Of a DNA stretch of 32,000 bases, positions 1-32,000 are shown piece by piece. This DNA comes from Planctopirus limnophila DSM 3776 (lineage in GTDB: Bacteria > Planctomycetota > Planctomycetia > Planctomycetales > Planctomycetaceae), in assembly GCF_000092105.1 (NCBI RefSeq), contig NC_014148.1, forward strand, positions 870,001-902,000, given 5' to 3'. Every line of letters starts with the position of its first letter. Within the stretch, counting starts at the first letter, position 1. The notes under the pieces are model-generated. The model was given only the letters and a program-made list of their open reading frames with translations, did not search any database and had not been told where the DNA came from. A program made the position numbers and the translations under genes.

Positions 1-2334
1 ACGCTGCCCCATCAGCACCTCAGAGACCACTTCTCCATTCATCGCTGTCGCTATGAATTCATTGATCTCACTCACAGAGAGCCCGTTGAGCAGCAATTTG
101 TCGCGATCCACCTCGATCCTCAATTGAGGGATCATCACTTGTGGTTCAAGGAGTGGATCTTTCACTCCGGGAATCCCTTTCATGACTGAGAGCATCTCTT
201 CGGCCTTACGCCGCAGCACATCGAGATCGTCACCATAAATTTTGATACCAACCTGGGCCTTCACTCCCGAGATCATGTGCGATATCAGATGAGCAATCGG
301 CTGCTCCACGGCGGTCACAATTCCCGGAATATCCGCCATCGCTTCGCGAATTTCGTTGAGCGATTCTTCCCGACTGCGTGATGATTGAGGGTCGAGTTCT
401 ATGAGATATTCACTCATGTTGACGCCCTCGGCATGTTCATCGAGTTCAGCTCGCCCAGTGCGGCGGGCAAAAGAGTCAATCTCTGCGACCGCCTGTAATC
501 GCTCTTCAACTTTACGATTGATCTCGTTCGAGGTCGCCAGCGAAGTTCCCGGCGGCAAGACCACATTGAGCTGAATGGTCCCTTCGTTAAATGGAGGCAG
601 AAAATCCTTCTCCAGATGAGCCACAAAGACTCCGGCAATCACCACCATGACCATCGTCACCGTGAGGTTCAGCCGTGGAAATGTCAGACTGAAGCGAATG
701 ATCTTCTCGGCGACGCATTTGAGACCTCTCAATACAAAACTGTCCTGCCCGTGTTCCATCAATCGGGCATTCCCTAACAGCCAGTAAGAGAGCACGGGGG
801 TCACAGTTAGGGAAACCAGTAGCGATGCCATAATCGACACGATGTACGCCACACCCAGGGGCGTAAACAGCTTCCCTTCCATCCCCGTGAGAGCAAACAG
901 CGGCACAAACACCAGGCAGACAATGATCGTCGCGAACACGACCGAGTTGCGAACTTCTGTGCTGGCCTGATAAACCACCAGCAATGCCGGCTTGGGATGC
1001 GCTGCCTGCCGATTCTCTTTCAACCGGCGGAAGATATTCTCGACATCGACAATCGCATCGTCGACGAGTTCACCAATGGCAATTGCCAATCCTCCCAGCG
1101 TCATCGTGTTGATCGATAAGCCAAAAATCGAAAAGACCACTGCCGTCAAGGCGAGTGATAAGGGGATTGCGGTAAATGTGATGAAGGTCGTGCGGAAATT
1201 CATCAGAAAGAGGAACAGAATGATGACGACTAGAATGCCCCCGTCGCGCAGGGCTTCCATCACATTCTCGATCGCTCGGTCGATAAAATCCTTTTGTGAA
1301 TAGGTCGGCTGAATACGAATATCAGAGGGCAATCCCGCTTTGAGTTCTTCGACAGCCTTAAGAATGTTTTCTGTAATGAGGCGAGTATCTGCGCCCGGTT
1401 GTTTATTGATGGTCAGGATGACTGCCGGCCCTCCGGAAAATTTGAACTGCTCTGCTTTTGCAGCAGATTCATCGGGAGTGGTCGTAGCCAATTCATCTTT
1501 CAGACGCACAAAGACACTGCTGTCCCCCCGCTTGACTTGCGGCCCTTCCATCACCTGGGCAACTTGCGCTAAAGCCACCGGCCGGCCATCGCGTACCGTG
1601 ACCACCACCTTTTGCAGATCCTCGAGTGATTGAATCCGCCCCAGCGCTCGCACTAGCAATTCATTGGGCCCCTGCTGGTCGAGATAACCCCCCGTCGCAT
1701 TTTGATTACTGTCAACAACTGCCTGTTTGACCTGTTGTAATGTCACTCCGTATTGCAGCAGTGCGTCGGGATCGACCAGCACTTGAAACTGCTTCCTGCC
1801 ACCACCCATCGTGAAGACTTGCGAAACTCCCGGGACAGTTAACAGACGCTGACGCACCACCCAGTCGGCCAGCGTTCGCAGTTCGACAGGATTGGTTTTG
1901 CCATCTTCGCTCCACATCCCCAGCATGAGGATCTGTCCCATGATGGAAGAAATCGGTGCCAGAGTGGGCACGACTCCCGCAGGCATACGGTCCTGCACCA
2001 GTTGCAATCGTTCCATGACAATCTGACGGTCGGTATAGATATCTGTCCCCCAGTCGAATTCGACATAGATGACCGAAATCCCGATCCCTGATGAACTGCG
2101 TACCGCCTGAACGCCATTGGCACCATTGATGGCCGTTTCGATCGGAAACGTAACGAGCGTTTCGACCTCTTCCGGAGCCAGACCCGGAGCTTCGGTCATA
2201 ATGACCACCCGCGGTCGATTCAAATCCGGGAAGACATCAATCGTTGCCTGCCAGGCCTGCCACGTTCCGTATCCCATCAGGAATACAGCCACAACCATCA
2301 CAATCATCTGCTGCCGCAGTGCAAATCGAATCAT
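1..2334 (-). CDS. Heavy-metal efflux RND permease, CusA/CzcA family (first ~778 codons; 3' end lies beyond the window start)
   Basis: Absent from the ORF track because it has no stop inside the window. My reverse-complement translation from the ATG at 2334-2332 stays open to nt 1 (778 codons): MIRFALRQQMIVMVVAVFLMGYGTWQAWQATIDVFPDLNRPRVVIMTEAPGLAPEEVETLVTFPIETAINGANGVQAVRSSS... and later ...NTMTLGGLAIAIGELVDDAIVDVENIFRRLKEN... This N-terminal layout and the GELVDDAIV motif are typical of HME-RND pumps. It starts 26 nt after the adaptor stop on the same strand. Confidence 0.9.
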   Translation of the reverse strand, partial: MIRFALRQQMIVMVVAVFLMGYGTWQAWQATIDVFPDLNRPRVVIMTEAPGLAPEEVETLVTFPIETAINGANGVQAVRSSSGIGISVIYVEFDWGTDIYTDRQIVMERLQLVQDRMPAGVVPTLAPISSIMGQILMLGMWSEDGKTNPVELRTLADWVVRQRLLTVPGVSQVFTMGGGRKQFQVLVDPDALLQYGVTLQQVKQAVVDSNQNATGGYLDQQGPNELLVRALGRIQSLEDLQKVVVTVRDGRPVALAQVAQVMEGPQVKRGDSSVFVRLKDELATTTPDESAAKAEQFKFSGGPAVILTINKQPGADTRLITENILKAVEELKAGLPSDIRIQPTYSQKDFIDRAIENVMEALRDGGILVVIILFLFLMNFRTTFITFTAIPLSLALTAVVFSIFGLSINTMTLGGLAIAIGELVDDAIVDVENIFRRLKENRQAAHPKPALLVVYQASTEVRNSVVFATIIVCLVFVPLFALTGMEGKLFTPLGVAYIVSIMASLLVSLTVTPVLSYWLLGNARLMEHGQDSFVLRGLKCVAEKIIRFSLTFPRLNLTVTMVMVVIAGVFVAHLEKDFLPPFNEGTIQLNVVLPPGTSLATSNEINRKVEERLQAVAEIDSFARRTGRAELDEHAEGVNMSEYLIELDPQSSRSREESLNEIREAMADIPGIVTAVEQPIAHLISHMISGVKAQVGIKIYGDDLDVLRRKAEEMLSVMKGIPGVKDPLLEPQVMIPQLRIEVDRDKLLLNGLSVSEINEFIATAMNGEVVSEVLMGQR

Positions 2335-2360
2335 CGCGTTGAGCAAGACGAACCTCTCGA

Positions 2361-3911
2361 TCAATGACTGTGCCCGGCATGCGGATCAACGCCGCCACCG
2401 GACTTGTTCTTGAGGGCCATCTGCAATTGATGCGCACCACGTAGCGCGACAACATCTCCCGGAAAGACCGAACCATCATTCTTGATCACGGCAAACGACT
2501 GATCGCGATAAATCACATGCACAGGAACACGTTCAAAATGTTTCCCGTTCTGCTGGAAGACAAATGCTTCAGCGCCTTCCTGGGCAATCGCATCGACAGG
2601 TAGCACAATCTGCTCACGCCACTCCTCGACAGGAACCCGGAGCTGCAAGCGTTGGCCTGGTCGATATTTCCACTCGTTGAAACGCAGTCCGTTCGGAGAG
2701 GGAACTGAGCGGGTGAGTTCATTCGGCAAGCGAACATAAAACGGAAGACTTCGCGACTGCACGTTGATATCACTGGCTGCATAGAGCAATTCCAGCCCTG
2801 GTAATTGATCGGCTGGCTTCCCGGCCCGCTCAAACACAGCCGTCACTTTCCAATGATTGGCGGCTGCCGTCGCCAGGAGTGGAGCATCCTGCTCGAAGGC
2901 CCGTCCTTCGATATACAATTCCGACATATCCGATAGCACCGCCAGAGTCTCTCCCGCCTGAACACGCTCCCCTTTGCTGACCAGGACTTCCTGAAGAATG
3001 AGAGCCGTTTTCTCTGCCTGCCCCGCCGCATGCCCATCACGGCGAAGATGCGGTTCACCCGCTGGATGGGAATCGTGATCACTCTCACGGAAACGAACCT
3101 GCGCAATGCTGTTATCAGTCAGTTCGATCTCATCTTCAGCATGTCGATCCGGAGAGGGCACCCGGATCTGCAGGTCTCTCAGGAGTCGCCGGTGTTCGAT
3201 AATGTCCTGAATCTGACGGTCAGATAGTCCTTGCAGCCTTAAGGCTTCTTTCTGCGCAGCCAGCAGCACTTCCAGCTTCTCTTTGGCATATTGCCGCTCC
3301 AGCATGGTTCGCTGAGGAATCGCGCCCGATCTGGTCACTTCTTCCAATCGGGCGATCTCCCGCTGTTCAACATCGAGATCACCAATCGTTTTGAAAATTT
3401 CCGTCTGGGTCGCGACGAGTTCATCAGCCGTGATTCGAAGCTCAAACAGCAATGTTCCCGGAGTGATTGCTTCACCCTGAACCGCATGGACATGGGTAAT
3501 GACACCCGCCATCGGTGTCGAGACTTGAATTCGCGTTCTACCAGGGCGTTCTACGACAATCGCCGGCACTGTGATCGAGCGGACAAATGTCTCCAACTGA
3601 ATCGGTTTGAGAGACTCTTTGGTCAGCCCGATATTTCCCATCGCCTGCTGCGAAAGCTCCAGTGAATTTGCATCATCATGTGCATGGGCATGATCACCAT
3701 GGTCATGACCTGCTGCATCAGTACCCTCACCGTGAGGATGGTCATCCGCAGCATTGACCCTTTTCTGCGCAGAGATCGTATGGCGAACCCAGGTCTGTGC
3801 ATGGGGCCACCAGTAAGTGGCTGTGATGCCTCCCAAAGCCAGAAGTACAATGGCTCCAGACCACCAGATCCATTCCCACGAGCATTTACGGAACCAGCTG
3901 GAAAGATTCAT
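2361..3911 (-). CDS. Efflux RND periplasmic adaptor (membrane-fusion protein, CusB/CzcB-like) with a His-rich N-terminal tract
   Basis: This is the 541-aa frame of the ORF track. I prefer the internal ATG at 3911-3909, where MNLSSWFRKCSWEWIWWSGAIVLLALGG gives an N-terminal membrane anchor; the longest possible start is 3986. The coiled-coil-like middle region (ELVATQTEIFKTIGDLDVEQREIARLEE...) and beta-rich C-terminus fit HlyD/MFP adaptors. The tract HPHGEGTDAAGHDHGDHAHAHDD suggests metal binding. It lies directly upstream of the RND permease. Confidence 0.85.
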   Translation of the reverse strand: MNLSSWFRKCSWEWIWWSGAIVLLALGGITATYWWPHAQTWVRHTISAQKRVNAADDHPHGEGTDAAGHDHGDHAHAHDDANSLELSQQAMGNIGLTKESLKPIQLETFVRSITVPAIVVERPGRTRIQVSTPMAGVITHVHAVQGEAITPGTLLFELRITADELVATQTEIFKTIGDLDVEQREIARLEEVTRSGAIPQRTMLERQYAKEKLEVLLAAQKEALRLQGLSDRQIQDIIEHRRLLRDLQIRVPSPDRHAEDEIELTDNSIAQVRFRESDHDSHPAGEPHLRRDGHAAGQAEKTALILQEVLVSKGERVQAGETLAVLSDMSELYIEGRAFEQDAPLLATAAANHWKVTAVFERAGKPADQLPGLELLYAASDINVQSRSLPFYVRLPNELTRSVPSPNGLRFNEWKYRPGQRLQLRVPVEEWREQIVLPVDAIAQEGAEAFVFQQNGKHFERVPVHVIYRDQSFAVIKNDGSVFPGDVVALRGAHQLQMALKNKSGGGVDPHAGHSH

Positions 3912-4096
3912 AAGTTTCCCTTTTCGGGATAGACAGCCCGCGTAGACTTTGAGCGTCAAGCTGAGAAAACGTTGAGCAAGAAGCATGGAGATCGATCAGA
4001 CGTCGCACCCACGCTTCGGTGAAACAAAAACCGGCAAATGGCAACAGCAGGTCGCCCAAAGAGATAGCCGCTTGCTCACAAGCAGGTTGTCATGGC

Positions 4097-4579
4097 TTAA
4101 ACGCGCCAGACCTGAGTGATGGCGCATCGCTCGCGCGCAGAAACGGGCAGCGACCTTTCAATCACGCCGCACCAGACGTTCCCCTGGAGTTGGTCGATCA
4201 ATCGCAACTCGTTAATGGATGAAGGGAAAAAATCCGGCGCTTCAAAGCTGATTTTCTCTGAGTGGCTGGCAATCACCACCCCCAGATCAACAGCACAATC
4301 CTCCTCTTCACAGGGAGGGTGCTCTGAGGACTGCGGGTCACCAGCAGCCTGCCCAGCCAAAGTAACTTCTTCGGGAACTTGCTTAGACCCGCCGTGAGTA
4401 TGACCACAGCAAGAACGTCTGGCGGGGGTGCGAACCAAGGCTTCATCAGCCACTGCAACAGTGACCTGGGCAGCTCCCGGCAGGATATGCACATGATGCC
4501 AGCAGCACCCGAAAATGCTGTGAAACAGCATCGGTACGAGTGCAATCAAACTGGCAACTTTCCCGCTCACTTCGAACAA
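4097..4579 (-). CDS. Hypothetical small Cys/His-rich, probably membrane-anchored protein at the head of the efflux gene string
   Basis: A 160-aa ORF co-directional with the adaptor gene and 110-185 nt upstream of it. It has a hydrophobic N-terminus (VASLIALVPMLFHSIFG) followed by CCWHHVH, CCGHTHGG and PPCEEEDC motifs. I recognise no family. Overlapping alternative ORFs (4116-4397 plus strand, 4273-4545 minus strand) make coding status uncertain. Confidence 0.45.
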   Translation of the reverse strand: MFEVSGKVASLIALVPMLFHSIFGCCWHHVHILPGAAQVTVAVADEALVRTPARRSCCGHTHGGSKQVPEEVTLAGQAAGDPQSSEHPPCEEEDCAVDLGVVIASHSEKISFEAPDFFPSSINELRLIDQLQGNVWCGVIERSLPVSARERCAITQVWRV

Positions 4580-4792
4580 CCTGCCTTACTGCACGAGGCT
4601 ATCTAAATATTCAGTCTTCTGAAAATATCCGCATTTCCGAGTATTGAGTCAACTGAGGTTTTTGCTCGAATGGCAGATCGAAAGGTTATCGCGCTAACCA
4701 GTTAATCAACTATTCTTGTCGGCAGCACCTACTGCTGAAGCTGTGCCAGTAAATCCAAAGACGTCGATACACACGACAACTCTACTCACAAA

Positions 4793-6064
4793 TCACGAAG
4801 ATTTAGGCTTCCGGCGAGATGGTCTCACAGGCCGCTTCGCTGGTCCCAGTCGCGAGGTTTTCTCGACAATCCCTTCATCACTGCGATACTCGAACACCAG
4901 CGGATGATCCGATTGCGGGTCGGCCACTCGCAACGAGATTTTGCCATCGAGGACATTACTGAGCAGGTCGCCGCATACTTCGGCTCTCCAGCCCTGCATC
5001 AGCCGGGGTGTTCCATGCCGCTTGTCCCCAAAGACATGCCACCTCACCAGATGCCTCAGGTCAGCCGTCTTCCCCACAATCGACATCGCCACGTTCATTT
5101 CAGCACAGCGGTTGGCCAGCGCAATCCCAAGGAGCTGACCCAGCAATTGCTCATCATGCGACTGATCGTCCTCCGGCTCCGGGGGCCTCGAAGGCAACTG
5201 ATCTTCAGGGAGCGCCAGGGCGGTATCAATCGCTGCGAGAATCTCTGCAGCCGCCTTGCGATACTCCGTGCGATTCATATCCCGGGTCGCGACCAGTTCA
5301 TCAATATTAGCTGGCTGACGTCGAGCCAGCTCAATCAACAGGTCATCCCGCAAGATGCGTCGTGCAGGCTTATCTCGCGCCTCGGCTTCATGCTCCCGCC
5401 ACCAGAAAACATTCTTGGCGACAGCCAGTTCGCGGGAATTCAACTTGTGCAGCCCGGGTAGCTTTAACCACGCCTCATCAGCTCGTTCCAGTACCACATC
5501 GCGAACCAGCCGCGTGAATTCATCTTCAACCCAGGCCAGTCGATTTTTCTTCTTCAAATCGGCCGATTGCTTGGCCCAGATGGGCAGGATGTGCTGAACA
5601 TCTTCGAGCGCATAATGCACCTGCGATTTCGTCAATGGTCTTCGGCGCCAGTCGGAACGTGTTTCTTTCCCGTGGGATTTATGACCTAGAACACGCTTCA
5701 CCAGCGCGTCGTAACCCAAAGGAAAACTCCGACCTCGAAATCCTTCCGCAATCTGCACATCTTTAAAGTTGACCGGAGCCTGTCCCGTGTTGGTGACACA
5801 GAACCGCGCCTCTTCTCGACCACCGTGCGCCACCACCACGACGTCGGGATCCAGCATAATCTCCCACCAGGGAGCAAGATCACGCACTTCAAACGGATCG
5901 ACCAGAACTGCTCGATCAGGCGTCGCCAGCTGCAGAAGGCACAATTCGGGGCGCCAGGTAAACTCCGAAATAAACTCCGTATCGAACCCCACAATCCCCG
6001 CTTGACGGATGGATTTGCAGAATGCTTCAAACTCATGCTGCTGAGTCATCAACGATTCGGTCAT
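4793..6064 (-). CDS. rnd: Ribonuclease D (DEDD 3'-5' exonuclease plus HRDC region) with a basic C-terminal tail
   Basis: 423 aa. ExoI-like GFDTEF, VVAHGGREE, and ExoIII-like HYALEDVQHILPIW, followed by a helical HRDC-like region (RRILRDDLLIELARRQP). The C-terminus RLGPAKRPVRPSRRKPKSS is strongly basic. Confidence 0.85.
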   Translation of the reverse strand: MTESLMTQQHEFEAFCKSIRQAGIVGFDTEFISEFTWRPELCLLQLATPDRAVLVDPFEVRDLAPWWEIMLDPDVVVVAHGGREEARFCVTNTGQAPVNFKDVQIAEGFRGRSFPLGYDALVKRVLGHKSHGKETRSDWRRRPLTKSQVHYALEDVQHILPIWAKQSADLKKKNRLAWVEDEFTRLVRDVVLERADEAWLKLPGLHKLNSRELAVAKNVFWWREHEAEARDKPARRILRDDLLIELARRQPANIDELVATRDMNRTEYRKAAAEILAAIDTALALPEDQLPSRPPEPEDDQSHDEQLLGQLLGIALANRCAEMNVAMSIVGKTADLRHLVRWHVFGDKRHGTPRLMQGWRAEVCGDLLSNVLDGKISLRVADPQSDHPLVFEYRSDEGIVEKTSRLGPAKRPVRPSRRKPKSS

Positions 6065-6270
6065 TAATTCCTGGCCCGAAAATCGAATTCAAATAATGCA
6101 ATCTTTGTCATGACGAATTCCTGCCGCCATGAATTCCAGCTTTTCCAAACATCATCCCCGCTGGCACGAACTGTAGCAACACTCCTGACTTAAGGTTCAT
6201 CTGCCAGCAGAAAAAATCCTCGACCGCAGGTCAGGTCATCGGTTTTGTACTGGAAAATGGCTTTCGGAAC

Positions 6271-7182
6271 GTGTCCAATCCCATCAACAAAGTACGATAC
6301 GAATATGCACGCGTACACGTTCTAGTCAGGGGAACACAATTGCTCAAAGATCAATTTCAGGCCGTGCCAGATTCATCACAACTGCAGCAGATCGAACGCG
6401 ATCTGCGCTTCTACCCCACCACAAATGCACACCCACAAGTCCTTTCTCAAGAACAGGTTGAGCAGTTTAACCGTGACGGATACATCAAGGATCTGACGAT
6501 CTTTTCCCCTGCGGAAATCGCCTCGATCCGTCAGCAATTCGATGAATTACTTTCTCGCACACTGGCGACGGGGGCTGACAGTTATTCCATCAGTTCAGCA
6601 CATCTCAAGTATGGATTCTGTTGGGATCTGCTGACGAATTCCCGCATTGTCGCCATTGTTAAAGATCTGCTGGGTGAAAATGTCGTCGCCTGGGGCTCGC
6701 ATTTCTTCTGCAAAATGCCTGGAGACGGTAAAGCGGTCGCCTGGCATCAGGATGCCAGCTATTGGCCACTGAGCCCTTCTCGCAATGTGACTGCCTGGCT
6801 CGCCATCGACGATGCTGACATCGAGAATGGCTGCATGCGTTTTATCGCAGGCTCGCATCAATACGGGCATATGACCTTCCGCGATAGTAATCCTGCCGAA
6901 CATAACGTTCTCAACCAGACGATCGAAAACCCCTGGCAATATGGCCACGAAGTCATCGACTCGCTGGCAGCAGGGCAGATTTCGATTCACTCTGATCTTT
7001 TGCTCCATGGTTCCGAAGCCAACAATTCCTCGCGTCGCCGTTGCGGATTAACTCTTCGCTATGCCGCTGCAGAAGTCCGTGCGGCTCTCGACTGGAATCA
7101 GAAAGGAGTCATCGTCAGTGGCAGCGATCCCTCAGGACACTGGGCCAATCGTCCACGCCCCACTCGGGATCTTCCCGAGTAA
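6271..7182 (+). CDS. Phytanoyl-CoA dioxygenase (PhyH) family Fe(II)/2-oxoglutarate-dependent oxygenase
   Basis: 303 aa. Contains AWHQDASYWPL (the HxD iron ligands), IDDADIENGCMRFIAGSH, and the distal His in LLLHGSEANNS. The track start is a GTG, so the exact start is uncertain. Confidence 0.85.
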   Translation: MSNPINKVRYEYARVHVLVRGTQLLKDQFQAVPDSSQLQQIERDLRFYPTTNAHPQVLSQEQVEQFNRDGYIKDLTIFSPAEIASIRQQFDELLSRTLATGADSYSISSAHLKYGFCWDLLTNSRIVAIVKDLLGENVVAWGSHFFCKMPGDGKAVAWHQDASYWPLSPSRNVTAWLAIDDADIENGCMRFIAGSHQYGHMTFRDSNPAEHNVLNQTIENPWQYGHEVIDSLAAGQISIHSDLLLHGSEANNSSRRRCGLTLRYAAAEVRAALDWNQKGVIVSGSDPSGHWANRPRPTRDLPE

Positions 7183-7347
7183 TCGTCCCGGACTTCACTC
7201 GCATCGAGGGGAGCGTCGTGCATCCCCCATGGCTCTCCACAGTCGCTACCAGTCAAAGCCGCTCTGGCTCCATTTGGATTTCACACTCATCGTGGTACGC
7301 TCTGCGGGGTGACAATCCCGTCACTTTGAGCATGGAGTAATAAGTGT

Positions 7348-9099
7348 ATGGTCTCGACAGAGCGGCGGGTCTGGCAATATGCACATGTCGATCAAGAATC
7401 CATTCGCAGGCTGGCCGCAGAACTGCAGATCAGCCCACTCCTGGCTCGCGTCCTTGTCGCCCGTAAGATTCATACCCGCGAAATGGGTTTGAAGTTCTTC
7501 TCCCGCAAACTCAGCGAACTTCACGATCCCGAACAATTGCCCGGCATCAGTCAAGCCGCCGACCGCATCGTTGAAGCCATTAAACATCAGCGACTCATCA
7601 CGATATACGGCGATTACGATGTCGATGGTGTCACTGCCACCAGCCTCTTATGGCATTGTATCCGCCTCGCGGGTGGTCGCTCCGAATACTATATTCCAGC
7701 CCGTCTCGAAGAAGGTTACGGGCTCAACAGCACGGCCATCGAAACTCTCGCAGCCCAGGATCCATCCCAGCTCGTCGTCAGTGTTGATTGTGGCATTACC
7801 AGTCTTATCGAAGCCAGACGCGCCCGCGAACTCGGCCTCGAACTGATCATTACTGATCATCACCAGTTTGCCGAAAATTTCCCGGAAGAAACGATTCTCG
7901 TCCACCCTCGTCTGCCCGGTAGCAGCTACCCATTCGGCGAGCTTTGCGGTGCCGGCGTCGCCTTCAAACTCGCCTGGGCTGTCTGTGCTCGATTAGGGGA
8001 TGGCAAAAAGGCTTCTCCCCGCATGAAAGAGTTTCTCTTAAGTGCCATTGGCCTGGCAGCCATCGGTACCGTTGCCGACGTCGTTCCCTTAACGGGAGAA
8101 AACCGTGTTCTCGTTCACTATGGCCTTTCCACCATCGGCGAGAAATCCTCCATTGGTCTGAAGGCACTCATCAAAGCGGCTGGGCTTCACGAAAAAACAT
8201 CTCTCGCGGCAGATGATATTGGCTTTTCCCTGGGCCCACGAATTAATGCTGCAGGCCGCTTAGGGCAAGCCCGCCTCGCTGTCGAACTCCTGACGACCGA
8301 TAACGAAGATCGAGCGCAGAAACTGGCTGCCTACCTCGATGAACTCAACAAGCAGCGACAATCGCTCGAACGAAAAATGTTCAAGCAGGCCAAAGATCTC
8401 GTCAACGATCACCCTGCCTGGAGCGAAGAAAAAGCACTCGTGCTCACCCATGACGAATGGCATGCCGGCGTGATTGGTATCGTCGCTGGCAAAGTGGCTG
8501 AAAGTTTTCAACGACCTGCCATTCTCCTGGGCCCCTCGACTTCAGCCGATATTCTGCAAGGCTCTGGCCGCTCATTCGCCGGATTTAATCTGCATGAAGG
8601 GCTGGTCGCTTGCCGGGAGCACCTTATTACGTTCGGTGGTCACCATGCGGCAGTCGGCATGAAGTTGTCCCGCAAGCATTTGGATACATTCCGGGCGTCG
8701 CTGGTCGATTTTGTTTCTCAGAATCACTCGGTCGAACCAGGTTCAGCCCCTTTGCCGATCGATGCCGAAGTGACCTTCCAGGAAATCAGCACCCGGGCTA
8801 TTGAAGAACTCGATCTGCTGGCCCCTTTTGGCAGTGCCAACCCTCGCCCCATGTTCGCCGCGACTCGTGTGGAACTGGCTGCACCACCGAAAACTATGGG
8901 TGAAGGAGGGCGCCACTTATCGCTCCTGCTCAAGCAGCACGATAAAACCTTGCGGGCCGTCGCTTTTGGGCAGGGAGAATGGGCTGAAGAGATCGCCGCA
9001 CACTCGGCAATTCACCTCGCCTTTCAGCCCATCATCAATGAATTCCGCGGCCAGAGAAATGTCGACCTGCACATTAAAGACTGGGCCCCCGCCACTTAA
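7348..9099 (+). CDS. recJ: Single-stranded-DNA-specific 5'-3' exonuclease RecJ
   Basis: 583 aa. DHH-family motifs GDYDVDGVTATSLL, SVDCGITS and IITDHH; DHHA1 motif FGGHHAAVGM; length typical for RecJ. Confidence 0.93.
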   Translation: MVSTERRVWQYAHVDQESIRRLAAELQISPLLARVLVARKIHTREMGLKFFSRKLSELHDPEQLPGISQAADRIVEAIKHQRLITIYGDYDVDGVTATSLLWHCIRLAGGRSEYYIPARLEEGYGLNSTAIETLAAQDPSQLVVSVDCGITSLIEARRARELGLELIITDHHQFAENFPEETILVHPRLPGSSYPFGELCGAGVAFKLAWAVCARLGDGKKASPRMKEFLLSAIGLAAIGTVADVVPLTGENRVLVHYGLSTIGEKSSIGLKALIKAAGLHEKTSLAADDIGFSLGPRINAAGRLGQARLAVELLTTDNEDRAQKLAAYLDELNKQRQSLERKMFKQAKDLVNDHPAWSEEKALVLTHDEWHAGVIGIVAGKVAESFQRPAILLGPSTSADILQGSGRSFAGFNLHEGLVACREHLITFGGHHAAVGMKLSRKHLDTFRASLVDFVSQNHSVEPGSAPLPIDAEVTFQEISTRAIEELDLLAPFGSANPRPMFAATRVELAAPPKTMGEGGRHLSLLLKQHDKTLRAVAFGQGEWAEEIAAHSAIHLAFQPIINEFRGQRNVDLHIKDWAPAT

Positions 9100-9108
9100 T
9101 TCGATTGA

Positions 9109-9160
9109 CCTCAGTAGAAGAAACCCTCGCCCACGTCATCGTGAAAGAGGGCAATCTGAG
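9109..9160 (+). terminator. Nested inverted repeat 10 nt after the recJ stop (possible terminator or RNA-stabilising stem)
   Basis: CCTCAG (9109-9114) pairs with CTGAGG (9155-9160). Inside it, CCCTC (9123-9127) pairs with GAGGG (9146-9150). A GTAG (9114-9117) sits at the base. There is no clear T-run, so terminator function is tentative. Confidence 0.3.
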
Positions 9161-9179
9161 GATCATCTGCACTTCATCA

Positions 9180-9216
9180 GGTAGGGTGCAAGAAGTTCCG
9201 ACGGATTGCACCATCT
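9180..9216 (+). repeat. REP-like element, copy A: GTAG + GGTGCA-N16-TGCACC + ATCTT
   Basis: GTAGGGTGCAAGAAGTTCCGACGGATTGCACCATCTT. It matches 26823-26859 at 32 of 37 positions in the same orientation, and the 6-bp arms GGTGCA/TGCACC are exact reverse complements. Confidence 0.6.
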
Positions 9217-9356
9217 TCTATAGGCATCAAACTCAGATATTGGACACTCTACTTGCATCCCAGATCTGTATTTGACACACAAGGCAACATCCCAGCTTCA
9301 TCCCAAGCCATGCCGGCTTTGCACAACATGCTCTACCACAGCCCTCTCCAACAAGC

Positions 9357-10928
9357 CTATCCGGCTGCTCCCTGGATCTTCTCCAACCGCTCACGAGTAT
9401 CTTTATAGCTGTAATCGACAGCCAGCACTTCGTTGTAATGGTTCTCGGCTTTCGTATTGTCTTTCGACTGTTCGTAAAGTCGCGCCAGAATGTAATGGCA
9501 CTCCTTGTAAGGGTCAGGCGTATCCTGAAAGTTCAGTTTGGTAACGGCCTTTTCGAACTGTCGGCGAGCCAGATCATTTCGGCTCTCGGCAAGAAAACAT
9601 TTCCCGAGGTTGACCAGTACTGTGGCCTCATGGCGAGGGTCATTCGCCGCCTGCTGATACAGCGGAATCGCCTGCGGGTACTTTTTCAGGCGGAAGTATC
9701 GCTCTGCCAGTTCGAACTTGATCTTCAGATCAGCCGGATACCGATCAATTCGACGTGTGAACACATCCACTTCCCGGGCAATCAACTCTTTCGCAATTTC
9801 AGCCGCTTTGGCTTTGGCGTTCGCATCCCCCTTTTCGGCAGCATCGCGTAACTGTTCGAGTTGTCGCTTCGTCAGAAGAATCTCGACATCTTCCCATTGC
9901 TCTCGCAAATTGGGATCATTGGAAACTTCCAACCCCTTCTTCAAAATCTCTGCCTGTTCAGAGAACTTTCCTTCCTTGCGGTAATACTCGGCCAGCTTCA
10001 CATAGTGGCCAATATTCTCGGGCTCTTTGCGAATCTGCCTTTGCAAATCCGCCTCGACCGACATCCCCGGCCCGTCGGCTTCTTCCGCTTTCGCCAATCG
10101 ATCATGTTCGTAACCACGCTTCATTTCCTGCGTGTCTTTTGCCTTTTCATACCCACCACGATCAATCGTCTGGCTGGCACCCAACTGCGTAATCTTGGAT
10201 CGATACGAGCCATTCAAAGGCTCCAGCTTGGCCAATCGCTGATAGATACCAACCGCCCCCTGGTAGTTGCCACGCTGCTCGTAAATATCTGCCAGCGAGA
10301 TCAGAAAAGTCTTATTCTCGGGTTCTGATTGAACCGCCTTCTCATAAGCCCAGGTGGCCACCTCTTCAAACCCTCGTTCGCGGCAGCATTCACCCACATC
10401 ATGATTGAACTGCCCATCCCAGGGATTCAGCGCCAGGCCTTCTTCGGCGGCCTTATCCATCTCCGCCCAGTCTTTGGCTGTGCGAGCCTTCTTTACCCGG
10501 CCCCGCAAACTGTTCACCTTCAGGAAAACCATCCGGGCGCCAGTCTTGTTGTTGCCGTATTTCTTCTCCTCGACACCCCGCAAGGCCTGACGATAGTTCA
10601 TAAATTCAGGGAAGAATTGCACGGCATTGCCAAACATCTCGATGGCAAAGTCCCAGTTCTGCCGGGACATCGCCTCCGTCCCCTTTTTCCACCACTCATT
10701 GGCGATTTTTTTCCGGCGGTTATTATCTTCCTGAGTTCCAAAATCGACCATCGCAGGAATCCCGTGAAGTCTCAAAGTAATGTCGTTCAATGCGAATTCA
10801 TCATGACCCAGCCGGATGGACTCCAGACCAGATCTATCGAAAGAGTACACGGGAAGCGAAGATCTTGCCAATCGGCAACTCGACTCACACCCACGCTTTT
10901 GCAGATCGGGCCGGCTGACATTGCTCAA
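9357..10928 (-). CDS. Tetratricopeptide-repeat (TPR) protein
   Basis: 523-aa ORF with many TPR-like helical pairs (for example AIEMFGNAVQFFPEFMNYRQAL, ATWAYEKAVQSEPENKTFLISLADIYEQRGNYQGAVGIYQRLAKLEP, QAIPLYQQAANDPRHEATVLVNLGKCF). The first ~59 codons look non-protein-like; an alternative start is the ATG at 10751 (MVDFGTQEDNN...). Confidence 0.8.
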   Translation of the reverse strand: MSNVSRPDLQKRGCESSCRLARSSLPVYSFDRSGLESIRLGHDEFALNDITLRLHGIPAMVDFGTQEDNNRRKKIANEWWKKGTEAMSRQNWDFAIEMFGNAVQFFPEFMNYRQALRGVEEKKYGNNKTGARMVFLKVNSLRGRVKKARTAKDWAEMDKAAEEGLALNPWDGQFNHDVGECCRERGFEEVATWAYEKAVQSEPENKTFLISLADIYEQRGNYQGAVGIYQRLAKLEPLNGSYRSKITQLGASQTIDRGGYEKAKDTQEMKRGYEHDRLAKAEEADGPGMSVEADLQRQIRKEPENIGHYVKLAEYYRKEGKFSEQAEILKKGLEVSNDPNLREQWEDVEILLTKRQLEQLRDAAEKGDANAKAKAAEIAKELIAREVDVFTRRIDRYPADLKIKFELAERYFRLKKYPQAIPLYQQAANDPRHEATVLVNLGKCFLAESRNDLARRQFEKAVTKLNFQDTPDPYKECHYILARLYEQSKDNTKAENHYNEVLAVDYSYKDTRERLEKIQGAAG

Positions 10929-11083
10929 TCAGCCGCATGATTTCATCACCTGGCGATGTTCCATTCAGCATCTTGCTTTCAAATCACTCGTGCCGCATGA
11001 TCTTCGAGATCTCATCCAAACAAGGTTCCACTTGCTGAGACTCGATCTGGATTGTCGCGATCAAGCTCAAGGATTCACCTGCT

Positions 11084-12121
11084 ATGAAAACCGTCTTTCT
11101 GCTCCACCGTTCCCAAGGGCTGAATCTCCTCACGACGGCACTGCTGTTAGCTGCTGGTACTGGCTTTTCGACGGATTCCGTGGGGATCACCTCCTGCCAC
11201 GCTGCCGGTGAAACCGACGTCACCAAGGTCGATGACGACTTTGCCCTTCAGGGAGAATATCGCGGCGAAGTGACCATCGAAGAAGGCAAAATTCCCGTCG
11301 GAGCACAGGTGATCGCCCGTGGAAAAGGGAAGTTTCGTCTCGTCGGATATCCTCTGGGCCTGCCCGGTGAAGGATGGGATTCCACCCGCAAGCATGAAGT
11401 GGAAGGGTCGCGAACCGGCGAACAGGTCACGTTTCAGGGAGAAGAACTTGCTGGGATCCTCTCAGCCACTGGCATCACCGTCACGAACAGTGACGGCAAC
11501 AAAATTGGCGAGCTCAAAAAAGTCATTCGCAAAAGCCCGACATTGGGAACACAGCCTCCCGAAGGTGCTGTTGTCCTCTTTGACGAAAAAGGGACCAATC
11601 GGTTCCCCGGCAGCAAAATCTCTCCCGAAGGCTGGCTGATGCAGGGGGCGACCAGCGAACCAACTTTTGATGACTTCTCACTCCACCTCGAATTCATGCT
11701 CTCTTACGCGCCGGATAAGCTGGGGCAGGGCCGAAGCAATAGCGGTTTGTATCTGCAGGGCCGCTACGAAGTGCAGATTCTCGATTCTTTTGGCCTCGAA
11801 GGCAAAGACAACGAGTGCGGCGGCATCTATACCGTCAGTGCTCCGGCGGTCAACATGTGCTTCCCGCCTCTGCAATGGCAGACTTACGATGTGGACTTTA
11901 CAGCCGCCCGCTTTGATGAAACTGGCAAGAAGCTTGAAGACGCCAAAGTGACCGTTCGGCACAATGGCACATTGATTCATAAAGACATCAAAGTCCCAAA
12001 AGCGACGACGGCAGCACCACTCCCCGTGAAACCCACACCCGGCCCAATTTTCTTACAGGATCATGGCGATCAGGTACGATTTCGGAATATCTGGGTACTC
12101 CCCAAATCCTCAGCGAAATAA
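11084..12121 (+). CDS. Secreted DUF1080 (3-keto-disaccharide hydrolase-like, concanavalin-type) domain protein
   Basis: 345 aa with a signal-peptide-like N-terminus (MKTVFLLHRSQGLNLLTTALLLAAGTG). DUF1080 hallmarks are present: NSGLYLQGRYEVQILDSFG, ECGGIY, and the C-terminal FLQDHGDQVRFRNIWVLP. Confidence 0.85.
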   Translation: MKTVFLLHRSQGLNLLTTALLLAAGTGFSTDSVGITSCHAAGETDVTKVDDDFALQGEYRGEVTIEEGKIPVGAQVIARGKGKFRLVGYPLGLPGEGWDSTRKHEVEGSRTGEQVTFQGEELAGILSATGITVTNSDGNKIGELKKVIRKSPTLGTQPPEGAVVLFDEKGTNRFPGSKISPEGWLMQGATSEPTFDDFSLHLEFMLSYAPDKLGQGRSNSGLYLQGRYEVQILDSFGLEGKDNECGGIYTVSAPAVNMCFPPLQWQTYDVDFTAARFDETGKKLEDAKVTVRHNGTLIHKDIKVPKATTAAPLPVKPTPGPIFLQDHGDQVRFRNIWVLPKSSAK

Positions 12122-12125
12122 CTTC

Positions 12126-13157
12126 TCACCTGCGGTGAAAGCATTGAGGTAGCGTCAGGATGGCGTCGAAAAGGTCGCGTGTCACGTTGGTTTCAACAGC
12201 CATGCGGGGCACAGCTAAAGAATCGACCCGAGATGCTGTGCCGTAACCTCCAAAATAGGTGAACGACCAGTCGAAGCCGTGATAGGCTAACAGCTCACGG
12301 GTATCGTTGTTAAAACTCCCTCGACCGCCCACCGGGAAGCTGAACCATCGGCACGCTTTACCCAGCTCTTCGGTCAATCGCTGCTGGCAGTTGCCAATCT
12401 CGAAATTCTGTTCATCGCGGGATAGGTTCGCCAGGATCGGGTGAGTGGTGGTATGTCCGCCAAAAGACATCCCGCCACGCTGCATTTCTCGAATCTGGTC
12501 CCAGTTCATCCACAACTTTTCACCGATCAGCTCAGGAGCCCGGCCTGTGCCTAAAGCTTCACCCAGGTAATTCATGAAGAGCTTCGTCCGGCCCCCATTG
12601 AGCGTTTTATAACGCTTCAACAATGTCTTCACAGCTTTCTGACGATCCGGCTCATCAAAAGTGATGGTTTCCATAGACCATTCGCTGGCCGGCAAATGAC
12701 TACGCGGTGATGTCCTGACCATCCAGGCAATCTCATCCCACCAGGGGACGAGATGGTGATCGATAAAGCCGGTTGTCACAAAGAACACGCACGGCGTGTT
12801 GTAGGCTTTCAGAATCGGAAAGGCAAATTCGTAGTTATCAATGTATCCATCATCGAATGTCAACATGACATGCCGACCTCGACGGCTGAAGGCATCTGTC
12901 AGTTCTTCGGGACGAATCACATCAAAGTCGAGACTCACTCTCCTCACCTGGTATTCGAAATCTTCGATCGAAGCGCTCCACAGCTCTCGATCCAGCAAAG
13001 AATTCGAACCATCTCCAACTCGATGGTAATTCAGAATCAAGACACCATTCCACAGAGGGCAACGGCGCAGAATCGGCCCGCACCCTGAGGAACTCAGAGC
13101 CTTAGCGAACAGTTCTTGCTTCGATAATCCCCAAGGCATGCCTATGAATTCCTTCAA
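12126..13157 (-). CDS. Polysaccharide deacetylase (NodB-homology) family protein
   Basis: 343 aa. Contains LTFDDGYIDNYEFAFPILK (the TFDDG motif), FFVTTGFI, and GGHTTTHP (the His-His metal motif). It converges on the DUF1080 gene with only a 4-nt gap. Confidence 0.85.
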   Translation of the reverse strand: MKEFIGMPWGLSKQELFAKALSSSGCGPILRRCPLWNGVLILNYHRVGDGSNSLLDRELWSASIEDFEYQVRRVSLDFDVIRPEELTDAFSRRGRHVMLTFDDGYIDNYEFAFPILKAYNTPCVFFVTTGFIDHHLVPWWDEIAWMVRTSPRSHLPASEWSMETITFDEPDRQKAVKTLLKRYKTLNGGRTKLFMNYLGEALGTGRAPELIGEKLWMNWDQIREMQRGGMSFGGHTTTHPILANLSRDEQNFEIGNCQQRLTEELGKACRWFSFPVGGRGSFNNDTRELLAYHGFDWSFTYFGGYGTASRVDSLAVPRMAVETNVTRDLFDAILTLPQCFHRR

Positions 13158-13782
13158 TTCATCAATCGAGTCGAATCACTCTTCACCAGACCAATTCTTA
13201 GCAGGTATCAACAACCGGCTGAAATGTTGACCTGAAACTTATACCCCACGATTCAAATCTGGCATTCTCGTAAGCTTCGGCTGTTTTCTTTCACCTCTTG
13301 ATGCAAATCGACTGCATTCAGTCTAGTGCGAGTTTCTCGACGGGAGCCTTTAAGAGTGCTCAAGTTTTCAATGATCTCAGATAAATTATATACTTAAAAT
13401 CGTTATTACCGGTCGACACGTTACAATCGATACAAACGACCAATGTCCAACCTGTCGATGATCAACTCGCAAGCTTCATCATTCCCGGTTCCCTGGAGAC
13501 ACATGGCATACGATCAGTCTTCTGTCGGAATGAACTCTTCCAAAGCGAGGGAAAACACTTATTCTTTGCCGTCAAAGTTGGAAGAATCGATACTCTCGTC
13601 GATTCGACTTCGTTCAAATTTCTTGAAGGTGGCATTCGTCATCGGGATGTTTCCAAAACGCAACCTAGGTTCACAATTGTCCCGATCGATCATCCGAAGT
13701 GAGCCCGGGACGTGTGATCACTGTCGCACTCCAGCGGTCAACACCACCAATTCTTCGGACTGGCACCGTGCAGGTAAGTGTC

Positions 13783-16700
13783 ATGCTCGATGCGTTTCAA
13801 TCGGTTTCGCTGTTGTGGGTGATGTGCGCCGCCATTCTCGTCTTCATGATGCAGGGTGGTTTCTGCCTGCTGGAAGCGGGTGTGACCCGCACCAAGAACA
13901 GCATTAACGTCGCGCTGAAAAACCTCACAGACTTTTGCATTTCAGCCATGATCTTCTGGCTGTTTGGCTACGGCATCATGTTCGGCCACTCTGCCTATGG
14001 GTGGATTGGCACTTCTCGCTTCATGCCTGATGAGCAATTCTTCTCCATTGGTAGTACCCCCACAGCGGCCTCGGCCATCGCGTTAGGATTTTTCCTGTTC
14101 CAGATGATGTTCTGCGGAACATCGACCACGATTGTTTCGGGTGCCGTCGCAGAGCGAATTCGCTTCGCCGGGTATCTGGTCCTCACCGTTGTACTTTCCG
14201 GATTGATCTATCCATTGTTTGGTCACTGGGCATGGGGCGGGGCGGATACAGGATCTCCCACCGGTTGGCTGGCAAAACTGGGCTTTGTCGATTTTGCAGG
14301 CTCGACTGTTGTCCACGCCATTGGCGGATGGTTCTCTCTAGCTGCTGTCATCATTATTGGCCCCAGACTGGGACGCTTTGATACCAAAGCTCCTCGCATT
14401 CGTGGACATAACCTCGTTTTGGCAACCTGCGGTGTCATGCTCCTCTGGGTCGGCTGGTTTGGCTTTAATGGCGGCAGCACATTAGCACTCAATTCACAGG
14501 TTCCTCGAATTCTGGTCGCTACCAACCTGGCTGCGATTGCCAGTTGTTTAACAGCTCTCTTTATGGCCTGGTGGATCGAGAAACGTGCCATTGTTGAAAT
14601 GACGCTCAATGGGGCACTGGGCGGGCTCGTGGCCGTGACCGCGTCATGCCACATTATTCCCTTTTGGGGAGCGGTCCTCTTGGGTGTTGGTGCCGGTGTC
14701 ATCTCCGTCGCAGTTACTTATTTACTCGATGATTTCAAGATCGACGATGTCGTCTCTGCAGTTCCTGTTCACGCAGCCTGTGGACTCTTTGGAACCGTCT
14801 TCTGGCCACTCTTTACTCCTGAGCAAAGTTTCCAGCACGGCATGAGTTGCCTGCAGCAGTTTGGTGTGCAGTTGCTGGGCTCCGGGGTCGCGTTTGTCTG
14901 GGCATTTGGTGTCGGTGGAGTCTGTATTTATCTGATTAATAAAGTCATGCCTCTGCGCGTCAGAGCCCGCGACGAAATTGTGGGATTGAACTTTGTCGAA
15001 CATGGGGCTTCCAACGACCTGGCCGAACTAATGAGTACCATGAACGATCATCGGACCCGCGGTGATTTCAGCCAGCATGTCTTTGTTGAGCCCCATAGCG
15101 AAGTCGGCCAGATCGCTGCAGAATACAACCGCGTGCTGGATCGCGTGACGGATGAAATTCGTGCCCGCGAAGAAACCACCCACGCCTTGAAATCGGCCGA
15201 AGAAAAATATCGCAGTATCTTTGAAAACGCCGTCGAAGGGATCTTTCAAACCTCGCCGAGCGGGATCTACATGAATGTGAATCCTGCTCTGGCCAAGATC
15301 TATGGCTACGATTCCCCCAACGATCTGATTGGCTCAATCGGCGACATTTCGAAAGATCTTTATGTCGATCCACAAAGACGGGCTGAGTTCTGCCGTCTGA
15401 TTGAAACGGAAGGGGCCGTCAAAGGTTTTGTCTCGGAAGTTTACAGGCGTGATGGCAGTACCATCTGGATCTCCGAAAACGCTCATCCGGTGAAGAATGC
15501 CGCTGGTCGCATTTTATACTATGAAGGCTCTGTAGAGGATGTCACCGAGGTTCGCCGAGCTGAACAATGGCGAGCAGAAAAAGCCGAAGCTGAAGCTGCT
15601 AACGAAGCTAAAAGCCAATTTCTCGCCAAGATGAGTCACGAAATCCGGACTCCGCTCAACGGTGTCATTGGCATGCTCGACTTGCTTAAAGCCACCTCGC
15701 TCGATGATCGCCAGAAACGCTACGTGACCATCTGTCGTTCATCGGCCGATACCTTGCTGGGTTTAATAAACGATATTCTCGATCTCTCCAAAATCGAGGC
15801 CGGTCGTATGGAACTGGCTCTTGTTGATTTTGATCTGCACCAACTGGTCGAAGATATCTCCGAGATGTTTGTCCATCGTGCGGAAGGTAAAGGAGTCGAG
15901 CTGGCCTGCCATATTGCTCCCGATGTCCCTCAACGAATTGAAGGGGATCCAGAACGGTTGCGGCAGATCCTGGTCAATCTTGTCGGTAACGCTCTCAAGT
16001 TTACTTCTGTCGGCTATGTCCTCATCAAGGTTTCGATGGCTCAATCCCCGACTGGGGAGCATCGCTTGCAGATCCATGTCAAAGATACAGGGATCGGAAT
16101 TTCGCCAGCTCAGCAACAAAAACTCTTCCAGCCCTTTACCCAGGCAGATGTCACCACATCTCGTCGATTTGGCGGTACCGGGTTGGGGCTATCGATCTGC
16201 CGTCAGTTGGCCGACCTGATGCAGGGATCGATACAGATAGAGAGTGCCGTCGGTGTCGGTACGACATTTACTGTCGACCTGCCGTTAACCTCTGCTGAGG
16301 TTTCAAAAGTCGCTCCAGAGCATGAGCCATTAGCCGGACTGCGTGTTCTGCTGGTCGATGATAACGAAATTAACCTCGAAATTCTCAGCGAACATCTGGT
16401 TGCCTGGGGTTGCCGGGTCAGTAAATGCCTCTCGGCAGAGACCGCATTATCGCTATTAAGTAAACCAGCCACCACAGGTCCAGCTTTCTCGATTGCCATT
16501 ATCGATAAGCAAATGCCAGGCTTTGATGGTGAAATGCTCGCTGGCAGCATTCGCAAGTACGCACACCTGGATTCCCTGCGCATTCTCATGCTCACCAGTG
16601 TCGACTTCAGTGATGCAGCAGTGGATGGGATCCCTCCGTGGGATGCGTGGATCAATAAACCTGTCCGGGCAGGACGTCTGCTCGAGATGTTGCAGAAACT

Positions 16701-17751
16701 GCGCGACTACGTTCCTTTAGAAAATGCTCGTGAATTGTCTGCACAACAGCCACTATCAGAAACCAAAACACCTTCTGCGAGAATTTTGATTGCCGACGAT
16801 AATGAGGTCAACCTGATTGTGACCACCGAGCTGGTCAGGTCATTAGGCTTCGATACAGAGACAGCCGCTGATGGGTCAATTGTCCTGGAGAAACTGAAAT
16901 CGCAAACTTATGACCTGATACTTATGGATTGCCAGATGCCGACCCTCGACGGCTTCGAAACCACACGGAAGATTCGAGAAATCGAAAAACAAGCTCAGAA
17001 CGGAGAGCATATTCCGATTGTTGCTTTAACGGCGAACGCTATTCAGGGAGATAACGATCGCTGCCGACAGGCTGGCATGGATGGCTATCTCACAAAGCCG
17101 ATTGACCATGCTCAATTGAGTAACACGTTGTTGCAAATACTGACAACTCATCAGCCGGTTCCACAGCAAGAACACAAAGTTGATATTGAGTTATCCAGCA
17201 ACAAGAATCTGGTAACACAATTGTCCCCGGTCTCTGTAGGAACAATTCCACAAGTAGTGACGGCTATTGAAACGATTTCACCTGCAAAAAATATTACGAA
17301 GTCGATTCTTTCTTCAGTCTCTAGTGATTCCATTGCGATACCAGAGGCCATCATTAATGTTCATCAGCAATCGATCGAAGCGGTGCAATTTCAGGAATTG
17401 GTCAATCGCTGCCGGAGAGATCACGAGTTCGCCCTGAGAGTTCTTCAAAAATTCGCCACCCGGGTACTGGCCGATAAGGCACAATTCGCACTCGCTTTAG
17501 CTGCTGAAGATTCGAAAACTCTCAAATCGTTATCTCACTCCTTGAAAGGTGCCGCAGCTAACGTTGGTGCGACTCGATTGGCCCAATTGGCTGGAAATCT
17601 CGAAGAGCAGATCAGTGACGAGTCTTTAACTGTTCACGAACAGAATCTGAATGACTTATTCAATGAAATTGATACAGTCAGAGAATGGATCGATCGAAAG
17701 CTTCTGGCGGAGCATGCTCCAGCCAGTGCTGCTGGATCGGTGGCTCTCTAG
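13783..17751 (+). CDS. Ammonium-transporter (Amt) domain fused to a PAS / HisKA-HATPase / REC / REC / Hpt hybrid sensor kinase
   Basis: The ORF-track frame is 13699-17751; I prefer the ATG at 13783 (MLDAFQSVSLLWVMCAAILVFMMQGGFCLLEAG, a typical Amt N-terminus). Amt signatures include FVDFAGSTVVHAIGGW (His codon 14314-14316) and VPVHAACGLFG (His 14770-14772). The PAS region spans about 15200-15560. The H-box SHEIRTPLNG has its His at 15637-15639. HATPase N, G1 and G2 boxes are present (NLVGNALKFT, DTGIGIS, GGTGLGLSI). REC1 Asp is at 16504-16506 (IAIIDKQMPGFDG) and REC2 Asp at 16927-16929 (LILMDCQMPTLDG). The Hpt His is at 17536-17538 (SHSLKGAAANVGA). Confidence 0.9.
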   Translation: MLDAFQSVSLLWVMCAAILVFMMQGGFCLLEAGVTRTKNSINVALKNLTDFCISAMIFWLFGYGIMFGHSAYGWIGTSRFMPDEQFFSIGSTPTAASAIALGFFLFQMMFCGTSTTIVSGAVAERIRFAGYLVLTVVLSGLIYPLFGHWAWGGADTGSPTGWLAKLGFVDFAGSTVVHAIGGWFSLAAVIIIGPRLGRFDTKAPRIRGHNLVLATCGVMLLWVGWFGFNGGSTLALNSQVPRILVATNLAAIASCLTALFMAWWIEKRAIVEMTLNGALGGLVAVTASCHIIPFWGAVLLGVGAGVISVAVTYLLDDFKIDDVVSAVPVHAACGLFGTVFWPLFTPEQSFQHGMSCLQQFGVQLLGSGVAFVWAFGVGGVCIYLINKVMPLRVRARDEIVGLNFVEHGASNDLAELMSTMNDHRTRGDFSQHVFVEPHSEVGQIAAEYNRVLDRVTDEIRAREETTHALKSAEEKYRSIFENAVEGIFQTSPSGIYMNVNPALAKIYGYDSPNDLIGSIGDISKDLYVDPQRRAEFCRLIETEGAVKGFVSEVYRRDGSTIWISENAHPVKNAAGRILYYEGSVEDVTEVRRAEQWRAEKAEAEAANEAKSQFLAKMSHEIRTPLNGVIGMLDLLKATSLDDRQKRYVTICRSSADTLLGLINDILDLSKIEAGRMELALVDFDLHQLVEDISEMFVHRAEGKGVELACHIAPDVPQRIEGDPERLRQILVNLVGNALKFTSVGYVLIKVSMAQSPTGEHRLQIHVKDTGIGISPAQQQKLFQPFTQADVTTSRRFGGTGLGLSICRQLADLMQGSIQIESAVGVGTTFTVDLPLTSAEVSKVAPEHEPLAGLRVLLVDDNEINLEILSEHLVAWGCRVSKCLSAETALSLLSKPATTGPAFSIAIIDKQMPGFDGEMLAGSIRKYAHLDSLRILMLTSVDFSDAAVDGIPPWDAWINKPVRAGRLLEMLQKLRDYVPLENARELSAQQPLSETKTPSARILIADDNEVNLIVTTELVRSLGFDTETAADGSIVLEKLKSQTYDLILMDCQMPTLDGFETTRKIREIEKQAQNGEHIPIVALTANAIQGDNDRCRQAGMDGYLTKPIDHAQLSNTLLQILTTHQPVPQQEHKVDIELSSNKNLVTQLSPVSVGTIPQVVTAIETISPAKNITKSILSSVSSDSIAIPEAIINVHQQSIEAVQFQELVNRCRRDHEFALRVLQKFATRVLADKAQFALALAAEDSKTLKSLSHSLKGAAANVGATRLAQLAGNLEEQISDESLTVHEQNLNDLFNEIDTVREWIDRKLLAEHAPASAAGSVAL

Positions 17752-17801
17752 TGTCGTCTATTGGTGATCGTGTGGTTCTCCGGTAACAAGGAGCGTCAGA
17801 G

Positions 17802-18815
17802 ATGAAAATCCTGATTGTTGATGATGACGACATGATCCTCGAAATGCTCGAACATACGTTAGTACCTGCAGGGTACGAGGTCCTTCGTGCCCATAATGGA
17901 ACGACGGCTCTGGAGATTCTTTCGCAAGAACCCTGTCGACTCGTGATTTCTGACTGGGATATGCCCGGCATGAGCGGAATCGACCTCTGCAGAGCCGTCC
18001 GCTCTCAGGACTTCGTCAGCTATGTCTATGTCCTGCTGCTTACCAGCCATAATAGCCGGGAGTCGCTGGTGGAAGGGATGATTGCCGGCGCCGATGATTT
18101 TGTGAACAAACCCTTCGATCCCGAAGAACTTCTGGTGAGGTTAAGAGCCGGAGTCAGAGTTCTCTCGCTGGAAACTCGTGAAGTCCTCATTCACTCGCTC
18201 GCCAAACTCACCGAATCCAGAGATCCGGATACGGGCCACCATCTGGAACGTGTTCAGCATTATTCACGAGTTCTGGCCGATGAATTGAGCCGCTCAGAGC
18301 GTTATCGCGACATGATCGACGCCGAGTTCATCCGTCTGGTCTTCCTCACCAGTCCGCTGCACGATATCGGTAAAGTCGGTGTGCCCGATAGCGTACTCCT
18401 CAAGCCGGGGAAGCTGACGAGTGAAGAATTTGAAGTCATGAAGCGACATACGACGTTAGGCTCGGAAACGCTGTCTTCAGCACTCGAACGCATGCCCGAA
18501 GCCAGATTTCTGCAAGTCGCCCGAGACATCGCTGCCAGCCATCATGAAAAATTCGATGGCTCAGGCTATCCCGCCGGTCTTAAAGGAACAGAGATTCCAC
18601 TGGCTGCCCGGATTGTGGCACTGGCCGATGTCTACGATGCGTTAACCACCAAACGCGTTTACAAGGAAGCCTGTTCTCCCGAAGTCACTCGTGAGATTAT
18701 CGTCAATTCTTCCGGGACTCATTTCGACCCGGATATTGTGGACGCCTTCATCTCCTGCGAGCACATGTTTGATGTGATTCGCGAACAGTTTATGGATATC
18801 TCAAAACTCTCCTGA
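17802..18815 (+). CDS. Response regulator with HD-GYP domain (RpfG-type, predicted c-di-GMP phosphodiesterase)
   Basis: 337 aa. The REC domain has DD (ILIVDDDD), a phospho-acceptor Asp at 17952-17954 (LVISDWDMPGMSG), LLTS and NKPF. The HD-GYP domain has HLERVQHY, SPLHDIGKVGVP (HD at 18360-18365) and HHEKFDGSGYP (GYP at 18564-18572). It starts 50 nt after the kinase stop on the same strand. Confidence 0.92.
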   Translation: MKILIVDDDDMILEMLEHTLVPAGYEVLRAHNGTTALEILSQEPCRLVISDWDMPGMSGIDLCRAVRSQDFVSYVYVLLLTSHNSRESLVEGMIAGADDFVNKPFDPEELLVRLRAGVRVLSLETREVLIHSLAKLTESRDPDTGHHLERVQHYSRVLADELSRSERYRDMIDAEFIRLVFLTSPLHDIGKVGVPDSVLLKPGKLTSEEFEVMKRHTTLGSETLSSALERMPEARFLQVARDIAASHHEKFDGSGYPAGLKGTEIPLAARIVALADVYDALTTKRVYKEACSPEVTREIIVNSSGTHFDPDIVDAFISCEHMFDVIREQFMDISKLS

Positions 18816-18822
18816 GAGAAAC

Positions 18823-18844
18823 GCCTCTCGCTGCCAGAGGTTTT
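18823..18844 (+). terminator. Weak intrinsic-terminator-like hairpin after the HD-GYP gene
   Basis: CCTCT (18823-18827), a 7-nt loop, AGAGG (18835-18839), then TTTTT (18840-18844), beginning 8 nt after the stop codon. The stem is only 5 bp, so support is weak. Confidence 0.3.
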
Positions 18845-18891
18845 TCTATCCCACGGTCGATGCCTTGATAACCGTTTTGAATCGAATGGGC

Positions 18892-20334
18892 TCATGCCGA
18901 AAGTCGATGGAATCGGTCTCGGACTGCGGGTTGAAATGATCGCAGGTTCTCGACAATTCGTTCCAGCCCCATCGAACGTGACCCTTTCACAAGAATCACA
19001 TCGCCCTCTTCGATCCAGCATTCCAGCAGCATCCACGCCATTTCAACATCTCGAGCGACAGCCAACCGATGTAATGAAAGATTCGTCGCCTTGGCCGCTT
19101 TAGCAATCAGGTCTGCATGCTGGCCCACAGCCAGGATAAAATCGATCGAAAGCCCGCCAGCCAATTGTCCCACACGACGGTGTTCCCGCTCACTGATCTC
19201 ACCTAACTCGGCCATATCGCCCAGCACTGCGATGGTACGGGTTTCTTCGCGCTCTCCCAGCTCTTCTAATGTGCGTAGAGCCGCTGCCATGGCCGAAGGG
19301 CTCGCATTGTAGCAATCATCCAGAATCGTCAGTGATGGATGTGGAATCAGCGAACAGCGACCACTCACAGGCTGCCACTTCGCCAATTGATCGGCGATCT
19401 CGGCATTCGAGATTCCCACTTCACGCCCCACGGCAATCGCCAGACCTGCATTCTGAACAAAATGGCGGGCGACCGTTCGAATGAAGTAGTCCTGGCCATC
19501 CATCACAAATCGATAGCCATCCCTGACAGCACGAACCTGCTGAATCGTCCAGTCGTTGACGGTATCTTCACCGACAGTCACCGTACGGCAATGGGCCTTA
19601 TCTTTCAGAACCAGAGCAAATGGATCATGCCCCGGAAAGAATGCCACTCCATTTTCCGGCAACGATTCAAACAGTTCTGCCTTCGATTCGGCCACGCTGA
19701 GCGGTGTCCCAAACGTTGCCAGGTGAGCCAGACCAATCGAGGTGATGACACCCATTTCGGGCTGGGCGATCTCACACAGTCGCGCAATATCCCCTCGCTG
19801 GCCGGCCCCCATTTCAAGAACTGCAAACTCATCCCGAGTACATTCAAGTTCAAGAATTGATAACGGCAACCCCAGTGTATTGTTGAAATTCGCCGGGCTT
19901 TGCCGACCCGAGTATCTGGCCTGCAACACTTCGTAGAGCATCGAACGTGTACTCGTTTTTCCCACGCTCCCGGTAATGCCCACGACCAGGCCATCAAACT
20001 CATCGCGATGACTCGCAGCGAGTAACTGCAAAGCCAGAACCGAATCTGCCACTACCACAGCCGGCATCGATAACTTGAGCGAAGCGAACTCCGCCTCGAA
20101 GTGACGTTCAATAATGGCAAAAGCGGCACCAGCCTTCGCGGCATCACTCAAGAACAAATGCCCATCCCGCTGACCCGTTGACAGAGCGAGAAACAGATCT
20201 CCTTCTTTGAGCTTTCTCGAATCGATCGATACCCGGCCCGAGAATTTCTTTTCCGCGGCAGCGACAGTTCGCTGATCACCCAGAATTGTCCCGCAAAGGA
20301 TCGTTGCCAGAACTTCAAGCGGATGTCGTTTCAT
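18892..20334 (-). CDS. murF: UDP-N-acetylmuramoyl-tripeptide--D-alanyl-D-alanine ligase
   Basis: 480 aa. Contains IDSRKLKEGDLFLAL, the P-loop VGITGSVGKTSTRSML, and DDCYNASPSAMAAALRTL (the MurF-type DxxYNANP-like motif). Confidence 0.9.
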   Translation of the reverse strand: MKRHPLEVLATILCGTILGDQRTVAAAEKKFSGRVSIDSRKLKEGDLFLALSTGQRDGHLFLSDAAKAGAAFAIIERHFEAEFASLKLSMPAVVVADSVLALQLLAASHRDEFDGLVVGITGSVGKTSTRSMLYEVLQARYSGRQSPANFNNTLGLPLSILELECTRDEFAVLEMGAGQRGDIARLCEIAQPEMGVITSIGLAHLATFGTPLSVAESKAELFESLPENGVAFFPGHDPFALVLKDKAHCRTVTVGEDTVNDWTIQQVRAVRDGYRFVMDGQDYFIRTVARHFVQNAGLAIAVGREVGISNAEIADQLAKWQPVSGRCSLIPHPSLTILDDCYNASPSAMAAALRTLEELGEREETRTIAVLGDMAELGEISEREHRRVGQLAGGLSIDFILAVGQHADLIAKAAKATNLSLHRLAVARDVEMAWMLLECWIEEGDVILVKGSRSMGLERIVENLRSFQPAVRDRFHRLSA

Positions 20335-20488
20335 CGCGCCTCCACGATGAATGCAACACCATTCAAACCCGGCGTTAAGCTGCAGATCATGAGTACATCA
20401 GGCTTTCGATGAAGATGCGGGCGAAGACGCAACAGCTCGCTATCCCTGTCCTGCTTCGATCCAGAAAAGTCGTTGGGTATCGTCGGCA

Positions 20489-22144
20489 TCAGGCACTCAC
20501 ACGCTGCAAGGAATCTGTTTCGACAGCGGCGGGATTGGGCAGAATGGCTTCCGTCTGTAAAGCCATCCCCATGGGCGAAGAAGCGGGAGCCATATCGCTA
20601 CAACCACTTGCTGAATAAGAGTTTGCAATGAAAGATTTGGCTGGTGGCAACCGATTCAAAGATTCCTTGGATCGATTTTCCAGCAGCTCACGCACCACTC
20701 GCCGATCATCGAAAGGGAGATGACTGGCTCCGATAATCTGCTCGCTCTCATGTCCCTTCCCGGCAATCAGTATCATGTCACCGGGCAACGCCTGCTCAAT
20801 GGCATGTTGAATTGCCAGCTTTCGGTCGACTTCAATCACGACTTCGACTTGTTGAGCAGGCACCCCATCACAAATCTGCTGAATGATCTTTTCGGGGTTT
20901 TCTGATCGCGGATTATCACTGGTAACGATGGCGACATCGGCCTGGCTGGCAGCACGACCCAGCAGTGGCCGTTTGGTGGCATCGCGATCTCCGCCAGCCC
21001 CAAAGACACAAATCAACCGGCCTCTCGTCAGCCCGCGCAGCGAACATAACGCTCTGCTCAATGCATCAGGGGTGTGAGCGTAATCCACAAAAATATCAAA
21101 CGGTTCACCCCAAGTGCAGCGTTCCATTCTTCCCGGCACTGGCCGAAACTCTTCCAAGGCTTCTGCCATCGATAAAAAGGGAACTTTCCAGGCCAGCCCG
21201 GCAGCTAAAGCTGCCAGTGCGTTCTCGATGTTGTGCCGCCCCAGAATCCGCAGCTTCATCTGCATCACCTGGCCCTGGTACTGCACACGGAATGTCGTCC
21301 CGCTTAAGGATTCACTCAGAATCTGAGCCGAGAGCTCGGCATCGACATTCACGCCATAGCGAATCAGACGGCATTCCGCAGGCACCAGACTCGCCAGCGA
21401 GGCGGCTCCCGGGTCGTTGATATGCAATGCGATGGTTCCGCCTGGCTTAACGAGATCCAGAATCCGGGCTTTGGCTTCGCGATAACTGGCAAAATCACCA
21501 TGATAATCGAGATGATCGTGCGTGATATTGGTAACAATTGCACAATCAAGTGGTAACGCTGCGGCTCGCGATTGATCCAGAGAGTGACTCGAAAGTTCCA
21601 TGGCCAGATGAGTTGTCCCCCGGCTGACCATGCGATGCTGCCAGAAAGCCATCAATTTCGCATCAGGAGTCGTCAATACCGAGGGCTCTGCACGATAACC
21701 ATCAAAGTATTCCACGGTTCCCAATAAGCCCGTCCGATACCCGGATTTGGCCATCAGCGCTCTCGTCATCCAACTGACTGTCGTTTTTCCATTGGTCCCC
21801 GTGACTCCCATCATTCTCAGGCGGCTGGCGGGATGACCGTACAGCGATTGCGAGAGATAAGCATAAGCCGCCCGAGGATTCGCCACGACACACTGGGGAA
21901 GCGGGCAATTCGGTAAGACTTGAGAAGTCACCACTCCCACAGCGCCGCGGGAAATGGCCTCTTCGAGAAACTGGCTGCCATGACTATTTCGACCTGGTGC
22001 AGCCACAAACAATGTTTTCGGGCGACACTCACGACTGTCGAGTGTGACATCGTTGAAGTAGATGTCACCCGCCCCCATTAACTCTGCGGTCGGTAGATGA
22101 TCTTTCAGACTCAGTGATGCCGGGAGAGCATGCTGTGGTGGCAT
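20489..22144 (-). CDS. murE: UDP-N-acetylmuramoyl-L-alanyl-D-glutamate--2,6-diaminopimelate ligase, with a ~50-aa low-complexity C-terminal tail
   Basis: 551 aa. Contains LDSRECRPKTLFVAAPG, the P-loop GVTGTNGKTTVSWM, ITHDHLDYHG, and VTSDNPRSENP (the DNPR motif typical of meso-DAP-adding MurE). The tail ...NRSKESLNRLPPAKSFIANSYSASGCSDMAPASSPMGM... extends past the usual Mur ligase end. Confidence 0.92.
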   Translation of the reverse strand: MPPQHALPASLSLKDHLPTAELMGAGDIYFNDVTLDSRECRPKTLFVAAPGRNSHGSQFLEEAISRGAVGVVTSQVLPNCPLPQCVVANPRAAYAYLSQSLYGHPASRLRMMGVTGTNGKTTVSWMTRALMAKSGYRTGLLGTVEYFDGYRAEPSVLTTPDAKLMAFWQHRMVSRGTTHLAMELSSHSLDQSRAAALPLDCAIVTNITHDHLDYHGDFASYREAKARILDLVKPGGTIALHINDPGAASLASLVPAECRLIRYGVNVDAELSAQILSESLSGTTFRVQYQGQVMQMKLRILGRHNIENALAALAAGLAWKVPFLSMAEALEEFRPVPGRMERCTWGEPFDIFVDYAHTPDALSRALCSLRGLTRGRLICVFGAGGDRDATKRPLLGRAASQADVAIVTSDNPRSENPEKIIQQICDGVPAQQVEVVIEVDRKLAIQHAIEQALPGDMILIAGKGHESEQIIGASHLPFDDRRVVRELLENRSKESLNRLPPAKSFIANSYSASGCSDMAPASSPMGMALQTEAILPNPAAVETDSLQRVSA

Positions 22145-22535
22145 AATTCGGCGCCTCCTTGCGCTGCCGCTACCAGCTTCCTGCCAGTCTGCGGTTCATC
22201 TCAACTCGTTGTCCAGCCATCGTTGAATATCGCATTGCTGAGTGCTGACGAGCACTTCAAAATCACTCGATTCCACCTCTCAAAAATTGACCCGTTTCGT
22301 CAATTGGTGTGCCTGATTCTGCCTGACTGAAGGCGAGTGGTTCCTGTCGCACTCGACACTATTCCATCGACCAGCGTTGATCTGTTCTTCCGATACAGTC
22401 TCATCGTGACGGGTTGGTCCCGATCAATCATCGAATTCTGGCGATTTGACAGTTTCGGTCAAGATGAAGCGGCAATTCCTGCCGCACTCGGACACGACTG
22501 GATAAAGTTGCCAGAAACCGACTCCTGCGACGAGA

Positions 22536-25079
22536 ATGACAGGCATGAATCCCGCACCTATCCTGATCCGCAATCTTTACGTGCACAATCTGCAGGGAGT
22601 CGATATCGAGATTCCCCTGCAGCAGCTCGTCGTGGTCAGCGGGGTGAGTGGTTCAGGGAAGTCGAGCCTGGCCTTCGATACACTGTTTGCAGAAGGTCAG
22701 CGGAGTTACATCGAAACTTTTTCACTGGCCACGAGGCAACTTCTCGAAAAGTTCGAGCGTCCTGCCGTCGATCGACTGGAAAACATTCCGCCGACAATCG
22801 CCCTGCGACAACTCGCCCAGACAGGTGACAAATCTCGAAGCCAGTATGTCGATGCTCAAAACTTCGGCTCTGTGACCAGCATTGCCGACCATTTGAAGCT
22901 GCTGTTTCTCCGCTGTGGCAGCGTGATCTGTCCCACTTGCCAGCGTAAAATCACTTCATCCTCTCCGGCAGAGGTGGCCCAGCGGCTTGCAAAACTCCCA
23001 CAGGGAACACGAATTCTGGTGACCATGAAGGTACCGGAAAAATCGGCTCTTCAATTATCTTTCGACTCACAAACTGCAGGTCCCAGCCGGAATTCAACGA
23101 AGCGTACCGCACCGCCTCGCTTACCAACAGAAAAAGCACATCAGGCTCTCATCGAAGAACTCCGTCAGCAAGGTTTTCGCCGAGGTCTCTTTCAAACAGA
23201 AGCTCTCTCCGAAAACTTTGTCACTCACGAATTTTCTAAGGATCTGCCACAGCATTTCGAACTTGTCGCCGTCATTGTTGATCGCTTAATCGCAGGCTCA
23301 CAAACCATCGAACGCATGCTCGAAAGCTGTGAAACAGCCATGCGATACGGGGCCGGCGCGATCGGTCTTTGGGCACAAACTCCTCTACCGGAAAGCGCCT
23401 ATCTTGCCTGCACAATTGATGGCCAGGCGTGGTACCGGCACGAGTTCAACACACGTTACCGATGCGAACCTTGCCAGCGAGATTTCCCGAAGCCACAACT
23501 GGCACTGCTCGATGATGAGCCCCCCCCACAAACCCCACCAGCCTCACAAACCATAGCAAGCACCGTCTCACCCTCGACGATCTTCCAGCAGTCATTGAGC
23601 CTGGGGAATGTCAGTTGGCAAAATGCTGGCAAACAATCGCTGGATCAACTCGAGTATTTGCTTCAGCAAGCCCGGAAGGAATACTTCGCTTCTGGGAGTT
23701 TCGAAGAGACTTCGAACCTGCGAGATCAATCCTTGTGGGAGCATGTTCTCCAGAGAATTGAATGGTGCCGCAGGCTCGGATTGGATCACCTGCCGCTTTT
23801 CCGAAGCGTCAGTGGTCTTTCGGGAACTGAATATCGTCGGGCCAGGCTCATCCCGCTCCTCTCAGCGGGTCTGGTCAATACGCTCTATATTCTGGATGAG
23901 CCACTCGCCGGACTGGATGACCAGACAGCGTGCATCGTGCTCGACGCCATCCAGAGCCTCTTAAAGAGTGGCAACAGCCTGCTCATGGTCGAGCACCATC
24001 CCCTGGCGAAAAAACGAGCCAACTTTGTGATCGAAATGGGCCCGGGAGCTGGCAGTGAAGGAGGCCGCATCGTTTACGCTGGTTCTTCTCCTGCGCCAAC
24101 TCAGCCATGGCCGGAACATGATCAGGTCAAACTCACTGCACCAAGGGTCTTGCGGGAACCCGCCGGCTGGATCGATCCCGGCCCGATCAACCTCAAAAAT
24201 CTCCAGCAATTTCAATGGAAGCTTCCACTGGGTCTGCTCTGCGTCGTCACGGGTCCGCATGGATCTGGGAAATCAGCGGCACTCATCGATGCTCTTCAGC
24301 CGACTTCCCATGGAGACACACTTCCTGCACTCGCTGGCCATCCCCTCTGGATGGTCGATTCGTCACCATTGAAAGGACAGCCTAGCCAGATGCTGATCGG
24401 CTTGCTCGATCTTTTCGGAGAAGTTCGAGCACTCTTCGGCCAGACACCAGAAGCCAAAAACCGGCAATTGACAGCCAGGTTCTTCAGCCTGCATGTTGCC
24501 CAGAGTGGACGCTGCTCTCAATGCAAGGGGACTGGCCAGATCTCTGCCGATCTCACCTTTTTCAATGAAGCCTCGATGACCTGCCCGAACTGTCACGGGA
24601 AGCGTTACCGCCGCGATGCTCTGGAGATTCGCTACCGGGGGCTGAATATTGCGGAAGCACTTGATCTGACTGTCGCGGAAGCCCTCACCTACTTCAAAGG
24701 GCACCACAAACTTCAAAGCATGCTCACGACGCTCTCTCGCACAGGATTGAGATACCTGCGCCTGGGGCAAACTTTGAAGTCACTCTCCGGCGGAGAACGA
24801 CAACGCATCAAACTGGCCCTGGCACTTGGTCAGCCCGTCGAAAATGGCATTTTTATCTGCGATGAGCCCACCATGGGCCTGCACGATCAGGATGCTCACC
24901 AATTAATGCATGCCTTTCTGGAACTGGTCAGCATTGGCCACACCGTCTGGCTGGCCGACATCCATCCCGTGGCATTATCCTGGGCAGACTGGGTGATTCA
25001 GCTCGGCTCGCAAACTCCGCTGACGTTGCCAGAAGTCTTGTTTTCTGGTCCAGCGACCACATTCCGTCAGAGCGAATAG
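22536..25079 (+). CDS. UvrA-like ABC ATPase (short, divergent paralogue of excinuclease ABC subunit A)
   Basis: 847 aa. The N-terminus NLQGVDIEIPLQQLVVVSGVSGSGKSSLAFDTLFAEGQRSYIETFS closely parallels UvrA. A second Walker A (VTGPHGSGKSA) is present. The C-terminal zinc module is CSQCKGTGQ...CPNCHGKRYRRDALEIRYRG, the second signature is LSGGERQRIKLA, and Walker B is IFICDEPTMGLH. See the findings for degenerate features. Confidence 0.85.
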   Translation: MTGMNPAPILIRNLYVHNLQGVDIEIPLQQLVVVSGVSGSGKSSLAFDTLFAEGQRSYIETFSLATRQLLEKFERPAVDRLENIPPTIALRQLAQTGDKSRSQYVDAQNFGSVTSIADHLKLLFLRCGSVICPTCQRKITSSSPAEVAQRLAKLPQGTRILVTMKVPEKSALQLSFDSQTAGPSRNSTKRTAPPRLPTEKAHQALIEELRQQGFRRGLFQTEALSENFVTHEFSKDLPQHFELVAVIVDRLIAGSQTIERMLESCETAMRYGAGAIGLWAQTPLPESAYLACTIDGQAWYRHEFNTRYRCEPCQRDFPKPQLALLDDEPPPQTPPASQTIASTVSPSTIFQQSLSLGNVSWQNAGKQSLDQLEYLLQQARKEYFASGSFEETSNLRDQSLWEHVLQRIEWCRRLGLDHLPLFRSVSGLSGTEYRRARLIPLLSAGLVNTLYILDEPLAGLDDQTACIVLDAIQSLLKSGNSLLMVEHHPLAKKRANFVIEMGPGAGSEGGRIVYAGSSPAPTQPWPEHDQVKLTAPRVLREPAGWIDPGPINLKNLQQFQWKLPLGLLCVVTGPHGSGKSAALIDALQPTSHGDTLPALAGHPLWMVDSSPLKGQPSQMLIGLLDLFGEVRALFGQTPEAKNRQLTARFFSLHVAQSGRCSQCKGTGQISADLTFFNEASMTCPNCHGKRYRRDALEIRYRGLNIAEALDLTVAEALTYFKGHHKLQSMLTTLSRTGLRYLRLGQTLKSLSGGERQRIKLALALGQPVENGIFICDEPTMGLHDQDAHQLMHAFLELVSIGHTVWLADIHPVALSWADWVIQLGSQTPLTLPEVLFSGPATTFRQSE

Positions 25080-25225
25080 CACGATTTAATCACCAGATTC
25101 TGCCAGAAAACCTGCATGACCACCGCGCAGAAATTGCGGCAAATGCACAAAAACAAGGCAGGTAAGATTACGTTTTTCTAACGAAATCACCCGCGATTGT
25201 GTGACAACAATGCAGCATTGCCTAT

Positions 25226-25241
25226 TGGTATAGCGTTTGCT
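25226..25241 (+). promoter_or_regulatory. Sigma-54 (-24/-12) type promoter candidate upstream of glnA
   Basis: TGGTAT-AGCGT-TTGCT, with GG at 25227-25228 and GC at 25239-25240. This has exactly the consensus spacing of TGGCAC-N5-TTGCW and lies 62 nt upstream of the glnA ATG. It resembles the classical enterobacterial glnAp2 arrangement. No enhancer site was identified. Confidence 0.4.
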
Positions 25242-25302
25242 TAACTATGGAGAACTGATTTCTGTTACCTCCTTGCGCCAGGAGTTGCCTTTCGTGACTG
25301 AT

Positions 25303-26715
<1,413 letters not shown>

Positions 26716-26757
26716 TTGGCGGACTATTCTCATGACCGAACATAGCCGGGTAGCCGG

Positions 26758-26789
26758 GTAGGGTGGGTTAAGGCTCTGCGCAACCCACC
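26758..26789 (+). repeat. GTAG-prefixed hairpin 1 (REP-like): GTAG GGTGGGTT-N12-AACCCACC
   Basis: GTAG is at 26758-26761. The 8-bp perfect arms are 26762-26769 and 26782-26789. It is preceded by the tandem 8-mers TAGCCGGG TAGCCGGG (26743-26758) and lies 43 nt after the glnA stop. Confidence 0.45.
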
Positions 26790-26822
26790 AACTTAATTGA
26801 CCTCCCTCGGTGGCCCAGCCAT

Positions 26823-26859
26823 GTAGGGTGCATGAAGTTCTTACGCAATGCACCATCTT
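26823..26859 (+). repeat. REP-like element, copy B: GTAG + GGTGCA-N16-TGCACC + ATCTT
   Basis: GTAGGGTGCATGAAGTTCTTACGCAATGCACCATCTT, with 32 of 37 positions identical to 9180-9216 in the same orientation. Confidence 0.6.
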
Positions 26860-26876
26860 GCCGCTGTCGTTATCAA

Positions 26877-26898
26877 GTAGGGCAGGCTCCCGCCTGCC
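26877..26898 (+). repeat. GTAG-prefixed hairpin 3 (REP-like; could double as a glnA terminator): GTAG GGCAGGC-TCCC-GCCTGCC
   Basis: GTAG is at 26877-26880. The 7-bp GC-rich arms are 26881-26887 and 26892-26898 with a 4-nt loop, followed by GTGTTCTTGG, which is moderately T-rich. Confidence 0.45.
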
Positions 26899-27078
26899 GT
26901 GTTCTTGGTAACCACAAGGATCAAACCAGCCCGTTGGGTTGAGTGAAAAGTGTGTGGTTTCTCCAATTTGCTGACGGGATTTGGAGTTTTTCGAGCGCAA
27001 GGCCTCCCAGTACGTTGTTCAAAGGTTTTGCTTTCATTCCCTACTGACAAATGCCAAATACGGCTTACACTATTGGGC

Positions 27079-30000
27079 ATGGGCACTCTCGACGAAATTC
27101 AGCGACTAAATGATGGCCAGTTTCATCGGCTTGGTGACGACCTGCTACGCAGGAGCGAATCCCGATACCGGCGTCTTCGAACCCACGGTTTGAACGAACG
27201 TGGGGAGAGCATCAAAGGCCAGCCAGATTCCTATGTTGGAGAGACCGCTGCGACTTGTAGCGTGGCGGTTTGTTACACAGTGCAACGATCTGGTTGGTGG
27301 AACAAAGTGGTGCAAGACGTCGGGGAGGCTGTTGCGGCTTGTCCGATGGCGACCGGGGTGGTTGTAGTCATTCCGCACAATGCCGACCGAGATGGCCCCC
27401 AGGACAAGACAATTGATTGGCTTTCAGAGGCACGTGCGGCAGCTGGCAAAGCAATCCTCCGGGTGATCGACGGGCGGGAAATTAGCCAACTGCTCGATAC
27501 GGATCATCAAGACCTGAGACACAACCATCTAGGCATCCCTTACTCCCGCCTCTCTGGGTCTAGTATCCTTGCCAGCTGTCGAATGGCCTCGCAGACTGCA
27601 ATCGATTACATAAGAGGGAGCGGCAGGTATGACCCAGAAAGGTATTCTCACCGGAGTTCCGACAGAGAGCTATATCGGGTGTGGCAGTCGGCGTACCGGT
27701 ACAATGACAGCAGCGACCGGCGTGTTGCCCCTATCCGATTGATCGCACTCGTGAACGACTCTGGGGTTGGGAAGACCAGTCTGGTTTGTGAGCTCACCCG
27801 CACACTTGGGGCGGTTCTTCCGGTTCTGCTCATTCAGGCCCGAGATATCGAGTTCGGTCCGGAGGACAAACTCGTTGCCGCCGTGATAAACTATGCCCAA
27901 GGGTTCCTGGATCCATCTACCCGTGTGATCGAAGAGGCGGCTTTGTCCAAGCTGCTGTCCGGTTCAGTGCCCCTGACGGTAGTGCTGGATGGATTAGATG
28001 AAGCACACAATCCAGAGGCCGTACGCAAAGCAATCACCTTCTGGTTGAGGTCGAAATTGTGCCAGGTCAGCATTTTGGTGGTGACCTCACGTCGGGAGTT
28101 TTGGCAAACCTGTGTGGACTCGTCTTGGGTCAAATGGATGCCCACCTCGAACCTCGACGACCGCTCGCCGGTGAAAGTCGCTGAACGCTTGCAAGTCGAA
28201 AAGAGTGATCCGGCTGCGGGCCTTCCGCTTCCTGACCGCTTCAACGAAGGAGAGCTTGAGGCGGCATGGCTGCGGGCTGGCCGGACTCGTTCGGAGTTGG
28301 CTATCTTGCCAGCCGATGCGAGAGAAGAATTACGTCATCCATTCACGCTCCGAGTGTTTCTTGACCTTCAGATGCAAGAAGGTCTTTCGCCGAAGAAGGT
28401 AACGAGGGCGGCCCTGTTGGAGTGTTGGTTGAATCACCGCCTCGATGCAGAGACGCTTACAAGTGAGCGGATCACCCGCAGCCACTTTCAACAAGCGCTT
28501 CGAATGGTGGCGAGCCGGATTGCCGAAACCAGTCATTGCTCCGTATCCGTGGACGAACTATCGGAAGTGCCTCGTTTTGACTCCTCACATCCGCCGGGTC
28601 CAATCCTTCAACGGATGATTGAAGCGGGCATCCTGGAAAGCCTGCCAAACCAATCCGATCGCATCAGATTTACGGTTGAAACAGTCCAGGACTTCTACCG
28701 GGCTGAAGCGGATGTCGAGGACATCAAGAGCAACCCTGCACATATAGCGGAAGCCTTCTCGCAGCTTCCGTTTACGACGGCGTACTCCAGGCTTGTGCGA
28801 ATAGGGTCCCGGCTCATCGGCGAGGATGTTCGTCACGAGTTCATCCAGCGGCTACTGGAAGCGTCTCCAATAAAAGCTGCCATTGTTGTGCGAGCACATC
28901 CGGATTGCTACACGGCAGAAGTCAGGACAAGAATCGCAGGTGAACTCGGTGCTCAAATCACAGACCGTCATCGTGTTCGGGCTGCGATGGCGATAACTCT
29001 GCTCGGAGAGTTGAACTGTCAAGAAGCTATCGACGTACTTGGGAAGCATCTTCTCCCTCCTGCTGACCTTCACAACGACCTGAAGTCCCTCGGCGCGACA
29101 GCATTTACAAAACTTAGCTATGCTCCCGCCGCGGCTTTTGTATACCGCTGGCAGTGGTTCGGCACGCGCCAAGGCAACGACACTTACTACTTTAAGGATC
29201 TCTTGGCATTCATTCGTGATGCGACATTTGAATTCCGGCTTGCCCTGGCGGATCAGTCCGTCCTACAACTCTCAAGTGCCACTGGTACGAAGGAACATGT
29301 CAATGCAGTGACAGTGCTGGCCTATCTAGGCGATTGCCGTCTTGTGGATCACTTGGCTTCCCGACTCACCCAGAACGTACTGCTCGAGCACTACGAGAAC
29401 CACGCCCTGATTGCCCTCGGATCGGATGCAGCTGGAAGGCTCTTCGCCCAGTCTGTGAAAGCGATTGGGGACCGTCTCGCTCCGCTGCCAGACGATCATG
29501 CTAATAACGATGCTCGGAACGAATTGATCGGACTGGTCCACTTCGTGGTTAGTGACGTGCGCTACCTTTTAACGCCTGCTTTTGAGCCGCATATTAAACA
29601 ACTCATCGAAAATGCCAATCCAGACGTATCATGGATTGCTATTCACTTAGCAAAACGAGCTCATGCCGTATCGCTGCTGTACCCTGCCGCAATAGCCGCT
29701 TCCAAGCGGAGTGGCTGGATTGAGTTGGATCACGGTGAGGAACGAAGTTGCGTGAGTGCCGACGAGTGGTTGAGATGGTGGCGGCAATCAACCGACGTTG
29801 CAATTCGCCAAAAATTACTGAGACTGCTTCCCCGTTACCCGAATGCAGAGATCGAAGAGATCCTTCTAGATTGCCTCGACTTGCCTGAACTGTGTGCATC
29901 AACGGCGACACGGCTTGGAGAATACGGGGCGATCCGCTCGGCACCTCGTCTACGGGAGATTCTTTCCGAAGCGGTCACCACCGATGACCAATCGGCCAAG

Positions 30001-30906
30001 TCGTCAGCCGCTCATGCGTTAGGTGATTTGAGGGACGTGGCTGCAGTGCCGCTTCTGGAGAAGCTTGCCACTGAGCATTCTGACGAATGGGTCGGGCTGC
30101 AAGCGATTGCGAGCCTCGGCCTGATTGGGAACTCAGAAGCCGAGTCCGCCCTAGGCCGTCTTCATCAACTTCAAAAAGGGGACGGCATTGAGGACCACAT
30201 ATTTGAAGCCCTCCTCTGTTGTGGCTCTCCCACGGCAGTCGCAGAGGTGATCAAGCATGCAAGTTCACGACTGGACGGCTCTGAGTGGCTGTGTGAACGA
30301 CTTGGCCGCCTTTCCTGGATGCGTGGGTGGCGATGTGGCGAGTACTACACACATATTTACACAGCTGAGTTAGTTGACTACCTGAAATCTCACTGCAAAC
30401 TGGGCTCCCCTGAAAAGAACTGGGACATTGGGGATGCCTTTCGTCAAATCGATAGCCCGGAAGTTCGGACACTGCTACAGAAGTGGGGGAATCGCCGTGG
30501 ATCGCCTGAAGATGCGGTTGTGCGGGAAAGCGACCAGCGGCGGCTTTCGGATATGTGCTATTGGGAACTTCGAAATCGTGGCGACATATCGGCCATTAGT
30601 TACACACTCGATGAATGTGCTGATGACAGGGACGATATTTACGTCGCACGTGCCGCTCTCCTTCTTCAAACTTTCCCCACCGCTGCAGTTGCCAATCAAC
30701 TTCAGTCACGGCTCAACGTGGCGACAACGATATCCGAGACGCTGAGAATGCTCGCCTTGCTCGGTCGGTTTGGACAGCAGGCTGACGCTGAACTCGCAGC
30801 TAAGTTTGTGAATCATGCTAACGACTTGGTGGCGAATGTGGCATGTGAAACCATGCTGCGTCTGAGCGATCCATTGCTCGTACCGGGTCGCTGGCGAGAG
30901 ATGTAG
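27079..30906 (+). CDS. STAND-class NACHT-type P-loop NTPase with an N-terminal restriction-endonuclease-like module and C-terminal HEAT-like repeats
   Basis: The track ORF is 26950-30906; I prefer the ATG at 27079 (MGTLDEIQRL...), giving ~1275 aa. Walker A is LVNDSGVGKTSLVCEL (Lys codon 27772-27774). The NACHT-style Walker B is LTVVLDGLDEA (27988-28002). Then comes ILVVTSRREFW, followed by a winged-helix-like stretch. From about nt 28990 to the end there are repeated HEAT/PBS-lyase-like units (for example AAMAITLLGELNCQEAIDVLGKHL, NAVTVLAYLGDCRLVDHLASRL, SSAAHALGDLRDVAAVPLLEKLATEHSDEWVGLQAIASLGLIGNSEAESAL). Confidence 0.85.
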   Translation: MGTLDEIQRLNDGQFHRLGDDLLRRSESRYRRLRTHGLNERGESIKGQPDSYVGETAATCSVAVCYTVQRSGWWNKVVQDVGEAVAACPMATGVVVVIPHNADRDGPQDKTIDWLSEARAAAGKAILRVIDGREISQLLDTDHQDLRHNHLGIPYSRLSGSSILASCRMASQTAIDYIRGSGRYDPERYSHRSSDRELYRVWQSAYRYNDSSDRRVAPIRLIALVNDSGVGKTSLVCELTRTLGAVLPVLLIQARDIEFGPEDKLVAAVINYAQGFLDPSTRVIEEAALSKLLSGSVPLTVVLDGLDEAHNPEAVRKAITFWLRSKLCQVSILVVTSRREFWQTCVDSSWVKWMPTSNLDDRSPVKVAERLQVEKSDPAAGLPLPDRFNEGELEAAWLRAGRTRSELAILPADAREELRHPFTLRVFLDLQMQEGLSPKKVTRAALLECWLNHRLDAETLTSERITRSHFQQALRMVASRIAETSHCSVSVDELSEVPRFDSSHPPGPILQRMIEAGILESLPNQSDRIRFTVETVQDFYRAEADVEDIKSNPAHIAEAFSQLPFTTAYSRLVRIGSRLIGEDVRHEFIQRLLEASPIKAAIVVRAHPDCYTAEVRTRIAGELGAQITDRHRVRAAMAITLLGELNCQEAIDVLGKHLLPPADLHNDLKSLGATAFTKLSYAPAAAFVYRWQWFGTRQGNDTYYFKDLLAFIRDATFEFRLALADQSVLQLSSATGTKEHVNAVTVLAYLGDCRLVDHLASRLTQNVLLEHYENHALIALGSDAAGRLFAQSVKAIGDRLAPLPDDHANNDARNELIGLVHFVVSDVRYLLTPAFEPHIKQLIENANPDVSWIAIHLAKRAHAVSLLYPAAIAASKRSGWIELDHGEERSCVSADEWLRWWRQSTDVAIRQKLLRLLPRYPNAEIEEILLDCLDLPELCASTATRLGEYGAIRSAPRLREILSEAVTTDDQSAKSSAAHALGDLRDVAAVPLLEKLATEHSDEWVGLQAIASLGLIGNSEAESALGRLHQLQKGDGIEDHIFEALLCCGSPTAVAEVIKHASSRLDGSEWLCERLGRLSWMRGWRCGEYYTHIYTAELVDYLKSHCKLGSPEKNWDIGDAFRQIDSPEVRTLLQKWGNRRGSPEDAVVRESDQRRLSDMCYWELRNRGDISAISYTLDECADDRDDIYVARAALLLQTFPTAAVANQLQSRLNVATTISETLRMLALLGRFGQQADAELAAKFVNHANDLVANVACETMLRLSDPLLVPGRWREM

Positions 30907-31106
30907 TACTCGAACCGACTATGCGACTGAAACGTTGATTTCTCAAGTTCAGGACCACTGTGGGCTGGGAGGCATGCATAGAAATTAAGGCTCTCAATCA
31001 TCTGTGCAATGCTTGCGGCTCCGCACAAGCATGCTGGACTACCCTTTAACCCGCTCTGGTTTAAAGGACGCGTATAGGTCACTGGTCGCTTGACGGACTG
31101 CACCAT

Positions 31107-31122
31107 TTGATCGATCGATCAA
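31107..31122. repeat. 16-bp perfect palindrome TTGATCGATCGATCAA
   Basis: Read directly from the sequence. It is self-complementary and contains three GATC and two ATCGAT sites. It lies in the convergent spacer between the NACHT gene and the DUF11 gene. Confidence 0.9.
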
Positions 31123-31148
31123 AACAACAGCCGGGATCTCCTGTTGTT
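31123..31148 (-). terminator. Hairpin downstream of the DUF11 gene (candidate intrinsic terminator)
   Basis: AACAACAG (31123-31130) and CTGTTGTT (31141-31148) form an 8-bp perfect stem with a 10-nt loop. Read on the minus strand, the stem runs into TTTTG. An overlapping alternative pairing is CCGGGA (31131-31136) with TCCCGG (31150-31155), followed on the plus strand by CCGTTTTAATTT. Confidence 0.35.
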
Positions 31149-31189
31149 CTCCCGGCCGTTTTAATTTCTGGCGATAGCAGTCGGCTCGT

Positions 31190-32000
31190 TTATCGGCGGG
31201 TGGAGGCTCGGCTTCCAGCAGTATTTGACCCTGGTGCTGCGGGATCGGTGATGACCTGGATTACGTCATCTCGATGGAGTGGTCGGAGCATGTTTTCAGC
31301 CACCACCTGCACACCGATCGGGTTATCCCCTTCGCGAGAGGCTTCTAACTCGAGTTCGAACGGTAATTCGGCTCCAGCCGCCACCGAGCCGGGAATCTGA
31401 AAAATGATCCGCGAACCCTGCTGTGTGTGCTGTACAGGGCCATCCACACTGATGAGCTTCAGGCCGGGAGGGATATCGATCGCCAGTGCAACACTTTGAG
31501 CCGGTGCGCTGCCGCGATTCTTGACGACGAGCCGAGAGTGAACGCGTTCACCCACAGCAATCAGCTTCTCTTCGTTCATCGGGATAATCGTGATTGAAGG
31601 GAGCCCTTCGGCTTTTGCTGTTGCACTGACAGTCGCTTTCGCACCTTCACCACTGATCGCAGAAACTGTGGCAGCCACTTCACCGGTCTGGCGGGCAGTC
31701 AATCGAGTGCTCAATGTTCTTGTGGCCCCGGGTGGGAGCTCACGGATTTCCCAGCTCACGGTGCGCGTTGTGGTATCGAAATCGCCTCCTTCACTGGCAT
31801 CCGCAAAGTCGTAACCGGTTGGGATTTCCTCCACGACTTTGATGTTTCTCAAGACCGCACTGCCCTGATTCTGCACCAGGTTATCAAAGCGGGCCGGGCG
31901 TCCCACGATGGCACGGGAGGGAACCTGATGAGTAATTGCCAGGCCACTCCCCAGAACCACGATCTCCTTCAGAGCTTCAATGGGCCGCATTCCCTGAGCG
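31190..32000 (-). CDS. DUF11 / conserved-repeat-domain (Ig-like fold) surface protein, C-terminal part (5' end beyond the window)
   Basis: The frame remains open upstream of the track's ATG to the window edge. There are two DUF11-like repeats of the form V..G....f...V.N.G...a.nv.v...P.G: IVGRPARFDNLVQNQGSAVLRNIKVVEEIPTGYDF and AVGERVHSRLVVKNRGSAPAQSVALAIDIPPGLKLI. Confidence 0.75.
   Translation of the reverse strand, partial: AQGMRPIEALKEIVVLGSGLAITHQVPSRAIVGRPARFDNLVQNQGSAVLRNIKVVEEIPTGYDFADASEGGDFDTTTRTVSWEIRELPPGATRTLSTRLTARQTGEVAATVSAISGEGAKATVSATAKAEGLPSITIIPMNEEKLIAVGERVHSRLVVKNRGSAPAQSVALAIDIPPGLKLISVDGPVQHTQQGSRIIFQIPGSVAAGAELPFELELEASREGDNPIGVQVVAENMLRPLHRDDVIQVITDPAAPGSNTAGSRASTRR

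What the first reader, a model, noticed from the sequence alone, without database searches (positions are those of the whole stretch)
13783..18815. Amt-domain sensor kinase plus HD-GYP response regulator: candidate ammonium-to-c-di-GMP signalling module
**Seen in sequence.**
- A complete Amt channel domain is present, with twin-His (14314-14316, 14770-14772) and the FVDFAGS motif.
- It is fused in-frame to a coiled coil, a PAS domain, a HisKA-HATPase core, two receiver domains and an Hpt domain. All phospho-sites are intact.
- 50 nt downstream, on the same strand, is a REC-HD-GYP regulator with intact HD, HHE and GYP motifs.
- No glnK/PII gene accompanies the Amt domain, whereas amtB is usually paired with glnK.
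- glnA, with a sigma-54-type promoter candidate, lies 7.5 kb away.
- A ~90-aa AT-rich, Ser/Ile/Val-rich linker (about 17150-17400) separates REC2 from Hpt.

**Established knowledge.** Amt-histidine-kinase fusions exist, and one (Ks-Amt5 of the anammox planctomycete Kuenenia stuttgartiensis) has been characterised as an ammonium sensor rather than a transporter. HD-GYP domains hydrolyse c-di-GMP.

**Inference.** External ammonium would be read by the Amt pore and relayed His-Asp-His-Asp to the HD-GYP regulator. This would couple nitrogen availability to c-di-GMP-controlled lifestyle decisions. As far as I know, that output has not been tied to Amt sensors.
Basis: partly seen in the sequence, partly recalled or inferred. 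Interest (0 to 1): 0.7.

Follow-up and report, generated by a model that had tools for sequence, protein, structure and literature searches.

The report
Ammonium receptor kinase with c-di-GMP phosphodiesterase
A two-gene operon of the freshwater bacterium Planctopirus limnophila joins an ammonium-transporter-like receptor to a multi-step kinase and a partner enzyme that probably degrades the second messenger c-di-GMP, which gives the first genomic candidate for the still-unidentified output of this kind of ammonium sensor.

Summary
Window 13783-17751 (+) encodes a 1322-aa Amt-HAMP-like-PAS-HisKA-HATPase-REC-REC-Hpt protein. Window 17802-18815 (+) encodes a REC-HD-GYP regulator. All claimed catalytic and phospho-acceptor residues are present. 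The window is Planctopirus limnophila DSM 3776.

The Amt domain is a published "AmR" sensor type, not a transporter type. Its closest structures are Sd-Amt1 and Ks-Amt5, and every N1/N2 ammonium-site ligand is invariant in homologs.

In 11 of 11 loci with an Hpt, a REC-HD-GYP gene lies directly downstream. This holds for 0 of 3 Hpt-less relatives and about 9% of Amt-less hybrid kinases.

The novelty claim is wrong as written. Sd-Amt1, an Amt receptor fused to a diguanylate cyclase, tied ammonium to c-di-GMP in 2024. No searched paper describes the conserved kinase-to-HD-GYP output. A 2026 paper still calls the Ks-Amt5 regulator unidentified, and Ks-Amt5 is an orphan kinase.

Verdict: a new variant of a known kind, combining an AmR input with an RpfC/RpfG-type phosphorelay output. 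The mechanism is inferred, and the direction of the response is a guess by analogy. Moderate interest.

The parts
13783..17751 (+). Gene for the 1322-aa ammonium-receptor hybrid histidine kinase (Amt-HAMP-like-PAS-HisKA-HATPase-REC1-REC2-Hpt)
   Evidence: ORF. Pfam domains. 100% identical to the P. limnophila protein P0001.
13816..15012 (+). Amt-like receptor domain (aa 12-410), 11-TM ammonium transporter fold
   Evidence: PF00909 E 5.9e-112. Best PDB hits are Sd-Amt1 8qj3 (8e-108) and Ks-Amt5 6eu6 (7e-92), against AmtB at about 1e-38.
13852..14139 (+). N1/N2 ammonium-sensing site residues Q24, E31, K46 (switch), N47, D50, F51, T116, S119
   Evidence: Aligned one-to-one with the Sd-Amt1 and Ks-Amt5 ligands. 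The transporter Af-Amt1 has V/Y/L/S/S/L/A/T at these positions. Invariant in 22 homologs, except S119 in 21 of 22.
14314..14316 (+). Twin-His residue H178
   Evidence: CAC codon. Invariant.
14770..14772 (+). Twin-His residue H330
   Evidence: CAC codon. Invariant.
14608..14610 (+). N276, equivalent to the exit-constricting Asn269 of Sd-Amt1 (Ser251 in the transporter Af-Amt1)
   Evidence: Alignment. Paper. Invariant in 22 of 22 homologs and present in 46 of 47 representatives.
15004..15228 (+). HAMP-like helix-connector-helix plus signalling helix (aa 408-482)
   Evidence: Weak Pfam HAMP hit, E 0.0097, below cut-off. Aligns with the Sd-Amt1 linker up to aa 470. AF2 model: helix 408-426, connector 427-439, helix 440-482, pLDDT 78-90.
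15202..15549 (+). PAS domain (aa 474-589)
   Evidence: PF13426, PF00989 and PF08448. PAS fold in the model with pLDDT above 90.
15607..16290 (+). Kinase core: HisKA (H619 at 15637-15639) and HATPase_c
   Evidence: PF00512 E 1.7e-22 and PF02518 E 8e-31. H619 invariant.
16339..16692 (+). Receiver 1 (D908 at 16504-16506, K959)
   Evidence: Pfam Response_reg, 2 stretches. D908 conserved in at least 90% and K959 invariant.
16783..17127 (+). Receiver 2 (D1049 at 16927-16929, T1083, K1105)
   Evidence: Pfam best stretch 1001-1115. D1049, T1083 and K1105 invariant.
17143..17379 (+). Variable Ser/Ile/Val-rich tether between REC2 and Hpt (79 aa)
   Evidence: GC 0.414. Length 21-79 aa in homologs. Column identity 0.17 against 0.42-0.80 in the domains.
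17440..17688 (+). Hpt domain (H1252 at 17536-17538, HSLKG)
   Evidence: PF01627 E 6.7e-13. H1252 invariant.
17788..17793 (+). AAGGAG ribosome-binding site, 8 nt before the regulator's ATG, in the 50-nt intergenic gap
   Evidence: Sequence read. No terminator-like site lies between the two genes.
17802..18815 (+). Gene for the 337-aa REC-HD-GYP response regulator (RpfG-like)
   Evidence: PF00072 E 4e-27 and PF13487 E 4e-30. Best PDB hits are PmGH 4mcw (2e-47) and PA4781 4r8z (3e-46).
17952..17954 (+). Phospho-acceptor D51 of the regulator
   Evidence: D8, D9, D51, T81 and K103 invariant in 10 orthologs.
18240..18629 (+). HD-GYP active-site residues H147, H187-D188, H216, H247-H248-E249, G255-Y256-P257, D276 (with D143 just upstream)
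   Evidence: Aligned with the PmGH metal ligands. Invariant in 10 orthologs. Position 143 is E in 8 and D in 2.
18823..18841 (+). Terminator-like hairpin followed by a T-run, 8 nt after the regulator's stop, facing the convergent murF
   Evidence: This is a consensus match only, and the number of such sites in the region is at chance level.

Best explanation
This is a two-gene operon encoding an ammonium-responsive phosphorelay that controls c-di-GMP breakdown.

Gene 1 is a sensor-type Amt protein (an 'AmR' ammonium receptor).
1. Periplasmic NH4+ is selected by the normal Amt vestibule, Phe gate and twin-His.
2. Instead of leaving through the cytoplasmic funnel, which is narrowed by Asn276, it is diverted past Glu31 into the lateral N1/N2 pocket (Q24, E31, N47, D50, T116, S119).
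3. As shown for Sd-Amt1, occupancy should flip the K46/Y131 switch and move the C-terminal end of the Amt domain.
4. That motion would be passed through a HAMP-like unit, a signalling helix and a PAS domain to the kinase core.
5. Phosphate then runs H619, to a receiver Asp (D1049 of REC2, with REC1 D908 possibly modulatory), to Hpt H1252, to D51 of the gene-2 product.

Gene 2 is an RpfG-like REC-HD-GYP enzyme whose c-di-GMP phosphodiesterase activity is thereby switched.

By analogy, ammonium raises Ks-Amt5 phosphorylation and phosphorylation activates RpfG. The most likely sign is therefore that more external ammonium gives less c-di-GMP.

Shown here: domain anatomy, an intact sensing site, intact phospho-sites and catalytic residues, and conserved operon pairing that tracks the Hpt domain.

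Inferred: ammonium binding, signal direction, phosphotransfer partner, substrate, and any effect on lifestyle.
For: (1) Architecture and residues.

(2) The Amt domain is nearest to the two characterised receptors: 8qj3 at 364 bits and 6eu6 at 312 bits, against about 135 bits for AmtB.

(3) All N1/N2 ligands plus K46, Y131 and N276 match Sd-Amt1 and Ks-Amt5. The transporter Af-Amt1 differs at every one. They are invariant in 22 full-length homologs and nearly so in 47 diverse representatives.

(4) A REC-HD-GYP gene lies directly downstream on the same strand, with gaps of -4 to +125 nt. In L168 the gap is +106 nt after a split-off Hpt ORF. This holds for the window, L001, L081-L085, L088, L165, L166 and L168. 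These span Planctomycetales and Pirellulales genera, and no other synteny is shared.

(5) The Hpt-less relatives L167, L169 and L092 lack it. Background among Amt-less similar kinases is 7 of 78.

(6) Regulator residues D51, T81, K103 and all HD-GYP metal ligands and GYP are invariant in 10 orthologs. The closest structures are the active c-di-GMP phosphodiesterases PmGH and PA4781.

(7) Precedents: ammonium enhances Ks-Amt5 phosphorylation and activates the Sd-Amt1 cyclase. RpfC (HK-REC-Hpt) phosphorelay activates RpfG (REC-HD-GYP) as a c-di-GMP phosphodiesterase.

(8) No PII gene accompanies any of these loci.
Against: - No biochemical data exist for this protein.
- Proteins with the N1/N2 signature include proven transporters (plant AMT1s), so 'sensor only' is not guaranteed.
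- The spacer between F51 and T116 is 64 aa. This is outside the published 54-60 range because of a 10-residue loop insertion.
- The PAS domain could bring in a second, dominant signal.
- Two receivers leave the relay route ambiguous.
- The first PmGH metal ligand (Glu) is Asp143 here, so metal stoichiometry and substrate preference are open.
- HD-GYP enzymes can prefer pGpG or 3'3'-cGAMP (5z7c is also a hit), or can act through protein contacts.
- Adjacency shows co-inheritance, not phosphotransfer.
- The kinase-regulator identity correlation (r 0.51) is also expected from vertical descent alone.
- The loci are phylogenetically related, so 11 of 11 is not 11 independent events.
Confidence: 0.62

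Rival explanations
1. Transceptor. The Amt domain both transports ammonium for assimilation and signals, so the protein is a working transporter with a kinase tail rather than a pure receptor.
For: - All pore elements are intact: W151, S232, F110, F228, H178, H330.
- The Sd-Amt1 authors say structure alone cannot exclude transport, and that N1/N2-bearing plant AMT1s do transport.
- NCBI annotates the protein simply as 'ammonium transporter'.
Against: - Both characterised fused N1/N2 proteins showed charge displacement, not translocation.
- The exit-narrowing Asn276 and Glu31, in place of the transporter's Ser and Tyr, are invariant.
- There is no glnK partner.
Confidence: 0.2
2. The regulator's output is not c-di-GMP hydrolysis. 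It might act on another nucleotide (pGpG, 3'3'-cGAMP), or mainly as a phosphorylation-dependent adaptor that binds GGDEF or PilZ proteins, as RpfG also does.
For: - V-cGAP3 (5z7c) is the third-best structural relative, at 4e-33.
- PA4781 is the second-best hit, and from my own knowledge it prefers pGpG.
- The first trinuclear-site ligand is Asp rather than Glu in this protein.
- RpfG acts partly through its GYP-dependent complex with GGDEF proteins.
- In L081 a MASE1-GGDEF gene follows the regulator directly.
Against: - The closest relative is the active c-di-GMP phosphodiesterase PmGH, with 7 of 8 ligands identical.
- Eight of 10 orthologs have the Glu at position 143.
- The best NCBIfam family is a c-di-GMP phosphodiesterase regulator, although below its cut-off.
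Confidence: 0.1
3. The Amt domain is a membrane anchor and trimerisation scaffold. The real input is cytoplasmic and is read by the PAS domain, for example redox state or a metabolite.
For: - The PAS domain is as conserved as the Amt domain, with column identity 0.66 against 0.69.
- An Amt-less paralog, PAS-HK-REC-REC-Hpt with a 62% identical HD-GYP partner, exists in L002.
Against: - A mere anchor would not keep every pore and N1/N2 ligand invariant across 22-47 proteins at 45-55% identity.
- No known cofactor motif was recognised in the PAS domain by Pfam.
Confidence: 0.05
4. The adjacent regulator is only one branch, or not the main target. The Hpt feeds other regulators elsewhere in the genome.
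For: - Hpt domains often serve several receivers.
- Two receivers in the kinase hint at branching or a phosphate sink.
- Hpt-less family members (L167, L169, L092) must signal differently.
Against: - Strict co-occurrence of Hpt and the HD-GYP regulator, 11 of 11 against 0 of 3.
- Overlapping or near-abutting reading frames in several genomes, with gaps of -4, -1 and +1 nt.
Confidence: 0.1

Closest known systems
Sd-Amt1 of Shewanella denitrificans (PDB 8qj3, 8qj4, 8qpf; PMC11152129)
   Same: - Closest solved relative of the Amt domain (8e-108).
- The alignment continues through the HAMP linker to aa 470.
- The N1/N2 ligands are identical, including Phe at the D-F/T position, the Lys/Tyr switch and the exit Asn.
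- It links ammonium to c-di-GMP.
   Different: - Sd-Amt1 is a one-component protein whose fused GGDEF cyclase makes c-di-GMP when ammonium binds.
- Here the transducer is a PAS-hybrid kinase with Hpt, and the c-di-GMP enzyme is a separate, phosphorylation-controlled HD-GYP hydrolase.
- The expected sign is therefore opposite, and the signal passes through four phosphoryl transfers.
Ks-Amt5 (kuste3690) of Candidatus Kuenenia stuttgartiensis (PDB 6eu6; PMC5764959)
   Same: - An Amt receptor fused to a HisKA-HATPase kinase.
- The same N1/N2 site, with the same residue numbers Q24, E31, N47, D50.
- A planctomycete origin.
- Ammonium-enhanced phosphorylation was shown for it.
   Different: - Ks-Amt5 is 679 aa with no HAMP-like linker, PAS, REC or Hpt.
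- Its clade is restricted to anammox Brocadiales.
- It and its Brocadia ortholog are orphan kinases with no adjacent regulator.
- Its regulator is still unidentified (PMC12918730).
- It is the more distant of the two solved receptors: 312 bits against 364 bits.
RpfC/RpfG of Xanthomonas campestris (PMC3749722)
   Same: - A hybrid kinase (HisKA-HATPase-REC-Hpt) relays phosphate to a REC-HD-GYP regulator encoded in the same operon.
- Phosphorylation activates c-di-GMP hydrolysis.
- UniRef auto-names the window protein 'RpfC'.
   Different: - RpfC senses the fatty acid DSF through its own membrane input domain and has one receiver.
- Here the input is an Amt receptor plus PAS, and there are two receivers.
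- This is an analogue in logic, not an ortholog.
AmtB-GlnK ammonium uptake system (E. coli, Archaeoglobus Af-Amt1)
   Same: The same 11-TM fold, vestibule Trp/Ser, Phe gate and twin-His.
   Different: - Transporters have Tyr and Ser lining an open exit and lack N1/N2 ligands: Af-Amt1 has V20, Y27, S43, S46, L47, A102, S251.
- They are paired with glnK, have no fused transducer, and score only about 135 bits.

Membership tests
AmR: sensor-type Amt ammonium receptors (Pfluger 2018, 2024) | Amt/Rh 11-TM domain with vestibule Trp/Ser, Phe gate and twin-His | tested here: met
   PF00909 E 5.9e-112. W151, S232, F110, F228, H178 and H330 are aligned to Sd-Amt1 W139, S225, F98, F221, H169 and H323. 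All are invariant.
AmR: sensor-type Amt ammonium receptors (Pfluger 2018, 2024) | N1/N2 ligand set Q, E, N, D, F/T, T, S/T at homologous positions | tested here: met
   Q24, E31, N47, D50, F51, T116 and S119 by alignment to 8qj3 and 6eu6. Conserved in 22 of 22 homologs, except S119 in 21 of 22.
AmR: sensor-type Amt ammonium receptors (Pfluger 2018, 2024) | Published signature spacing QX6EX15NX2D[F/T]X54-60TX2[S/T] | tested here: not met
   The spacer is 64 aa in the window protein because of a 10-residue insertion in the TM2-TM3 loop. 20 of 22 homologs have 54, and the strict regex matches 19 of 22. The residues are met and the spacing is not, so the regex is too narrow for this protein.
AmR: sensor-type Amt ammonium receptors (Pfluger 2018, 2024) | Glu in place of the transporter Tyr, and a bulkier Asn narrowing the cytoplasmic exit | tested here: met
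   E31 corresponds to Af-Amt1 Y27 and N276 to Af-Amt1 S251. N276 is invariant.
AmR: sensor-type Amt ammonium receptors (Pfluger 2018, 2024) | C-terminally fused cytoplasmic transducer | tested here: met
   PAS-HisKA-HATPase-REC-REC-Hpt.
AmR: sensor-type Amt ammonium receptors (Pfluger 2018, 2024) | Ammonium binding without net transport, and ammonium-dependent transducer activity | not testable with these tools
   Needs SSM electrophysiology and kinase assays.
HAMP-linked receptor (as in Sd-Amt1) | HAMP helix-connector-helix between membrane domain and transducer | tested here: inconclusive
   Pfam HAMP scores 16.7 bits, below the 25-bit cut-off. The segment is homologous to the Sd-Amt1 linker. 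The monomer AF2 model shows helix 408-426, a 13-aa connector and helix 440-482. A four-helix parallel bundle cannot be shown from a monomer.
Unorthodox hybrid histidine kinase phosphorelay (BarA/TorS/ArcB/RpfC type) | H-box His, ATPase domain, receiver Asp and Hpt HxxKG His in one polypeptide | tested here: met
   H619, HATPase_c at 107 bits, D908 and D1049 with DD, T/S and K, and H1252 in HSLKG.
Unorthodox hybrid histidine kinase phosphorelay (BarA/TorS/ArcB/RpfC type) | Orthology to a named member (NCBIfam equivalog cut-offs) | tested here: not met
   TorS 456 bits against a 676.5 cut-off, and BarA 441 against 890. The UniRef name 'RpfC' is automatic.
RpfG-like REC-HD-GYP c-di-GMP phosphodiesterase | Receiver with acidic pocket, Asp, Thr and Lys | tested here: met
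   D8, D9, D51, T81 and K103 are invariant in 10 orthologs.
RpfG-like REC-HD-GYP c-di-GMP phosphodiesterase | HD-GYP domain with HD, HHE and GYP motifs and the PmGH metal ligands | tested here: met
   PF13487 at 105 bits against a 27.2 cut-off. H147, H187, D188, H216, H247, H248 and D276 are identical to PmGH. The first ligand Glu is Asp143 here and Glu in 8 of 10 orthologs.
RpfG-like REC-HD-GYP c-di-GMP phosphodiesterase | c-di-GMP hydrolysis stimulated by phosphorylation | not testable with these tools
   Enzyme assay needed.
NosR-family c-di-GMP phosphodiesterase regulator (NCBIfam NF053512) | Score above the curated cut-off | tested here: not met
   185.9 bits against a 400 cut-off.
AmtB-GlnK assimilatory transporter | Adjacent glnK/PII gene and transporter-type exit lining | tested here: not met
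   No PII in the window or in any Amt-HK locus, with L064 as positive control. Exit residues are of the receptor type.

The most novel reading that the evidence does not exclude
The operon identifies the missing output of Amt-histidine-kinase ammonium receptors. In non-anammox Planctomycetota, external ammonium is read by an AmR pore and relayed through four phosphoryl transfers to an HD-GYP enzyme. Ammonium would then lower c-di-GMP, the opposite sign to the Sd-Amt1 cyclase, and so bias the sessile-versus-swarmer lifestyle of these budding bacteria.
Probability: 0.35. Interest if true: 0.6.

Novelty: new variant of a known kind. Interest (0 to 1): 0.47.

Why it matters
Two Amt-based ammonium receptors have been characterised. 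For the kinase type (Ks-Amt5), no response regulator is known, and a 2026 paper still says so. Ks-Amt5 itself is an orphan kinase, so its partner cannot be read from its genome.

The family found here is widespread in cultivable Planctomycetales and Pirellulales and carries its partner in the same operon. This turns "what do Amt kinases control?" into a directly testable question: phosphotransfer from the Hpt to D51, phosphodiesterase assays, and c-di-GMP measurements after ammonium shifts.

It would also show that the same receptor module can drive c-di-GMP up (Sd-Amt1 cyclase) or, here, probably down. That would tie nitrogen supply to attachment and motility decisions in a phylum whose signalling is almost unstudied.

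The survey also shows that this receptor module is a promiscuous input domain, fused to kinases, SpoIIE phosphatases, GGDEF-EAL and an MCP domain.

Tried and rejected
1. The single genome-contig scan with the full-length alignment chose generic motifs (WFGFNGGS, LD[FL]SKIEAG). It was swamped by ordinary hybrid kinases, and only L001 was a full-length relative.
2. The metagenome scan with the linker-PAS alignment was again dominated by PAS-only matches. It yielded only L085-L088, L092 and L102 as Amt fusions.
3. The look-up of P0034 found nothing on record.
4. My interim idea that this Amt clade is always wired to c-di-GMP enzymes rested on four loci (L003-L005 and L008, all GGDEF or GGDEF-EAL). 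The representative survey overturned it: 36 of 47 representatives are kinases and only 2 are GGDEF-EAL.
5. My local single-sequence Hpt HMM missed known Hpt domains, so its "no Hpt" counts were discarded in favour of Pfam.
6. A sigma-54 promoter for the operon was rejected. Window-wide motif counts are at chance, and no plausible GG-N10-GC site lies upstream of 13783.
7. glnA as part of the module was rejected, because it is absent from all other loci.
8. Rfam found no regulatory RNA in the window.
10. The mirror-tree correlation of kinase and regulator identities (r 0.51) is reported but not relied on, since shared descent explains it.
11. L102 suggested a direct Amt-to-HD-GYP arrangement. 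It turned out to be a frameshift-ridden contig with a different kinase type plus a REC-HD-GYP.

Full report
**Observation**

The two open reading frames exist as described. The first runs from ATG 13783 to 17751 on the + strand. The reading frame opens at GTG 13699, but the 1322-aa product from 13783 is 100% identical over its whole length to a protein of Planctopirus limnophila DSM 3776 (P0001). This also identifies the window's organism.

Pfam finds these domains in the first protein:
- a full Ammonium_transp domain (aa 12-410, E 5.9e-112)
- a PAS domain (474-589)
- HisKA (609-674) and HATPase_c (721-836)
- two receivers
- an Hpt domain (1220-1302)

A weak, sub-threshold HAMP hit lies at 425-455. 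The second ORF (17802-18815, 337 aa) is Response_reg plus HD_5, the HD-GYP family (E 4e-30).

- His178 and His330, both CAC codons at the stated coordinates
- FVDFAGS, H619, D1049 and H1252 in the kinase
- D51, HD 187-188, HHE 247-249 and GYP 255-257 in the regulator

The genes are 50 nt apart, with AAGGAG 8 nt before the second ATG and no terminator-like site between them. A hairpin followed by a T-run follows the second stop.

**The Amt domain is a receptor type, not a transporter type**

Against all PDB sequences, the best matches are 8qj3/8qpf and 6eu6 (364 and 312 bits). AmtB, Af-Amt1 and Mep2 score 135-164 bits. The two best hits are the only characterised Amt-based ammonium receptors:
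- 8qj3 is Sd-Amt1 of Shewanella denitrificans.
- 6eu6 is Ks-Amt5 of Kuenenia.

According to their authors (PMC11152129), these receptors keep the whole selectivity path of a transporter. Below the twin-His, however, they divert two NH4+ ions into a lateral pocket called N1/N2. The paper names the ligands, a Lys/Tyr switch, an Asn that narrows the cytoplasmic exit, and the Tyr and Ser that transporters have instead.

Read off the alignments, the equivalences are:

| Window protein | Sd-Amt1 | Ks-Amt5 | Af-Amt1 (transporter) |
|---|---|---|---|
| Q24 | Q22 | Q24 | V20 |
| E31 | E29 | E31 | Y27 |
| K46 | K44 | R46 | L42 |
| N47 | N45 | N47 | S43 |
| D50 | D48 | D50 | S46 |
| F51 | F49 | T51 | L47 |
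| T116 | T104 | T109 | A102 |
| S119 | S107 | T112 | T105 |
| Y131 | Y119 | not read | not read |
| N276 | N269 | not read | S251 |

In 22 full-length homologs at 45-77% identity all these positions are invariant, except S119 in 21 of 22. They remain so in 47 more diverse representatives.

The one formal failure concerns spacing. The published regex allows 54-60 residues between D-F and T, and this protein has 64 because of a 10-residue insertion in an outer loop. 20 of the 22 relatives have 54.

**Linker and tether**

The similarity to Sd-Amt1 continues past the membrane domain to residue 470, covering the segment its authors call a HAMP domain.

An AlphaFold2 model of residues 385-600 has mean pLDDT 84.7. 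It shows helix 408-426, a 13-residue connector, and a long helix 440-482 running into a confident PAS fold. This is the layout expected of a HAMP unit plus signalling helix. A monomer model cannot prove the bundle.

It varies from 21 to 79 aa among homologs and is unconserved, with column identity 0.17. It is a flexible tether, not a domain.

**The partner regulator**

The HD-GYP domain is closest to PmGH (4mcw, 2e-47) and PA4781 (4r8z, 3e-46), both c-di-GMP phosphodiesterases. The next hit is the cGAMP-specific V-cGAP3.

Seven of the eight PmGH metal ligands are identical. The first, a Glu, is Asp143 here and Glu in 8 of 10 orthologs. The receiver's D8, D9, D51, T81 and K103 and all catalytic motifs are invariant in the 10 orthologs.

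**The adjacency test**

The best 120 homologs in the protein database nearly all share the full architecture with Hpt; five of them lack it. They come from Planctomycetales and Pirellulales genera: Planctomicrobium, Calycomorphotria, Stratiformator, Blastopirellula, Bremerella, Lignipirellula and Anatilimnocola.

A REC-HD_5 gene of 334-377 aa lies immediately downstream on the same strand in the following loci, with gaps from -4 to +125 nt:
- the window
- L001
- L081, L082, L083 and L084
- L085 and L088
- L165 and L166
- L168, where the Hpt is a separate 69-aa ORF and the regulator follows it

Nothing else in the flanks is shared.

Three relatives without an Hpt lack the regulator:
- L167
- L169
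- L092, which is Amt-PAS-PAS-GAF-HK-REC-REC

Among Amt-less kinases of similar sequence fetched in the same scans, 7 of 78 have an HD-GYP gene in that position, and one of those seven is a degraded Amt fusion.

The pairing is therefore conserved, specific, and tracks the Hpt domain. This is what a His-Asp-His-Asp relay to that regulator predicts. The loci are related by descent, so the counts are not independent events, and adjacency is not phosphotransfer.

**Comparison with what is known**

The statement that a c-di-GMP output has not been tied to Amt sensors is outdated. Sd-Amt1 is an Amt receptor whose fused diguanylate cyclase is activated by ammonium.

Three full-text searches of the paper library found no paper describing an Amt kinase paired with an HD-GYP regulator.
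- The Ks-Amt5 paper names no regulator.
- A January 2026 paper says the regulator is "yet to be identified" (PMC12918730).

I looked at Ks-Amt5 itself. Its clade (about 680 aa, Amt-HisKA-HATPase only) is confined to anammox bacteria. Neither Ks-Amt5 nor a Brocadia ortholog has an adjacent regulator.

The output half resembles RpfC/RpfG of Xanthomonas. There, a HK-REC-Hpt kinase relays phosphate to a REC-HD-GYP protein and activates c-di-GMP hydrolysis (PMC3749722). The resemblance is one of logic, not orthology, because NCBIfam equivalog thresholds are not reached.

**Family landscape**

A search of 1.84 billion cluster representatives with the Amt+linker module gave 2551 hits at E<=1e-30. The best 150 are all fusion proteins of 526-1799 aa.

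Pfam on the top 47 gave these counts:

| Domain | Representatives (of 47) |
|---|---|
| Kinase ATPase (HATPase_c) | 36 |
| Receiver | 21 |
| Hpt | 14 |
| SpoIIE phosphatase | 3 |
| GGDEF-EAL | 2 |
| MCP signalling domain | 1 |

The nearest non-planctomycete genome loci are Amt-PAS-GGDEF(-EAL) proteins. The receptor is thus a widely reused input module, and the Hpt-containing kinase with its HD-GYP partner is one sizeable branch.

**Side claims**

No PII gene is in the window or in any Amt-kinase locus. This agrees with what the Sd-Amt1 authors describe for receptors as opposed to transporters.

glnA is at 25237-26715, with a probable start at 25303. A 2-mismatch sigma-54-like site, TGGTATAGCGTTTGCT, lies 62 nt upstream. 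Such matches are at chance frequency in the window. glnA is not near the module in any other genome, so it is not part of the module.

**Mechanism and verdict**

The best-supported reading has five steps:
1. External ammonium enters the pore and occupies N1/N2.
2. The Lys46/Tyr131 switch and the HAMP-like unit change kinase activity.
3. Phosphate passes H619, then D1049 (or D908), then H1252, then D51.
4. The HD-GYP enzyme's activity on c-di-GMP changes.
5. By analogy with Ks-Amt5 and RpfG, ammonium would lower c-di-GMP.

The anatomy, the residue conservation and the operon pairing are shown. Everything else is inferred.

This is a new variant of a known kind: a published receptor class joined to a published type of output. 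Its practical value is that it offers a tractable system for finding out what Amt kinases control.

Noticed in passing
L081:12837-14312: In genome GCA_021651095 a MASE1-GGDEF diguanylate cyclase gene follows the HD-GYP regulator by 17 nt on the same strand. The result is a three-gene cluster: Amt kinase, c-di-GMP hydrolase, c-di-GMP synthase.
   Followed up: no
L002:9803-13493: A Pirellulales MAG has an Amt-less 875-aa PAS-HK-REC-REC-Hpt kinase, with a core 55% identical to the window kinase. A 62% identical HD-GYP regulator lies directly downstream. This is the same output cassette without the Amt receptor.
   Followed up: partly
L168:5437-5646: In GCA_021733545 the Hpt domain is a separate 69-aa ORF between the Amt kinase and the HD-GYP regulator, and a transposase sits next to the locus. 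This may be a true split or a frameshift in the MAG.
   Followed up: no
L102:215-4157: A metagenome contig with many frameshifts carries an Amt-PAS protein with a different kinase H-box type (HNVGNVLN), followed by a REC-HD-GYP. This hints that the HD-GYP pairing may extend to another kinase class.
   Followed up: partly
Alignment A3 (representatives P0241-P0283): The same N1/N2-bearing Amt+linker module is fused to SpoIIE/PP2C phosphatases in 3 of 47 representatives and to an MCP chemoreceptor signalling domain in 1 of 47. As far as I know, no experiments exist on these outputs.
   Followed up: no
window 13936-14127 (aa 52-115): The published AmR signature regex (spacer X54-60) misses the window protein (64-aa spacer) and its closest relative P0002 (67). 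Both have an insertion in the loop between TM2 and TM3. It also misses 10 of 47 representatives. Four of those have a 53-residue spacer, and in some the F/T position is L, I or Y.
   Followed up: yes
window 25226-25241: A sigma-54-like element, TGGTATAGCGTTTGCT, lies 62 nt upstream of the probable glnA start (ATG 25303). It is the only GG-N10-GC site in the 250 nt upstream. Window-wide, matches of this quality are at chance frequency.
   Followed up: partly
window 26950-30906: A 1318-aa ORF downstream of glnA has HEAT repeats and a weak, sub-threshold NACHT-type NTPase hit. It may be a STAND-class signalling ATPase.
   Followed up: no
window 22536-25079: An 847-aa UvrA-like ABC ATPase (UvrA_inter and ABC_tran domains) is divergent from murE and murF. 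It is shorter than canonical UvrA and may be a UvrA paralog.
   Followed up: no
L170:1-18040: In this Kuenenia assembly the Ks-Amt5 gene is surrounded by transposase fragments and DruA-family genes, with no signalling genes within 8 kb.
   Followed up: partly
window 13158-13782: A 625-nt AT-richer intergenic region lies upstream of the operon (GC 0.48 for 13001-14000). It has only one weak sigma-70-like match (13365-13394) and no Rfam hit. The overlapping 154-aa ORF 13443-13907 has no Pfam match and is probably spurious.
   Followed up: partly

What the first reader, a model, noticed from the sequence alone, without database searches (positions are those of the whole stretch)
26716..31189. Lone NACHT/STAND NTPase with a HEAT-repeat C-terminus between glnA and a convergent DUF11 gene: candidate single-gene immune sensor
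**Seen in sequence.** One ~1275-aa ORF has three parts:
- a ~160-aa N-terminal module;
- a P-loop NTPase with NACHT-style Walker A (GVGKTS) and Walker B (VVLDGLDE);
- about 640 aa of HEAT-like helical repeats.

It has no partner genes. It sits directly after housekeeping glnA, is separated from both neighbours by unusually structured spacers (364 nt and 283 nt) that carry REP-like elements, and converges on the next gene.

**Established knowledge.** The layout of effector, then STAND NTPase, then repeat sensor is that of the Avs/AVAST and bNACHT antiphage proteins and of eukaryotic NLRs. Those described families mostly use TPR, WD40 or LRR-type sensors.

**Inference.** This looks like an NLR-like defence or stress sensor with a HEAT-type sensor arm and an atypical effector, possibly acquired horizontally. 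It is the most system-like accessory element in the window.
Basis: partly seen in the sequence, partly recalled or inferred. Interest (0 to 1): 0.75.

Follow-up and report, generated by a model that had tools for sequence, protein, structure and literature searches.

The report
Lone NLR-like immune sensor gene
A single 1275-residue gene of Planctopirus limnophila encodes an NLR-type switch protein: a restriction-enzyme-like domain, a NACHT ATPase and a long HEAT-repeat arm. It most likely acts as a one-gene anti-phage sensor and is an uncharacterised member of a well-known class.

Summary
**Observation: confirmed.** Window 27079-30906 (+) is one intact 1275-aa ORF (GenBank ADG66531.1, P. limnophila DSM 3776). 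It lies between glnA and a convergent DUF11 gene.

**What it is**
- The NTPase carries the NACHT signatures: GVGKTS, and VVLDGLDE, which fits D[GAS]hDE.
- About 720 C-terminal residues form a HEAT/ARM-type alpha-solenoid.
- The N-terminal 160 aa match no Pfam or PDB sequence. They fold (pLDDT 89.5) into a restriction-endonuclease-like domain. The same domain is also fused to NB-ARC-like, nSTAND3 and TPR proteins, so it behaves as a shuffled effector module.

**Why defence is the best reading**
- About 90 collinear homologues are scattered thinly over Planctomycetota, Verrucomicrobiota, Acidobacteriota and Gammaproteobacteria.
- They share no conserved neighbour.
- In at least 9 of 22 loci they sit beside known defence or mobile genes: Hma three times, TIR, SIR2, MmeI/SNF2, type III R-M, PD-Lambda-4 and transposases.
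- A 92%-identical MAG copy shares only the gene plus 111 nt upstream.

**Verdict:** a single-gene Avs/bNACHT-like sensor with a nuclease-type effector, and a new member of a known kind. Function is inferred, not shown.

**Caveats**
- The nuclease motif is non-canonical.
- This copy has Gly at the family's otherwise conserved Glu93.

The parts
26755..26859 (+). Two REP-like imperfect palindromes in the glnA-NACHT spacer: a degenerate copy at 26755-26794 and a good copy at 26823-26859. They are a dispersed genomic repeat, not part of the gene cassette.
   Evidence: A third copy lies at 9181-9217; the 37-nt pattern has 2 matches against 0 expected. Contigs from a close relative (97% nucleotide identity over the shared region) break inside this repeat region.
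26968..27078 (+). Upstream 111 nt that travel with the gene, probably its own promoter and 5' leader. A sigma-70-like site lies at 27044-27071.
   Evidence: Nucleotide homology to the 92%-identical MAG copy starts at 26968 and ends at 30905. The promoter-like hexamers CTGACA-16-TACACT are a consensus match only.
27079..30906 (+). Complete ORF of 1275 aa plus stop codon. GenBank ADG66531.1, annotated 'PBS lyase HEAT domain protein repeat-containing protein'.
27079..27558 (+). N-terminal effector module, residues 1-160, with a restriction-endonuclease-like alpha/beta fold. Invariant residues are G47-Q-P-D50-S51, K76 and D80. This copy has G93 where the family has Glu.
   Evidence: AF2 pLDDT 89.5. 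Foldseek gives EcoT38I (prob 0.99, E 6.5e-3), Avs4, YaeQ and SduA, plus phage 'restriction endonuclease' models. No Pfam or PDB sequence match. Conservation.
27559..27723 (+). Helical linker, residues 161-215. The conserved motif Q144-D-L-R147...L-G-I-P, just upstream at the end of the N-terminal module, is shared by all carriers of that module. R183, Y189, R192, D195 and W202 are invariant.
27724..28113 (+). NACHT nucleotide-binding domain, residues 216-345. Walker A is G229-S234 (27763-27780). Walker B with the NACHT signature is D304-G-L-D-E308 (27988-28002). The sensor-1-like motif TSRR has R338.
   Evidence: Pfam NACHT scores 21-25 bits here, below the 26.7 cut-off, but 31 of 31 relatives hit it, best E 2.3e-8. 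Motifs.
28114..28734 (+). Helical and winged-helix domains that follow the NTPase, residues 346-552. They include the invariant H420-P421-F-T423 (GxP-like motif) and the motif R-F-x-x-E-x-V-Q-D-F.
   Evidence: AF2 model. Foldseek hits to NLRP9, NLRP2 and Cdc6/Orc1. Alignment.
28735..30903 (+). C-terminal HEAT/ARM-like alpha-solenoid, residues 553-1275: the presumed sensor arm. The Pfam HEAT_2 match covers residues 963-1027 (29965-30159).
   Evidence: Foldseek hits CAND1, PP2A-A, importin-beta and SF3B1. This is the least conserved part, at 41% mean identity.
31124..31165 (.). GC-rich hairpin (GCCGGGA...TCCCGGC) flanked by T-runs on both strands. It lies between the two convergent genes and is a likely bidirectional terminator.
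   Evidence: Read directly from the sequence. The terminator scan did not list it because the loop exceeds 8 nt.

Best explanation
The gene encodes a self-contained NLR-like immune receptor of the bacterial NACHT/Avs type.

**Proposed mechanism**
1. In the resting state the protein is a monomer held inactive by its bound nucleotide.
2. The C-terminal HEAT/ARM solenoid binds a trigger, either a conserved phage protein or a host factor perturbed by infection.
3. This releases the NACHT module, which binds ATP and oligomerises.
4. Oligomerisation brings the N-terminal restriction-endonuclease-fold domains together.
5. These domains then cut DNA, destroying the invader's genome or aborting the infected cell.

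The gene carries its own upstream region. It moves between genomes as a one-gene cassette that tends to land in defence islands.

**Shown here**
- the three-part architecture
- the NACHT motifs
- the solenoid
- the modular reuse of the N-terminal domain
- the patchy distribution
- the defence-island neighbourhoods of homologues

**Inferred**
- trigger binding
- oligomerisation
- nuclease activity
- phage defence
For: **Architecture**
- Walker A, and a Walker B that fits the NACHT-defining D[GAS]hDE (definition from bioRxiv 10.1101/2022.07.19.500537).
- All 31 diverse relatives hit Pfam NACHT and HEAT_2.
- The AF2 model of residues 165-1275 has pLDDT 86.8. Its best PDB match is SeAvs4 (E 3e-7), followed by NLRP9, NLRP2 and HEAT solenoids.

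**Effector**
- The N-terminal model (pLDDT 89.5) is closest to EcoT38I, Avs4, YaeQ and the Shedu nuclease SduA, and to phage REase and endonuclease I models.
- A classic 'G-x-P-D' strand motif has an invariant Asp50. In bNACHT25 the PD-(D/E)XK active-site mutation D48A abolishes defence (PMC12169576).
- A profile of the domain finds only 172 proteins among 1.84 billion. These include fusions to NB-ARC-like, nSTAND3, other NACHT and TPR proteins. Such reuse is how effector modules of immune STANDs behave.

**Accessory and mobile character**
- Only 21 loci were found in 185,579 species genomes, spread over at least 5 phyla. A Gemmata copy is 76% identical to one in a Gammaproteobacteria MAG.
- Neighbours differ in every locus.
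- Homology to the 92%-identical MAG copy covers only 26968-30905.
- None of 26 related glnA contigs carries the gene.
- Its codon-usage correlation with the rest of the window is the lowest among the long genes, 0.71 against 0.80-0.90.

**Defence-island context of homologues**
- SNF2 + MmeI-type methyltransferase + Schlafen/AlbA + nSTAND5
- TIR_2 + HsdM
- HmaB/HmaC directly upstream in three lineages
- SIR2_2, HNH and a second NACHT gene on a conjugative element
- transposase and PIN
- PD-Lambda-4_A and a type III methyltransferase
- AbiEii/AbiEi, DrmB and integrases
Against: - There is no experimental evidence of defence for any member.
- No PADLOC (2023) defence model matches the NTPase or the effector. 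The only hit is a weak WGR_XIII match inside the HEAT region.
- The REase assignment rests on fold only, with weak statistics: best E 6.5e-3 and TM 0.40. Profile searches of the PDB and Pfam find nothing.
- The canonical (D/E)xK strand motif is absent. Sister families have E-Y-T, and this family has C/Q/A at that position.
- The window copy has Gly93 where 75 of 77 relatives examined have Glu, so its effector may be impaired.
- In P. limnophila itself every other gene in the window is housekeeping.
- GC and GC3 are host-like.
- No copies were found on plasmids, phages or IMG/VR contigs.
- The protein keeps a nearly fixed length and is collinear down to 31% identity. That is more uniform than many fast-evolving sensors.
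Confidence: 0.68

Rival explanations
1. The protein is a non-immune STAND signalling or scaffold protein. The NACHT switch and HEAT arm would sense an endogenous cue, for example a metabolic or envelope state. The N-terminal domain would be a binding or regulatory module rather than a nuclease.
For: - Defence and non-defence STAND clades are interspersed in the phylogeny (PMC13581612).
- In the window the gene sits among housekeeping genes next to the nitrogen genes amtB-HK and glnA.
- In Gemmata and one metagenome it follows recO and fabF.
- Length and collinearity are strongly conserved.
- The canonical REase strand motif is missing.
Against: - No neighbour or pathway is conserved across loci.
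- The distribution is extremely sparse and spans several phyla.
- At least 9 of 22 loci carry recognised defence or mobile genes.
- The N-terminal domain is swapped among different STAND clades like an effector.
- There is no DNA-binding HTH or other regulatory output domain.
Confidence: 0.14
2. The family is an NLR-like sensor, but its N-terminal domain is a catalytically dead REase-fold adaptor that oligomerises or recruits something else. Alternatively, this particular P. limnophila copy is a decaying, inactive allele.
For: - The beta-3 Glu of sister families (E-Y-T) is replaced by C/Q/A throughout this family.
- The window copy alone, apart from one other G and one Q, has lost Glu93.
- Inactive effector domains are annotated among bacterial NACHT proteins (figure legend of bioRxiv 10.1101/2022.07.19.500537).
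- Some homologous loci translate with many in-frame stops: L023, L025 and L028.
Against: - D50, K76 and D80 are invariant in this family. D50 and D80 stay invariant, and K76 is largely retained, in the wider domain superfamily.
- The N-terminal module is the most conserved part of the protein, at 62% mean identity against 41% for the arm. That argues for a selected activity.
- The window ORF is full length and intact.
- The stops in MAG loci may be long-read assembly errors.
Confidence: 0.13
3. The gene is an accessory component of a multi-gene Hma-type (helicase-methylase-ATPase) restriction-like system. The P. limnophila copy would then be an orphan separated from its partners.
For: HmaB (DUF1156 methylase) and HmaC (DUF499 ATPase) lie immediately upstream, on the same strand, with gaps of 80-150 nt. 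This is seen in three divergent lineages: L008, L019 and L028.
Against: - Only 3 of 22 loci show the linkage.
- A copy 82% identical to the L019 copy (L018) has no large methylase- or ATPase-sized ORFs upstream.
- The other loci have unrelated neighbours.
- There are no Hma genes in the 27 kb upstream of the window gene.
- Co-location of independent systems in defence islands is common.
Confidence: 0.05

Closest known systems
bNACHT25/bNACHT32 (bacterial NACHT clade 6; Kibby et al. 2023; PMC12169576)
   Same: - Single-gene system.
- N-terminal PD-(D/E)XK-type nuclease effector whose essential Asp sits near residue 48, compared with Asp50 here.
- Central NACHT module with D[GAS]hDE.
- Helical C-terminal region.
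   Different: - bNACHT25 has an NCH1 C-terminal domain and senses phage through host DnaJ. Here the C-terminus is a HEAT/ARM solenoid of about 720 aa.
- The strand motif here lacks the canonical (D/E)xK.
- Hosts are Planctomycetota, Verrucomicrobiota and related phyla, not Enterobacteria.
Avs4 (SeAvs4, PDB 8dgf; Gao et al. 2022)
   Same: - It is the best structural match to the NTPase-plus-arm model (E 3e-7).
- It is also among the top matches to the N-terminal model (prob 0.90).
- Same order of parts: nuclease, then STAND NTPase, then alpha-helical repeat sensor.
- Single gene.
   Different: - The global TM-score is only about 0.2.
- The Avs4 NTPase is not of the NACHT clade, and its sensor is TPR-like and binds phage portal protein.
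- No PADLOC AVAST/Avs model matches this protein.
- The trigger here is unknown.
Defence-associated STAND families Avs7-Avs21 and the roughly 90 sensor structural clusters of Lee et al. 2026 (PMC13581612)
   Same: The same conceptual class: a large C-terminal alpha-repeat sensor, a STAND NTPase and an N-terminal effector. Classification as defence-associated rests on genomic context and effector type.
   Different: - Membership in any named family could not be checked, because the supplementary tables are not held.
- That paper describes sensors as mostly TPR-like and does not discuss HEAT sensors.
Eukaryotic NLRs (NLRP9, NLRP2, NLRC4)
   Same: The NACHT fold with its helical and winged-helix domains gives significant Foldseek hits, and the switch logic is the same.
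   Different: - The sensor is LRR in those proteins and HEAT here.
- The effectors are death-fold adaptors there and an enzyme-like domain here.
- The winged-helix His that contacts ADP in NLRC4 appears not to be conserved here. It is V533 in this copy, judged from a by-eye motif alignment.

Membership tests
NACHT clade of STAND NTPases | Walker A P-loop, GxxxxGK[ST] | tested here: met
   G229-V-G-K232-T-S234. G229, G231, K232 and S234 are invariant in 31 sequences.
NACHT clade of STAND NTPases | Walker B followed by the D[GAS]hDE signature (Koonin & Aravind 2000; Kibby et al.) | tested here: met
   V-V-L-D304-G-L-D307-E308. D304, D307 and E308 are invariant. The definition is quoted.
NACHT clade of STAND NTPases | Match to the Pfam NACHT model (PF05729) above its gathering score | tested here: inconclusive
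   The window protein scores 21.2-25.4 bits against a cut-off of 26.7. NACHT is still its best NTPase hit. All 31 relatives match at E<=0.01, best 2.3e-8.
NACHT clade of STAND NTPases | Helical domain plus winged helix C-terminal to the NTPase core | tested here: met
   The AF2 model shows helices and a beta-hairpin at residues 519-531. Foldseek hits NLRP9, NLRP2 and Cdc6/Orc1.
Avs / AVAST antiviral STANDs (Avs1-5 as modelled in PADLOC 2023) | Sequence match to a family HMM | tested here: not met
   No Avs/AVAST model matched at E<=1. The only hit was WGR_XIII in the HEAT region.
Avs / bNACHT single-gene antiphage sensors (functional class) | Tripartite layout of effector, STAND NTPase and large repeat sensor, in one gene without conserved partners | tested here: met
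   Neighbours vary.
Avs / bNACHT single-gene antiphage sensors (functional class) | Enrichment next to known defence systems | tested here: inconclusive
   At least 9 of 22 homologous loci carry defence or mobile genes within 6-10 kb. No background control was computed, and the window locus itself has none.
Avs / bNACHT single-gene antiphage sensors (functional class) | Protection against phage, or trigger-dependent toxicity that requires the P-loop and the effector | not testable with these tools
   This needs experiments.
PD-(D/E)XK (restriction-endonuclease-like) nucleases, N-terminal domain | alpha-beta-beta-beta-alpha-beta core fold | tested here: inconclusive
   The model has H12-26, strands 51-53 and 62-66, H73-87 and strand 93-97. 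REases top both Foldseek libraries, but weakly: E 6.5e-3 with TM 0.40 in the PDB, and E>=0.03 in BFVD.
PD-(D/E)XK (restriction-endonuclease-like) nucleases, N-terminal domain | Catalytic motifs: (P)D on strand 2 and (D/E)xK on strand 3 | tested here: not met
   P49-D50 is invariant. Strand 3, however, reads C65-Y-T in this family and E-Y-T in sister families, with no Lys at +2. The invariant K76 and D80 lie on the following helix and might substitute. Their positions in space could not be inspected.
PD-(D/E)XK (restriction-endonuclease-like) nucleases, N-terminal domain | Sequence or profile match to a described nuclease family | tested here: not met
   No Pfam hit at E<=10. Profiles A5 and A7 found no PDB nuclease.
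HEAT-repeat proteins, C-terminal arm | Pfam HEAT match above cut-off and an alpha-solenoid structure | tested here: met
   HEAT_2 scores 41-44 bits against 27.7. The family profile matches alphaRep and HEAT chains with E down to 7e-47. Foldseek hits CAND1, PP2A-A and importin-beta.
Hma (helicase-methylase-ATPase) system | Presence of hmaA, hmaB and hmaC next to the gene | tested here: not met
   They are absent from the window. They are present upstream of homologues in only 3 loci.

The most novel reading that the evidence does not exclude
The N-terminal 160 residues would define a previously undescribed effector-domain superfamily.

- **Fold and active site.** The fold is REase-like, but the active site is rewired. 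The invariant residues are Asp50 on a strand and Lys76 and Asp80 on the following helix. The strand-3 Glu is lost in this family, and Glu93 may have been recruited in its place.
- **Modular exchange.** The domain is exchanged among NACHT, NB-ARC-like, nSTAND3 and TPR proteins.
- **Possible Hma link.** The repeated placement of this NACHT-HEAT gene directly behind Hma methylase-ATPase genes would reflect functional coupling. One example is a second-line sensor triggered when phage neutralises Hma, rather than mere island co-residence.
Probability: 0.2. Interest if true: 0.6.

Novelty: new member of a known kind. Interest (0 to 1): 0.4.

Why it matters
**What it would add if confirmed**
- It would extend experimentally grounded NLR-like immunity to Planctomycetota and Verrucomicrobiota, phyla whose phage defence is almost unexplored.
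- It would provide a HEAT-solenoid sensor to compare with the TPR, LRR and WD40 sensors studied so far.
- It would add a Pfam-orphan effector domain to the catalogue of immune effectors.

**Practical points**
- The RefSeq gene model for this protein starts four residues before the P-loop and so hides the effector domain. This kind of annotation error makes such systems invisible to domain-based defence finders.
- P. limnophila can be grown in culture, and, to my knowledge, genetic tools exist for it, so the predictions can be tested directly.

Tried and rejected
1. **Naming the N-terminal domain by sequence.** All of these failed, so only fold evidence remains:
   - Pfam at E<=10
   - NCBIfam
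   - PADLOC
   - PDB searches with the single sequence, the family profile and the superfamily profile
2. **Empty-site synteny test: is glnA followed directly by DUF11 where the gene is absent?**
   - Contigs of the closest relative sampled (97% nt identity over the shared region) end inside the REP-like repeat region downstream of glnA.
   - The 92%-identical MAG contig starts 227 nt before the gene.
   - The 26 metagenomic contigs with related glnA (73-88% aa identity over the aligned stretch) share no other gene with the window.
   - The test could therefore not be made. All that can be said is that the position behind glnA is not conserved.
3. **Looking the protein up in published STAND and NACHT catalogues.** The accession is not in any searchable full text. 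The supplements of PMC13581612 are not held.
4. **Carriage on plasmids, phages or viral contigs.** None was found.
5. **A structured RNA in the spacers.** There is no Rfam hit and the folding z-scores are unremarkable. The idea was rejected.
6. **A foreign-composition island.** GC and GC3 match the host, and only codon-usage correlation is somewhat low. The evidence is weak.
7. **My first REP search pattern had the wrong spacing** and returned only a chance hit. It was replaced by the search.
8. **PD-T4-6 hits near homologues.** These are probably generic Ser/Thr kinases, which are common in Planctomycetes, so I did not count them as defence.


Full report
**1. What is in the sequence**

The longest ORF over the finding runs 26950-30906 from a GTG.
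- About 90 full-length homologues all start at a conserved MxTL. This corresponds to ATG 27079 and gives 1275 aa.
- The exact protein is GenBank ADG66531.1 of Planctopirus limnophila DSM 3776, annotated only as a 'PBS lyase HEAT domain protein repeat-containing protein'.
- Upstream is glnA and downstream is a convergent DUF11 gene. The spacers are 363 nt and 283 nt.
- The rest of the window is housekeeping:
  - an HlyD-type protein, RNase D, PhyH and RecJ
  - a TPR protein and an AmtB-histidine kinase fusion
  - an RR-HD protein, two Mur ligases and a UvrA-like ABC protein

**2. The spacers**

A 37-nt imperfect palindrome at 26823-26859 recurs at 9181-9217, behind recJ. That is 2 matches against 0 expected. 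A degenerate copy lies at 26755-26794.
- It is a dispersed REP-like genomic repeat. Short-read contigs of a close relative (97% nucleotide identity) break inside it.
- The spacers are not markedly structured, with z-scores of -1.4 and -2.1. They match no Rfam family.
- A GC-rich hairpin with T-runs on both sides, at about 31124-31165, looks like a bidirectional terminator for the two convergent genes. I read this from the sequence.

**3. The NTPase**

The motifs that define the NACHT clade are present.
- The P-loop is GVGKTS (229-234).
- Walker B is VVLDGLDE (301-308). It fits D[GAS]hDE, the signature that separates NACHT from other STANDs (definition quoted from bioRxiv 10.1101/2022.07.19.500537).
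- A TSRR sensor-1-like motif has an invariant R338.
- An invariant H-P-F-T (420-423) sits at the GxP position.

The window protein itself falls just below the Pfam NACHT cut-off, at 21-25 bits against 26.7. All 31 diverse relatives nevertheless hit NACHT, with a best E of 2.3e-8.

An AlphaFold2 model of residues 165-1275 is confident (pLDDT 86.8).
- Its best PDB match is SeAvs4 (8dgf, E 3e-7).
- NLRP9, NLRP2 and Cdc6/Orc1 follow for the NTPase part.
- CAND1, PP2A-A, importin-beta and SF3B1 match the arm.

**4. The arm**

From about residue 553 the model is an uninterrupted alpha-solenoid.
- Pfam sees HEAT_2 only at 963-1027.
- The family profile matches HEAT/alphaRep chains with E down to 7e-47.
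- The arm is the least conserved region, at 41% mean identity. The NTPase core is at 56% and the N-terminal module at 62%. Even so, the arm stays collinear down to 31% overall identity.

**5. The N-terminal module**

Residues 1-160 have no Pfam, NCBIfam, PADLOC or PDB sequence match, even with profiles.

*Fold.* The AF2 model is confident (pLDDT 89.5), with alternating helices and strands. Foldseek puts the following on top in the PDB:
- restriction endonuclease EcoT38I (prob 0.99, E 6.5e-3, TM 0.40)
- Avs4 (prob 0.90)
- YaeQ
- the Shedu nuclease SduA

In the viral library the top hits include several 'restriction endonuclease' models, endonuclease I and the REase-fold N-domain of Rpb5. Every score is weak, but the hits agree with one another.

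*Conserved residues.*
- The G47-Q-P-D50-S51 strand, K76, D80 and R104 are invariant.

*Distribution of the domain.* An exhaustive HMM search with this domain found only 172 proteins among 1.84 billion representatives. They fall into three groups:
- the family itself
- a sister NACHT-HEAT family of about 1200-1250 aa
- more distant carriers in which the same domain precedes NB-ARC-like, nSTAND3, other NACHT or TPR-only bodies

This modular reuse is what one expects of an effector domain.

*The wider set.*
- D50 and D80 stay invariant, and K76 is largely retained.
- The sister families carry a Glu on strand 3 (E-Y-T). The window's family has C/Q/A there, and instead conserves Glu93 at the start of the next strand.
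- The canonical (D/E)xK is therefore not present. If the domain is a nuclease, its active site is rewired.
- The window copy has Gly93, against Glu in 75 of 77 relatives examined.

*Comparison.* In bNACHT25, an N-terminal PD-(D/E)XK effector with its essential Asp at position 48 is required for defence (PMC12169576).

**6. Distribution and context**

*Distribution.*
- A pattern scan of 185,579 species genomes returned 21 loci. They come from:
  - Planctomycetota (Planctomycetaceae, Isosphaeraceae, Pirellulaceae, Gemmata, Thermoguttaceae)
  - Verrucomicrobiota
  - Acidobacteriota
  - Eisenbacteria
  - Gammaproteobacteria
- The Gemmata algarum copy is 76% identical to one in a Gammaproteobacteria MAG.

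*Neighbours.* They differ in every locus examined.

| Locus or homologue | Neighbouring genes |
|---|---|
| P0003 (L002/L003) | SNF2 + MmeI-type methyltransferase + Schlafen/AlbA + HATPase_c_4 + nSTAND5 |
| P0028 (L005/L006) | TIR_2 and HsdM |
| P0049 (L008) | DUF1156 (HmaB) and DUF499 (HmaC) directly upstream |
| L019, L028 | HmaB/HmaC directly upstream |
| P0086 (L009) | SIR2_2, HNH and a second NACHT gene, beside a type IV secretion cluster |
| P0071 (L010) | transposase and PIN |
| L025 | PD-Lambda-4_A |
| L026 | type III methyltransferase |
| Various of 15 further loci | AbiEii/AbiEi, DrmB, integrases, IstB |
| P0013 (L004), P0063 (L007), window | housekeeping genes: fabF, recO, glnA |

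*Cassette boundaries.* Against the 92%-identical MAG copy, nucleotide homology covers only window 26968-30905. That is the gene plus 111 nt upstream, ending at the stop codon.

*Synteny.* None of 26 metagenomic contigs with related glnA carries the gene.

*Composition.* GC and GC3 are host-like. Codon-usage correlation with the other window genes is 0.71, the lowest among the long genes; the others lie at 0.80-0.90.

*Mobile elements.* No copies were found in the plasmid, phage or IMG/VR collections.

**7. Interpretation**

The evidence fits a one-gene NLR-like immune sensor of the bacterial NACHT/Avs class.
- The HEAT arm would act as sensor.
- NACHT would act as the nucleotide-dependent oligomerisation switch.
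- The REase-fold module would act as the effector.

The architecture, motifs, modular effector, patchy distribution and island contexts are shown here. Trigger recognition, oligomerisation, DNA cleavage and defence are inferred by analogy with Avs4 and bNACHT25.

I put this reading at about 0.68. The rivals are:
- a non-immune STAND signalling protein (0.14)
- a sensor whose N-domain is non-catalytic, or a decayed allele (0.13)
- an Hma accessory (0.05)

**8. Novelty**

Kibby et al. already list REase effectors and HEAT repeats among bacterial NACHT architectures. Lee et al. 2026 catalogue 589 STAND clades, 198 of them defence-associated.

This is therefore a new, uncharacterised member of a known kind. 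Three aspects are new:
- the Pfam-orphan effector domain with a non-canonical motif
- the planctomycete and verrucomicrobial host range
- the recurrent adjacency to Hma

Interest is moderate, at 0.4.

Noticed in passing
window 27079-27753 (residues 1-225): The RefSeq model of this gene (WP_196349523.1, 1051 aa) starts at Val225, four residues before the P-loop. It therefore omits the whole conserved N-terminal domain and the first strand of the NTPase. The GenBank model (ADG66531.1, 1275 aa) agrees with all homologues.
   Followed up: yes
L008 1992-9891; L019 3389-9920; L028 1035-7881: In three divergent lineages the NACHT-HEAT gene lies directly downstream of HmaB (DUF1156 methylase) and HmaC (DUF499 ATPase). 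It is on the same strand, with gaps of 80-150 nt. This may be cassette co-transfer or functional coupling. A copy 82% identical to the L019 copy (L018) has no large methylase- or ATPase-sized ORFs upstream.
   Followed up: partly
window 27355-27357 (residue 93): This copy has Gly where 75 of 77 relatives examined have Glu. Only P0011 (Gly) and P0079 (Gln) also differ. Glu93 is conserved only in the family that has lost the strand-3 Glu of sister families, which suggests a relocated active-site residue.
   Followed up: partly
window 28669-28698 (residues 531-540, R-F-T-V-E-T-V-Q-D-F): The winged-helix motif resembles the NACHT 'F-x-H-x-x-x-Q-E-F' motif, but the His is Val533 here. That His contacts ADP in NLRC4, and mutating it hyperactivates bNACHT25. 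Only 3 of 31 relatives have His at this position. Sister families keep F-x-H. The alignment was made by eye and is not verified structurally.
   Followed up: no
window 9181-9217, 26755-26794, 26823-26859: A dispersed 37-40-nt REP-like imperfect palindrome (GTAGGGTGCA...TGCACCATCTT) sits just after the stop codons of recJ and glnA. Short-read assemblies of a close relative break in this repeat region.
   Followed up: yes
window 13699-17751: One 1350-aa ORF fuses an AmtB ammonium transporter to PAS, HisKA, HATPase, two receiver domains and Hpt. It is followed by an RR-HD protein. glnA lies about 7.5 kb downstream, so this may be a nitrogen-sensing neighbourhood.
   Followed up: no
window 22536-25079: An 847-aa UvrA-like double ABC ATPase with a UvrA interaction domain and zinc-finger-like CxxC motifs lies directly upstream of glnA. 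It is shorter than canonical UvrA, so it may be a UvrA class II paralogue.
   Followed up: no
L009 12667-17952: In one metagenomic locus the homologue converges on a second, unrelated 1761-aa NACHT gene. SIR2_2 and HNH genes lie on one side and a TrbC/VirB3/VirB4 conjugation cluster on the other. This is a defence island on an integrative conjugative element.
   Followed up: no
L023, L025, L028 (homologue coordinates as): Straight translation of these MAG copies gives many in-frame stops although tblastn covers the full length. They are either pseudogenes or indel errors of long-read assemblies.
   Followed up: no
window 25237-25293: The longest glnA ORF starts at a TTG and gives 492 aa, but its closest homologues are 473 aa and begin at the internal Met (25294). 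The true start is probably 25294.
   Followed up: partly
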